Positions 1-35,431 of a stretch of 35,431 bases of DNA are shown here, in pieces. The stretch is from Patescibacteria group bacterium. GTDB lineage: Bacteria; Patescibacteriota; Minisyncoccia; UBA6257; MFKM01. The stretch's first letter is position 1. Every line of letters begins with the position of its first letter. Both the position numbers and the translations under genes were made by a program. The stretch spans positions 1 through 35,431 of the forward strand of contig JBBTRS010000007.1 of assembly GCA_038065115.1 (NCBI GenBank). The letters are read 5' to 3'. The notes under the pieces are model-generated. The model ran no database searches and was not told the DNA's origin. It saw only the letters and a list, made by a program, of their open reading frames with translations.

Positions 1-341
1 AGTTGAGAAATAAAAAAAGTAAAACCCGTAATAAGAAGATCCGGCAAAGCTGCGCCTAAGCTCGCCCAAAATAAAAGGGGCAGATTCGCTTTAAGCCCCC
101 AGCCGTACCAAATTAAAAAACCCAGAGACGCCAAAACATCCGATAAAACCAGAATCCAAACGCGCCTGGACATTTTCCCTGATTTTTGGTCTTCCACCGG
201 CCAAAAAGAACCGGCGTCAAGATGCGGAATAAAATCTAACAAATGGTGAGAGACAAAACCAAACAAAAAAGCGCCGGGCAGGGAAAAACGAACCGCGGAA
301 CTGACGGCGCTGGCGAAAATAATATGGGCGGCGAGAATCAT
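1..341 (-). CDS. Membrane protein, metal-dependent hydrolase-like (3' end outside window)
   Basis: Translated by hand from ATG at 341: MILAAHIIFASAVSS...FGFVSHHLLDFIPHLD. Hydrophobic, with an N-terminal His and an SHxxxDxxPH motif. Not in the ORF track because it is truncated by the window edge. Confidence 0.6.
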   Translation of the reverse strand, partial: MILAAHIIFASAVSSAVRFSLPGAFLFGFVSHHLLDFIPHLDAGSFWPVEDQKSGKMSRRVWILVLSDVLASLGFLIWYGWGLKANLPLLFWASLGAALPDLLITGFTFFISQ

Positions 342-366
342 TAATGCTTTGTTTTGAAAATCAACG

Positions 367-756
367 CTACCGGGAAAGCCGTTCTCTGACTTTTTCCACT
401 ACATCGCTGATGGTCCAGTTTGATTTTACTAAATAATACGAAGGCTCGGTTTCGGTAATTTCTTTATTTATCTTTTCGTTATCTGCGTTTAGATTCGTGA
501 GAATTATAACGGGAACATTCTTTCCCCAAACATTTTCCTGCCGCAATTTTTTGAGCATTGTCATTCCGTCCATTTTAGGCATGACGATATCAAGAAGAAT
601 TATGTGAGGCCGTTCTTTAAAAGCGACTACCAACCCTTCTTCGCCGTCTTTGGCTTTAAGAACCCGAAAACCTTCGCGTGTAAATTTATCCGCCAACGCT
701 TTACGTTCAGACATTTCGTCTTCAATAATAAGTATTTTTTTCTTTGATTCTTCCAT
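367..756 (-). CDS. Single-domain response regulator (CheY-like receiver)
   Basis: ILIIEDE, LLDIVMPKMDG (phospho-Asp), VIILTN and YLVK motifs. Confidence 0.92.
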   Translation of the reverse strand: MEESKKKILIIEDEMSERKALADKFTREGFRVLKAKDGEEGLVVAFKERPHIILLDIVMPKMDGMTMLKKLRQENVWGKNVPVIILTNLNADNEKINKEITETEPSYYLVKSNWTISDVVEKVRERLSR

Positions 757-830
757 GTCTTTGAATTATAACACAAAACAATCTCCGGTGGAATTATTTA
801 ATCCGGAAATCCCGCCGTGAGTTTTATCGC

Positions 831-2609
831 CTATTCTTTCTTCTTTTGATATTTAATCGGAATAGCGAGGTAAAATACAGTGCCCTTGCCCAATTCCGAC
901 TCAAACCACAGATCGTATTGATTATGATTCGCGATTAATTTAGCAAGATACAAGCCCAAACCCGTGCCGTCCTGATCTTTTTCTCTCACATTGTCCGCGC
1001 GAAAAAACTTGGTAAAAATTTTATCGTATTGATCTTTGGGAATGCCGTATCCCGTGTCGGCTACCGTAACGACCAAGCTATTTTCTCCGATTTTCCGGTC
1101 TCCGATATTTTCATCTTTTTTCTTTAAAAATATCTCTGTGTTGATTTTGCCGTCCGCCGGCGTATACTTTACGGCGTTTAAAATAATATTCTGTAAAACG
1201 ATGCGTAAAAGTTTTTGGTCAACGAGCGCCAAAGAAAGGTCGGGTGCGTATGTTTCCTTTACATCAAGCTTTTTGGTTTGTATTGATAATTCAAATTCTT
1301 TGAGAACTTCCCTGACAAGACCGGCAATATCGGTTGGCTTCGGCGTTACCACAAAGACACCAAGCTCAAACCGCGATACATCAAGCAACATATTAATAAG
1401 AACGATCATTCGCTGATTGTTTTGATAAACCTCTTTAAAATATTCCTCCTGCTTTTCATTCAATGGCCCCACTTCTTCCGAAAGCAACATATCCAAAAAC
1501 CATTTTATGCTTGTCGGCAAAGCGCGGAGTTGATGGGAAGCGAGAGAAACGAATTCGCTTTTAATTTGATCAATGTCCTTGTCTTTCGTGATATCGCGAA
1601 AAACATCAATCGCCCCGATGATTTTATTGTTAAGAACCACCGGCGTTACGGTAATCGCGGCCGGAAACCGCGTTTCGTCTTTACGGACATAATAATAGGT
1701 AATAGTGGAAGAAGAGGTGGTAGAAATTTTCTTGCCGGTTGTAAGCGCGATTTGCATTGGCTGGTCAACTGGCGGTATATTTTCCCCTTTTTCGTTTTTA
1801 ACAAAGAAAACCTCGTCGTATCTCTTTCCTATGCATTCATCCGGAGCGATGCCAAGAAGCTCGCCGGCCGCTTTGTTCATTCCGATTATTTTCTCGTCCT
1901 CGTCAATCACGGTGAGGCCATCGCCGATGCTTTCCAAAAAAGCTTCGTCTTTCGCTTTTAATTCTTCTGACTTTGTGATTGAAATAGTGAACCAAGCGCC
2001 CAATCCGACGATTATTACGTTAAATACAAGCAAAATAAACAAAACAACGTTCATTTGCGCCTGTTTTTGATCGTTCATTTTCACATAAGCCTTCACCATC
2101 TCATTGTTTCTCTGGAGCATTGAGGGAGCATTTTCTTCAATAAAGCTTAAAGCGTTGCCTGCCGCAAAATTCGGCGCGCCATCAATCAAGGCAGGTTCGC
2201 TGACAATAATTTCTCCCTGCTTTTTATACTCCAGCCACAGTTCCTCCGCTTTCTGAACGATGGGTTTAATAGCTAAAATTGTCGGTGGCAAAAGCCGGTT
2301 GCCGGCAATTTCCGGAGCAATACCGCCGTCTTTTAGCGCGTAAAAAGAGACATCGTGCAACGCGATAATGCCCTTAAGCGTTTCTCTAACCGCTTCATTG
2401 CCGCGAACCACTCTCTCGGCGTAAAATCCCAGTTGCTGGGAAAGCATTCGGTTTCTTCCGGCGGCGTCAATAATCGCCCCGTCGGTTTTTTGCGCGGCCT
2501 CAAAATAACGGACAATAAAAAAATTGGCAAGCGTCAAAACAAAAAACGAAAAAAAGACAAGCCATAATTTTTTATTGATTGGGATGATTTTCATAATGCT
2601 TTCACTCAA
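831..2609 (-). CDS. Sensor histidine kinase: TM, PilJ/NarX-like sensor, TM, PAS, HisKA, HATPase
   Basis: IDAAGRNRMLSQ (PilJ/NarX P-box-like), a PAS domain, ASHQLR H-box, NAVKYT, DTGYGI and GTGLGL boxes. Confidence 0.92.
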   Translation of the reverse strand: MSESIMKIIPINKKLWLVFFSFFVLTLANFFIVRYFEAAQKTDGAIIDAAGRNRMLSQQLGFYAERVVRGNEAVRETLKGIIALHDVSFYALKDGGIAPEIAGNRLLPPTILAIKPIVQKAEELWLEYKKQGEIIVSEPALIDGAPNFAAGNALSFIEENAPSMLQRNNEMVKAYVKMNDQKQAQMNVVLFILLVFNVIIVGLGAWFTISITKSEELKAKDEAFLESIGDGLTVIDEDEKIIGMNKAAGELLGIAPDECIGKRYDEVFFVKNEKGENIPPVDQPMQIALTTGKKISTTSSSTITYYYVRKDETRFPAAITVTPVVLNNKIIGAIDVFRDITKDKDIDQIKSEFVSLASHQLRALPTSIKWFLDMLLSEEVGPLNEKQEEYFKEVYQNNQRMIVLINMLLDVSRFELGVFVVTPKPTDIAGLVREVLKEFELSIQTKKLDVKETYAPDLSLALVDQKLLRIVLQNIILNAVKYTPADGKINTEIFLKKKDENIGDRKIGENSLVVTVADTGYGIPKDQYDKIFTKFFRADNVREKDQDGTGLGLYLAKLIANHNQYDLWFESELGKGTVFYLAIPIKYQKKKE

Positions 2610-2630
2610 GTCAAAAATTCGTCTTAATCC

Positions 2631-2700
2631 TGGTGGGTGAGGGAGGGATCGAACCTCCGACCCCTGCCTGCCGGCAGGCAGGTCTGTCTTATCAGGACAG
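2631..2700 (-). pseudogene. Duplicated 3' portion of tRNA-Ile(GAT) carrying a 20-bp palindrome in the variable loop
   Basis: Repeats the anticodon arm, T arm and CCA of the adjacent tRNA. CCTGCCTGCCGGCAGGCAGG is inserted at 2663-2682. Confidence 0.8.
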
Positions 2701-2715
2701 TCCCGATTTATATTT

Positions 2716-2790
2716 TGGTGGGCGGCGGAGGGATCGAACCTCCGACCTCTGTCTTATCAGGACAGCGTTCTACCACTGAACTACACACCC
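2716..2790 (-). tRNA. tRNA-Ile(GAT)
   Basis: GGGTGTGTAGTTCAGTGGTAGAACG CTGTC-CTGATAA-GACAG AGGTC GGAGG-TTCGATC-CCTCC GCCGCCC ACCA. The acceptor stem has two mismatches. Confidence 0.85.
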
Positions 2791-2799
2791 GTTTAATTA

Positions 2800-3018
2800 T
2801 TAAGGAATTTTTATCAAATTTAATTTTTTAAATTCTTCTATATTGAAATGGGTTACGGCCGGCGCCTCCAAAACATTGGGGTTTAAAACAATGTTTAGGC
2901 GTTCCACGAGAAAACCCAATAACCACGATACGCTGATAATAAGAACAATTAACATTAAAATCGCGGCTATCAAAAAAATCAATTCTTGATGATATTTTAA
3001 TTGTTTTTCTTTGCCCAT
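2800..3018 (-). CDS. Small single-pass membrane protein, possibly pilus-assembly associated
   Basis: One long hydrophobic helix, directly downstream of the PilO-like gene. Confidence 0.6.
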   Translation of the reverse strand: MGKEKQLKYHQELIFLIAAILMLIVLIISVSWLLGFLVERLNIVLNPNVLEAPAVTHFNIEEFKKLNLIKIP

Positions 3019-3051
3019 ATAAAATGCTTGCTAATTCGCCGTTGCTCTTTA

Positions 3052-3558
3052 CTAATGAAACAAAACATCGCCGTTAATATTAACCGATGAACCGCTAAGA
3101 TCAAAACTTTTAAAACCTATCAAAAAACGGCTATCTTCCATGGCTTTGATAAACTTAAAAATTTTTGACAAAGAACCTCCGGTGGTAATGGCGAACTCAA
3201 TCCGACCCGCCGTGTTAGAACTTGACGGCGTCTCGTTTCCAAAACTAAAACCGAAACCGACGCCTTCCTGGGACGCCAATCTTTCTATTTCTTTAGGAAA
3301 ATCAAAAAGCTGGTCTCTGACCGGAAGCACATTGCCTAAAATACCCTGATAAGAATTAGCTTCCGTAAACTGACTTTGCAACTTCGCGAATAATGACAAT
3401 TCTTCGGAACGATCAACAAACTCCTGGCGTTGTTTTTTTATCGCTTCGGCCCGATTATTGATATCCCGGCTCAAAAAAATCAAACCTCCAACAGGAATCA
3501 AGAGCGTCAACAAAATAATCAATATTTTTTTAATCAAACCTTGCTTAAAATTGACCAT
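3052..3558 (-). CDS. PilO/GspM-like type IV pilus assembly protein
   Basis: N-terminal TM, coiled coil, then LP...IERLA...GV and G-S-L..FI..ME..RF pattern typical of the PilO ferredoxin-like domain. Confidence 0.6.
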   Translation of the reverse strand: MVNFKQGLIKKILIILLTLLIPVGGLIFLSRDINNRAEAIKKQRQEFVDRSEELSLFAKLQSQFTEANSYQGILGNVLPVRDQLFDFPKEIERLASQEGVGFGFSFGNETPSSSNTAGRIEFAITTGGSLSKIFKFIKAMEDSRFLIGFKSFDLSGSSVNINGDVLFH

Positions 3559-3586
3559 TGCTCTTATAATAACAGAATACTAATCA

Positions 3587-4495
3587 TTGGACAAGAAAAA
3601 GCTTATTAAAAAAATCACTCTCAAGGATTCCAGTTATCCTTCTCTTTTAAGAGAAATTCCCGATCCGCCGGCGGTTTTATATATTCTAGGCGACTTACCC
3701 GATGAAAATATCCCTCGTTTAGCCATTGTCGGCACCCGTAAAGCCACCTCCAACGGCTGTTTGATCGCCAAAACTTTAGCCAGAGAATTAAGCGAGGCTG
3801 GATTTATTATCGTCAGTGGCTTGGCGATGGGAATTGACACCGCCGGCCACGAAGGCGTGGTGGCCAGCCAAGGAAAAACTATCGCGGTTTTAGGCAACGG
3901 CTTAAATGAGATTTATCCCCGCCTTAATAAAAATTTAGCGGAAGAAATTTTAAAACTAGACGGAGCGATTATTTCCGAATATCCTCCGGCTGAACCTGCC
4001 TTTCCATCTAATTTTTTGGCCCGAAACCGCATTGTCAGCGGTTTATGTTTGGGCACCATCGTCATAGAGGCCCCGGAACGCTCCGGTTCTTTAGTGACGG
4101 CCAGATTAGCCTTGGAACAAAACCGGGAGGTCTTTATAGTTCCGGGACCGGCTAATCATCCCAATTACGCCGGCTCCCATCAATTAATCCGCGAAGGGGC
4201 GCGCTTAATCGTTTCCGCCAAAGATATTTTGACGGATTTAAATATCAATTCGCCGATTCCCGAAAAAAAATTCAGTCCCGAAGAAAAACTAATTTTGAAA
4301 ATATTTTCAGAAAATAACTCCGACGCCCAAAGGGGTCAAGGCCCCGACCAAAAGCGCCGGGGAAAATCGCTTTCTGTTGACAAAATTATTGAGCTGACTA
4401 AAATGGATTCTCAAACCGTTAACAAGACTATCGCTTTTTTGGTTATTAAAGGCATAATTAAAGAAACCTTGAACCAGTATAATTTAATTGCCTAA
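3587..4495 (+). CDS. dprA: DNA-processing protein DprA
   Basis: YP..L.EI.DPP..LY..G, AIVGTR, IVSGLAMGID, F.ARNRIVSGL and SGSLVTA motifs. Lies upstream of topA. Confidence 0.96.
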   Translation: MDKKKLIKKITLKDSSYPSLLREIPDPPAVLYILGDLPDENIPRLAIVGTRKATSNGCLIAKTLARELSEAGFIIVSGLAMGIDTAGHEGVVASQGKTIAVLGNGLNEIYPRLNKNLAEEILKLDGAIISEYPPAEPAFPSNFLARNRIVSGLCLGTIVIEAPERSGSLVTARLALEQNREVFIVPGPANHPNYAGSHQLIREGARLIVSAKDILTDLNINSPIPEKKFSPEEKLILKIFSENNSDAQRGQGPDQKRRGKSLSVDKIIELTKMDSQTVNKTIAFLVIKGIIKETLNQYNLIA

Positions 4496-4540
4496 TTGCT
4501 GTCATCAAATAATTATTAAAATTTCAATTTAACAACTACT

Positions 4541-6754
4541 ATGATTTTAGTCATCGTTGAATCGCCAAGCAAGGCGAAAACCATTTCCAAATATCTCGGC
4601 AAAAATTACGTGGTAAAGTCGTCAATTGGCCATATCCGCGATTTGCCGAAAAATAATAAAAAAGCGATAGATATCAGCCACGAATTCGCGCCTTATTATG
4701 AAATCATAAAAGGAAAAGAAAGCGTTGTCTCCGAAATTAAAAAAATTGCCGGAACTTCAGACGAAATTATTTTGGCGACCGATCCCGACCGCGAAGGCGA
4801 AGCAATCGCTTGGCATATCAGTCAAGCCTGCGGTTTAGAAATTAAAAATAAAAAATCAAAAACGAAAACCGTAAAACGCGTCGTTTTTCACGAAATCACA
4901 AAAGAAGCGGTGGAAGAGGCAATGCGTCATCCGCGAAAAATTGATGAAAACTTAAGAAAAGCGCAGGAAGCGCGCCGGGTTTTAGACAGGCTTGTCGGCT
5001 ACGACTTAAGCGGTCTTATCTGGAAAAAAGTCCGATACGGCCTTTCAGCCGGCCGTGTCCAATCCCCCGCTCTTCGCATTATCGCGGAACGCGAACGGGA
5101 AATCCGCGCCTTTAAGCCGGAAAATTATTGGACAATAACGGCTGATTTTGTCAGTGACGAAAAAGAAACGCTGTCATTTATTTGTTCCAAGGAACCGCGC
5201 GACCAAAAAGAAACAGATGAAATTCTGGAAAACGGCAAAAAAGAAAAATGGTTTGTAATCGGCATTGAAGAGAAAGAAACAAAACGAACGCCGCTCGCGC
5301 CGTTTGTCACCTCTACCCTGCAACAAACCGCGAGCTCCCGACTGGGATTTTCGCCTTCACAAACAATGTATTTTGCCCAAAGATTATATGAAGCGGGCCA
5401 TATCACTTATATGCGAACCGACAGCGTCAACTTATCGGTTAACGCGATTCAGGAAATATCAAAAAAAATATTAGAAAAACTGGGGAAAGATTATCTGGAA
5501 AATAGAGTCTATAAAACTCAAAGCAAGAATGCCCAGGAAGCGCACGAGGCTATTCGGCCAAGTCATTGTTCCGTGGAATCGGCCGGCGCGACCAAAGAAG
5601 AAAAAAGACTCTATGAATTAATCTGGAAACGAACAATCGCTTCCCAAATGAGCAACGCGAAAATATTGAAAACAAAAATTTCCGCAAACATAAAAAGCAA
5701 AAACATTCCCGACTTTAATTTAACAGGGTCGCGAACGCTCTTTAACGGCTGGCTGGCCATTGACGCGGAAGCGCGCGGAAAAGAAATAGAAGTTCCAAAA
5801 ATCAGCGAAGGCGATCCTTTGAATCTTAAAAAAATTGAAGCCGAAAAAAAAGAAACAACGCCACCGCCAAGATACACCGAAGCCGGATTAGTCAAAGAAT
5901 TAGAAAAACGCGGTATTGGAAGACCGAGCACTTACGCGGCAATCACCAAAACCATCCAAGACCGCGGTTACGTTGAAAAAATTCAAAAAACATTGCATCC
6001 GACTGATACGGGCGAGGTTGTCAGTGAATTTTTGGAAAAAAATTTCGGCAACATCATTGCTGATTCTTTCACGGCCGATATGGAAAACAAGCTTGACGAC
6101 ATCGCTAAGGGCAAAAGAGAATACGCGAAAACACTCGGCGACTTCTACGAGCCTTTCGCGAAGCAGGTTAAAGAAAAAAGCAGCGCTGAAAAAATAACTA
6201 ATTTAGGCGAAGCGGACAAAAATATTACCTGCCCGGAATGTAAAAGCAGTATGATTATCAAGCTTGGCCGCAACGGAAAATTCTTAAGCTGTTCACGATT
6301 CCCCGATTGCGCCGGCGCCCGCACCATTGACGGGAAAGCGATGGAACCGCCAAAAGAAACAGGCGAAATTTGCCCGGCCTGCTTACAGGCAGGCTTAAAC
6401 GAGCAAAACGCCGGCAAGCTTATTGAACGCGAAGGAAAATTCGGAAAATTCATTTCTTGTAACAGATACCCTAAATGCCGCTATATTAAAAAAGACGAAG
6501 CGGCCGAAGAAGCGAAAAGAACTAACGTAGTTTGCCCTCTTTGTAAAAAAGGATTTTTGGCCGAAAAACGGGGCCGGTTTGGAATATTTTACGGTTGTTC
6601 AGACTATCCAAACTGTAAATATATTATAAAATCAAAGCCCACCGGGAATATCTGTCAAAAATGCGGTTCGCTAATGATGGAAGGCACTAAAACAATTCCG
6701 GAACGATGCAGTAATAAAATCTGCCCTAATCACAATCCGCATAAGAAACAATAA
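4541..6754 (+). CDS. topA: DNA topoisomerase I
   Basis: LVIVESPSKAKTI, ATDPDREGE, SAGRVQS, ITYMRTDS (catalytic Tyr) and C-terminal C4 zinc ribbons. Confidence 0.98.
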   Translation: MILVIVESPSKAKTISKYLGKNYVVKSSIGHIRDLPKNNKKAIDISHEFAPYYEIIKGKESVVSEIKKIAGTSDEIILATDPDREGEAIAWHISQACGLEIKNKKSKTKTVKRVVFHEITKEAVEEAMRHPRKIDENLRKAQEARRVLDRLVGYDLSGLIWKKVRYGLSAGRVQSPALRIIAEREREIRAFKPENYWTITADFVSDEKETLSFICSKEPRDQKETDEILENGKKEKWFVIGIEEKETKRTPLAPFVTSTLQQTASSRLGFSPSQTMYFAQRLYEAGHITYMRTDSVNLSVNAIQEISKKILEKLGKDYLENRVYKTQSKNAQEAHEAIRPSHCSVESAGATKEEKRLYELIWKRTIASQMSNAKILKTKISANIKSKNIPDFNLTGSRTLFNGWLAIDAEARGKEIEVPKISEGDPLNLKKIEAEKKETTPPPRYTEAGLVKELEKRGIGRPSTYAAITKTIQDRGYVEKIQKTLHPTDTGEVVSEFLEKNFGNIIADSFTADMENKLDDIAKGKREYAKTLGDFYEPFAKQVKEKSSAEKITNLGEADKNITCPECKSSMIIKLGRNGKFLSCSRFPDCAGARTIDGKAMEPPKETGEICPACLQAGLNEQNAGKLIEREGKFGKFISCNRYPKCRYIKKDEAAEEAKRTNVVCPLCKKGFLAEKRGRFGIFYGCSDYPNCKYIIKSKPTGNICQKCGSLMMEGTKTIPERCSNKICPNHNPHKKQ

Positions 6755-6757
6755 AAA

Positions 6758-6787
6758 AAACCGCTCCAGTAACCACTGGAACGGTTT
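6758..6787. terminator. Intrinsic terminator hairpin between convergent topA and HAD-like gene
   Basis: AAACCGCTCCAGT-AACC-ACTGGAACGGTTT with an A-run on the left, which is a U-tract on the minus strand. Confidence 0.65.
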
Positions 6788-6802
6788 AATAATAACCAAT
6801 TT

Positions 6803-7303
6803 TTAGACAAAAACCGGAAAAAGCTCTTTAAGCAATTCCTTTTTGGTTTGACCATAATAATGAATGGCTCGACACCGGCCATTGCTGTCATTAATGCGCC
6901 GAACTGTTTTTTCCATGTCATCTAAGTAAAAATCGCAAGAATTAGAAACAATTCTCACTTTGTAGTCTTGCCAATTTTCCTCAAAAAGCTCTTTTAATAC
7001 TATGGTTTTTAAATAGTGAATTTTCATTTTTTGAAACCAAATCATTAATTCCTCTCGATGATGCTCCTGCGCAGCCGAAACAAGCGACATTCCGATTTTT
7101 CTTTTGTTCAGTTCTTCCATAAAAGCTAATATTTCCGCGTTGGGCTTACGAATTAAGAAATTGTAAGTTCTTCGCAAAAACCAAAACCTCTGTAAATGCC
7201 AAAAAAGTTTTTCATTTTTCCGATTCAACTCAACCTCTTTCAATCTAAAAGGCAATATCCTTATCACCCCATCCAGGTCAAACCAACACTCTAGCGTCGC
7301 CAT
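6803..7303 (-). CDS. HAD-superfamily hydrolase-like protein
   Basis: FDLDGVI motif I, LVSA motif II, K and YLDD motif IV. Strong SD (AAGGAGGTG) at 7308-7316. Confidence 0.7.
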   Translation of the reverse strand: MATLECWFDLDGVIRILPFRLKEVELNRKNEKLFWHLQRFWFLRRTYNFLIRKPNAEILAFMEELNKRKIGMSLVSAAQEHHREELMIWFQKMKIHYLKTIVLKELFEENWQDYKVRIVSNSCDFYLDDMEKTVRRINDSNGRCRAIHYYGQTKKELLKELFPVFV

Positions 7304-7401
7304 CGTTCACCTCCTTTCCGAAAATGCTTCCTTTTTTTATTTTAAAAGAACTTCAAATTTTATGTTAGATAATAACATAATCTGTAAGTTTTAAAAAGAG
7401 A

Positions 7402-8160
7402 TTAAACGGTCATGATTTGCGGACCGTTTTCCATAATCGCCACCGTATGCTCAAAATGAACGGCCAAACTGCCGTCAGCCGTGGCAAAACTGTCATCGGC
7501 GCGCTGGACAATTTTTCCTTCGCCCAAACAAGCCATCGGTTCAATCGCTAAAACCATGCCTGGTTTTAAAACCAGTCCTTCGCCTTTCCGACCGTAATTG
7601 AGAATCGTCGGATCCTCGTGTAATTCAAAACCGACGCCGTGGCCGGTTAATCCTTTAATGACGGAAAAGCCGTTTTTTTTGATAATTGTTTCGATCGCGA
7701 ATCCTAAATCGCCTAAATGTTTTCCCGGCCAAGCTTCATTAATAGCGGCTTCCAGCGCTTTTTTTACGGCTTCAATTAATTTTTGAGCGGCAGGCGGAAT
7801 TTTGCCGATTCCCAAAGTAATCGCGGCATCGCTAATATATCCCTGATAATCCACCCCTAAATCCATCTTTAACAAATCACCGGAATGTAATTGATACGAA
7901 GAAGGCAGGCCGTGGACTATTTGATCGCCCAGGGAAAGACAAAGCGCCGCCGGAAATGGCCGATAGCCGCTATTCGGCCGATAACCCAAAAAAGCCGGTT
8001 TGGCGCCGGCTTCTTGAAGCAAACGCCTAGCAAGATTATCCAAAAAAAATAAAGAAACGCCCACTCGCGCTTCTTGAGAAACTTTTTCCAAAACTTCCGC
8101 CAAAATTCTTCCTGATGCGGCTATCATTTCAATGTCGCGCTCGGTTTTTAATTTAATCAT
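7402..8160 (-). CDS. map: Methionine aminopeptidase type I
   Basis: VHGLP, D-LG..Y.GY.SD, GHGVG..LHEDP, AIEPM and HFEHT motifs. Start taken as ATG at 8160 (MIKLKT). Confidence 0.96.
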   Translation of the reverse strand: MIKLKTERDIEMIAASGRILAEVLEKVSQEARVGVSLFFLDNLARRLLQEAGAKPAFLGYRPNSGYRPFPAALCLSLGDQIVHGLPSSYQLHSGDLLKMDLGVDYQGYISDAAITLGIGKIPPAAQKLIEAVKKALEAAINEAWPGKHLGDLGFAIETIIKKNGFSVIKGLTGHGVGFELHEDPTILNYGRKGEGLVLKPGMVLAIEPMACLGEGKIVQRADDSFATADGSLAVHFEHTVAIMENGPQIMTV

Positions 8161-8312
8161 TAAATACAGTTTAAATTTAAACAGAAAAATTGGCAAATAT
8201 TTACTTGACAGACTTACAAAAATTTGCTTTCATATAAATGCTATGGCATATGGCTATAACCTGCTTCAAAGGAAGCGGAAATGTAATTTGAAAATTTAAA
8301 AAAGGAGGGAGT

Positions 8313-8630
8313 ATGTCTTGGGTGCTAAGTGACTCAACGCCTAAAAACCTGGTCGTAAAATCATACCCAAGGGGTCTTTATTTTACCGACCGGCCCTGCG
8401 TTCGCTTTGGCAAATACACAATGTCGATGGAAGATTTTCTCTGCGCGGCTCACTATGTGCTAACCAATACCGATTTAGAAAAGAAGGACGGCAAAAATGA
8501 TCCGCGTTTAGATTTTGTCAAAAAAATCAAAAAAATGAAAATCGTTGATGGCTATAACAAAGAACGTGATAAAAACGCTAAACGTCTCTCTCTTAACGGC
8601 TTTTGCTCTATTGGGTATATCGCCAAGTAA
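8313..8630 (+). CDS. Hypothetical protein inserted antisense between adk and map
   Basis: 105-aa ORF with strong SD (AAGGAGGG) and its own terminator. Confidence 0.7.
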   Translation: MSWVLSDSTPKNLVVKSYPRGLYFTDRPCVRFGKYTMSMEDFLCAAHYVLTNTDLEKKDGKNDPRLDFVKKIKKMKIVDGYNKERDKNAKRLSLNGFCSIGYIAK

Positions 8631-8640
8631 TTACAATCAA

Positions 8641-8678
8641 AAAAACCCGGTCAAGTTTTGAACGGGTTTTTCTTTTTT
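8641..8678 (+). terminator. Intrinsic terminator (probably bidirectional)
   Basis: AAAAAACCCGGTCAAG-TT-TTGAACGGGTTTTTCTTTTTT. Confidence 0.65.
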
Positions 8679-8712
8679 CTCGCGATTTCGTTTTAGATGA
8701 ATATTAAGGATT

Positions 8713-8748
8713 TTTTGAATTACGAAACAGGCGTTTCGTAATTCAAAA
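8713..8748. repeat. Perfect 16-bp inverted repeat with 4-nt loop just after the adk stop
   Basis: TTTTGAATTACGAAAC-AGGC-GTTTCGTAATTCAAAA. Confidence 0.8.
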
Positions 8749-8759
8749 TAAATCAATTT

Positions 8760-9440
8760 CTATTTTATTTTCTTTATAATCTCCTGGTAAACCTTATAAG
8801 GGGCCGGTTCGCCGTCTAAAGAAAATATTTTATAACCCTCTTTTTTTAATTGATAAAAAATCGGCTGGGTTCGTTTCTGGTATTCCGCCAAACGAGTTTC
8901 AAAGACTTTGGGATTATCATCAATTCTTTTTTCAAAAGGACCGGCGCACACGGCGCAACAAGCAGTCCTGCCGGTATACAAAAACAAAGACGGTTGGCCG
9001 CAAATCTTGCAAATTTCCCGATGAGAATTTCTTTTTATGGAAGTTTCGGGGCTGACTCTTAATTCAAAAATAGAAATATTTTTCCGGCCATAAAGTTTCC
9101 CCAAAATTTCCATCAAGCCTTTTTGGTTTTTATCGCCAAAAGATTCAAATATCGTTCTCGGCGAGCCGGTAAAAATAATGCCGCAATCCGCCGCCGCGAT
9201 TTTTTTAGCTTCCTTCAAAACTAATTTAAGAACGAATGACGGGGTGTTGAGTTTTCCCGACTGATTTAATAATTTCTCTTTTTGAATTGTTTTGTTTTTT
9301 GAAAATTCGGGATTGTAAAGCAGTTCTCTTAAATGCTGGCCGGTGTCAAAATTAATAAAACCGAAATTTTTAGACAAAAGATTCGCCAGCGTTCCTTTTC
9401 CCGAACCAGGGGGGCCATAAATAATGATAGCTTTTGCCAT
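8760..9440 (-). CDS. adk: Adenylate kinase with zinc-binding LID
   Basis: GPPGSGKGT P-loop, G.PRT, CxxC...CxxC LID and RxDD. Lies after secY. Confidence 0.92.
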   Translation of the reverse strand: MAKAIIIYGPPGSGKGTLANLLSKNFGFINFDTGQHLRELLYNPEFSKNKTIQKEKLLNQSGKLNTPSFVLKLVLKEAKKIAAADCGIIFTGSPRTIFESFGDKNQKGLMEILGKLYGRKNISIFELRVSPETSIKRNSHREICKICGQPSLFLYTGRTACCAVCAGPFEKRIDDNPKVFETRLAEYQKRTQPIFYQLKKEGYKIFSLDGEPAPYKVYQEIIKKIK

Positions 9441-9464
9441 AATTTATAATTTCAGAACAAACCT

Positions 9465-10736
9465 TTAGAGTATCCCCTCGTATTCTCTGGTAACTAATTG
9501 AGAATCGACTTGTTTCATTGTTTCCAAGGCTACGGATACCACAATTAACAAAGCCGTTCCGCCGATAGTAAAAGCCGACATCCCCATAGCCAAGCGAGTG
9601 ATATTGGGCAGAATGGCTATCAACCCCAAGAAAAGAGCGCCGAAAAGAGTGATCCGTCTAACAATCTTACCGATAAACTCGCTGGTTGGCTGACCGGGCC
9701 GCAATCCGGGAACAAACCCGCCATTCTGTTGAAGATTCTTAGCAATTTCTTGAGGATCAAAAGTAATGGCTGTGTAAAAATAAGTGAAGACCACCACTAA
9801 AACAAAATAAATTGAACTGTAGATCAAAGCATTGTTAAGAAAATTCGTTACCAGGGAATTCAGCTTCAAAGAGAAATCAACGGAAAAAATTGAAACGGCT
9901 TGGGCGATAAATTGGGGAAAAAGCAAAACCGATATGGCAAAAATAATCGGAATAACGCCGGCTTGATTAGCTTTCAGAGGCAAATAACTTGACACGCCAC
10001 CATACATTTTCATTCCCCGCACTCGTTTAGCGTAAGAAACCGGGATTTTTCGTTCACCTTCATTAACAAAAATAACGCCGGCGATTACCACTATCGCCAA
10101 AATGGCAAAAATCACATAAGAAGGCAAAGTCGCCGGATTATAATTAGAAATTAAAGGACGGAGAGCGGCTGGCAAACCGCTAACGATTCCGGCAAAAATA
10201 ATCAAAGAAATGCCGTTGCCGATTTTATATTCACTGATTAATTCGCCAATCCACATCAAAAGAATCGAACCGGCCGTTATCACCAAAACATTGACAAGCA
10301 AATTAACGGAAGACAGTTGACTGATCGCTTTTTGGGATATTAGTAAATTTAAAAAACCATAAGCCTGCAAAACAGCCAAAGGTACCGTTAAATAACGGGA
10401 AAGACGATTAAATTTAGCTCGGCCAGCGGCTCCTTCTTCGTAATAAATCTCTTTCAGTTTAGGAAAAACGATCATTAATAATTGCAAAATAATGGTCGCG
10501 GTGATATACGGGCTCACTCCGAGCATCATGATAGACAAATTTGATAAAGCGCCGCCGGAAAAGATGTTCAAAAAATCAAAAAGTTGGTTGGAAGCGAAAA
10601 ATTCCCGCAATTTTATGGCATCAACCCCAGGAATGGGAATTACCGCCATCAATCTAAAAACAGCCAGTAAAAAAAGAACCATCAAAACTTTCCGGCGCAG
10701 GTCTTTGATCTCTAATATCTGAAGGATTTTATTCAT
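9465..10736 (-). CDS. secY: Preprotein translocase subunit SecY
   Basis: LGVSPYITATII, GNGISLIIF, AGVIPIIFA and PGLRPG motifs. Confidence 0.98.
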   Translation of the reverse strand: MNKILQILEIKDLRRKVLMVLFLLAVFRLMAVIPIPGVDAIKLREFFASNQLFDFLNIFSGGALSNLSIMMLGVSPYITATIILQLLMIVFPKLKEIYYEEGAAGRAKFNRLSRYLTVPLAVLQAYGFLNLLISQKAISQLSSVNLLVNVLVITAGSILLMWIGELISEYKIGNGISLIIFAGIVSGLPAALRPLISNYNPATLPSYVIFAILAIVVIAGVIFVNEGERKIPVSYAKRVRGMKMYGGVSSYLPLKANQAGVIPIIFAISVLLFPQFIAQAVSIFSVDFSLKLNSLVTNFLNNALIYSSIYFVLVVVFTYFYTAITFDPQEIAKNLQQNGGFVPGLRPGQPTSEFIGKIVRRITLFGALFLGLIAILPNITRLAMGMSAFTIGGTALLIVVSVALETMKQVDSQLVTREYEGIL

Positions 10737-10806
10737 AAATTAAGAAATGGTGTTTCTTTTTCTCGTTTTGGTCAAAACTCAAAAACTAGTTCGCTTAATT
10801 TAATGA

Positions 10807-11253
10807 TTAATGCGCGCTCGGCAAGGTTAAGCTTTTTACGCTCCCGCCAACGGCTTTAATTTTTTCTTCGGCTTTTTTAGATACTTCCAAACCCTCAATC
10901 TCCAAGATCTTTTTCAATTCTCCGCCGGATAAAATTTTAACCCGCTGGTTTAATGTTTTAATAAAACCTTTTTCCTGTAAAACTTTTTTATTAATCACCT
11001 GTTTGTTTTCAAACCGTTTCTCTAATTCTCTCATATTGATAATCAACGGTTTCAATCCCAAGGGCTTGTTTTTAAATCCCCGCCGTTTGGGTATCCTGAT
11101 AATCAAGTCTTGTTCAGCCGGACGAATTTTAGCGCCAGACCGCGATTTCTGCCCTTTTTGGCCCCGGCCGGAATAAGTGCCCCGCTTGCCGCCACGAGCA
11201 ATGCGTTTTTTGCCTTTAAGATCGTGAATGGGTTGTAATTGATGTAGTTGCAT
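10807..11253 (-). CDS. rplO: 50S ribosomal protein L15
   Basis: RGGKRGTYSGRGQKGQKSRSG and PKRRGF. Confidence 0.96.
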   Translation of the reverse strand: MQLHQLQPIHDLKGKKRIARGGKRGTYSGRGQKGQKSRSGAKIRPAEQDLIIRIPKRRGFKNKPLGLKPLIINMRELEKRFENKQVINKKVLQEKGFIKTLNQRVKILSGGELKKILEIEGLEVSKKAEEKIKAVGGSVKSLTLPSAH

Positions 11254-11261
11254 AATAAAAA

Positions 11262-11723
11262 TTAAATTGTGATTTTTTTCAATGCCTCTAAGGTCGCCAA
11301 GGCGTTGGTTAATTTATTGGAAGTTCGGCTTAAAATCTTAGCGGAAATATCTTTAACACCGGCTAATTCCAAAACAACCCGACAAGCGCCACCGGCGATT
11401 AAACCATGCCCGGCTTTGGCTGGTTTTAGGCGAATCCGAGCCGCGCCGTATTTCGCGTCAATTTCGTAATAAATAGTCCGATCGTCTTTTAGTTTTAAAA
11501 CGATTAAATTTTTTAAAGCGTCGCGTTTTCCTTTTTCAACGGCTTGGGCGACATCAGCTCCTTTAGCCAAACCAACGCCGACTCTTCCCTTTTCGTCGCC
11601 AATAACCACCGTAGCCCGAAAACGGAATCTTTTACCGCCGGCGACTACCCGCGTTACGCGCCGAATATCCAAAACCTTTTCGGTAAATTCTGACTTGCCA
11701 GCTCTATTGAAATTCTTAAGCAT
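11262..11723 (-). CDS. rpsE: 30S ribosomal protein S5
   Basis: RVTRVVAGGKRFRFRATVVIGD and GLIAGG. Confidence 0.97.
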   Translation of the reverse strand: MLKNFNRAGKSEFTEKVLDIRRVTRVVAGGKRFRFRATVVIGDEKGRVGVGLAKGADVAQAVEKGKRDALKNLIVLKLKDDRTIYYEIDAKYGAARIRLKPAKAGHGLIAGGACRVVLELAGVKDISAKILSRTSNKLTNALATLEALKKITI

Positions 11724-11732
11724 AATAAAAGA

Positions 11733-12080
11733 TTATAATTGCAATCCGCTTTCTTTAAAAGCCTCGGCTAAGGCTTTCACCCGACCGTGATACTGATAAG
11801 CGCCTCGGTCAAAAATCGCTGTTTTTATTCCTTTCTCTTTCGCTTTTTGGGCAATCAACAATCCCACGGCTTTAGCTTTAACCTTTTTATCACCGGTTGC
11901 TTCAACCTCTTTGGTGGAAACCGATGCCAGTGTCCGGCCGTTTACATCATCAATCAATTGAGCGTAAATAAAGCGGTTGCTTCGAAAAACGCTAAGCCGC
12001 GGCCGTTCCGCCGTGCCGCGAATTCTGGCCCTTGTCCGTTTTTTTCTTGTTTCTCTAATTTGATGTATTGATTTTTTCAT
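11733..12080 (-). CDS. rplR: 50S ribosomal protein L18
   Basis: [10 protein letters not shown] and [16 protein letters not shown]. Confidence 0.97.
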
Positions 12081-12082
12081 AA

Positions 12083-12646
12083 TTATTTAGCGCCGGCGCC
12101 TCCAGCCGCAGTTTCTACTTTCTTGCCGGTTTTTTTCTTAATAACCTCGCCCTGATATCTAATGCCTTTTCCTTTATAGGGTTCTGGTTTTTTAAGTTCC
12201 CTGATTTCAGCCGCGACCTTGCCCACCAAAATCTTATTGAATCCTAAAACCTTGATAATGTTTTTTGAAATTTCAGTTTTGATTCCGACCGGCACCGGAA
12301 ACCGGATAAGATGAGAAAAACCCAATTTAAATACCAAACATTCACCATCTTTTTCAACCCTGAAACCGATACCTTCAATTTCCAAAACCTTAACAAATCC
12401 CTGCGAAAGGCCAATAACGGCATTATTCGCCAATGCCCTTGTTGTTCCCCAATTAGTCCGGCTTTGCCGATTTTTTTTCTCAATCGTGAAAGATAAAGTT
12501 TTATCGGAAACAGAAGCCAAAACCCCGGGCAAAATTTTTAAATTAAGAATTTCGCCTTTGGCGTTTTGAAAATCCAGACAGCCATCTTTGATTTCAACCT
12601 TTATCCCTTCGGGGATGATAATTATTTTTTTACCAATTTTGGACAT
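12083..12646 (-). CDS. rplF: 50S ribosomal protein L6
   Basis: MSKIGKK start (ATG at 12646) and [11 protein letters not shown]. Confidence 0.96.
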
Positions 12647-12665
12647 ATTTATATATTCGTATAAA

Positions 12666-13037
12666 TTACCATATCTCAAAAAGCACTTGACCGCCTAATT
12701 TTTGTTTTCGAGCCTCTTTATCGCTCATAATTCCTTTAGGGGTGGAAATTACCCCCGCGCCGTAACCGCTCTTCACCCACTTAATGTCTTTGCATCCGGA
12801 ATAAATTCTTCTAGACGGCCGACTGATAAATTTTATGCCCTTAATCACTTTTTCGTCTTTAAGGTCTATTTCAATCACGCGCTTAGCCAATTTCCCCTTA
12901 ACTTCAACATTTTTCAAATAACCTTGATTCAAAAGAAGCTCCGCGATCGCTAAATCCATTTTAGCAAAAGGGGTTTTTAGGGATTTTTTTTCAGCTTCTT
13001 GGGCGTTTTTTATTTTAATTAATAAATTGATATACAT
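12666..13037 (-). CDS. rpsH: 30S ribosomal protein S8
   Basis: ISRPSRRIY, ISTPKGIM and GGQVLFEIW. Confidence 0.96.
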   Translation of the reverse strand: MYINLLIKIKNAQEAEKKSLKTPFAKMDLAIAELLLNQGYLKNVEVKGKLAKRVIEIDLKDEKVIKGIKFISRPSRRIYSGCKDIKWVKSGYGAGVISTPKGIMSDKEARKQKLGGQVLFEIW

Positions 13038-13107
13038 AAATTCTATTTCGCTAATTTCACTAATCTACCACAGATATCCATAAATCACGAATTTTAAATT
13101 AAGCCCC

Positions 13108-13293
13108 TTACCAGCTCGCTTTTTTAATTCCCGGAATTTGACCTTTGTTCGCCAATTCTCTAAAACATATTCGACAAAGAGCAAAATCCCTCATATAGCC
13201 TCTCTTTCGACCGCAACGAAAACAACGCCGAACAATCCGGGTGCTATATTTTGGAGTTTTTTGGGCTCTAGCTATAACTGATTTTTTGGCCAT
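13108..13293 (-). CDS. rpsN: 30S ribosomal protein S14 (zinc-binding type Z)
   Basis: 61 aa with RCFRCGR...[10 protein letters not shown]. Confidence 0.97.
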
Positions 13294-13295
13294 AT

Positions 13296-13793
13296 TTATA
13301 TTTTAAATTTTAACGGGACGCCTAATTCTTTATACAATTCAATCGCTTTTTCCCTGTTTTTGGTCTTGGTGACGATGGTTACTTCCAATCCGAAATCAAC
13401 CTTGGTGCTGTCGGCGTCAATTTCCGGAAAAACCAACTGATCTTCAATGCCCACCGAAAGATTGCCGGAAGAATCAACGCTCTTTAATTCCAAGCCCCGA
13501 AAATCTTTAATGCGAGGCAACACCACATTAACAAAACGGCTGAAAAAATCAAACATTCTCTTGCCCCGAAGCGTAACCTTCAAACCGATAATATCTCCTA
13601 TTCTCGTTTTAAAACCGGCGATAGCTTTTTTAGTTGGCCGGCTGATGGGTTTCTGGCCGGTAATCAAAGACACCTCCTGGACAATTTCCGGAAATATCTT
13701 TTCTTCAAACTGCCCTCGCTGTCTCAACTTGCCCACTCCAACATTAACCACTATTTTTTCTATACTGGTTGTTATTAAATTCGGCTTTGGCAT
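13296..13793 (-). CDS. rplE: 50S ribosomal protein L5
   Basis: [26 protein letters not shown] and LPRIKDFRG. Short N-terminus, start uncertain (ATG 13793 or TTG 13802), overlapping the end of rplX. Confidence 0.94.
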
Positions 13794-14080
13794 TTTTTGC
13801 AATATCTAAATTTAATATTTTTTTCAAAGCGATGCCCGACTCTGGTTGCTTGCTTACAACTGGGACAAACAAGCATCAAATTAGAAACATCTATCGGCCG
13901 GCTAATTTTAACGACTTCGCCTTTTTCGCCTTGTTTCTTGGGACGCATATGTTTTTTGTAGAGATTCAGTCCGTCGGCAATTAATTTCCGCGATTTCAAA
14001 TCAACCTTAAGCACCTTGCCGGTTTTGCCCCGATCCTTGCCTTTCAATATTTTTACTACGTCGTTTTTATGTATTTTCAT
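13775..14080 (-). CDS. rplX: 50S ribosomal protein L24
   Basis: GKDRGKTGKV KOW motif and C-terminal CxxC...CxxC. Confidence 0.96.
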   Translation of the reverse strand: MKIHKNDVVKILKGKDRGKTGKVLKVDLKSRKLIADGLNLYKKHMRPKKQGEKGEVVKISRPIDVSNLMLVCPSCKQATRVGHRFEKNIKFRYCKKCQSRI

Positions 14081-14139
14081 ATTTATATATTCACCTTTTC
14101 ATCTGCCAGTAAACAGATAAAAATTCATATTCCGTAAAA

Positions 14140-14508
14140 TTAGACAACTTCCTCGGCCATAGTTATGATTTTTTCAAAACCTTTTTCTTTTAATTCTTGG
14201 GGAATTGGACCGAAAATTCTGGTTCCCCGAGGCTCTTTCTTGTCGTCAATCAAGATAGCGGCGTTTTCGTCAAAACGGATGTAAGAACCATCAAGCCGCC
14301 GCAATGGCTGGCATTGTCTGGCGATAACCGCTTTCACCACATCCTTCTTTTTCACTCCCTTTCTGGGTTCGGCCGTTCTTACTGAAGCGATAATGATATC
14401 GCCAACCCTGGCATAGCGCCTTCCGGTCCCGCCTAAAACCCTGAAGCATCGAATAATCTTTGCTCCGGAATTGTCAGCTACTTTTAATATTGTTCGTTCT
14501 TGAATCAT
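14140..14508 (-). CDS. rplN: 50S ribosomal protein L14
   Basis: [26 protein letters not shown] and GTRIFGP. Confidence 0.98.
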
Positions 14509-14509
14509 A

Positions 14510-14645
14510 CCCAGTAGTAGAAACTCGATAATTATTTGTAATAATTTAACCTTTTATTGATAATCATTGTTTTGTTTGATTGCCAGGCTTTTAGTTTAAA
14601 CTCTTTGTTCGCCTTTGGCGAACTAATCGAGTTTTCACTACTGGG
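14510..14645. mobile_element. MITE-like inverted-repeat element at the rplN start codon
   Basis: Ends CCCAGTAGTAGAAACTCGAT and ATCGAGTTTTCACTACTGGG. Flanked by CATA on both sides (TATG on the coding strand). Same ends as 24388-24534. Confidence 0.75.
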
Positions 14646-14691
14646 CATATATTTTAATATCTAAAGAAATAAAAACTGAAGTTTGTTCATT

Positions 14692-14934
14692 CTACTTTTT
14701 ATCCGATATTTTTTCAACTATTCTGTGTCGCTTCTCTTTTGACAGCGGCTGGCATTCCTCAATCACGACTTCTTCTCCTGTTTTGTATTCATTCTTTTCG
14801 TCATGAGCTTTAAATCTTTTGGTTACTTTATAATATTTCCGATACTTCGGGTGCAACTTCAATCTCGTCACGGCCACTATCCGTGTTTTGGTCATTTTGT
14901 CTGAAACTATTTTTCCTTTTAATCTTCTGGCCAT
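14692..14934 (-). CDS. rpsQ: 30S ribosomal protein S17
   Basis: G.IVSDKMTKT, HPKY.KY, AHDE and PLSKEK. Confidence 0.96.
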   Translation of the reverse strand: MARRLKGKIVSDKMTKTRIVAVTRLKLHPKYRKYYKVTKRFKAHDEKNEYKTGEEVVIEECQPLSKEKRHRIVEKISDKK

Positions 14935-14940
14935 AAATTT

Positions 14941-14975
14941 TAGAATTTAGAATCTAGAAAATAGAATTTAGAATT
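14941..14975. repeat. Heptamer tandem array (TAGAATY)x5 just upstream of rpsQ
   Basis: tagaatt tagaatc tagaaaa tagaatt tagaatt. Confidence 0.8.
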
Positions 14976-14998
14976 TTGTTTATTCTACTTTCCATTTT

Positions 14999-15202
14999 CT
15001 ACTTTTTATTTTCTTTATTATTTATAATAGTTAAAATTCGGGCAATTGTTTTTTTTACCTCTTGGATTTCTCTAATATTCTTGACTTTGCCGGCGGCCAA
15101 ATCAAATTTCAAAATCCTAAAACGCTCCTGGTGCCCAACCAAATCTTTCTGAAGTTCGGCAACCGATTTATTTTTGGCTTCTTGAAAATTCTTTTTTTTC
15201 AT
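14999..15202 (-). CDS. rpmC: 50S ribosomal protein L29
   Basis: LKFDLAAGKVKN.REI..VKKTIARILT and its position in the operon. Confidence 0.93.
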   Translation of the reverse strand: MKKKNFQEAKNKSVAELQKDLVGHQERFRILKFDLAAGKVKNIREIQEVKKTIARILTIINNKENKK

Positions 15203-15230
15203 ATTATATACTTATTTTTTGTCCTGGCAA

Positions 15231-15644
15231 TTATTCTTTACTGACTATCCTTGATCTTAATGGCAATTTTCGACTCCCCATATTCAAGGCGTGCTGGGCA
15301 ACGGCCGTTTCCACGCCGTCCACTTCAAATATAATCCGGCCGGGTTTAACGGGAAAAACATAATGATCAACTTCTCCTTTGCCACCGCCGAGGGTAACTT
15401 CCGGAGGCATTTTTGTAATCGGCTTGTCAGGAAAAACTCTAATCCAAATTCTGCCGCGATTTTTTAGAGAATGACTGATGGTTTTGCGAACGGCTTCAAT
15501 CTGGCGGCCGGTTATCCAATACGGAGTCAAGGCCTGTATTCCAAAACTGCCGAAAGCTAATTTAGTGCCTCTGGTTTCCGTTAACCTTTTCCGTGAACGG
15601 CCTTTATGCCATTTTCGATGTTTTACTTTTTTTGGTTCAAACAT
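15231..15644 (-). CDS. rplP: 50S ribosomal protein L16
   Basis: PKKVKHRK, WIRVFPDKPIT and GGGKG. Confidence 0.97.
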   Translation of the reverse strand: MFEPKKVKHRKWHKGRSRKRLTETRGTKLAFGSFGIQALTPYWITGRQIEAVRKTISHSLKNRGRIWIRVFPDKPITKMPPEVTLGGGKGEVDHYVFPVKPGRIIFEVDGVETAVAQHALNMGSRKLPLRSRIVSKE

Positions 15645-15655
15645 GGTTTTGAAAT

Positions 15656-16351
15656 TTAATTTATTCTACTCTCTCGGCTTTTTATTTTCTCGCCAAAGAC
15701 GTCTCCTTTATAAATCCAGGTTTTGACGCCAATAGTTCCAAAAGTCGTGAAAGCGGTGGCTTCGCCGTAATCAATATCAGCCCTGAGGTTGGTTAACGGC
15801 ATACGGCCTTTAGCCAGCCATTCTTTTCTGGCAATTTCCGCTCCATCCAACCGACCCGCCAAACGAATCTTGGCCCCTTTAATTGTTTTATTTTGCGAAA
15901 TAGCGTCAAGGTGTTGCTTCATAACTCTTCGGAAACGCAATCTTCTTTCCAGATCAAAAGCGATATTTTGAGCCTCCACTTGAGCCGAGGTTTCGCTTCG
16001 TTTCAATTCTTCAATGTCAAGATTTAATTCCGGAATTTCCTTATTTTTTTTCCGACTCCGAAAAACCGTCATTACCATTTCAATCGCTTTCTTGAGATCT
16101 TCAACGCCTTTTCCCCCGCGGCCGATAATCAATCCCGGACGGGCGGCTTTAATAAAAATCTTGCAAGAATTTCCCGTTCGCTCAATTTCAATACTGGCTA
16201 TTCCGGCCTTGATGATTCTTTTTAAAATTTCTTGTCTTATCAAATAATCTTCTTCCAAAAGATAATTCAAGCTTCTTTTCAGAAACCAACGGTTCTGCCA
16301 ATTTTTAATTATGCCTAATCTAAAAGAATCCGGTCTGATTTTTCGGGCCAT
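15656..16351 (-). CDS. rpsC: 30S ribosomal protein S3
   Basis: ARPGLIIGRGG and GRLDGAEIAR..W...GRMPLTNLRADIDY. Confidence 0.97.
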   Translation of the reverse strand: MARKIRPDSFRLGIIKNWQNRWFLKRSLNYLLEEDYLIRQEILKRIIKAGIASIEIERTGNSCKIFIKAARPGLIIGRGGKGVEDLKKAIEMVMTVFRSRKKNKEIPELNLDIEELKRSETSAQVEAQNIAFDLERRLRFRRVMKQHLDAISQNKTIKGAKIRLAGRLDGAEIARKEWLAKGRMPLTNLRADIDYGEATAFTTFGTIGVKTWIYKGDVFGEKIKSRESRIN

Positions 16352-16422
16352 ATTGTAAATTAAAATTTAAAAATTATTATTTTTTGGTTAATGCTTGAAT
16401 TTTTCATTTTGATTTTTGTTGC

Positions 16423-16968
16423 TTAAATTGCTTTTCTTCTAAAAATTCGTTTAAAGGATTCAAATTTCTTTGGTTTCATTTCTCTGGTTTTTTCTTCTTT
16501 CGCCGGTTTCAAACCCTCTATTTTGTTTATTTCGTCTTTTCTTTTCGCCGATTTTTCCTGCTTGCCGGCAGGCGCGGCTTTTTTAAGTTTTTTCGGTTTG
16601 GGAATAAATTTAAATCTCAACGGAATTTTATTTTCTGATTCCGCTAAAACCATGATAATGTGGCAGCATTTTTTTTCAATCAGGCTGGATGAGCCGCGGG
16701 CTCTGGTCCGAAAACGTTTTTGACGAGGTCCTATATCCACTCTGATATTTTTTACCAAAAGCTGGTCGGTGTCTATTTTTTGATTATTTTTAGCGTTAGC
16801 CATAGCCGACCGCAATAATTTTAAAATTGGTTTGCTGGCCCGATTTGGCAAAATCGAAAGCTGGGCCTCCGCTTCGTTGGCCGGTAAACCCTTGATTAAA
16901 TCAGCCACTAATCTTGTTTTTCGCGGACTGATTTTTAAATATTTTAATTTTGCTGTTTGAGTTTTCAT
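16423..16968 (-). CDS. rplV: 50S ribosomal protein L22 with ~70-aa Lys-rich C-terminal extension
   Basis: ISPRKTRLVADLIKG, SAMANAKNN and RARG. The tail ends FRRKAI. Confidence 0.95.
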   Translation of the reverse strand: MKTQTAKLKYLKISPRKTRLVADLIKGLPANEAEAQLSILPNRASKPILKLLRSAMANAKNNQKIDTDQLLVKNIRVDIGPRQKRFRTRARGSSSLIEKKCCHIIMVLAESENKIPLRFKFIPKPKKLKKAAPAGKQEKSAKRKDEINKIEGLKPAKEEKTREMKPKKFESFKRIFRRKAI

Positions 16969-16985
16969 AATTACCGCTTAAATGC

Positions 16986-17312
16986 TTATTTGCCGGCTGG
17001 CGCCTTGGCCTGCCCCTGCTGGGTCGTTTCTTTCTTTTGCTCTAATTCTCTTTGGATTTTGCCGCCATGCTTAACAAATTTTCTGGTCAGCGAAAATTCA
17101 CCCAACCGATGACCAACCATTTCATCGGAAACTCTTACTGTTATGAAATTTTTACCATTATAAACGCCAAAAGTATAGCCTACCATTTCCGGTGAAATTT
17201 CAGAGTCCCTGGCCCAGGTTTTAATCATCGTCGGATCGCCCGGCTTTAACTTAGCTATTTTTTGTAAAAGCTTCTGATAAACATACGGGCCTTTTTTGCT
17301 ACTTCTTGACAT
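16986..17312 (-). CDS. rpsS: 30S ribosomal protein S19
   Basis: [11 protein letters not shown] and [13 protein letters not shown]. Confidence 0.97.
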
Positions 17313-17354
17313 ATTTTTTTTAGAATCTAATTTAGAAAAATAAAATCCTTAATT

Positions 17355-18092
17355 CTATTTTCTTCGTTTTATTATTAATTTATTTGACCATTTCTTTTTA
17401 TTTCGTGTTCTGTGGCCACCGGTGATTTTGCCCCATTTGGTTTTGGGCCGGCGGGTGCCTCGGGGCTGGCGGCCTTCACCGCCGCCGTAAGGATGATCGC
17501 GGGGATTCATAGCCGTACCGCGAACAGTTGGTCTGATTCCCAGCCAACGCGAACGACCGGCTTTCCCAATTACTTCTAAATTATGCTCGGGGTAAGAAAC
17601 CCGGCCAAGAGAAGCGTAGCCGTTCCATAAAACTTTCCTGATTTCTCCGGAAGCTAATTTTAAATGAGTGTAGCCGTCTTCATTAGCCAAAACCTGAACA
17701 GCTAAGCCCGCGGAACGGGCTAACTGGCCGCCCTTACCCGGAAACAATTCAATGTTATAAACGAAACTGCCTATTGGAATACGATTCAATAAAGTGCGAT
17801 TTCCCGGCTTTAAGGGAGCGTCCACCGAAGTGATAATTTCATCACCCGTTTTTATTTCATGCGAAGCTAAAATATAACGCCGTTCGCCGTCCTTGTAAAC
17901 AACCTTGGCGATTAAACCGCTGCGGTAAGGATCGTATTCTATTGATTCAACCCGGCCGGTAATATTAAATTTATTTTGCTTAAAATCAACCAGGCGGTAC
18001 AACTGTTTGTGTCCGCCGCCTTGGTGTCGAACCGTTATCCTCCCTTGGGAATTTCTTCCTGACGACTTTTTTAATTTTATGATGTGTTTCAT
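17355..18092 (-). CDS. rplB: 50S ribosomal protein L2 (N-terminally short)
   Basis: [26 protein letters not shown] and [17 protein letters not shown]. Confidence 0.97.
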
Positions 18093-18102
18093 AAGCTACG
18101 AT

Positions 18103-18378
18103 TTATTTTGGCAAAACATCAATTGTTTGTCCTTTTTTTATAGTAACGATGGCCCTTTTAGAAGATGGGCGGCGACTGACACCGCGACCAAATTTTTTCA
18201 TTTTTCCCCTACGGTTTATGACATTGACCGATTCCACGTTGACTTTATATATGGATTCCACTCCTTTCTTGATTTCACAGGTGTTAGCCTGGCGATCAAC
18301 CAAAAAAGCGTATTTATTGATTTTACTCAATTCCATCGTCTTCTCGCTAATTATTGGTTTTTTGATTGTCATTTTCAT
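18103..18378 (-). CDS. rplW: 50S ribosomal protein L23
   Basis: IKKPIISEK, KY.F.V and KRAIVT. Confidence 0.95.
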   Translation of the reverse strand: MKMTIKKPIISEKTMELSKINKYAFLVDRQANTCEIKKGVESIYKVNVESVNVINRRGKMKKFGRGVSRRPSSKRAIVTIKKGQTIDVLPK

Positions 18379-19004
18379 ACCTTGTAGTGCTTGATTATTG
18401 TTTCAATGGCTTCCTGGTCTAAAATAATCTTTTGATATTTTAACAAATCGTAAACATTAAGCGACTCCGGGCTTAAAGCGCCGGCCTTGGCTAAATTACG
18501 AGCCGCCAAATAAATATTTTTATTTTCTTTAGCCGGAATCAACAAAAGGCTTTCTTTCGGCGAAATAAAATTTTTTATTAAATTAGCTAAATTTTTGGTT
18601 TTGCGGTCTTCTAATTTAAGAGTGTCTACGATTTTTATTTCCTGTTCATTTAGTTTTTTTGAAAAAATGCCAAAAATCGCCAATTGTTTCATTTTTTTGT
18701 TAATCTTTCTGGAAAAATTCCTTTCTTTCAGCGGACCAAAAGTGACGCCGCCACCTTTCCACAAAGGCGAGCGAATAGAACCGTGCCGCGCTCGGCCGGT
18801 GCCTTTTTGCCGCCACGGTTTTTTACCGCCACCCCTGACTTCGCCCCGGTCTTTGGTGTCGGCTAAAACTTTTCTCCGATTAGCCATCTGAACGGTCAAC
18901 GCTTGATGAACTAAATCCGGATTCCATTTAACGTCAAAAATAGCGTCGGGTAAATCTATCGTTCCGGTTTTTTCGTTTTTTTGATTAAATAAATCTGTTT
19001 TCAT
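18375..19004 (-). CDS. rplD: 50S ribosomal protein L4
   Basis: GGGKKPWRQKGTGRARHGSIRSPLWKGGG. Confidence 0.98.
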   Translation of the reverse strand: MKTDLFNQKNEKTGTIDLPDAIFDVKWNPDLVHQALTVQMANRRKVLADTKDRGEVRGGGKKPWRQKGTGRARHGSIRSPLWKGGGVTFGPLKERNFSRKINKKMKQLAIFGIFSKKLNEQEIKIVDTLKLEDRKTKNLANLIKNFISPKESLLLIPAKENKNIYLAARNLAKAGALSPESLNVYDLLKYQKIILDQEAIETIIKHYKV

Positions 19005-19014
19005 GAATTTAAAA

Positions 19015-19461
19015 CTATGATTTTTCGCCAGAAATTGATTTATTATTAACGGGGTAAATTAAAATTTTAGTGTTTTTATAGCCCGGCACGGCTCCTTTGA
19101 GCATTAAAATAGTATTTTCTTTATCCAAAGCAACCACTCTAAGATTTTTTACGGTTTTTTGGCGGCCACCGGTTTGACCGGCCATTTTCCGGCCTTTTAA
19201 AACTCGTTGCGGCGCGGTTGGCCCGCTTGAACCCGGCGCCCGCAGGCGGTGTTTTTGCCCGTGGCTTTTGGGCCCGCCGTGAAAACCCCAGCGTTTAACC
19301 ACGCCTTGAAATCCTATGCCCCGGGTCACTCCGGTTATTTTAACCAACTCGCCTTCGGTGAAAACCGAAACATCGGCAACTTTAATAGGAGTAACCGCGA
19401 CGACTTTCCCGTCTTTGAAAATCTGACTCATTTTTAATTTTGTACCGGAAATTGGTATCAT
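19015..19461 (-). CDS. rplC: 50S ribosomal protein L3 (internally shortened, 148 aa)
   Basis: GTKLKMSQIF...VTPI, GFQGVVKRWGF.GGPKSHG...RAPGS and KGAVPG. Confidence 0.93.
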   Translation of the reverse strand: MIPISGTKLKMSQIFKDGKVVAVTPIKVADVSVFTEGELVKITGVTRGIGFQGVVKRWGFHGGPKSHGQKHRLRAPGSSGPTAPQRVLKGRKMAGQTGGRQKTVKNLRVVALDKENTILMLKGAVPGYKNTKILIYPVNNKSISGEKS

Positions 19462-19494
19462 ATAAACTTATTTTATTTGTTGCAATTTATTATA

Positions 19495-19533
19495 AATTAA
19501 AACTGCCTAGGTTTAGCCTCGGCAGTTTTAATT
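19495..19533 (-). terminator. Long hairpin, possible terminator, between rpsJ and rplC
   Basis: AATTAAAACTGCC...GGCAGTTTTAATT, a 13-bp perfect outer stem. Confidence 0.5.
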
Positions 19534-19568
19534 ATTTTTTGGCTAAATCTGCTTTCTTTCGCTAGATA

Positions 19569-19907
19569 TTACATCATTTTTATTTCAACATCAACCCCCG
19601 CCGGCAAGTTGAGGTTTGACAAAGACTCAATGATTTTTTGACTGGGATTAACGATATCTATCAAGCGTTTATGAACCCACATTTCAAATTGCTCCCGCGC
19701 GTCCTTATGGACAAAAGTTGAACGATTAACGGTATAACGGTGAAATTCAGTCGGTAAAGGGACTGGGCCAATCAATTCACCACCTTGACGCTCAACCACC
19801 TCAATGATCTGCCGACAAGAATTATCAATCAATTTATGATCATAGGCTTTGATTTTTAATCTTAATTTTTCCTTGTCTTCTTTTTTGTCGGAAATTTTTT
19901 TTGCCAT
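19569..19907 (-). CDS. rpsJ: 30S ribosomal protein S10
   Basis: LRLKIKAYDH, GPVPLPT, KDAREQFE and LPAGVDVEIK. Start ATG at 19907 is likely. Confidence 0.96.
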   Translation of the reverse strand: MAKKISDKKEDKEKLRLKIKAYDHKLIDNSCRQIIEVVERQGGELIGPVPLPTEFHRYTVNRSTFVHKDAREQFEMWVHKRLIDIVNPSQKIIESLSNLNLPAGVDVEIKMM

Positions 19908-19991
19908 AATTGTTGAAATTTTCAGGCTCATTTTGTAGCGAAGAAAATTTCACTACAGCCGCGAATTCCGCTTACCCTGTCAAAACAGCTT

Positions 19992-21191
19992 TTATTTTAT
20001 TATCTTGGTTACGGCGCCGGCGCCTACGGTCTTTCCTCCTTCTCTGATAGCGAAACGCTGTTTTTCTTCTAAAGCTATCGGAGCGAGAAGTTTAATAGAA
20101 AGATTAACGGTATCGCCTGGCATTACCATTTCCATTCCTTGGGGAAGAGTCGCTTCACCGGTAATATCGCAAGTTCTAATATAAAACTGGGGTTTGTAGC
20201 CGGTAAAAAACGGGGTGTGCCGGCCGCCTTCCTCTTTGCTTAAAATGTAAACACTGGCTTCAAATTCGGTATGCGGCGTAACACTGCCGGTTTTGGCAAT
20301 AACTTGACCGCGTTCCACGTCTTCTTTTTTCAAACCGCGAAGCAAAATACCAACATTTTCACCAGCCTGTCCTTCGTCCAAAATCTTATTGAACATTTCA
20401 ATGCCGGTTACCGTCACTTTGCTGGTCGGATGCAAACCGATTAATTCAACTTCTTCGTTGACCTTGACCATTCCTCGTTCAATTCTGCCGGTTACCACTG
20501 TTCCCCGTCCTTCAATGCTGAAAATATCTTCAACTGGCAAAAGAAACGGTTTGTCAATTTCTCTAACCGGATCGGGAATGTATTCGTCAAGCGCTTTGGC
20601 TAATTCCAAAATCGGTTTACACCATTCGTCGTCAATAGTTTTCGCTTCTAAGGCTTTGAGAGCGGAACCGCGAATAACCGGAATTTCATCGCCCGGGAAA
20701 TCGTATTTTTTCAAAAGCTCTCTGACTTCCGATTCCACCAAATCAATTAATTCTTTATCGTCTACCTGATCAACTTTATTCAAAAAGACTACCATTGTCG
20801 GAACACCGACCTGACGAGCCAAAAGAATATGCTCCCGAGTTTGAGGCATCGGGCCGTCAGCCGCGGAAACCGCCAAAATCGCTCCGTCCATTTGGGCGGA
20901 ACCGGTAATCATGTTTTTGATATAGTCAGCATGCCCCGGACAATCAATGTGGGCGTAGTGTCTTTTTTCGGTTTCGTATTCAGAATGATGAATGGCAATC
21001 GTAATACCCCGAGCTTTTTCTTCGGGAGCATTGTCAATTTGATCAACCGATTCGGCTTTCTGGATAAGACCCTTCAACTGAAGGACGTGCATGATAGCCG
21101 CCGTTAAAGTCGTTTTGCCGTGGTCAATATGACCGATGGTGCCGACATTAACATGGGGTTTGTTTCTAATAAATTTTGCTTTTTCAGCCAT
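19992..21191 (-). CDS. tuf: Elongation factor Tu
   Basis: [21 protein letters not shown] and NKVD. Start ATG at 21191. Confidence 0.98.
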
Positions 21192-21279
21192 ATTGTTTTT
21201 TTGAAAATTTTTCGCCAAAAGCAAATCGGCTTTTGGTTAAAAAATTCTAGATTTTTAATAATGTAATAACGACCAAGTC

Positions 21280-21308
21280 AGTTTATAGTAAAAAAAATTT
21301 TGTGTCAA
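21280..21308 (-). promoter_or_regulatory. Sigma70-type internal promoter for tuf
   Basis: TTGACA-17 nt-TAAACT on the minus strand. Confidence 0.6.
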
Positions 21309-21310
21309 CA

Positions 21311-23401
21311 CTATTGCTTCTTCCCCTCGGCAATCTGCATAGCAATATTATTGGGCACTTCTTCGTAACTGCTAAACTCCATGGTGAAACTGCCACGGCC
21401 TTGAGTCATTGATCTCAAATTGGTGGCGTAACCGAACATTTCCGACAAAGGCACTTTCGCGTCAATCACATTGGTCCCCAGTCTTTCCGTCAAAGCTTCA
21501 ATTTTGCCTCGGCGGGAATTAAGATCGCCGTTTACCTCGCCCAGAAAATCCGGCGGGGCAATCACCTGAACTTTCATCATCGGCTCCAACAAAATCGTCT
21601 TGGCTCTTTTAGCGGCCTCTTGAAAAGCGATAGAGCCGGCAATTTTAAAAGCCGCTTCCGAAGAATCAACTTCGTGAAAAGAACCGTCATAAAGAGAAAC
21701 TTGAACGTCAACGAAAGGATAACCGGCTAAAACCCCCCTGTCCATGGCTTCTTTGACTCCTTTTTCCACGGCTGGAATAAATTCCGCGGGGATAGTGCCT
21801 CCCTTGATGGCTTTAACAAATTCAAAACCCTTGCCTCGTTCTAAGGGTTCTATCTTCAACCAAACATGGCCGTATTGACCCCGACCGCCGGATTGACGAA
21901 CATATTTGCCTTCGGCTTCGGCCGTTCCCACCACTGTTTCTTTGTAAGCCACTTGAGGCCGGCCGACATTGGCTTCAACACCGAATTCCCGCCTCATTCG
22001 ATCAACGATAATTTCCAAGTGAAGTTCGCCCATTCCCCAAATAAGAGTCTCGCCGGTGTCCGGATCGCCAATCACTCTAAAAGTCGGGTCTTCTTCTTGA
22101 AGCCGATGCAAAGCCAAAGACATTTTTTCCTGGTCAGCTTTAGTTTTTGGCTCAATCCGAATAGAAATGACCGGTTCCGGAAAAACAATTTTTTCTAAGA
22201 TTATAGGCTGATTGGGATCGCAAAGCGTATCTCCAGTGGTGGTATTTTTTAAACCCACGAAAGCGCCAAGATCGCCGGCGTAAATTTCCTCTACTTCTTC
22301 CCGGTGATTAGCGTGCATTCTTAAAATCCGGCCGATTCTTTCCTGATTATTTTTACTAACGTTAAGAATATAGCTTCCTTTTTTCAAAATTCCGGAATAA
22401 ACCCGAAAATAAGTCAAAGAGCCGACAAAAGGATCGGCTGCTATTTTGAAAGCCAAAGCCGCGAAAGGCTGGTCGTCTTTTGGCATCCTTTCTTCTTCTA
22501 TTTGATTTTCCGGATTAATTCCTTTCACCGCCGGCAAATCAAGCGGCGAAGGCAAATAATCAATAACCGCGTCTAAAAGAAACTGAACGCCTTTATTTTT
22601 AAGAGCGCTCCCGCAAAGGATAGGAATCAACTCCCCTTTTAAACAAGCCTTTCTTAGGGCTTTTTGTAAATCCTCAAAGCTAATTTCATGCCCTTCTAAA
22701 TAACGATGTAGTAAGGCATCGTCGGTTTCGGCGATCAATTCCACTAATTTTCCTCTTTTTTCTTCGGCTATCTTTTTAAAATCAGCTGGAATTTCTTTAG
22801 AAATTATTTCCTGTCCGTGTTCGCCTTCAAAATAAAAAGCTTGCTGTTTTAACAAATCAATAACGCCTTCAAATTTTTCTTCCAGGCCAATGGGCCACTG
22901 AAGCACCGCTAGTTTCGGGTGCAAACGATCTTTGATTGATTGCAATACTTTTTCAAAATCCGCTCCCATTCGATCAAGCTTATTGACGAAACAAATTCGC
23001 GGCACTTTATATTTATCAGCCTGCCGCCAAACCGTTTCTGATTGCGGTTCCACGCCGGCCACCCCGTCAAAAACAACTACCCCGCCGTCAAGCACCCGAA
23101 GCGAACGCTGAACTTCAACGGTAAAATCAATATGGCCGGGAGTATCAATGATATTAACCCTATACTCTGCGCCACCGTAAGTCGGTTTCCAATAGCAAGT
23201 TGTGGCCGCCGCCGTTATCGTAATTCCCCTTTCCCGTTCTTGTTCCATCCAATCCATAACGGTATCGCCGGTGTGAACCTCGCCGATTTTATGGGAAATT
23301 CCGGTGTAGAAAAGAATCCGTTCGGAGACGGTTGTTTTTCCGGCATCAATATGGGCAATAATGCCGATATCGCGATATTTTTCTAACGGGTATTGACGCA
23401 T
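21311..23401 (-). CDS. fusA: Elongation factor G
   Basis: [22 protein letters not shown] and GMGELHLEI. Confidence 0.98.
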
Positions 23402-23405
23402 AAAT

Positions 23406-23440
23406 TAGAATCTAGAATCTAGAATTTAGAATTTAGAATT
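23406..23440. repeat. Heptamer tandem array (TAGAATY)x5 just upstream of fusA
   Basis: tagaatc tagaatc tagaatt tagaatt tagaatt. Confidence 0.85.
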
Positions 23441-23484
23441 TAGGAGATTTTAAAAAACCTAAATACTGAATTCCAATCCCTTTC

Positions 23485-23958
23485 TTACCTCGCAAAGTGA
23501 GCAAACGCCCTATTGGCTTCCGCTATTCTATGCATATCCTGCTTCTTCTTGATAGCCGCTCCTTCGTTTTTGGAAGCGGCGATGATTTCTTCCGCCAAAT
23601 TTTCCGCCATGGTTTTTCCTTTCCGCGATCTGGCTGATTTAATAATCCAATGACCGGCCAAAAAGAATTTTCTTTCCGGTCTTACTTCCATCGGTACCTG
23701 GTAATTAGCCCCTCCAACTCTCCGGGAAACCACCGCTACGATCGGGCTGACATTTTCCAGGGCTTTTTCAAAAACCTTTATTGGTTCCTGCTGGGTTATT
23801 TTTTGAATATTCTTCATAGCCTGATAAAATATTTTTTCGGCCAAAGATTTCTTGCCTTCTATCATCAAATAATTGATAAACCGGCCGGCGGTTAAATTTT
23901 TGTATTCAGTATCGGGTTGGCGTAATTTTCTATTTTTATAAATTTGTTTTTTGCGCAT
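23485..23958 (-). CDS. rpsG: 30S ribosomal protein S7
   Basis: SRRVGGANYQVP and AEANRAFAHF. Confidence 0.98.
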   Translation of the reverse strand: MRKKQIYKNRKLRQPDTEYKNLTAGRFINYLMIEGKKSLAEKIFYQAMKNIQKITQQEPIKVFEKALENVSPIVAVVSRRVGGANYQVPMEVRPERKFFLAGHWIIKSARSRKGKTMAENLAEEIIAASKNEGAAIKKKQDMHRIAEANRAFAHFAR

Positions 23959-23966
23959 ATATCAAT

Positions 23967-24386
23967 TTAAGACTGTTTTTTGGGTCTTTTAGCTCCGTAT
24001 TTTGACCTTTGTTGCTTCCGGCCATCCACTCCCGTGGTATCCAAAATACCGCGAACAATGTGGTATCTCACGCCAGGCAAATCTTTTACCCGGCCGCCAC
24101 GAACCAAAACCACCGAGTGTTCCTGAAGCTGGTGCCCTTCCCCGGGAATATAAGCGGTTACTTCCATTCCGTTGCTTAACCGCACCCGAGCCACTTTTCT
24201 TAAAGCGGAATTCGGTTTTTTGGGGGTAGTGGTAAAAACTTTCAAACAAACTCCCCGCTTAAAAGGCGAGATTGATAAAGTGGGACGATTTTTTAAATTA
24301 TTGAAATAACGCCCCAAGGCCGGGGTTTTCTTTTTTCTAACCGATTTCTTTCTTCCTTTTTTAATTAATTGATGAATCGTGGGCAT
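23967..24386 (-). CDS. rpsL: 30S ribosomal protein S12
   Basis: [22 protein letters not shown] and [13 protein letters not shown]. Confidence 0.98.
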
Positions 24387-24387
24387 A

Positions 24388-24534
24388 CCCAGTAGTAGAA
24401 ACTCGATTTAATTAAATTCTTTTTTTTGATGACCTTTGCCAATAAATAAGCTTGGATTGGTTTTCTAAATTATACCCCATAGGAAAACTTTATGAATTTA
24501 ATCTAAAAAAAGCAATCGAGTTTTCACTACTGGG
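24388..24534. mobile_element. MITE-like inverted-repeat element at the rpsL start codon
   Basis: Same ends as the rplN element (CCCAGTAGTAGAAACTCGAT and ATCGAGTTTTCACTACTGGG). CAT (ATG) on both sides, unrelated interior. Confidence 0.75.
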
Positions 24535-24562
24535 CATTGATCTTTAAAATTGATATTCAATA

Positions 24563-24592
24563 AAAATACCAAAAATGTGGAGTGGTTGTCAA
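24563..24592 (-). promoter_or_regulatory. Sigma70-type promoter for the str operon
   Basis: TTGACA-18 nt-TATTTT with TG extension on the minus strand, upstream of the element. Confidence 0.5.
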
Positions 24593-24643
24593 CTCTGCTG
24601 AAAATCGGAATTTTGTTTTAAACTAATACGGCGTAAAACGAGA

Positions 24644-26092
24644 CTAACGCTTGCCTATCCAGAGCGATATTCTTTTTAACCAAAAAAATGGATTTTTCAA
24701 AATAATCAATATTATTCCAAGCGGATCATTCAATAAAATTTCCCAAACCATCTTGTATTTCTGAAATCTTAATAATTTTCTTGTTTCTAAAAATAATTCG
24801 GCGAATTTTTCTTTGTCTATTTTTTCGTCCAACAAGAGAGGGTTGTGGCAGGAATAAAGAGACAGCTTGGTAAAATCCATTTCCTCGCTGACTTTTTTTT
24901 GATTTCTGGCAATTTCCCAAAATTCCCCTCCGGGGTAAGGCGTAGCGACGAACAAAAAAAGATAAGCGCCTTTTTTGACCGCTTTTTTAATAAACTCGTA
25001 AGTTTCTTTCATGTCTTCCAGGGTTTCCTCGGGAATGCCCATCATCAGACTTCCGAAAACTTTTATTTTATGACGCAAAGAAATTTCAATGGCTTTTAAA
25101 TTAATTTCCGGGCTGGCCGTTGGTCCTTTCAGCCACTGAAGAACTTTTTTAGAGCCGCTTTCAAAACCAAATTGAAGAATTTTTATATTAAGTTTGCGGC
25201 AAATCTCGCCCATTTCGTCATCAATGGTGTTGGCTCTCGCCTGGGCGGTAGTTGTTATCCCTTCCAATAAATTTTCCTTTTCGCAGAGTCTGGCAATTTC
25301 CCTCAAACGATTTCTGTCCATAGTAAAAAGATCGTCGCAAAATAATAAATGCTTAATTTTAAAATTTTCTTTGAGATATTTGATATGCGACACTATGTAT
25401 TGAGGCGAGTGAAATCTGGTTAAACCGCTTCCCCAAAAAGCGGAAGTGGCGCAAAAGCGACAACGGAAAGGACAACCGCGAGAAGTTAAAATCCAACCTC
25501 GTCTAGCGAGCTTTCCGATTCCAATAATCGGTTTCGGCTCAAAATATCTTTTATCCGCGTATTCATAATCCAAGGGAGGAATTTCGTCTAGATTTTTTAC
25601 GAACTCCCTTTGAACGGTTATTTCTATTTTTCCATTCTCGTTCCAAAAAGCGATTCCTTTGATTTTTCTTAAATCCGCCGGATTAAATTTTTGTTTTTCT
25701 TGGTATAGGCAAACAAGCTCTTTAAATGTCTCTTCGCCTTCTCCGACAACGCCAACATCAAAGCAAGTTCTTAAAGAATTTGGCAATAAAGAAATATGGA
25801 CTCCGCCTATTATGACGGGAATACGGAGAGCTTCTTTTATGGCTTTAGCGCATTCACTCGCTTCTTCGTAATGAATAGTCATAGCGCTAATTCCCGCTAA
25901 ATCCGGTTTATATTCCCGAACCTCCGCCATAACGTCTCCGAAGTTTTTATCTATAATCTTGGTGCTTCTGAATCCGATTTTTTTCTCTAAATAAGTGGCA
26001 AGATAAAGAAGCCCGAAAGGGGGTTGTCGGTCGCCTTCATTCTGTAAAGTAATTAAGGCTAATTTTGCCTCATTTTTTTTAACCATTTTCAT
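24644..26092 (-). CDS. B12-binding domain radical SAM protein
   Basis: PPFGLLYLATYL, GGVH and GEGE in the cobalamin-binding domain. SRGCPFRCRFC (CxxxCxxC), DDLF and GFESGS. Confidence 0.93.
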   Translation of the reverse strand: MKMVKKNEAKLALITLQNEGDRQPPFGLLYLATYLEKKIGFRSTKIIDKNFGDVMAEVREYKPDLAGISAMTIHYEEASECAKAIKEALRIPVIIGGVHISLLPNSLRTCFDVGVVGEGEETFKELVCLYQEKQKFNPADLRKIKGIAFWNENGKIEITVQREFVKNLDEIPPLDYEYADKRYFEPKPIIGIGKLARRGWILTSRGCPFRCRFCATSAFWGSGLTRFHSPQYIVSHIKYLKENFKIKHLLFCDDLFTMDRNRLREIARLCEKENLLEGITTTAQARANTIDDEMGEICRKLNIKILQFGFESGSKKVLQWLKGPTASPEINLKAIEISLRHKIKVFGSLMMGIPEETLEDMKETYEFIKKAVKKGAYLFLFVATPYPGGEFWEIARNQKKVSEEMDFTKLSLYSCHNPLLLDEKIDKEKFAELFLETRKLLRFQKYKMVWEILLNDPLGIILIILKNPFFWLKRISLWIGKR

Positions 26093-26107
26093 TCTCCGCT
26101 AATCCGA

Positions 26108-26731
26108 TTATCCGCCCATAATAACCATTGAGAGCCGATAAACCAGAGGAATTAAATACGGGAAAATAAAAACAATCCAAGTCAGCGTCAAAAATAAATA
26201 GTTTGTTGCTAAAAAATTTTTAATCCCGTTAAATTTGTCCGGCAAAAGAGAAAAAACTAAATGATGTCCGTCAAAAGGAGGAAAAGGGGCTAAATTAAAA
26301 AGAGCGAACAAAACGTTCAAAAAAACGATTATGGATAATAATGACAAGAGATTGGGAGACAGCAATTCAAAAAAATTCAATGACCTGATTAATAACCCGA
26401 AAATAATCGCCAAGCTAATGTTTGACAAAGGCCCGGCCAATCCCGTCAGCATGGTCCCCTTTTTTACATTTCGAAAATTATTGGGATTAAAAGGAACCGG
26501 TTTGGCGTAACAAATTATAAAATTGCTCTGAAATAAAATAAGAGATAAAGGCAAGATCACCGTGCCGAACGGGTCAATGTGTTTTAAAGGATTAAAACTC
26601 AACCGGCCGGCCAATTTTGCCGTTGAATCTCCCAGCTTGTAAGCGGCTAATCCGTGGGAAACCTCGTGAACCACTAAAGACGCGTATAAGACAATCAATT
26701 GAAAAATTTGAAGGGAAATGTCAGACATTCT
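26108..26731 (-). CDS. Site-2 protease family (M50) zinc metalloprotease
   Basis: HEVSHG, GRLSFNPLKHID, AGPLSN and FNLAPFPPFDG. Start ATG at 26731 is likely. Confidence 0.93.
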   Translation of the reverse strand, partial: RMSDISLQIFQLIVLYASLVVHEVSHGLAAYKLGDSTAKLAGRLSFNPLKHIDPFGTVILPLSLILFQSNFIICYAKPVPFNPNNFRNVKKGTMLTGLAGPLSNISLAIIFGLLIRSLNFFELLSPNLLSLLSIIVFLNVLFALFNLAPFPPFDGHHLVFSLLPDKFNGIKNFLATNYLFLTLTWIVFIFPYLIPLVYRLSMVIMGG

Positions 26732-26760
26732 GATTAATATACTAACATCGTCATTATTTA

Positions 26761-26789
26761 TTGACAATCGGGCTTATTGGAAATAGAAT
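26761..26789 (+). promoter_or_regulatory. Sigma70-type promoter for rpmB and tRNA-Pro
   Basis: TTGACA-17 nt-TAGAAT. Confidence 0.7.
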
Positions 26790-26834
26790 AAATGAAATTC
26801 GTATTTTTATATTAATCTTTATTTCGTAAAAACT

Positions 26835-27035
26835 ATGAAATGTTATTTCTGTGAAAAAGTATCAATTATGGGGATGGGCCGGAAAAAACTGCGCGGGAAG
26901 TACAATCCCACTGAAAAAACTAAAAAACATCCCAATTTACAATGGGCTAAATTGCCCGCTGGCAGTCTGCTCGCCGGTAAAAGAATAAAAGCCTGCACCC
27001 GCTGCATCAAAACCCTGACTAAATCTAAATCTTAA
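26835..27035 (+). CDS. rpmB: 50S ribosomal protein L28
   Basis: N-terminal CxxC, PNLQW and C-terminal CTRCIKT, typical of zinc-type L28. Confidence 0.85.
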   Translation: MKCYFCEKVSIMGMGRKKLRGKYNPTEKTKKHPNLQWAKLPAGSLLAGKRIKACTRCIKTLTKSKS

Positions 27036-27051
27036 AATAAACAAGGTTTCG

Positions 27052-27104
27052 CGGGCTGTAGTATGCCGGCAGCCTGCCTGCCACAGGCAGGCACGCATGC
27101 ATGG
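27052..27104 (+). pseudogene. Diverged duplicate 5' half of tRNA-Pro(GGG) with palindrome insertion
   Basis: CGGGCTGTAGTATGCCGGCAG[CCTGCCTGCCACAGGCAGG]CACGCATGCATGG aligns with CGGGGCGTAGTATATTGGTAG-TACGTATGCATGG of the intact gene. Confidence 0.7.
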
Positions 27105-27120
27105 CCCAACACTAAAATTT

Positions 27121-27194
27121 CGGGGCGTAGTATATTGGTAGTACGTATGCATGGGGTGCATATAGGCCGAGTTCGATTCTCGGCGCCCCGACCA
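27121..27194 (+). tRNA. tRNA-Pro(GGG)
   Basis: CGGGGCG/CGCCCCG acceptor stem, TATGC-ATGGGGT-GCATA anticodon arm, CCGAG-TTCGATT-CTCGG T arm and ACCA end. Confidence 0.92.
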
Positions 27195-27270
27195 AGTTAG
27201 GCATTTTATTTATCATCGGGGGTCTCAATTTTTGATTGGGATTTTTTTATTTTATTGATATAATAAGAAA

Positions 27271-28227
27271 ATGGATAACTCGACGCCAATCAGAATTTCC
27301 CCGAAGCATGTTTTCCTTCATTTGTTCGCCATTATCATGCTTTATTCAAGCGCGGCTAATCTCCTGACTCTTATTTTCCAATACATAAACGTTTTGGCGC
27401 CGGACAGTCTCTCCCAAATCGGATATGACCAGACTTCTCGTTATCAAGACTTGATAAGATTTTCAATTTCTTTCATCGTTATCGTTTTTCCCGCTTTGGT
27501 TTGGATTTCTTGGTTTCTGGACAAAAATTATAAAAAAGAGCCCGAGGTAAGAAATATGAAAATAAGAAAATGGCTTATTTACTTCACTCTTTTTATAGCG
27601 GGTCTTATTATAATCGGCGACCTAATAGGCATTATTCGGAGTTTTCTGGGAGGCGAAATCACAATCCGCTTTATCTTGAAATCTCTTTCCGTGTTTTTCT
27701 TGGCTGGCCTAATTTTTGGTTATTATCTTTGGGACTCAAGAAGGGAATTTCCTTCCGCGAATAAAAAACTGAAATATTTTGTTTGGATTGTTTCCGGCCT
27801 GGTAACAGCTGTCGTTATAACCGGATTTTTCGTTATCGGTTCTCCCGCCAAAGAAAGAACCAGGCGCTTTGATCAGCAAAGAGTAAATAATCTGCAAAAT
27901 ATCCAGTTTGAAATCGTAAATTATTGGATCAATAAAAGAGTTCTGCCCGAAAACCTTTCCGCTCTGGAAAATAGCATTAGCGGCTACAAAGCGCCAACAG
28001 ACCCCCAAACCAACGAGCCATACGCTTACAGCGTCAAAGGCTCCGAATCATTTGAATTATGCGCCGTCTTTAGTCTGGCTGATAATTTCCCTCAAAATTT
28101 AGAGCCAAGAGCGGTAAAACCGATAGAAGGCGGCTATGGTCAAAACTGGCAGCATAACGCCGGAAAAACATGCTTTGAAAGAAAGATAGACAAAGAATTA
28201 TATCCTTTAAGAGAGAGGGGCGATTAA
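27271..28227 (+). CDS. Multi-pass membrane protein (DUF5671-like) with C-terminal pilin/GspG-like segment
   Basis: PKHVFLHL, IRKWLIYFTLF, FLGGEITIRF, then R..RFDQQRV..L..IQ..I..Y and DP.T..PY.Y...FELCA.F. Confidence 0.7.
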   Translation: MDNSTPIRISPKHVFLHLFAIIMLYSSAANLLTLIFQYINVLAPDSLSQIGYDQTSRYQDLIRFSISFIVIVFPALVWISWFLDKNYKKEPEVRNMKIRKWLIYFTLFIAGLIIIGDLIGIIRSFLGGEITIRFILKSLSVFFLAGLIFGYYLWDSRREFPSANKKLKYFVWIVSGLVTAVVITGFFVIGSPAKERTRRFDQQRVNNLQNIQFEIVNYWINKRVLPENLSALENSISGYKAPTDPQTNEPYAYSVKGSESFELCAVFSLADNFPQNLEPRAVKPIEGGYGQNWQHNAGKTCFERKIDKELYPLRERGD

Positions 28228-28243
28228 TCTCCGGATATTAAAC

Positions 28244-28453
28244 CAGGGTGTAGCTTAATACGGGCAGAGCTCTCGGCTTGCCCCCACACTAATTAATGGA
28301 CAGCTATTCTTTCCGGAGCCAAAGTTGTATTCAAAATAACAAAAGCTATATTGGTTTGGCTATGTTTATAGAATACATTTTGCTTCGCAATCCACTATTA
28401 GTGTGGGGGCTTGAGGCCGAAAGATGAAGGTTCAAATCCTTCCATCCTGACCA
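28244..28453 (+). tRNA. Interrupted tRNA with Pro-like body and reconstructed anticodon TGA (possibly pseudogene)
   Basis: 5' part CAGGGTGTAGCTTAATACGGGCAGAGCTCTCGGCTTG and 3' part AGGCCGAAAGATGAAGGTTCAAATCCTTCCATCCTGACCA. Acceptor, D and T stems pair. 133 extra nt lie in the anticodon loop. Confidence 0.75.
28281..28409. mobile_element. 129-bp inverted-repeat element in the tRNA anticodon loop
   Basis: Perfect 13-bp ends CCCCCACACTAAT and ATTAGTGTGGGGG, extendable imperfectly. CTTG direct repeat at 28277-28280 and 28410-28413. Confidence 0.8.
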
Positions 28454-28474
28454 AGCTCTTTAAAATATTTTTTA

Positions 28475-28499
28475 AAAACCTCCGCTTGAAGGAGGTTTT
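28475..28499 (+). terminator. Intrinsic terminator after the interrupted tRNA
   Basis: AAAACCTCC-GCTTGAA-GGAGGTTTT. Confidence 0.7.
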
Positions 28500-28562
28500 A
28501 TTTATTTCGGCGATAAAATTGCCGAAATTTATTGAGAATTATTAGTTTAAAATTATTTTTAT

Positions 28563-28604
28563 TTTACTATTGTAATTCCACGATCGTGGAATTACAATAG
28601 TAAA
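28563..28604. repeat. Perfect 42-bp palindrome upstream of tatD
   Basis: TTTACTATTGTAATTCCACGA|TCGTGGAATTACAATAGTAAA. Confidence 0.9.
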
Positions 28605-28620
28605 CAAGAAACACAGAAAT

Positions 28621-29454
28621 ATGCTTTCCGGCGCTTCAAAAAATTCAACGTTAACCGCCAACAAAACTAAATGGTTTGATTCGCACGCTCATCTTAATTT
28701 TAAGGCTTTTAATAACGACTATCCGGAAATTATCAAAAAATGCCTTGATGAAAATCTTTGGCTGATCAATGCCGGCTCAAAATACGACTCTAGCGAGAAA
28801 GCGGTGGATATCGCCGAAAATTGCGAAAAAGGGGTTTGGGCGGCTGTCGGACTCCATCCCCTTGATATTGAAAACGAGGTCTTTGATTACCAAAAATATT
28901 TAACTCTAGCCAAAAAATCCGACAAAGTGGCGGCGATCGGCGAAACCGGCTTGGATTACTACAGAATTAAGAATAATGAATTAAGAATTAAGAATCTCCA
29001 AAAGGAAGTTTTTAAAAAACAAATTGAATTGGCACTGGCATTGGATAAACCGTTGATAATTCACTGTCGCGATGCTCACGACGATGTTATTAGTATTCTT
29101 AATTCTTACTTCTTGATTCATAATTCTAAATTAAAAGGCGTTATTCACTGTTTTACCGGAAATCAGAAGCAAGCAAAACAATACCTAGAAATGGGGATTT
29201 TCCTCGGCTTCACCGGCATCATTACCTATTCTCCCGCTTACGATGAAATTATCAAAGACCTGCCGCTTGAAAAAATCCTGATTGAAACAGATTGTCCTTA
29301 TTTAACGCCTGTTCCCCGCCGCGGCCAAAGAAACGAACCGCTTTATGTTAAATTTGTAGCCCAAAAAATAGCCGCAATTCGCAATCTTTCTTTAGAAGAA
29401 GTGGCAAGACAAACCGCCGACAACGCCTTGAATTTGTTCCAGATTTTGTTATAA
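28621..29454 (+). CDS. tatD: TatD family DNase
   Basis: DSHAHL, GLHP, IGETGLDY, IIHCRDA, GVIHCF and ETDCPYL.P...RGQRNEP. Confidence 0.95.
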   Translation: MLSGASKNSTLTANKTKWFDSHAHLNFKAFNNDYPEIIKKCLDENLWLINAGSKYDSSEKAVDIAENCEKGVWAAVGLHPLDIENEVFDYQKYLTLAKKSDKVAAIGETGLDYYRIKNNELRIKNLQKEVFKKQIELALALDKPLIIHCRDAHDDVISILNSYFLIHNSKLKGVIHCFTGNQKQAKQYLEMGIFLGFTGIITYSPAYDEIIKDLPLEKILIETDCPYLTPVPRRGQRNEPLYVKFVAQKIAAIRNLSLEEVARQTADNALNLFQILL

Positions 29455-29461
29455 TGCAAAT

Positions 29462-29585
29462 GCCTCGCTAAGGTTGAATCCTGCACAATTTAATTTCTAT
29501 TGGGAGGATGAATTGCTTTAGCCCTTGGGTTAGAGCTGAATCCACCCACCTGATTTTTTATCAGGATTTCAATTCAAGGCGGGGC
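29462..29585 (+). ncRNA. Probable 6S RNA-like rod-shaped ncRNA
   Basis: Promoter TTGAAT-16 nt-TATAAT with TG extension (29428-29455). Nested stems GCCTCGC/GCGGGGC, GTTGAA/TTCAAT and ATCCTG/CAGGAT, an AT-rich central bubble, then TGGG/CCCA, GGAT/ATCC and GCTTTAGCC/GGTTAGAGC. Confidence 0.6.
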
Positions 29586-29602
29586 TTTGGTTTTAAAAAT
29601 AA

Positions 29603-29627
29603 AAAGAGCTCATAAAACGAGCTCTTT
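29603..29627. terminator. Bidirectional terminator hairpin
   Basis: AAAGAGCTC-ATAAAAC-GAGCTCTTT between convergent transcription units. Confidence 0.6.
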
Positions 29628-29643
29628 AAAAATCACTTAAAAA

Positions 29644-30033
29644 CTATTTTTTTAACCGCAGAGTGGCATAAAGCGCCACTTCTCCAGACCAGATGTCTTT
29701 AACCGCTATACTCACGCCTATAACCGGATAAAAGCGTAAGGCCCCGTGATATTCGCGCGACTCAATTAATCTAATGGCCATTTTTTTAACGGCTTGCTTA
29801 ATGGCTAGGTCTTGATAATCAGCCTTTACTCCGTCCACTGCTTCAGCTAACGCCGACCCCAATAAATACTTGGGCGCGTTATAACAACAACCGCGTTCCA
29901 CCATCGCCTTGCAATGTCCAATTGCCCCTGAAGTAAGTTCTTCGTCGCGAATAAAAGACTTTCCCAGCTCCTCTTCCAACTCCATGAGTAGTAGATCGAT
30001 TAAATGATTTATCCATCGATAATAATTTTCCAT
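29644..30033 (-). CDS. Hypothetical protein
   Basis: ATG at 30033 is preceded by SD AAGGAGGTG. Has its own promoter and terminator. Confidence 0.65.
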   Translation of the reverse strand: MENYYRWINHLIDLLLMELEEELGKSFIRDEELTSGAIGHCKAMVERGCCYNAPKYLLGSALAEAVDGVKADYQDLAIKQAVKKMAIRLIESREYHGALRFYPVIGVSIAVKDIWSGEVALYATLRLKK

Positions 30034-30094
30034 AATCGCCACCTCCTTTCAGGATAGTTTTTGATTGTAAAAGGGCAATTAAAATTTATTAGCA

Positions 30095-30123
30095 ATAATA
30101 GTATATTATAACACTCTTGTCAA
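30095..30123 (-). promoter_or_regulatory. Sigma70-type promoter for the hypothetical gene
   Basis: TTGACA-17 nt-TATTAT on the minus strand. Confidence 0.7.
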
Positions 30124-30132
30124 CAACAAACA

Positions 30133-31221
30133 TTAACTGTTTTTTAGACACCCGTGGATTTCCAGAAGGATATCTTCGGTTTCTTCCCAACCGATACAAG
30201 GGTCGGTGATTGAAACGCCATATTTCATCCGCGGAGAGATATCCTGCCTGCCCGGATTAATATTGCTTTCAAGCATAAATCCGGCAATTCGTTTATTGCC
30301 GGCGATAAATTGAGCGACTATTTTTCGGCAAATAACGACTTGTTTTACGGGGTCTTTGCCGGAATTACCATGACTACAGTCAATCAATATCTTGGTGTCA
30401 TAGGATTTTTTGCCGGATTTGCGGTCAGCTTCATTCAATATTTCTATCGCCTTTCCGATGTTAACAGAATCATAGTTCGGCTTCTTTCCGCCCCGCAAAA
30501 CCAAATGTGCCCATTGATTGCCCTTGGTATGGATAACGGAAACTCTGCCGGAACCGTTGATCCCCAAAAAGACATGAGGCGTTCTCGCCGCGATAATCGC
30601 ATTGGCGGCAATTTGAATGTTGCCCTCCGTGCTGTTTTTGAACCCGATAGGCATGGAAAGACCGCTGGTCATCTGGCGATGAATCTGCGATTCGGTGGTT
30701 CGCGCGCCAACCGCGCCCCAAGAAATCAAGTCCGAGATGTATTGGGGAATAATCGGGTCAAGAAATTCGGTGGCAACCGGCAAGCCCATTTTATTAATTT
30801 CGAGCAACAAACCGCGAGCGATTTTTAATCCTTTTTTTATATTGAATCCATTGTCGACGGCCGGTTCCGGTTCGGCTATCAGCCCTTTCCAGCCGATAGT
30901 TGTCCGGGGTTTTTCGAAGTAAACGCGCATAACAATCAACAAACGATCCGCTGTTTGCTTGGCCAACCGGGCCAGCCGCCCGGCGTAATCAATAGCCGCT
31001 TTCGGATCGTTAATGGAACAAGGCCCGACAATCGCAAGAAAACGGCTGTCTTTACCGCTTAAAATTTTTATAATCTGCTGGCGGCCATCAATAACCGTCT
31101 GTCTCGCCTGTTTGGTCACGGCTAACCGGCCGCGTTTCAGTTGGAAAGGCGTGATTAACGGCGTGATACCCTGGAAAGCAATATTACTATTTTCTAGCTT
31201 TAATCCGGACACAATTTTCAT
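30133..31221 (-). CDS. Class I-alpha DAHP synthase (AroF/G/H family)
   Basis: VGPCSI, MRVYFEKPRTTIGWKG, GARTTESQIHR, GFKNST, IDCSHGNS.K and YGVSITDPCIGW. Confidence 0.95.
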   Translation of the reverse strand: MKIVSGLKLENSNIAFQGITPLITPFQLKRGRLAVTKQARQTVIDGRQQIIKILSGKDSRFLAIVGPCSINDPKAAIDYAGRLARLAKQTADRLLIVMRVYFEKPRTTIGWKGLIAEPEPAVDNGFNIKKGLKIARGLLLEINKMGLPVATEFLDPIIPQYISDLISWGAVGARTTESQIHRQMTSGLSMPIGFKNSTEGNIQIAANAIIAARTPHVFLGINGSGRVSVIHTKGNQWAHLVLRGGKKPNYDSVNIGKAIEILNEADRKSGKKSYDTKILIDCSHGNSGKDPVKQVVICRKIVAQFIAGNKRIAGFMLESNINPGRQDISPRMKYGVSITDPCIGWEETEDILLEIHGCLKNS

Positions 31222-31239
31222 AAATATCTTCCCTCTGAA

Positions 31240-32637
31240 TTAATTCTTTTTGAGGTGTAATTCTTTTAATTGTTCGGATCTGATTTCGGCCGGCGCGCCC
31301 ATCATTAAATCGCGACCGTCGCCGGTTTTCGGGAAAGCGATAACTTCGCGGATATTCGGCTCATTGAGTAAAATCGCCAGTATCCTGTCTAATCCCAAAG
31401 CGATTCCCCCGTGAGGCGGCACCCCATATTCAAAAGCCTCAAACATATGGCCAAATTCTGCCTGGACGTCTTCCGTTTTATTTCCCATCGCTTCAAAAAC
31501 CGCCTGAAGCAATTTAGGATCGTGAATCCTTATTGAACCTCCGCCGACCTCGTAACCGTTTAAAACAAAATCGTATTGCTGGGCTAAAATTTTTCCCGGA
31601 TTTTCTTTAAAAACCGTTTCAAACTCCGCGCGATTTTCCACTTTCGGCTGGGTAAAGGGATGATGAACCGCGTCCCACCTTTTTTCATTTTCTTTCCATT
31701 CAAACATCGGAAAGTTGATTATAAAAGCAAAAGCCAGTTCATTGGGGTCGTTTTTGTCTTCTCTTAAATCGGGCTTGTCGCTCTGATATTTAGCCATCGC
31801 CTCCTGATAATCAAGCCGAGGAAAAGGAATCTTGGTAATCCGTTTTTGCGGAAATATTTTTTTAACGGCTTCAATATAAAGCTCTTCAATGAAAGCCAAA
31901 ATAGCTTCTTCTTGAGGAAAACTCATTTCAATATCCAATTGAGTGAATTCCGGCTGGCGGTCGCCTCGGGTGTCTTCATCGCGAAAACAACGGGCTACCT
32001 GAAAATATTTTTCAAAACCCGCCACCATCAAAAGTTGTTTATACTGCTGGGGCGATTGAGGCAAAGCGTAAAATTTCGTTGGCTGAAAGCGGGAAGGCAC
32101 CAAATAATCCCGAGCTCCTTCCGGAGTGGACTTGCCCAATATCGGCGTCTCAATTTCAACAAATTCTTTATCGGTTAAAAGCTGGCGTATCTGTTGAATA
32201 AACAAGGAACGAAATCTGATATTTTTTTGCAAACGCCGGCGCCTTAAATCCAAATAGCGATACTTCATTCTAATGTCTTCGTTAATCTCGTAGCCGTCGG
32301 TGTCCAAAGGAAAAGGCGCGGTTTCGGATTGACTTAAAATTTCCAAAGTTTCGGCTTGAATTTCAAATTGGCCATTTTCTAAATTGGAATTTTCCATGCC
32401 AACCGGCCGTTTTTTAACCGTTCCGGTGATTTTAATAACCCACTCTGATCGCAAGCTACTCGCCAGTTGGTATAAATCTTTGTCTTTCGGCAAAAAAACC
32501 ACTTGAGCCACTCCGCCCATATCCCGAAAATCAATAAAAATAAGCTTGCCGTGATCCCGTCGAGCCGCCACCCAACCCATCAATTCAACCATTTGGTTTT
32601 CTTTGTTTATAATTTCTTTAACTAAAATTCTTGCCAT
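31240..32637 (-). CDS. aspS: Aspartate-tRNA ligase (short, lacking GAD insert)
   Basis: RRDHGKLIFID, STPEGARDYLVPSR, CFRDED.RGDRQPEFTQLD and PPHGGIALGLDR. Confidence 0.96.
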   Translation of the reverse strand: MARILVKEIINKENQMVELMGWVAARRDHGKLIFIDFRDMGGVAQVVFLPKDKDLYQLASSLRSEWVIKITGTVKKRPVGMENSNLENGQFEIQAETLEILSQSETAPFPLDTDGYEINEDIRMKYRYLDLRRRRLQKNIRFRSLFIQQIRQLLTDKEFVEIETPILGKSTPEGARDYLVPSRFQPTKFYALPQSPQQYKQLLMVAGFEKYFQVARCFRDEDTRGDRQPEFTQLDIEMSFPQEEAILAFIEELYIEAVKKIFPQKRITKIPFPRLDYQEAMAKYQSDKPDLREDKNDPNELAFAFIINFPMFEWKENEKRWDAVHHPFTQPKVENRAEFETVFKENPGKILAQQYDFVLNGYEVGGGSIRIHDPKLLQAVFEAMGNKTEDVQAEFGHMFEAFEYGVPPHGGIALGLDRILAILLNEPNIREVIAFPKTGDGRDLMMGAPAEIRSEQLKELHLKKN

Positions 32638-32653
32638 ATATATTTTCTATTTT

Positions 32654-32696
32654 CTAATTACTAATTACTAATGACTAGTGGCTAATTTACTAATTT
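32654..32696. repeat. Degenerate heptamer array (CTAATTA-like) upstream of aspS
   Basis: ctaatta ctaatta ctaatga ctagtgg ctaattt a ctaattt. Confidence 0.6.
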
Positions 32697-32702
32697 ATTG
32701 TA

Positions 32703-33560
32703 TCACTTTTTGCGAAAAACCTGAATTTCGGAAGAATTTTTTGGAATAACCATCTTCATTGTTCCGTCTTTATCGGTGCGATAAATCGTGGCGCCAATCG
32801 CGGCCAGACGGTTTAAAACTTCTCCGGTGGGATGGCCGTAGCTATTCTTGCCAACCTCAATAAAAGCGAATCGGGGGCGGCTGGCGGCTAAAAAATTTTG
32901 ACTGGTGGAAAATTTTGAACCGTGATGGCTTACTTTCAAAACATCAATTTTAAAATTGAAATTTTTTACTAAAAAATCTTCAACCTTTTTCCCGATATCG
33001 CCGGTAAAAAGAATGCGGGAATCGGCGCTGGCCAGTTCCATCACTAAACCGCTGTCATTGGTTTCCCGGCTGTTTAAAAAATCTCTGGTCGGGGAAAGAA
33101 TGTTAAAGCAGTTTTCCCGATAGCAAATTTTATCGCCGGCCGCCAAGGAAACACTGGGGATTTTCCCGTTTTTTAAAATCCCGGTTAAAACCGGCCAAGA
33201 ATCAGCCGTTCCCTCGCGACCATTGGAAATAAAAGTCCCGACCTTGTAATTTTTTAAAACATCAATTAGCCCCAAAAAGTGGTCGGTTTCAGGATGCGAA
33301 AGAACAACTAAATCAAGATAGCGGTCAAAAAACGGCAAAATTGAAGTTAACTCTTGAATCGCCCGGTTGCCCTTTCCCCCGTCAATTAAAACCCGCGCTC
33401 CGCCCGGCAAAACCACTAATTCGCTGTCGCCCTGGCCGACTGACAAAAAATAAATTTCCAGATTATCCGAAGATGCGGCAAAAATAATTGTCCGCCAAAC
33501 CAAAATATTAAAACTCAACAGCAACGTTAAAATCAAAATTAAAATCTTTAAATTTTTCAT
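32703..33560 (-). CDS. ComEC/Rec2-like metallo-beta-lactamase domain protein
   Basis: SVGQGDS, LIDGG, SHPETDH, LFTGD, VSHHGSK, NSYGHP and YRTDKDG. N-terminal TM. Confidence 0.9.
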   Translation of the reverse strand: MKNLKILILILTLLLSFNILVWRTIIFAASSDNLEIYFLSVGQGDSELVVLPGGARVLIDGGKGNRAIQELTSILPFFDRYLDLVVLSHPETDHFLGLIDVLKNYKVGTFISNGREGTADSWPVLTGILKNGKIPSVSLAAGDKICYRENCFNILSPTRDFLNSRETNDSGLVMELASADSRILFTGDIGKKVEDFLVKNFNFKIDVLKVSHHGSKFSTSQNFLAASRPRFAFIEVGKNSYGHPTGEVLNRLAAIGATIYRTDKDGTMKMVIPKNSSEIQVFRKK

Positions 33561-33570
33561 TAAATTCGCC

Positions 33571-34308
33571 TTATTGATTAATAAGCTTGTCAATCCTTAA
33601 AGTATCGGGGTGAAATTCCAATTCTTCATCATTGAAAATGAGCCGTGGCTTGAATCCCGCGCTTTCTTTCAGGCTTTTTTCAATTCTTCGGATTTGAATC
33701 TGTTTTAGCAATCGCTCTATTGAATCGCCGAAACGGCCGCTTAAAACATTTTCCCAAAAAATTCCGCCGAAATTCGGCCGGTGAAACTGATGGCGCGAAT
33801 CGTCAAAATAAACCGGCCTTTCCATCCAACCATTGGCTTTAAAAAATTCCTGAATTTTATCCCGTTGGCCGTAAATAGGAACCAGGTTTTTATAAAGCTC
33901 CTGCCAATAAATATTATAGGGCGGCCGCAAACAATAAGCGGTCGGAGCGATGAAATGATTGAAACAAATTTTATCGCTGGCCGCTTCCCGATGCGAAAAC
34001 TTCTGACGGCGCCGGCCCAATAAATCAAACATTAAAATACAAAAAAATCGGGCCGTAAAAATCCGGTCGGATTTTACTCCGACGATGACGTCAAAATCGG
34101 AATCCCGACGCGCGTTCCCCAAGGCCAATGAACCGGCGCCTAAAACAAATTCTATAAAAGGCAACTGCCTGAAAAAACGGGATAATTTCAAAAATTCCAG
34201 CCATTTTTTATCAGAAAGAACATCTTGCTGGCGTCGGGTTAAGGGAAATCGGCCCGGCGGCCGACCGAGTTTTTGATAAAATTCTTCAACCTTATTCTCC
34301 GTTTTCAT
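33571..34308 (-). CDS. Nucleotidyltransferase-fold conserved protein
   Basis: GSLALGNARRDSDFD (GS...DxD polymerase beta motif). Confidence 0.7.
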   Translation of the reverse strand: MKTENKVEEFYQKLGRPPGRFPLTRRQQDVLSDKKWLEFLKLSRFFRQLPFIEFVLGAGSLALGNARRDSDFDVIVGVKSDRIFTARFFCILMFDLLGRRRQKFSHREAASDKICFNHFIAPTAYCLRPPYNIYWQELYKNLVPIYGQRDKIQEFFKANGWMERPVYFDDSRHQFHRPNFGGIFWENVLSGRFGDSIERLLKQIQIRRIEKSLKESAGFKPRLIFNDEELEFHPDTLRIDKLINQ

Positions 34309-35338
34309 TTTCAGTTTCCGGATTTTCCAATCTTAACGTCTCCACGCCCACGGTCTTGCCGGTGATTTTTAAAACATCCTTGTCAATTTTCCCCAATTCT
34401 TTTTGAGCTTTATTATACATATTAACGGTGGTCCCTAAATGAACGCCCAATTTTTTAAAATATTCCCCGTAACTGATTAAATGCCTGCGTAATTCCTCCA
34501 CCCGTTTTCCGATTTCCTTGGCCGATTCTTCAATTTGAAGCGCTTTTAGTCCTTGTAAAACGGTCTGGAGATAGGCTAAGAACGAAGTCGGAGAAACAAT
34601 AATCACTTTCTTGTCAACAAAAGCGTATTCTATTAAATCGCGGGCGATTACGGTTCCCACTTTGTTTATCAATAAATCGTAATAAACCGCCTCTGACGGA
34701 ATAAACATAAAAGCGAATTCCAGGGTGTCTTCTTCCGGCTTGATATATTTAGCGGTTTCGTCAATCCGATTTTTTAAATCTTCCCGAAAAACGGCTTCTA
34801 AACGACGGCGTTCGCTTTCTTCTTTGGTTTCCAAAAGCCGATTGTAATTTTCCAAACTGAATTTGGAGTCAATGGGGATAATCCGGTCTTTGGTGAAAAT
34901 CACGGCGTCAACAACAGTGCCGTCTTTAAATTTATATTGCATCTGAAATTGCCCCGGAGAAAAAACATTTTCCAAAAGGTTTTTTAAAAAATATTCGCCC
35001 AGCATTCCCCGCTGTTTCGGGTTTTTTAGAATATCCTGAAGATTGTCCAGTTGTTTGGCGATATCAACCACCTGTTTTTGCCCTTCGCCGACCTTAGTTA
35101 ATTCTTGAGTGATTTCTTTGATGATTTTAGTGCTTTCCCCGAATTGACGCTGGATAAAACGCGTTGATTCGCCAAGCTTATTGTCCAAAGTCCGGACAAT
35201 TTCGTTAATCTGGTTTTGAAGCAAAACTAAAGACTGGTCCCCGCTTTTTTTTTGCAAATAACTTTTTAGCAAAATAAAGATCGCCGCCAAACCTCCAGAC
35301 AGAACCAGCAAAATTATGACTAAAAAGGTAATTTCCAT
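34292..35338 (-). CDS. rmuC: DNA recombination protein RmuC
   Basis: N-terminal TM and coiled coil, NPKQRG..GE, IPIDSKF, FAFMFIPSE and IIVSPT. Confidence 0.93.
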   Translation of the reverse strand: MEITFLVIILLVLSGGLAAIFILLKSYLQKKSGDQSLVLLQNQINEIVRTLDNKLGESTRFIQRQFGESTKIIKEITQELTKVGEGQKQVVDIAKQLDNLQDILKNPKQRGMLGEYFLKNLLENVFSPGQFQMQYKFKDGTVVDAVIFTKDRIIPIDSKFSLENYNRLLETKEESERRRLEAVFREDLKNRIDETAKYIKPEEDTLEFAFMFIPSEAVYYDLLINKVGTVIARDLIEYAFVDKKVIIVSPTSFLAYLQTVLQGLKALQIEESAKEIGKRVEELRRHLISYGEYFKKLGVHLGTTVNMYNKAQKELGKIDKDVLKITGKTVGVETLRLENPETENENGE

Positions 35339-35431
35339 TTTATTTCAATTACTAATACCTTAATGGGTTTTTAGTATAAACGTATTATTATTTATTATAT
35401 AGTACTTGATAAAACGGGCAAAGGAATTTTC

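What the first reader, a model, noticed from the sequence alone, without database searches (positions are those of the whole stretch)
14506..24537. Same-ended inverted-repeat elements precisely at the start codons of rpsL and rplN, duplicating the AUG
Seen: 14510-14645 (136 bp) and 24388-24534 (147 bp) share both ~20-bp ends exactly but have no recognisable internal similarity. On the mRNA strand both read AUG-CCCAGUAGUGAAAACUCGAUU...AUCGAGUUUCUACUACUGGGU-AUG(gene). The 23-nt arms pair with two G.U wobbles and one mismatch, and the stem sequesters both the upstream AUG and part of the true AUG. Precise removal of the element plus one AUG restores a normal start. Established: rpsL and rplN are the first genes of the classical str and spc operons. 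Inference: either a non-autonomous element that targets start codons so essential genes stay intact, or a domesticated shared translational-control leader (or an excised/bypassed RNA hairpin). I do not recognise it as a described family.
Basis: partly seen in the sequence, partly recalled or inferred. Interest (0 to 1): 0.88.

Follow-up and report, generated by a model that had tools for sequence, protein, structure and literature searches.

The report
Mobile hairpin elements parked on start codons
Two ribosomal-protein genes of a tiny groundwater bacterium carry, exactly on their start codons, copies of a small mobile DNA hairpin that duplicates the ATG when it inserts and whose longer relatives encode a miniature GIY-YIG nuclease.

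Summary
Window 14510-14645 and 24388-24534 share identical 20-nt inverted ends and sit between a duplicated ATG and the rplN and rpsL reading frames.

They are mobile. The 590-kb genome holds 16 copies. Congeners hold 6, 1, 1 and 0. Relatives have precise empty sites at rpsL and rplN. Copies away from ATG carry other 3-5 bp target duplications (CAAG, CAGG, TTGA, TCAA).

Of 93 distinct copies from Patescibacteria genomes, 47 abut a start codon in one orientation.

Longer copies (288-323 bp) with the same kind of ends enclose an 85-90-aa GIY-YIG nuclease gene that fills the space between the arms. In 23 of 51 such elements from metagenomes the element's 3' end abuts a co-directional gene start; none abuts a divergent start.

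The hosts lack the anti-Shine-Dalgarno sequence, and TATG is their usual start context, which probably makes these sites tolerable.

The closest described system is Ssn (GIY-YIG) with its NTS hairpins. The published Ssn motif does not match.

No RNA data were available, so how rpsL and rplN are still translated remains inferred. No cognate nuclease gene was found in this genome.

The parts
14510..14645 (-). Hairpin element (subfamily a, 136 bp) inserted at the rplN start codon
   Evidence: Empty site in congener G001. A contig of run X1 joins 14509 to 14728 with 37 other letters in place of the element (table 5c).
14626..14645 (-). 5' arm, CCCAGTAGTGAAAACTCGAT
   Evidence: Pairing statistics over 84 copies.
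14510..14529 (-). 3' arm, ATCGAGTTTCTACTACTGGG
14646..14649 (-). Upstream copy of the TATG target duplication (holds the duplicated ATG)
   Evidence: The TATG..TATG pattern recurs.
14506..14509 (-). Downstream copy of the TATG duplication; the ATG at 14506-14508 is the rplN start
14140..14508 (-). rplN (ribosomal protein L14, 122 aa)
14689..14717 (-). Promoter-like site, TTGAAA-17-TAGAAT, upstream of the first ATG
   Evidence: consensus match only
24388..24534 (-). Hairpin element (subfamily b, 147 bp) inserted at the rpsL start codon
   Evidence: Empty site in congener G003 with the same TTGACA promoter context.
24515..24534 (-). 5' arm, identical to that of the rplN copy
24388..24407 (-). 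3' arm, identical to that of the rplN copy
24535..24537 (-). Upstream duplicated ATG (left flank AATG)
24384..24387 (-). TATG; the ATG at 24384-24386 is the rpsL start
23967..24386 (-). rpsL (ribosomal protein S12, 139 aa)
24563..24592 (-). Promoter-like site, TTGACA-18-TATTTT with TG, conserved in congeners

Best explanation
The two sequences are non-autonomous copies (MITE-like) of a mobile foldback element that circulates in anti-Shine-Dalgarno-less Patescibacteria.

Shown: each copy is a 20-bp terminal inverted repeat around a variable interior, and it inserts with a 3-5 bp (mostly 4 bp) target duplication. The favoured target is TATG, which is the commonest start-codon context in this genome. 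Insertion at a start codon duplicates the ATG and leaves the reading frame intact. Longer relatives of 288-323 bp with the same type of ends carry one gene, an 85-90-aa single-domain GIY-YIG nuclease that fits exactly between the arms. Where these abut a gene start they always point the same way as the downstream gene.

Inferred: the nuclease recognises the folded hairpin, probably in single-stranded DNA as the Ssn nucleases do, and mobilises both the full and the short copies in trans.

Inferred: sitting on a start codon lets the promoter-less element borrow the host gene's transcription and initiation site.

Inferred: rpsL and rplN stay expressed for three possible reasons. These bacteria need no upstream ribosome-binding site. 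Ribosomes starting at the duplicated upstream AUG, which keeps the native leader, read through the 5' arm and melt the 20-23 bp stem that half-covers the true AUG. RNase III may also cut the stem.
For: Mobility:
- This genome holds 16 copies. With the 3'-arm pattern the congeners hold 6, 1, 1 and 0.
- No insertion site was seen to be shared between this genome and the same-genus genomes examined.
- Empty sites exist at rpsL and rplN in congeners, and a contig of run X1 joins 14509 to 14728 with 37 other letters in place of the element.
- Copies off ATG carry TSDs such as CAAG, CAGG, TTGA, TCAA, TTTA and AGGG.
- The family is patchy: 3 of 401 class genomes.

Start codons:
- 47 of 93 distinct copies have the 3' end 0-2 nt from an ATG that opens an ORF of at least 60 aa.
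- In G000, 11 of 14 (T)ATG-flanked copies sit directly on a start. Only 245 of 874 tolerable TATG sites are starts, giving binomial p = 1.3e-4.

Stem:
- Positions 1-20 pair in at least 90% of 84 copies, and position 21 onward pairs at about 25%.
- There is covariation: position 4 is A-T 47, G-C 24, C-G 6; position 20 is T-A 56, C-G 21.

Nuclease link:
- L067 is a 311-bp copy with an 88-aa ORF.
- 22 of 28 GIY-YIG loci in element-bearing genomes have TIRs abutting the ORF, and 6 of them have window-type arms.
- 55 of 76 complete metagenome loci encoding close relatives (61-93% identity) have such TIRs. All 55 show the GTAGT (or GTAGA) core or its ACTAC complement at the ends.
- Pfam GIY-YIG scores E 1e-15 to 1e-18 in 6 of 6 proteins. 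The catalytic-type residues are conserved in 24 of 24 aligned proteins.
- 23 of 51 distinct ORF-bearing elements abut a co-directional gene ATG; 0 abut a divergent one.

Host context:
- The 16S 3' end lacks CCTCC in G000 and in 17 of 17 sequences from 16 related or element-bearing genomes.
- GGAGG lies upstream of only 5.6% of 482 starts, and T occupies position -1 in 50%.
- Passages of PMC9297842 report the anti-SD motif in only 48% of Parcubacteria.
- An RNase III gene is present.
Against: - No GIY-YIG gene with these arms was found in G000, which is 95.7% complete. Its four small paralogues are only 38-53% identical to the arm-associated clade and carry other ends.
- GIY-YIG enzymes are hydrolytic nucleases (recalled). 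No transposition chemistry is known for them, and how a 4-bp duplication would arise is unexplained.
- The interiors of the window copies show no significant similarity to ORF-bearing elements (z at most 1.5), so descent by deletion is not shown.
- The census is biased.
- 44 of 93 copies are not on start codons.
- Nothing is known about the RNA. No RNA run was listed, and neither a conserved sigma-70-like promoter nor a terminator asymmetry explains the orientation bias.
Confidence: 0.72

Rival explanations
1. An ordinary DDE-transposase MITE (for example IS1380-, IS5- or IS701-like) whose autonomous partner lies outside the assemblies. On this reading the GIY-YIG genes between the arms are passengers or independent invaders.
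For: Terminal inverted repeats plus a 4-bp target duplication are the classic signature of DDE transposition (recalled). G000 has no cognate GIY-YIG gene. Repeats and IS copies often fail to assemble in MAGs, and Logan contigs break at the arms.
Against: PF13701 and PF01609 found nothing in 5 of 5 element-bearing genomes, including one with about 31 copies. Other transposase families were not searched. Every 'solo' arm examined turned out to be a small element. The nuclease ORF fits the arms to within about 10 nt at both ends in 55 of 76 metagenome loci. Arm types change together with the nuclease clade. Compensatory changes keep the stem, which protein recognition of two separate ends does not require.
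Confidence: 0.13
2. A host-serving Ssn/NTS-type system. The hairpins are recognition sites for a resident single-stranded-DNA nuclease that modulates uptake or recombination of DNA around important genes, and are not primarily selfish transposons.
For: In PMC11893778 (abstract and sections 6, 7, 8, 10, 12 read), the 94-aa GIY-YIG SsnA cuts ssDNA beside NTS hairpins. These hairpins occur in hundreds of copies, cluster around particular genes and flank ssnA. Here too the repeats sit beside highly expressed genes, and small GIY-YIG genes are multi-copy.
Against: The published SRM search motif gives 0 hits in the 16 elements, 1 in the genome (about what shuffles give) and 0 at 19 GIY-YIG loci. Copies carry target duplications and empty sites, and turn over between congeners. 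The family was found in 3 of 401 class genomes.
Confidence: 0.08
3. A functional RNA element: a shared translational-control leader for translation genes, or a hairpin that is excised, cleaved off to give a leaderless mRNA, or bypassed by the ribosome from the first AUG to the second.
For: The stem half-sequesters the true AUG. Orientation is strongly sense: 47 against 2 by arm signature, and the two exceptions have a gene-sense interior. In G000, 5 of the 11 copies directly on a start are on translation genes (rpsL, rplN, rpsB, rplI, hpf) and a sixth is on a release-factor-like ORF; a further copy lies 16 nt upstream of pth. The interior is A-rich on the sense strand in 79% of start-codon copies. 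Leaderless-type promoters are common in this genome. An RNase III gene is present.
Against: The element is not conserved at orthologous loci in congeners. Interiors differ completely between genomes. No Rfam family matches. The same arms occur at non-genic sites and around a nuclease gene. Covariation is equally explained by a DNA hairpin.
Confidence: 0.05

Closest known systems
Ssn nucleases with NTS/SRM (dRS3) hairpin repeats (Chenal et al. 2025, PMC11893778; abstract and sections 6, 7, 8, 10, 12, 17 read)
   Same: Both have a single-domain GIY-YIG protein of about 90 aa. Its gene is flanked on both sides by inverted repeats that can fold, and the same repeats are scattered in many copies outside genes. 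The authors note that the layout looks like an insertion sequence.
   Different: Here the two flanks pair with each other as one 20-bp stem around the gene; they are not two local hairpins. The published SRM motif does not match. Copies carry 3-5 bp target duplications and have empty sites, and half sit on start codons in one orientation. I did not find any of this in the sections read. Hosts are Patescibacteria, a word absent from that paper's main text. Its supplementary host lists could not be seen.
Bacterial MITEs such as Correia/NEMIS elements of Neisseria, ERIC and Nezha (review PMC3184786, passages read; Correia details recalled)
   Same: Size of 100-160 bp, terminal inverted repeats, target duplications, RNA-level hairpins inside transcripts, and often no known partner in the same genome.
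   Different: The target is TATG or the start codon instead of TA. The partner candidate is a 90-aa nuclease rather than a transposase. The stem is maintained by compensatory changes.
REP/BIME elements, REPINs with RAYT, and IS200/IS605 (recalled; cited in the Ssn paper's discussion)
   Same: Hairpin-forming repeats tied to a small HUH or nuclease-type protein that acts on folded single-stranded DNA. Insertion is strand-biased.
   Different: Those systems make no target duplication and use a tyrosine HUH enzyme. Here there is a real, variable duplication and a GIY-YIG fold.
Neisseria REP2 and Borrelia upstream repeats (review PMC3184786, passage read)
   Same: Repeats lie immediately upstream of genes and include an ATG start codon.
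   Different: Those repeats supply a promoter, a ribosome-binding site and the ATG, and are not inverted-repeat insertions with duplications.
Rickettsia palindromic elements, and the mitochondrial 'byp' / T4 gene 60 bypass elements (recalled)
   Same: Mobile hairpins tolerated inside essential coding regions. The byp elements have matched codons on both sides.
   Different: RPEs are translated in frame and byps are hopped over. Here the insert lies before the ORF, stops occur in frame, and no bypass is needed or shown.

Membership tests
Bacterial MITE | Small size (under about 400 bp) with no transposase gene | tested here: met
   Window copies are 136 and 147 bp. The 16 G000 copies are 78-156 bp.
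Bacterial MITE | Terminal inverted repeats | tested here: met
   20-bp arms, at least 90% paired at every position except 10-11, in 84 copies.
Bacterial MITE | Target-site duplication | tested here: met
   TATG in 26 of 47 start-codon copies. CAAG, CAGG, TTGA, TCAA, TTTA, AGGG and others elsewhere.
Bacterial MITE | Empty and filled sites in close relatives | tested here: met
   rpsL is empty in G003 and rplN is empty in G001. Copy numbers are 15, 6, 1, 1 and 0 in five congeners.
Bacterial MITE | An autonomous element with the same ends that encodes a transposase | tested here: inconclusive
   Copies with the same ends exist and encode a GIY-YIG nuclease, which is not a known transposase. None was found in G000.
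Ssn / SRM system (cd10448) | Single-domain GIY-YIG protein of about 94 aa | tested here: met
   85-90 aa. PF01541 at E 1e-15 to 1e-18 in 6 of 6 proteins.
Ssn / SRM system (cd10448) | Gene flanked 5' and 3' by hairpin-forming repeats that also occur elsewhere in the genome | tested here: met
   22 of 28 loci and 55 of 76 loci. The architecture differs: the two flanks pair with each other.
Ssn / SRM system (cd10448) | Repeats fit the published SRM degenerate motif | tested here: not met
   0 hits in the 16 elements, 1 in G000 (shuffles give 0-2), and 0 at 19 GIY-YIG loci.
Ssn / SRM system (cd10448) | CDD assignment to cd10448, and clustering with SsnA | not testable with these tools
   No CDD library and no SsnA sequence were on hand. 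The nearest solved structures are UPF0213 proteins at E 1e-3.
Ssn / SRM system (cd10448) | Cuts single-stranded DNA beside the hairpin, but not dsDNA or RNA | not testable with these tools
   Needs a biochemical assay.
DDE-transposase IS families with 4-bp duplications (IS1380, IS4/IS5) | A cognate DDE transposase in element-bearing genomes | tested here: not met
   PF13701 and PF01609 gave 0 of 5 genomes. Other families (rve, DDE_3, IS701) were not searched.
IS200/IS605 and REP-RAYT | No target duplication; a Y1 HUH transposase | tested here: not met
   Variable direct repeats flank the copies. PF01797 was not searched.
Any Rfam RNA family | A covariance-model match | tested here: not met
   cmscan at E up to 10 over window 14300-24800 gave 10 weak matches, none on either element.

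The most novel reading that the evidence does not exclude
The roughly 300-bp units (two 20-bp arms plus an 85-90-aa GIY-YIG gene) are autonomous transposable elements. That would make them the smallest known, and they would use a nuclease rather than a transposase. On this reading they move through a folded single-stranded hairpin intermediate. They aim at the TATG of start codons in bacteria that have lost Shine-Dalgarno initiation, so that the host's promoter and first AUG drive the nuclease gene, and then the host gene, by termination-reinitiation. The short copies on rpsL and rplN would be their hitch-hiking derivatives.
Probability: 0.35. Interest if true: 0.9.

Novelty: new variant of a known kind. 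Interest (0 to 1): 0.78.

Why it matters
This would give the newly described Ssn-type GIY-YIG/hairpin pairs direct genomic evidence of transposition: duplications, empty sites and turnover between species. It would also point to a very small self-contained mobile unit that could be tested at the bench.

It shows a mobile element whose preferred landing place is the start codon of essential, highly expressed genes. That is only conceivable where translation does not depend on an upstream ribosome-binding site. The elements therefore become natural probes of how anti-SD-less Patescibacteria choose start codons and cope with a 20-bp stem at the AUG.

For annotation, the elements create false upstream ATGs and short ORFs, and they break assemblies at their arms.

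Tried and rejected
- Rfam: nothing on the elements.
- Internal outward promoter: -10-like hexamers just inside the 3' arm are no more frequent than at the 5' side (18% against 19% of 84). Best sigma-70 scores are equal on both strands, and terminator-like sites number 1 against 0 of 84.
- Deletion origin of the window copies: no interior similarity to ORF-bearing elements (z at most 1.5).
- Mini-ORF ending just before the 3' arm: seen in 13 of 45 start-codon copies against 2 antisense. Shuffles average 6.1 with a maximum of 13, and most cases are related G000 copies, so this is only a hint.
- Autonomous copy by arm pairing: all unpaired arms in five genomes were short elements with a diverged partner arm.
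- DDE transposases PF13701 and PF01609: none in 5 genomes.
- Phage or viral carriers: 8 IMG/VR matches, all without a 5' arm, so chance.
- The first relatives pattern used too short a gap and missed G000's own copies. It was replaced.
- RNA evidence: no RNA holder was listed. The DNA contigs laid cannot show transcripts.
- NCBIfam gave no family above its cut-off. PDB sequence search gave only weak UPF0213 hits.
- The published SRM motif did not match.
- Literature: seven full-text searches returned no paper describing start-codon-targeting MITEs or TIR-bounded GIY-YIG elements in Patescibacteria.

Full report
**Observation**

Read on the - strand, both loci have the form ATG-CCCAGTAGTGAAAACTCGAT...ATCGAGTTTCTACTACTGGG-T-ATG, followed by the gene.
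- The elements occupy 14510-14645 (136 bp) and 24388-24534 (147 bp).
- The ORFs that follow are 14140-14508 and 23967-24386. Pfam names them ribosomal protein L14 (E 2e-49) and S12 (E 2e-39).
- The arm pattern has 4 matches in the window against 0.00 expected.
- The arms form a 20-bp stem with one G.U and one A.C. The flanking AUG/UAU extends it by three pairs, so the true AUG is half buried.
- Predicted fold energies are -42.3 and -39.5 kcal/mol (z -7.8 and -5.0).
- Promoter-like sites precede both first ATGs.

The one amendment is that the two interiors belong to two subfamilies of one family and are not wholly unrelated.

**It is a repeat family with the hallmarks of transposition**

The window is contig C7 of a 589,828-bp, 37-contig genome. 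A genome-wide search finds 16 copies of 78-156 bp.
- 11 sit directly on the ATG of an ORF of 114-347 aa: secF, rpsL, rplN, a PGM/PMM-like ORF, gap, rpsB, hpf, a release-factor-like ORF, rplI and two others.
- 2 stand in tandem in front of another element that itself abuts a gene ATG.
- 1 lies 16 nt before pth, flanked by CAAG..CAAG.
- 1 is inverted at CATA..CATA, away from any start.
- 1 is a 78-nt short form.

With the 3'-arm pattern, five genomes of the genus hold 15, 6, 1, 1 and 0 copies. No insertion site was seen to be shared between this genome and the same-genus genomes examined. The rpsL site in G003 and the rplN site in G001 are precisely empty and keep the same upstream sequence. A contig of run X1 joins 14509 to 14728 with 37 other letters in place of the element.

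About 277 chance hits were expected in that scan, so hits were filtered by presence of the partner arm. Direct repeats of 3-5 bp flank the copies:
- TATG in 26 of the 47 start-codon copies.
- TTGA, TCAA, TTTA, TAAA, CAGG, CGTG, TGGA, AGGG and others elsewhere.

In an even sample of the class the exact arm occurs in 3 of 401 genomes. The patchy spread, near-identical arms across families, turnover between congeners and variable duplications all argue for a mobile element and against a conserved host leader.

**Start-codon association and orientation**

Of the 93 copies, 47 have their 3' end 0-2 nt from an ATG that opens an ORF of at least 60 aa. In G000, TATG occurs 2,937 times. Of these, 245 are at predicted starts and 629 are in non-coding DNA away from starts. 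Finding 11 of 14 (T)ATG-flanked copies directly on starts therefore exceeds the 28% expected if only tolerable TATG sites mattered (p = 1.3e-4).

By the arm signature (GA in the 5' arm, AG in the 3' arm), 47 start-codon copies are sense and 2 are antisense. Both exceptions have an interior that is sense to the gene. Copies between co-directional genes are also mostly sense, 14 against 4.

At TTGA/TCAA-type sites both orientations occur. The target consensus is weak: T at the first duplicated position in 66-74% and never G, with a purine at the fourth position.

**The stem is maintained**

In 84 uninterrupted copies, positions 1-20 pair in at least 90% of copies, apart from the fixed G.T/A.C at positions 10-11. 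Pairing falls to about 25% from position 21. Several positions covary: position 4 is A-T 47, G-C 24, C-G 6, and position 20 is T-A 56, C-G 21. My search regexes partly impose positions 5-11.

Interiors are unrelated between genomes. They are A-rich on the sense strand in 79% of start-codon copies and 74% of other copies. An A[AG]GGTC motif lies 40-49 nt from the 3' end in 19 copies on the sense strand against 1 on the antisense strand.

**The partner**

No long element bounded by the arms was found at first. All apparent solo arms in five genomes, one of which holds about 31 copies, were short elements. Two DDE transposase families are absent from five genomes, and IMG/VR holds only chance matches.

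The three longest copies then gave the lead.
- L067 (311 bp) encloses an intact 88-aa ORF.
- L134 holds a rearranged version of the same gene.
- The third, L023 (296 bp), has no such ORF.
- Pfam calls the protein and five relatives GIY-YIG catalytic domain, E 1e-15 to 1e-18.

Searching element-bearing genomes with the L067 protein found relatives in 20 of 22. At 22 of 28 loci inspected the ORF is bracketed by 12-24-nt inverted repeats. These start about 10 nt before its ATG and end a few nt after its stop.
- 6 loci have window-type arms. For example L200 reads TAAG|CCCAGTAGTGAAAACTCAAT-9 nt-ATG...stop-ATTGAGTTTCTACTACTGGG|TAAA.
- 2 loci have a close arm variant.
- The rest have other arm types that go with more distant nucleases.

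These elements measure 288-323 bp. L220 sits at an ORF that I read as secA, and L202 at one that I read as dnaX. Both names are my reading of the N-termini and are not from a search. Both are flanked by TATG..TATG.

A metagenome scan with the L200 protein found 410 relatives, of which the best 80 were kept.
- 55 of 76 complete loci have repeats abutting the ORF, and all 55 show the GTAGT (or GTAGA) core or its ACTAC complement at the ends.
- Among 51 distinct elements, 23 abut a co-directional gene ATG at their 3' end and none abuts a divergent start.
- Twenty-four aligned nucleases keep the Tyr, Tyr-x-Gly, Arg, Glu-His, Glu and Arg-Glu positions.

G000 itself has four small GIY-YIG genes. They carry other ends or lie beside tRNA genes, and they are only 38-53% identical to the arm-associated clade. 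The window copies therefore have no visible cognate in this assembly.

**Host context**

- The 16S 3' end of G000 reads ...GGTGGATAATTTAATT, without CCTCC. The same holds for 17 of 17 sequences from 16 of 26 related or element-bearing genomes in which the 16S end is assembled.
- Only 5.6% of 482 predicted starts have GGAGG upstream.
- Matches to TATAAT (at most one mismatch) peak with the hexamer ending 7 nt before the ATG, which is a leaderless signature.
- T precedes the ATG in 50% of genes.
- Passages of PMC9297842 report the anti-SD motif in only 48% of Parcubacteria.

In such hosts, separating the AUG from its upstream sequence costs no ribosome-binding site.

**How it most likely works**

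Shown:
- A foldback element with duplications that regenerate the ATG.
- ORF-bearing relatives that always point with the downstream gene.

Inferred:
- The GIY-YIG protein recognises the folded arms. This explains why pairing, not just sequence, is conserved, and it parallels SsnA, which binds a hairpin in single-stranded DNA and cuts beside it on one strand only (PMC11893778 sections 8 and 12).
- The promoter-less element gains expression by landing on a start codon in sense. In L200 the in-frame stop would fall 2 nt before the nuclease ATG if an ATG abutted the arm. In L220, which is flanked by TATG, the frame opened by the duplicated host ATG ends in TGA 2 nt before the nuclease ATG. This is my reading of the sequences printed, so it rests on two cases only.
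- For the short copies on rpsL and rplN, the upstream AUG keeps the native leader and opens a short frame: MPSSENSI... of 15 codons at rpsL and 38 at rplN. That frame runs through the 5' arm, and translating it would melt the stem and expose the true AUG.
- RNase III, whose gene is present, could alternatively cut the 20-23 bp stem.

None of this could be tested, because no RNA run was listed.

**Comparison with what is known**

No Rfam family matches. The nearest described system is the Ssn family with its NTS/SRM hairpins. It shares the single-domain GIY-YIG protein, repeats on both sides of the gene, and many scattered copies, and its authors remark on the IS-like layout.

Membership is not established:
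- The published SRM motif fails.
- cd10448 could not be checked.
- The nearest solved structures are UPF0213 proteins at E 1e-3.

The new features here are the long-range stem around the gene, explicit duplications and empty sites, the start-codon preference and its orientation, and the host group.

Correia elements, ERIC, REP/RAYT, RPEs and bypass elements are analogies recalled from memory, or from passages of PMC3184786. Seven literature searches found no description of this family. Supplements were closed.

**Verdict**

- The 'mobile element that spares the gene by duplicating its ATG' reading is supported.
- The 'domesticated leader' reading is not supported.
- The link to a miniature GIY-YIG element is new and well supported by association, but its mechanism is unproven.

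Noticed in passing
window 2663-2682; also 15 further exact copies in G000: A 20-nt G+C palindrome, CCTGCCTGCCGGCAGGCAGG, occurs 16 times exactly in the genome (29 times at up to 3 mismatches). Five copies are inserted in the 5' arm of the hairpin elements right after GTAGT, which turns the stem into a three-way junction. The window copy lies inside a partial duplicate of the 3' half of tRNA-Ile(GAT), just downstream of the intact gene at 2716-2790.
   Followed up: partly
G000 C37:14714-14857 (not in the window): A second hairpin family, with arms CCCGGTTAACTCAACTCCGA / TCGGAGTTGAGTTAACTGGG, stands in tandem directly after a window-type copy. It too is flanked by TATG..TATG in front of a gene. 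The same arm type brackets GIY-YIG genes in L201 and L204.
   Followed up: partly
G000 C6:3244-3453 and C31:17112-17312; L213 and L228: Small GIY-YIG genes lie beside tRNA genes, with the first 13-35 nt of the tRNA duplicated on the other side of the nuclease gene. This looks like integration into tRNA genes.
   Followed up: no
G000 C23 (16S 3' end) and genome-wide start contexts: The 16S rRNA lacks the CCUCC anti-Shine-Dalgarno tail. Only about 6% of genes have GGAGG upstream. TATAAT-like matches (at most one mismatch) peak with the hexamer ending 7 nt before ATG, which suggests many leaderless mRNAs.
   Followed up: partly
window 14940-14987 and 23405-23452: There are runs of TAGAAT-like units (TTAGAATTTAGAATCTAGAA...) in two intergenic spacers of the ribosomal-protein cluster; the two runs are 83% alike. 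A related stretch lies at 29095-29139.
   Followed up: no
G000 C18 (ORF after the element at 23660-23808) and C34 (ORF after 12379-12527): The PGM/PMM-like ORF starts at domain II and has no domain I. The release-factor-like ORF matches the PCRF domain only from profile position 99. Either these are naturally short proteins or the start codons used are internal.
   Followed up: no
window 13800-25200, as seen in public contigs: Logan contigs of three runs (X1, X3, X9) end or begin at 14508-14534, the 3' arm. The repeat therefore breaks short-read assemblies at this locus.
   Followed up: no

Follow-up and report, generated by a model that had tools for sequence, protein, structure and literature searches.

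Can a tRNA gene that is split within its anticodon loop by a hairpin-forming insert still yield a tRNA, the insert being removed as an intron of a new kind would be, or has a mobile element put the gene out of use? The question is raised by a locus in the stretch of DNA analyzed here (the window), which is 35,431 nt long and represents contig C7:1-35431 of G000, a metagenome-assembled genome of 590 kb (589,828 nt; 37 contigs; 40% G+C; 95.7% complete). The bacterium is uncultured, and the metagenome runs that contain its contig are from groundwater. The evidence given below makes it quite probable that the split gene is a redundant tRNA gene inactivated by a MITE-like insertion. The insertion most likely killed a spare tRNA, and it probably does not represent a new kind of tRNA intron. 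Comparisons were made with G001 and G003, which belong to the same genus as G000; with G031, of another family in the same order; and with L088 and L091, metagenome contigs that contain the split-tRNA locus.

Organization of the split tRNA gene

The initial annotation described a cloverleaf with encoded CCA and a terminator, cut after anticodon-loop position 35 by a 129-bp inverted-repeat insert between CTTG direct repeats. The sequence confirms this description, and the features of the locus are as follows:

28244-28453, + strand: split tRNA gene, a cloverleaf with CCA encoded
28244-28280, + strand: tRNA 5' part, comprising the acceptor 5' strand, D arm, anticodon stem 5' strand, and loop positions 32-35
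28277-28280, + strand: left target-site duplication, CTTG, which forms loop positions 32-35
28281-28409, unstranded: hairpin element, MITE-like, family A, non-coding, 129 bp
28281-28293, + strand: left terminal inverted repeat, CCCCCACACTAAT
28397-28409, + strand: right terminal inverted repeat, ATTAGTGTGGGGG
28410-28413, + strand: right target-site duplication, CTTG
28414-28453, + strand: tRNA 3' part, comprising the AGG loop remnant, anticodon stem 3' strand, variable loop, T arm, acceptor 3' strand, A73, and CCA
28451-28453, + strand: encoded CCA
28475-28506, + strand: terminator-like hairpin (28475-28499) with a T run, 3' of the tRNA gene

The variable loop has 4/5 nt, and the T arm is canonical, with the T loop TTCAAAT. 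The gene begins 16 nt 3' of the stop of an upstream DUF5671 ORF, and no promoter-like site was seen between that stop and the gene. It was missed by ARAGORN with default settings and by Rfam; with introns allowed, ARAGORN places a cloverleaf exactly at 28244-28453.

The insert lies inside no listed ORF of at least 60 aa. Its arms are 13 nt long and 100% complementary (14 nt counting the flanking G/C pair), and it folds as a single long rod (-52 kcal/mol; z = -8.0; equaled by 0 of 200 shuffles) that includes the internal stem TGTATTC/GAATACA recorded in the initial annotation. The entire 210 nt, tRNA plus insert, fold with z = -6.4. In the minimum-energy fold, the terminal helix of 13-14 bp lies stacked upon the anticodon stem, and the only bulge, of 3 nt, is on the 3' side.

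An assembly artefact or chimera, a concern raised by a metagenome-assembled genome of 37 contigs, has a practically negligible probability. Contigs of two other studies span the locus in its interrupted form with 0 differences to the window (X9 record 32, 27645-28592; X11 record 14, 27915-28516), so the interrupted locus is not an assembly artefact. Independent evidence comes from the homologous insert in G001 and L088. Among the contigs of four DNA runs, no joint skips the insert; rare variants drop out of contigs, and rare empty-site cells are possible. A joint from 27209 to 28235 in X12 (depth 2, side 25) is weak and was disregarded, since it probably belongs to another organism.

Repeat family A

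The insert is one copy of a multi-copy family, designated family A. The end CCCCCACAC[C/T][A/T]A was searched for throughout G000 as inverted pairs at a spacing of less than 400 bp. Fifteen pairs were listed, and one (C7 28002-28409) was left out as a chance pairing with 1 mismatch, leaving 14 inverted pairs of 29-286 bp on 12 contigs. A perfect direct repeat of at least 4 bp flanks 10/14 of these copies and none flanks the other 4/14; the duplications are TTTA, TAAA, CTTG (twice), CCTG, TTGA, and CAAA. It is the exact inverted pairs across the genome that carry the family signal, not the end motif alone in the window, where the 11-nt end motif with 2 mismatches allowed gives 5 matches against 5.5 expected by chance.

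The exact 12-nt end was found in 19/41 related genomes, with 22 matches in G000, 20 in G018, 15 in G037, and 12 in G031; the reversed pattern, used as a control, gave 0-2 matches per genome. In G031, six copies could be aligned with the insert along their entire length, the ends being invariant and the middle diverged, and these copies and the insert keep a subterminal GAAGC/GCTTCGCA motif. A further 11 copies, from G004, G005, G018, G037, and G039, have unrelated interiors; a perfect 4-bp duplication (TATA, TAAA, and CAAG occur) accompanies 7/11 and is absent from 4/11. Because copies share their ends and differ in their interiors, family A is defined by its ends; it has a 4-bp target duplication, and its content varies widely, from nearly nothing to a whole tRNA gene. 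The duplications TATA, TAAA/TTTA, and CTTG/CAAG may reflect a simple sequence preference.

Two of the 14 copies in G000 lie in anticodon loops of tRNA-Pro-type genes, at the same loop position, against ~0.007 expected (41 tRNA genes x 7 nt / 589,828 nt), which suggests a target preference; tolerance like that of an intron would account for it too. No tRNA gene was found at or inside the six G031 copies or the 11 copies of G004, G005, G018, G037, and G039, and the link between family A and tRNA genes was seen in this genus only. The copy at C8:353-491 was considered as a second split tRNA, since it shares the CTTG duplication, but the alignment places it in intergenic DNA, between the end of one gene and the ribosome-binding site of the next.

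Small size without coding capacity, inverted ends, a target duplication, multiple copies, and an empty orthologous site (described below) are five of the six properties by which a MITE was judged here, the sixth being an autonomous partner that has the same ends and encodes a transposase; the insert has these five. No description of family A was found in the literature searched, which does not prove that none exists. Two other copies lie within long open frames: a 102-bp copy at C30:6561-6662 is in frame and without a stop in a 750-aa ORF, to which it adds 34-35 residues, and a 29-bp copy at C10:5856-5884 occupies 33 bp of another frame together with its 4-bp duplication.

Orthologs, empty site, and redundancy

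In G003, the same neighboring genes flank an uninterrupted tRNA gene with the anticodon arm CTCGG-TTTGGGA-CCGAG, the anticodon UGG (Pro), C1:G72, and A73. The Rfam tRNA model gives this ortholog 60 bits, and the gene has no encoded CCA. The L091 contig has the same empty site as G003. G001 and L088 carry, in the same place, a homologous insert that is shorter (~80 nt). The first 15-18 nt of the split gene are identical in the G003 and G001 orthologs, and in neither G002 nor G004 could an ortholog be detected (best E values, 0.83 and 1.11). Flank identity is 0.75-0.76 between G000 and G001 and 0.56-0.64 between either of them and G003; as the G000 and G001 flanks are closer to each other than to those of G003, the simplest account is a single insertion in their common ancestor. 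A scan of metagenomes with a 23-nt pattern from the 3' exon returned 32 stretches, 2 of them from this gene and 30 from unrelated tRNAs. A 30-nt pattern that bears an extra C of G001, and so misses G000 and G003, matched 1/401 genomes, namely, G001.

C1:G72 and A73 are identity elements for bacterial ProRS. The split gene has C1:G72, A2:U71, and A73, and C1:G72 and A73 are also present in the three canonical Pro tRNAs of G000. A canonical tRNA-Pro(UGG) gene lies within a conserved Pro-Arg-Phe-Arg tRNA cluster in G000 (C29), G002, G003, and G004. Since G000 has this gene elsewhere, the split gene is a supernumerary, genus-specific paralog, and it could be lost.

These findings bear on two points of the initial annotation. 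It had suggested a mobile mini-element and a genome-wide search for its ends and for empty sites; the search yielded the 14 inverted pairs in G000, and the suggestion is upheld by a family of many copies that have inverted ends and 4-bp duplications, and by the empty site in G003. It had also named an intact redundant copy elsewhere, together with an absence of spliced reads, as the sign of a gene simply inactivated by a MITE, and the canonical gene on C29 supplies the first of these two.

Sequence change in the split gene

Relative to G003, G000 and G001 share a change of G36 to A and the loss of 1 nt in the 3' strand of the anticodon stem. An additional C separates the T stem from the acceptor stem in G001 and L088; in G001 the 5' CTTG is changed to TTCG, and in L088 the right arm bears an uncompensated change. 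Set against decay are three observations. The split gene keeps CCA and a terminator, whereas the intact G003 gene has no encoded CCA. Two pairs of the terminal helix have changed on both sides between G000 and G001 (T:A to C:G and A:T to G:C). Finally, the 3' part of the G000 gene, from the variable loop to the discriminator, is 29/29 identical to that of G003, with flanks at 56-62%, an identity that could reflect continued constraint. Between G000 and G001, the 3' part differs at 4/30 positions and the 5' part at 9/38, and the flanks differ at 24-25%; because these exons diverge about as much as the flanks, no significant constraint is seen since the insertion. By simple arithmetic, the chance that all four 3' changes fell on one branch is ~0.125.

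The same comparisons bear on a different function, in which the gene would encode a non-decoding RNA whose tRNA-like body and hairpin would serve, for example, as a handle for RNase P/Z at the 3' end, or as a stabilizer, of the DUF5671 mRNA. The 16-nt gap to the upstream ORF without a promoter-like site, the terminator on the 3' side, and the conservation of the acceptor and T arm with an anticodon loop free to vary would suit such a role, as would the nearly unchanged outer halves of a nested tRNA-Pro(CGG) gene (see below) in four genomes. We judge it highly unlikely: in G001, the T stem and the acceptor stem are separated by an additional base; G002 and G004 yielded no ortholog; and conservation between G000 and G001 is not significantly above that of the flanks.

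Repair of the RNA

If the insert were a removable intervening sequence derived from a MITE, the helix would extend the anticodon stem, an unnamed nuclease would excise the hairpin, and a ligase would rejoin the halves, by neither a ribozyme nor the endonuclease/RtcB route. Recognition would depend on the 13-14-bp helix that stacks on the anticodon stem, and this would explain why such inserts are tolerated in anticodon loops. Several features of the locus would accord with removal, namely, a helix that stacks on the anticodon stem with only one bulge of 3 nt; the preserved cloverleaf, CCA, and terminator; retention of the insert since before G000 and G001 separated, with two compensated pairs; the 29/29 identity of the 3' part to G003; and the enrichment of family A in tRNA anticodon loops.

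When the insert is excised in silico, the three registers yield UGA, GCC, or CUU; none is a proline anticodon (NGG), and the UGG of the ortholog is not restored. A36 is common to G000 and G001. No matches were found in G000 to the splicing endonuclease family PF01974, to RtcB (PF01139), or to the Rnl2-type and 2'-5' ligase families (PF09414 and PF13563), which is not proof of absence because the genome is only 95.7% complete. The minimum-energy fold, with its one bulge on the 3' side only, contains no bulge-helix-bulge motif. The exons and helix are damaged in G001 and L088, the gene is redundant, and the other copies of family A are ordinary insertions with target duplications, both intergenic and inside ORFs. 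Removal is thus quite unlikely on the evidence from sequence and predicted structure.

A search for the group I core (RF00028) gave no match in 28150-28550 at E values up to 10, and the matches found genome-wide are on contigs other than C7. The initial annotation had excluded a group I intron and a bulge-helix-bulge, and both exclusions hold; its alternative proposal of a new removable tRNA intervening sequence finds no support, given the anticodon that is never restored, the shared changes in the anticodon arm, the lack of matches to EndA, RtcB, and ligase families, and the redundancy of the gene. ARAGORN with introns allowed reported no such insert in other tRNA genes of G000. It also reported nothing at the G003, G001, L088, and L091 loci, a silence that is uninformative because Rfam gives the intact gene of G003 60 bits. 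A group I intron is present elsewhere in G000, at C6:2874-3204 on the - strand (L021), where Rfam Intron_gpI scores 73 bits over 2920-3180 within an ARAGORN call of tRNA-Tyr(GUA) with an intron of 245 nt; C26 carries another tRNA-Tyr(GUA) gene, which is uninterrupted.

When introns are allowed, ARAGORN reads the split locus as a tRNA-Gly(GCC) gene with a 131-nt intron after position 36. This register forms a perfect 5-bp anticodon stem with the loop TTGCCAG (ARAGORN -i), and the G000 assembly contains no other such gene, nor the neighborhood in which one would lie. We consider a glycine tRNA very improbable indeed. At position 26, the register can be fitted only with an additional base. The acceptor and discriminator are also wrong: C1:G72, A2:U71, and A73 in the split gene stand against GCGGG... 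and U73 in the Gly tRNAs of G000 and in tRNA-Gly(GCC) of G001 and G004, the Gly tRNAs of the genus having G1:C72, C2:G71, G3:C70, and U73. The same register in G001 gives TCGCC with C33, and G001 owns a canonical tRNA-Gly(GCC) gene. The G003 ortholog, for its part, has the anticodon UGG. Genes for Asn, Cys, Leu-UAA/UAG, and Val-UAC tRNAs are also missing from the G000 assembly, so the absence of tRNA-Gly(GCC) is probably an assembly gap.

Nested tRNA genes and tRNA remnants

The second family A copy in an anticodon loop is at C8:697-897 (L051), where a complete tRNA-Pro(CGG) gene is bracketed by the 13-nt ends of the family. This 109-bp unit (732-840), in which the tRNA is the sole gene, interrupts an older tRNA-Pro(CGG) gene at its anticodon loop; G002 and G004 have the older gene without interruption. 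The same nesting occurs in the same place in G003 (C17:3915-4100; L043), with the junction remnants CCCG ... TGAAGGT shared. The arms of the G003 nest (CCCCGTTAGAWAT) are not those of family A and belong to a second family, family B (CCCCGTTAGATAT), which is multi-copy in G002 and G003. The halves of the outer tRNA-Pro(CGG) gene are almost unchanged in four genomes. The copy without cargo is found only in a redundant tRNA gene, and the C8 copy brings a replacement tRNA; the pattern therefore fits an inactivating insertion and not a harmless intron.

Family B ends (CCCCGTTAGATTT ... AAATCTAACGGGG) also bracket a tRNA-Val(CAC) gene in G003 (C27:6164-6271; L094), in intergenic DNA 3' of the end of a ribosomal-protein-like gene. 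This tRNA looks like the cargo of a mini-element that is not nested in another tRNA.

Within the window, remnants of an older tRNA-Pro gene adjoin a working one:

27052-27120, + strand: 5' remnant of an older tRNA-Pro(GGG) gene, up to loop position 35 (ATGG), with a GC-rich palindrome
27105-27115, + strand: degenerate family A end, CCCAACACTAA, after the remnant
27121-27194, + strand: intact tRNA-Pro(GGG) gene, directly 3' of the remnant

The remnant at 27052-27120 agrees with the G003 and G001 genes over their first bases (CGGGCTGTAGTAT...), and no outer 3' half was seen. At C29:8613-8672 (- strand), the canonical tRNA-Pro(UGG) gene is preceded, at the syntenic site, by 16 nt from the start of an older, G004-like tRNA-Pro(UGG) gene together with 44 nt of unrelated sequence. 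As the C29 site shows the arrangement too, all three tRNA-Pro isoacceptor genes of G000 adjoin remnants of earlier copies.

A comparable arrangement involves isoleucine. At 2631-2715 (- strand), a second anticodon arm, T arm, acceptor 3' strand, and CCA of an older tRNA-Ile adjoin the intact tRNA-Ile(GAU) gene at 2716-2790, and a GC palindrome, CCTGCCTGCCGGCAGGCAGG, is inserted in the variable region of the remnant. ARAGORN with introns allowed mis-joins the remnant and the intact gene into an "intron" tRNA.

Proposed mechanism and comparison with known systems

In the account that we favor, a non-autonomous MITE-like transposon would have entered the CTTG in the anticodon loop of a spare tRNA-Pro(UGG) paralog, in the common ancestor of G000 and G001. 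The element, with 13-nt inverted ends and predicted to be rod-shaped if single-stranded, would have been moved by a transposase supplied in trans, the 4 target bases being duplicated at insertion. The RNA would go unrepaired, leaving the interrupted gene as a decaying pseudogene that may still be co-transcribed with the upstream gene.

Several known systems share parts of this picture. The Correia (NEMIS/CREE) and ERIC/IRU repeats are 100-150 bp long, with inverted ends, form long RNA hairpins when transcribed, and have a TA duplication; family A differs in its 4-bp duplication, and we know of no Correia or ERIC repeat in a tRNA anticodon loop. Group I introns in bacterial tRNAs resemble the insert in their anticodon-loop site; the insert, at 129 nt, is a simple rod with no core. 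The tRNA-dependent lysogeny of actinobacteriophages is similar to the nested tRNA-Pro(CGG) of C8 and not to the 129-bp insert; the phage case involves a whole prophage and a tyrosine integrase, whereas the C8 case is a 109-bp inverted-repeat unit with a tRNA only.

By analogy, the behavior of the insert appears closest to that of the Rickettsia palindromic elements (RPEs), which are likewise described as small, non-coding, palindromic, and multi-copy, and as occurring between genes, in frame within ORFs, and in RNA genes (PMC1166351). Of the 728 RPEs reported for R. felis, 85 lie within ORFs and 3 within genes for RNA (PMC1166351). Unlike RPEs, family A copies share only their 12-13-nt ends, sometimes with subterminal motifs, and have clear 4-bp duplications; the likeness is one of behavior, and no kinship in sequence is expected. 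The tRNA introns of Thermoproteales, which are reported to transpose between tRNA genes in or near anticodon loops (PMC10714607, citing Fujishima 2010), are similarly short and are described there as behaving like mobile elements. Archaeal tRNA introns depend on a bulge-helix-bulge, an endonuclease, and a ligase, whereas G000 is bacterial and none of BHB, EndA, and RtcB was found. IS1397 and other insertion sequences that target REP hairpins, as reported in PMC1525189, offer a possible precedent for insertion into a DNA hairpin loop.

Taken alone, the split gene would be an ordinary event, a small transposon disabling a spare tRNA gene. It has a practical side in that tRNA finders that permit introns can report such wrecks as false intron-containing tRNA-Gly genes in CPR genomes. 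The wider pattern in the genus, in which the 13-nt ends and those of a sister family bracket whole tRNA genes and old tRNA-Pro and tRNA-Ile remnants lie beside working copies, points to very small genomes in which tiny mobile elements drive the turnover of tRNA genes.

Other repeats

The window contains further inverted repeats. The initial annotation likened the insert to elements at rpsL (24385-24537) and rplN (14507-14648); the likeness holds for the general build and fails for the arm sequence. The rpsL and rplN elements have inverted arms of 23-24 nt (ATACCCAGTAGTAGAAACTCGAT...) that abut each ATG, and they belong to a family other than that of the tRNA insert.

Between the split tRNA gene and tatD, at 28556-28611, is a 56-nt palindrome (TTTTACTATTGTAATTCCACGA/TCGTGGAATTACAATAGTAAA) with arms 89% complementary. 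Metagenome contig depth leaps there to 173, versus ~11 (X9). In both G000 (C29) and G004, a near copy lies 3' of the canonical tRNA-Pro(UGG) gene. This palindrome is another multi-copy repeat.

A GC-rich palindrome of ~20 nt (CTGCCTGCC..GGCAGGCAG, with up to 2 mismatches) has ~30 copies in G000, a genome of 40% G+C. Examples are at 2664-2681 and 27074-27094 in the window and at C8:848-869. At least 5 copies are in tRNA remnants or tRNA-like sequence, and several lie inside the hairpin repeats at start codons.
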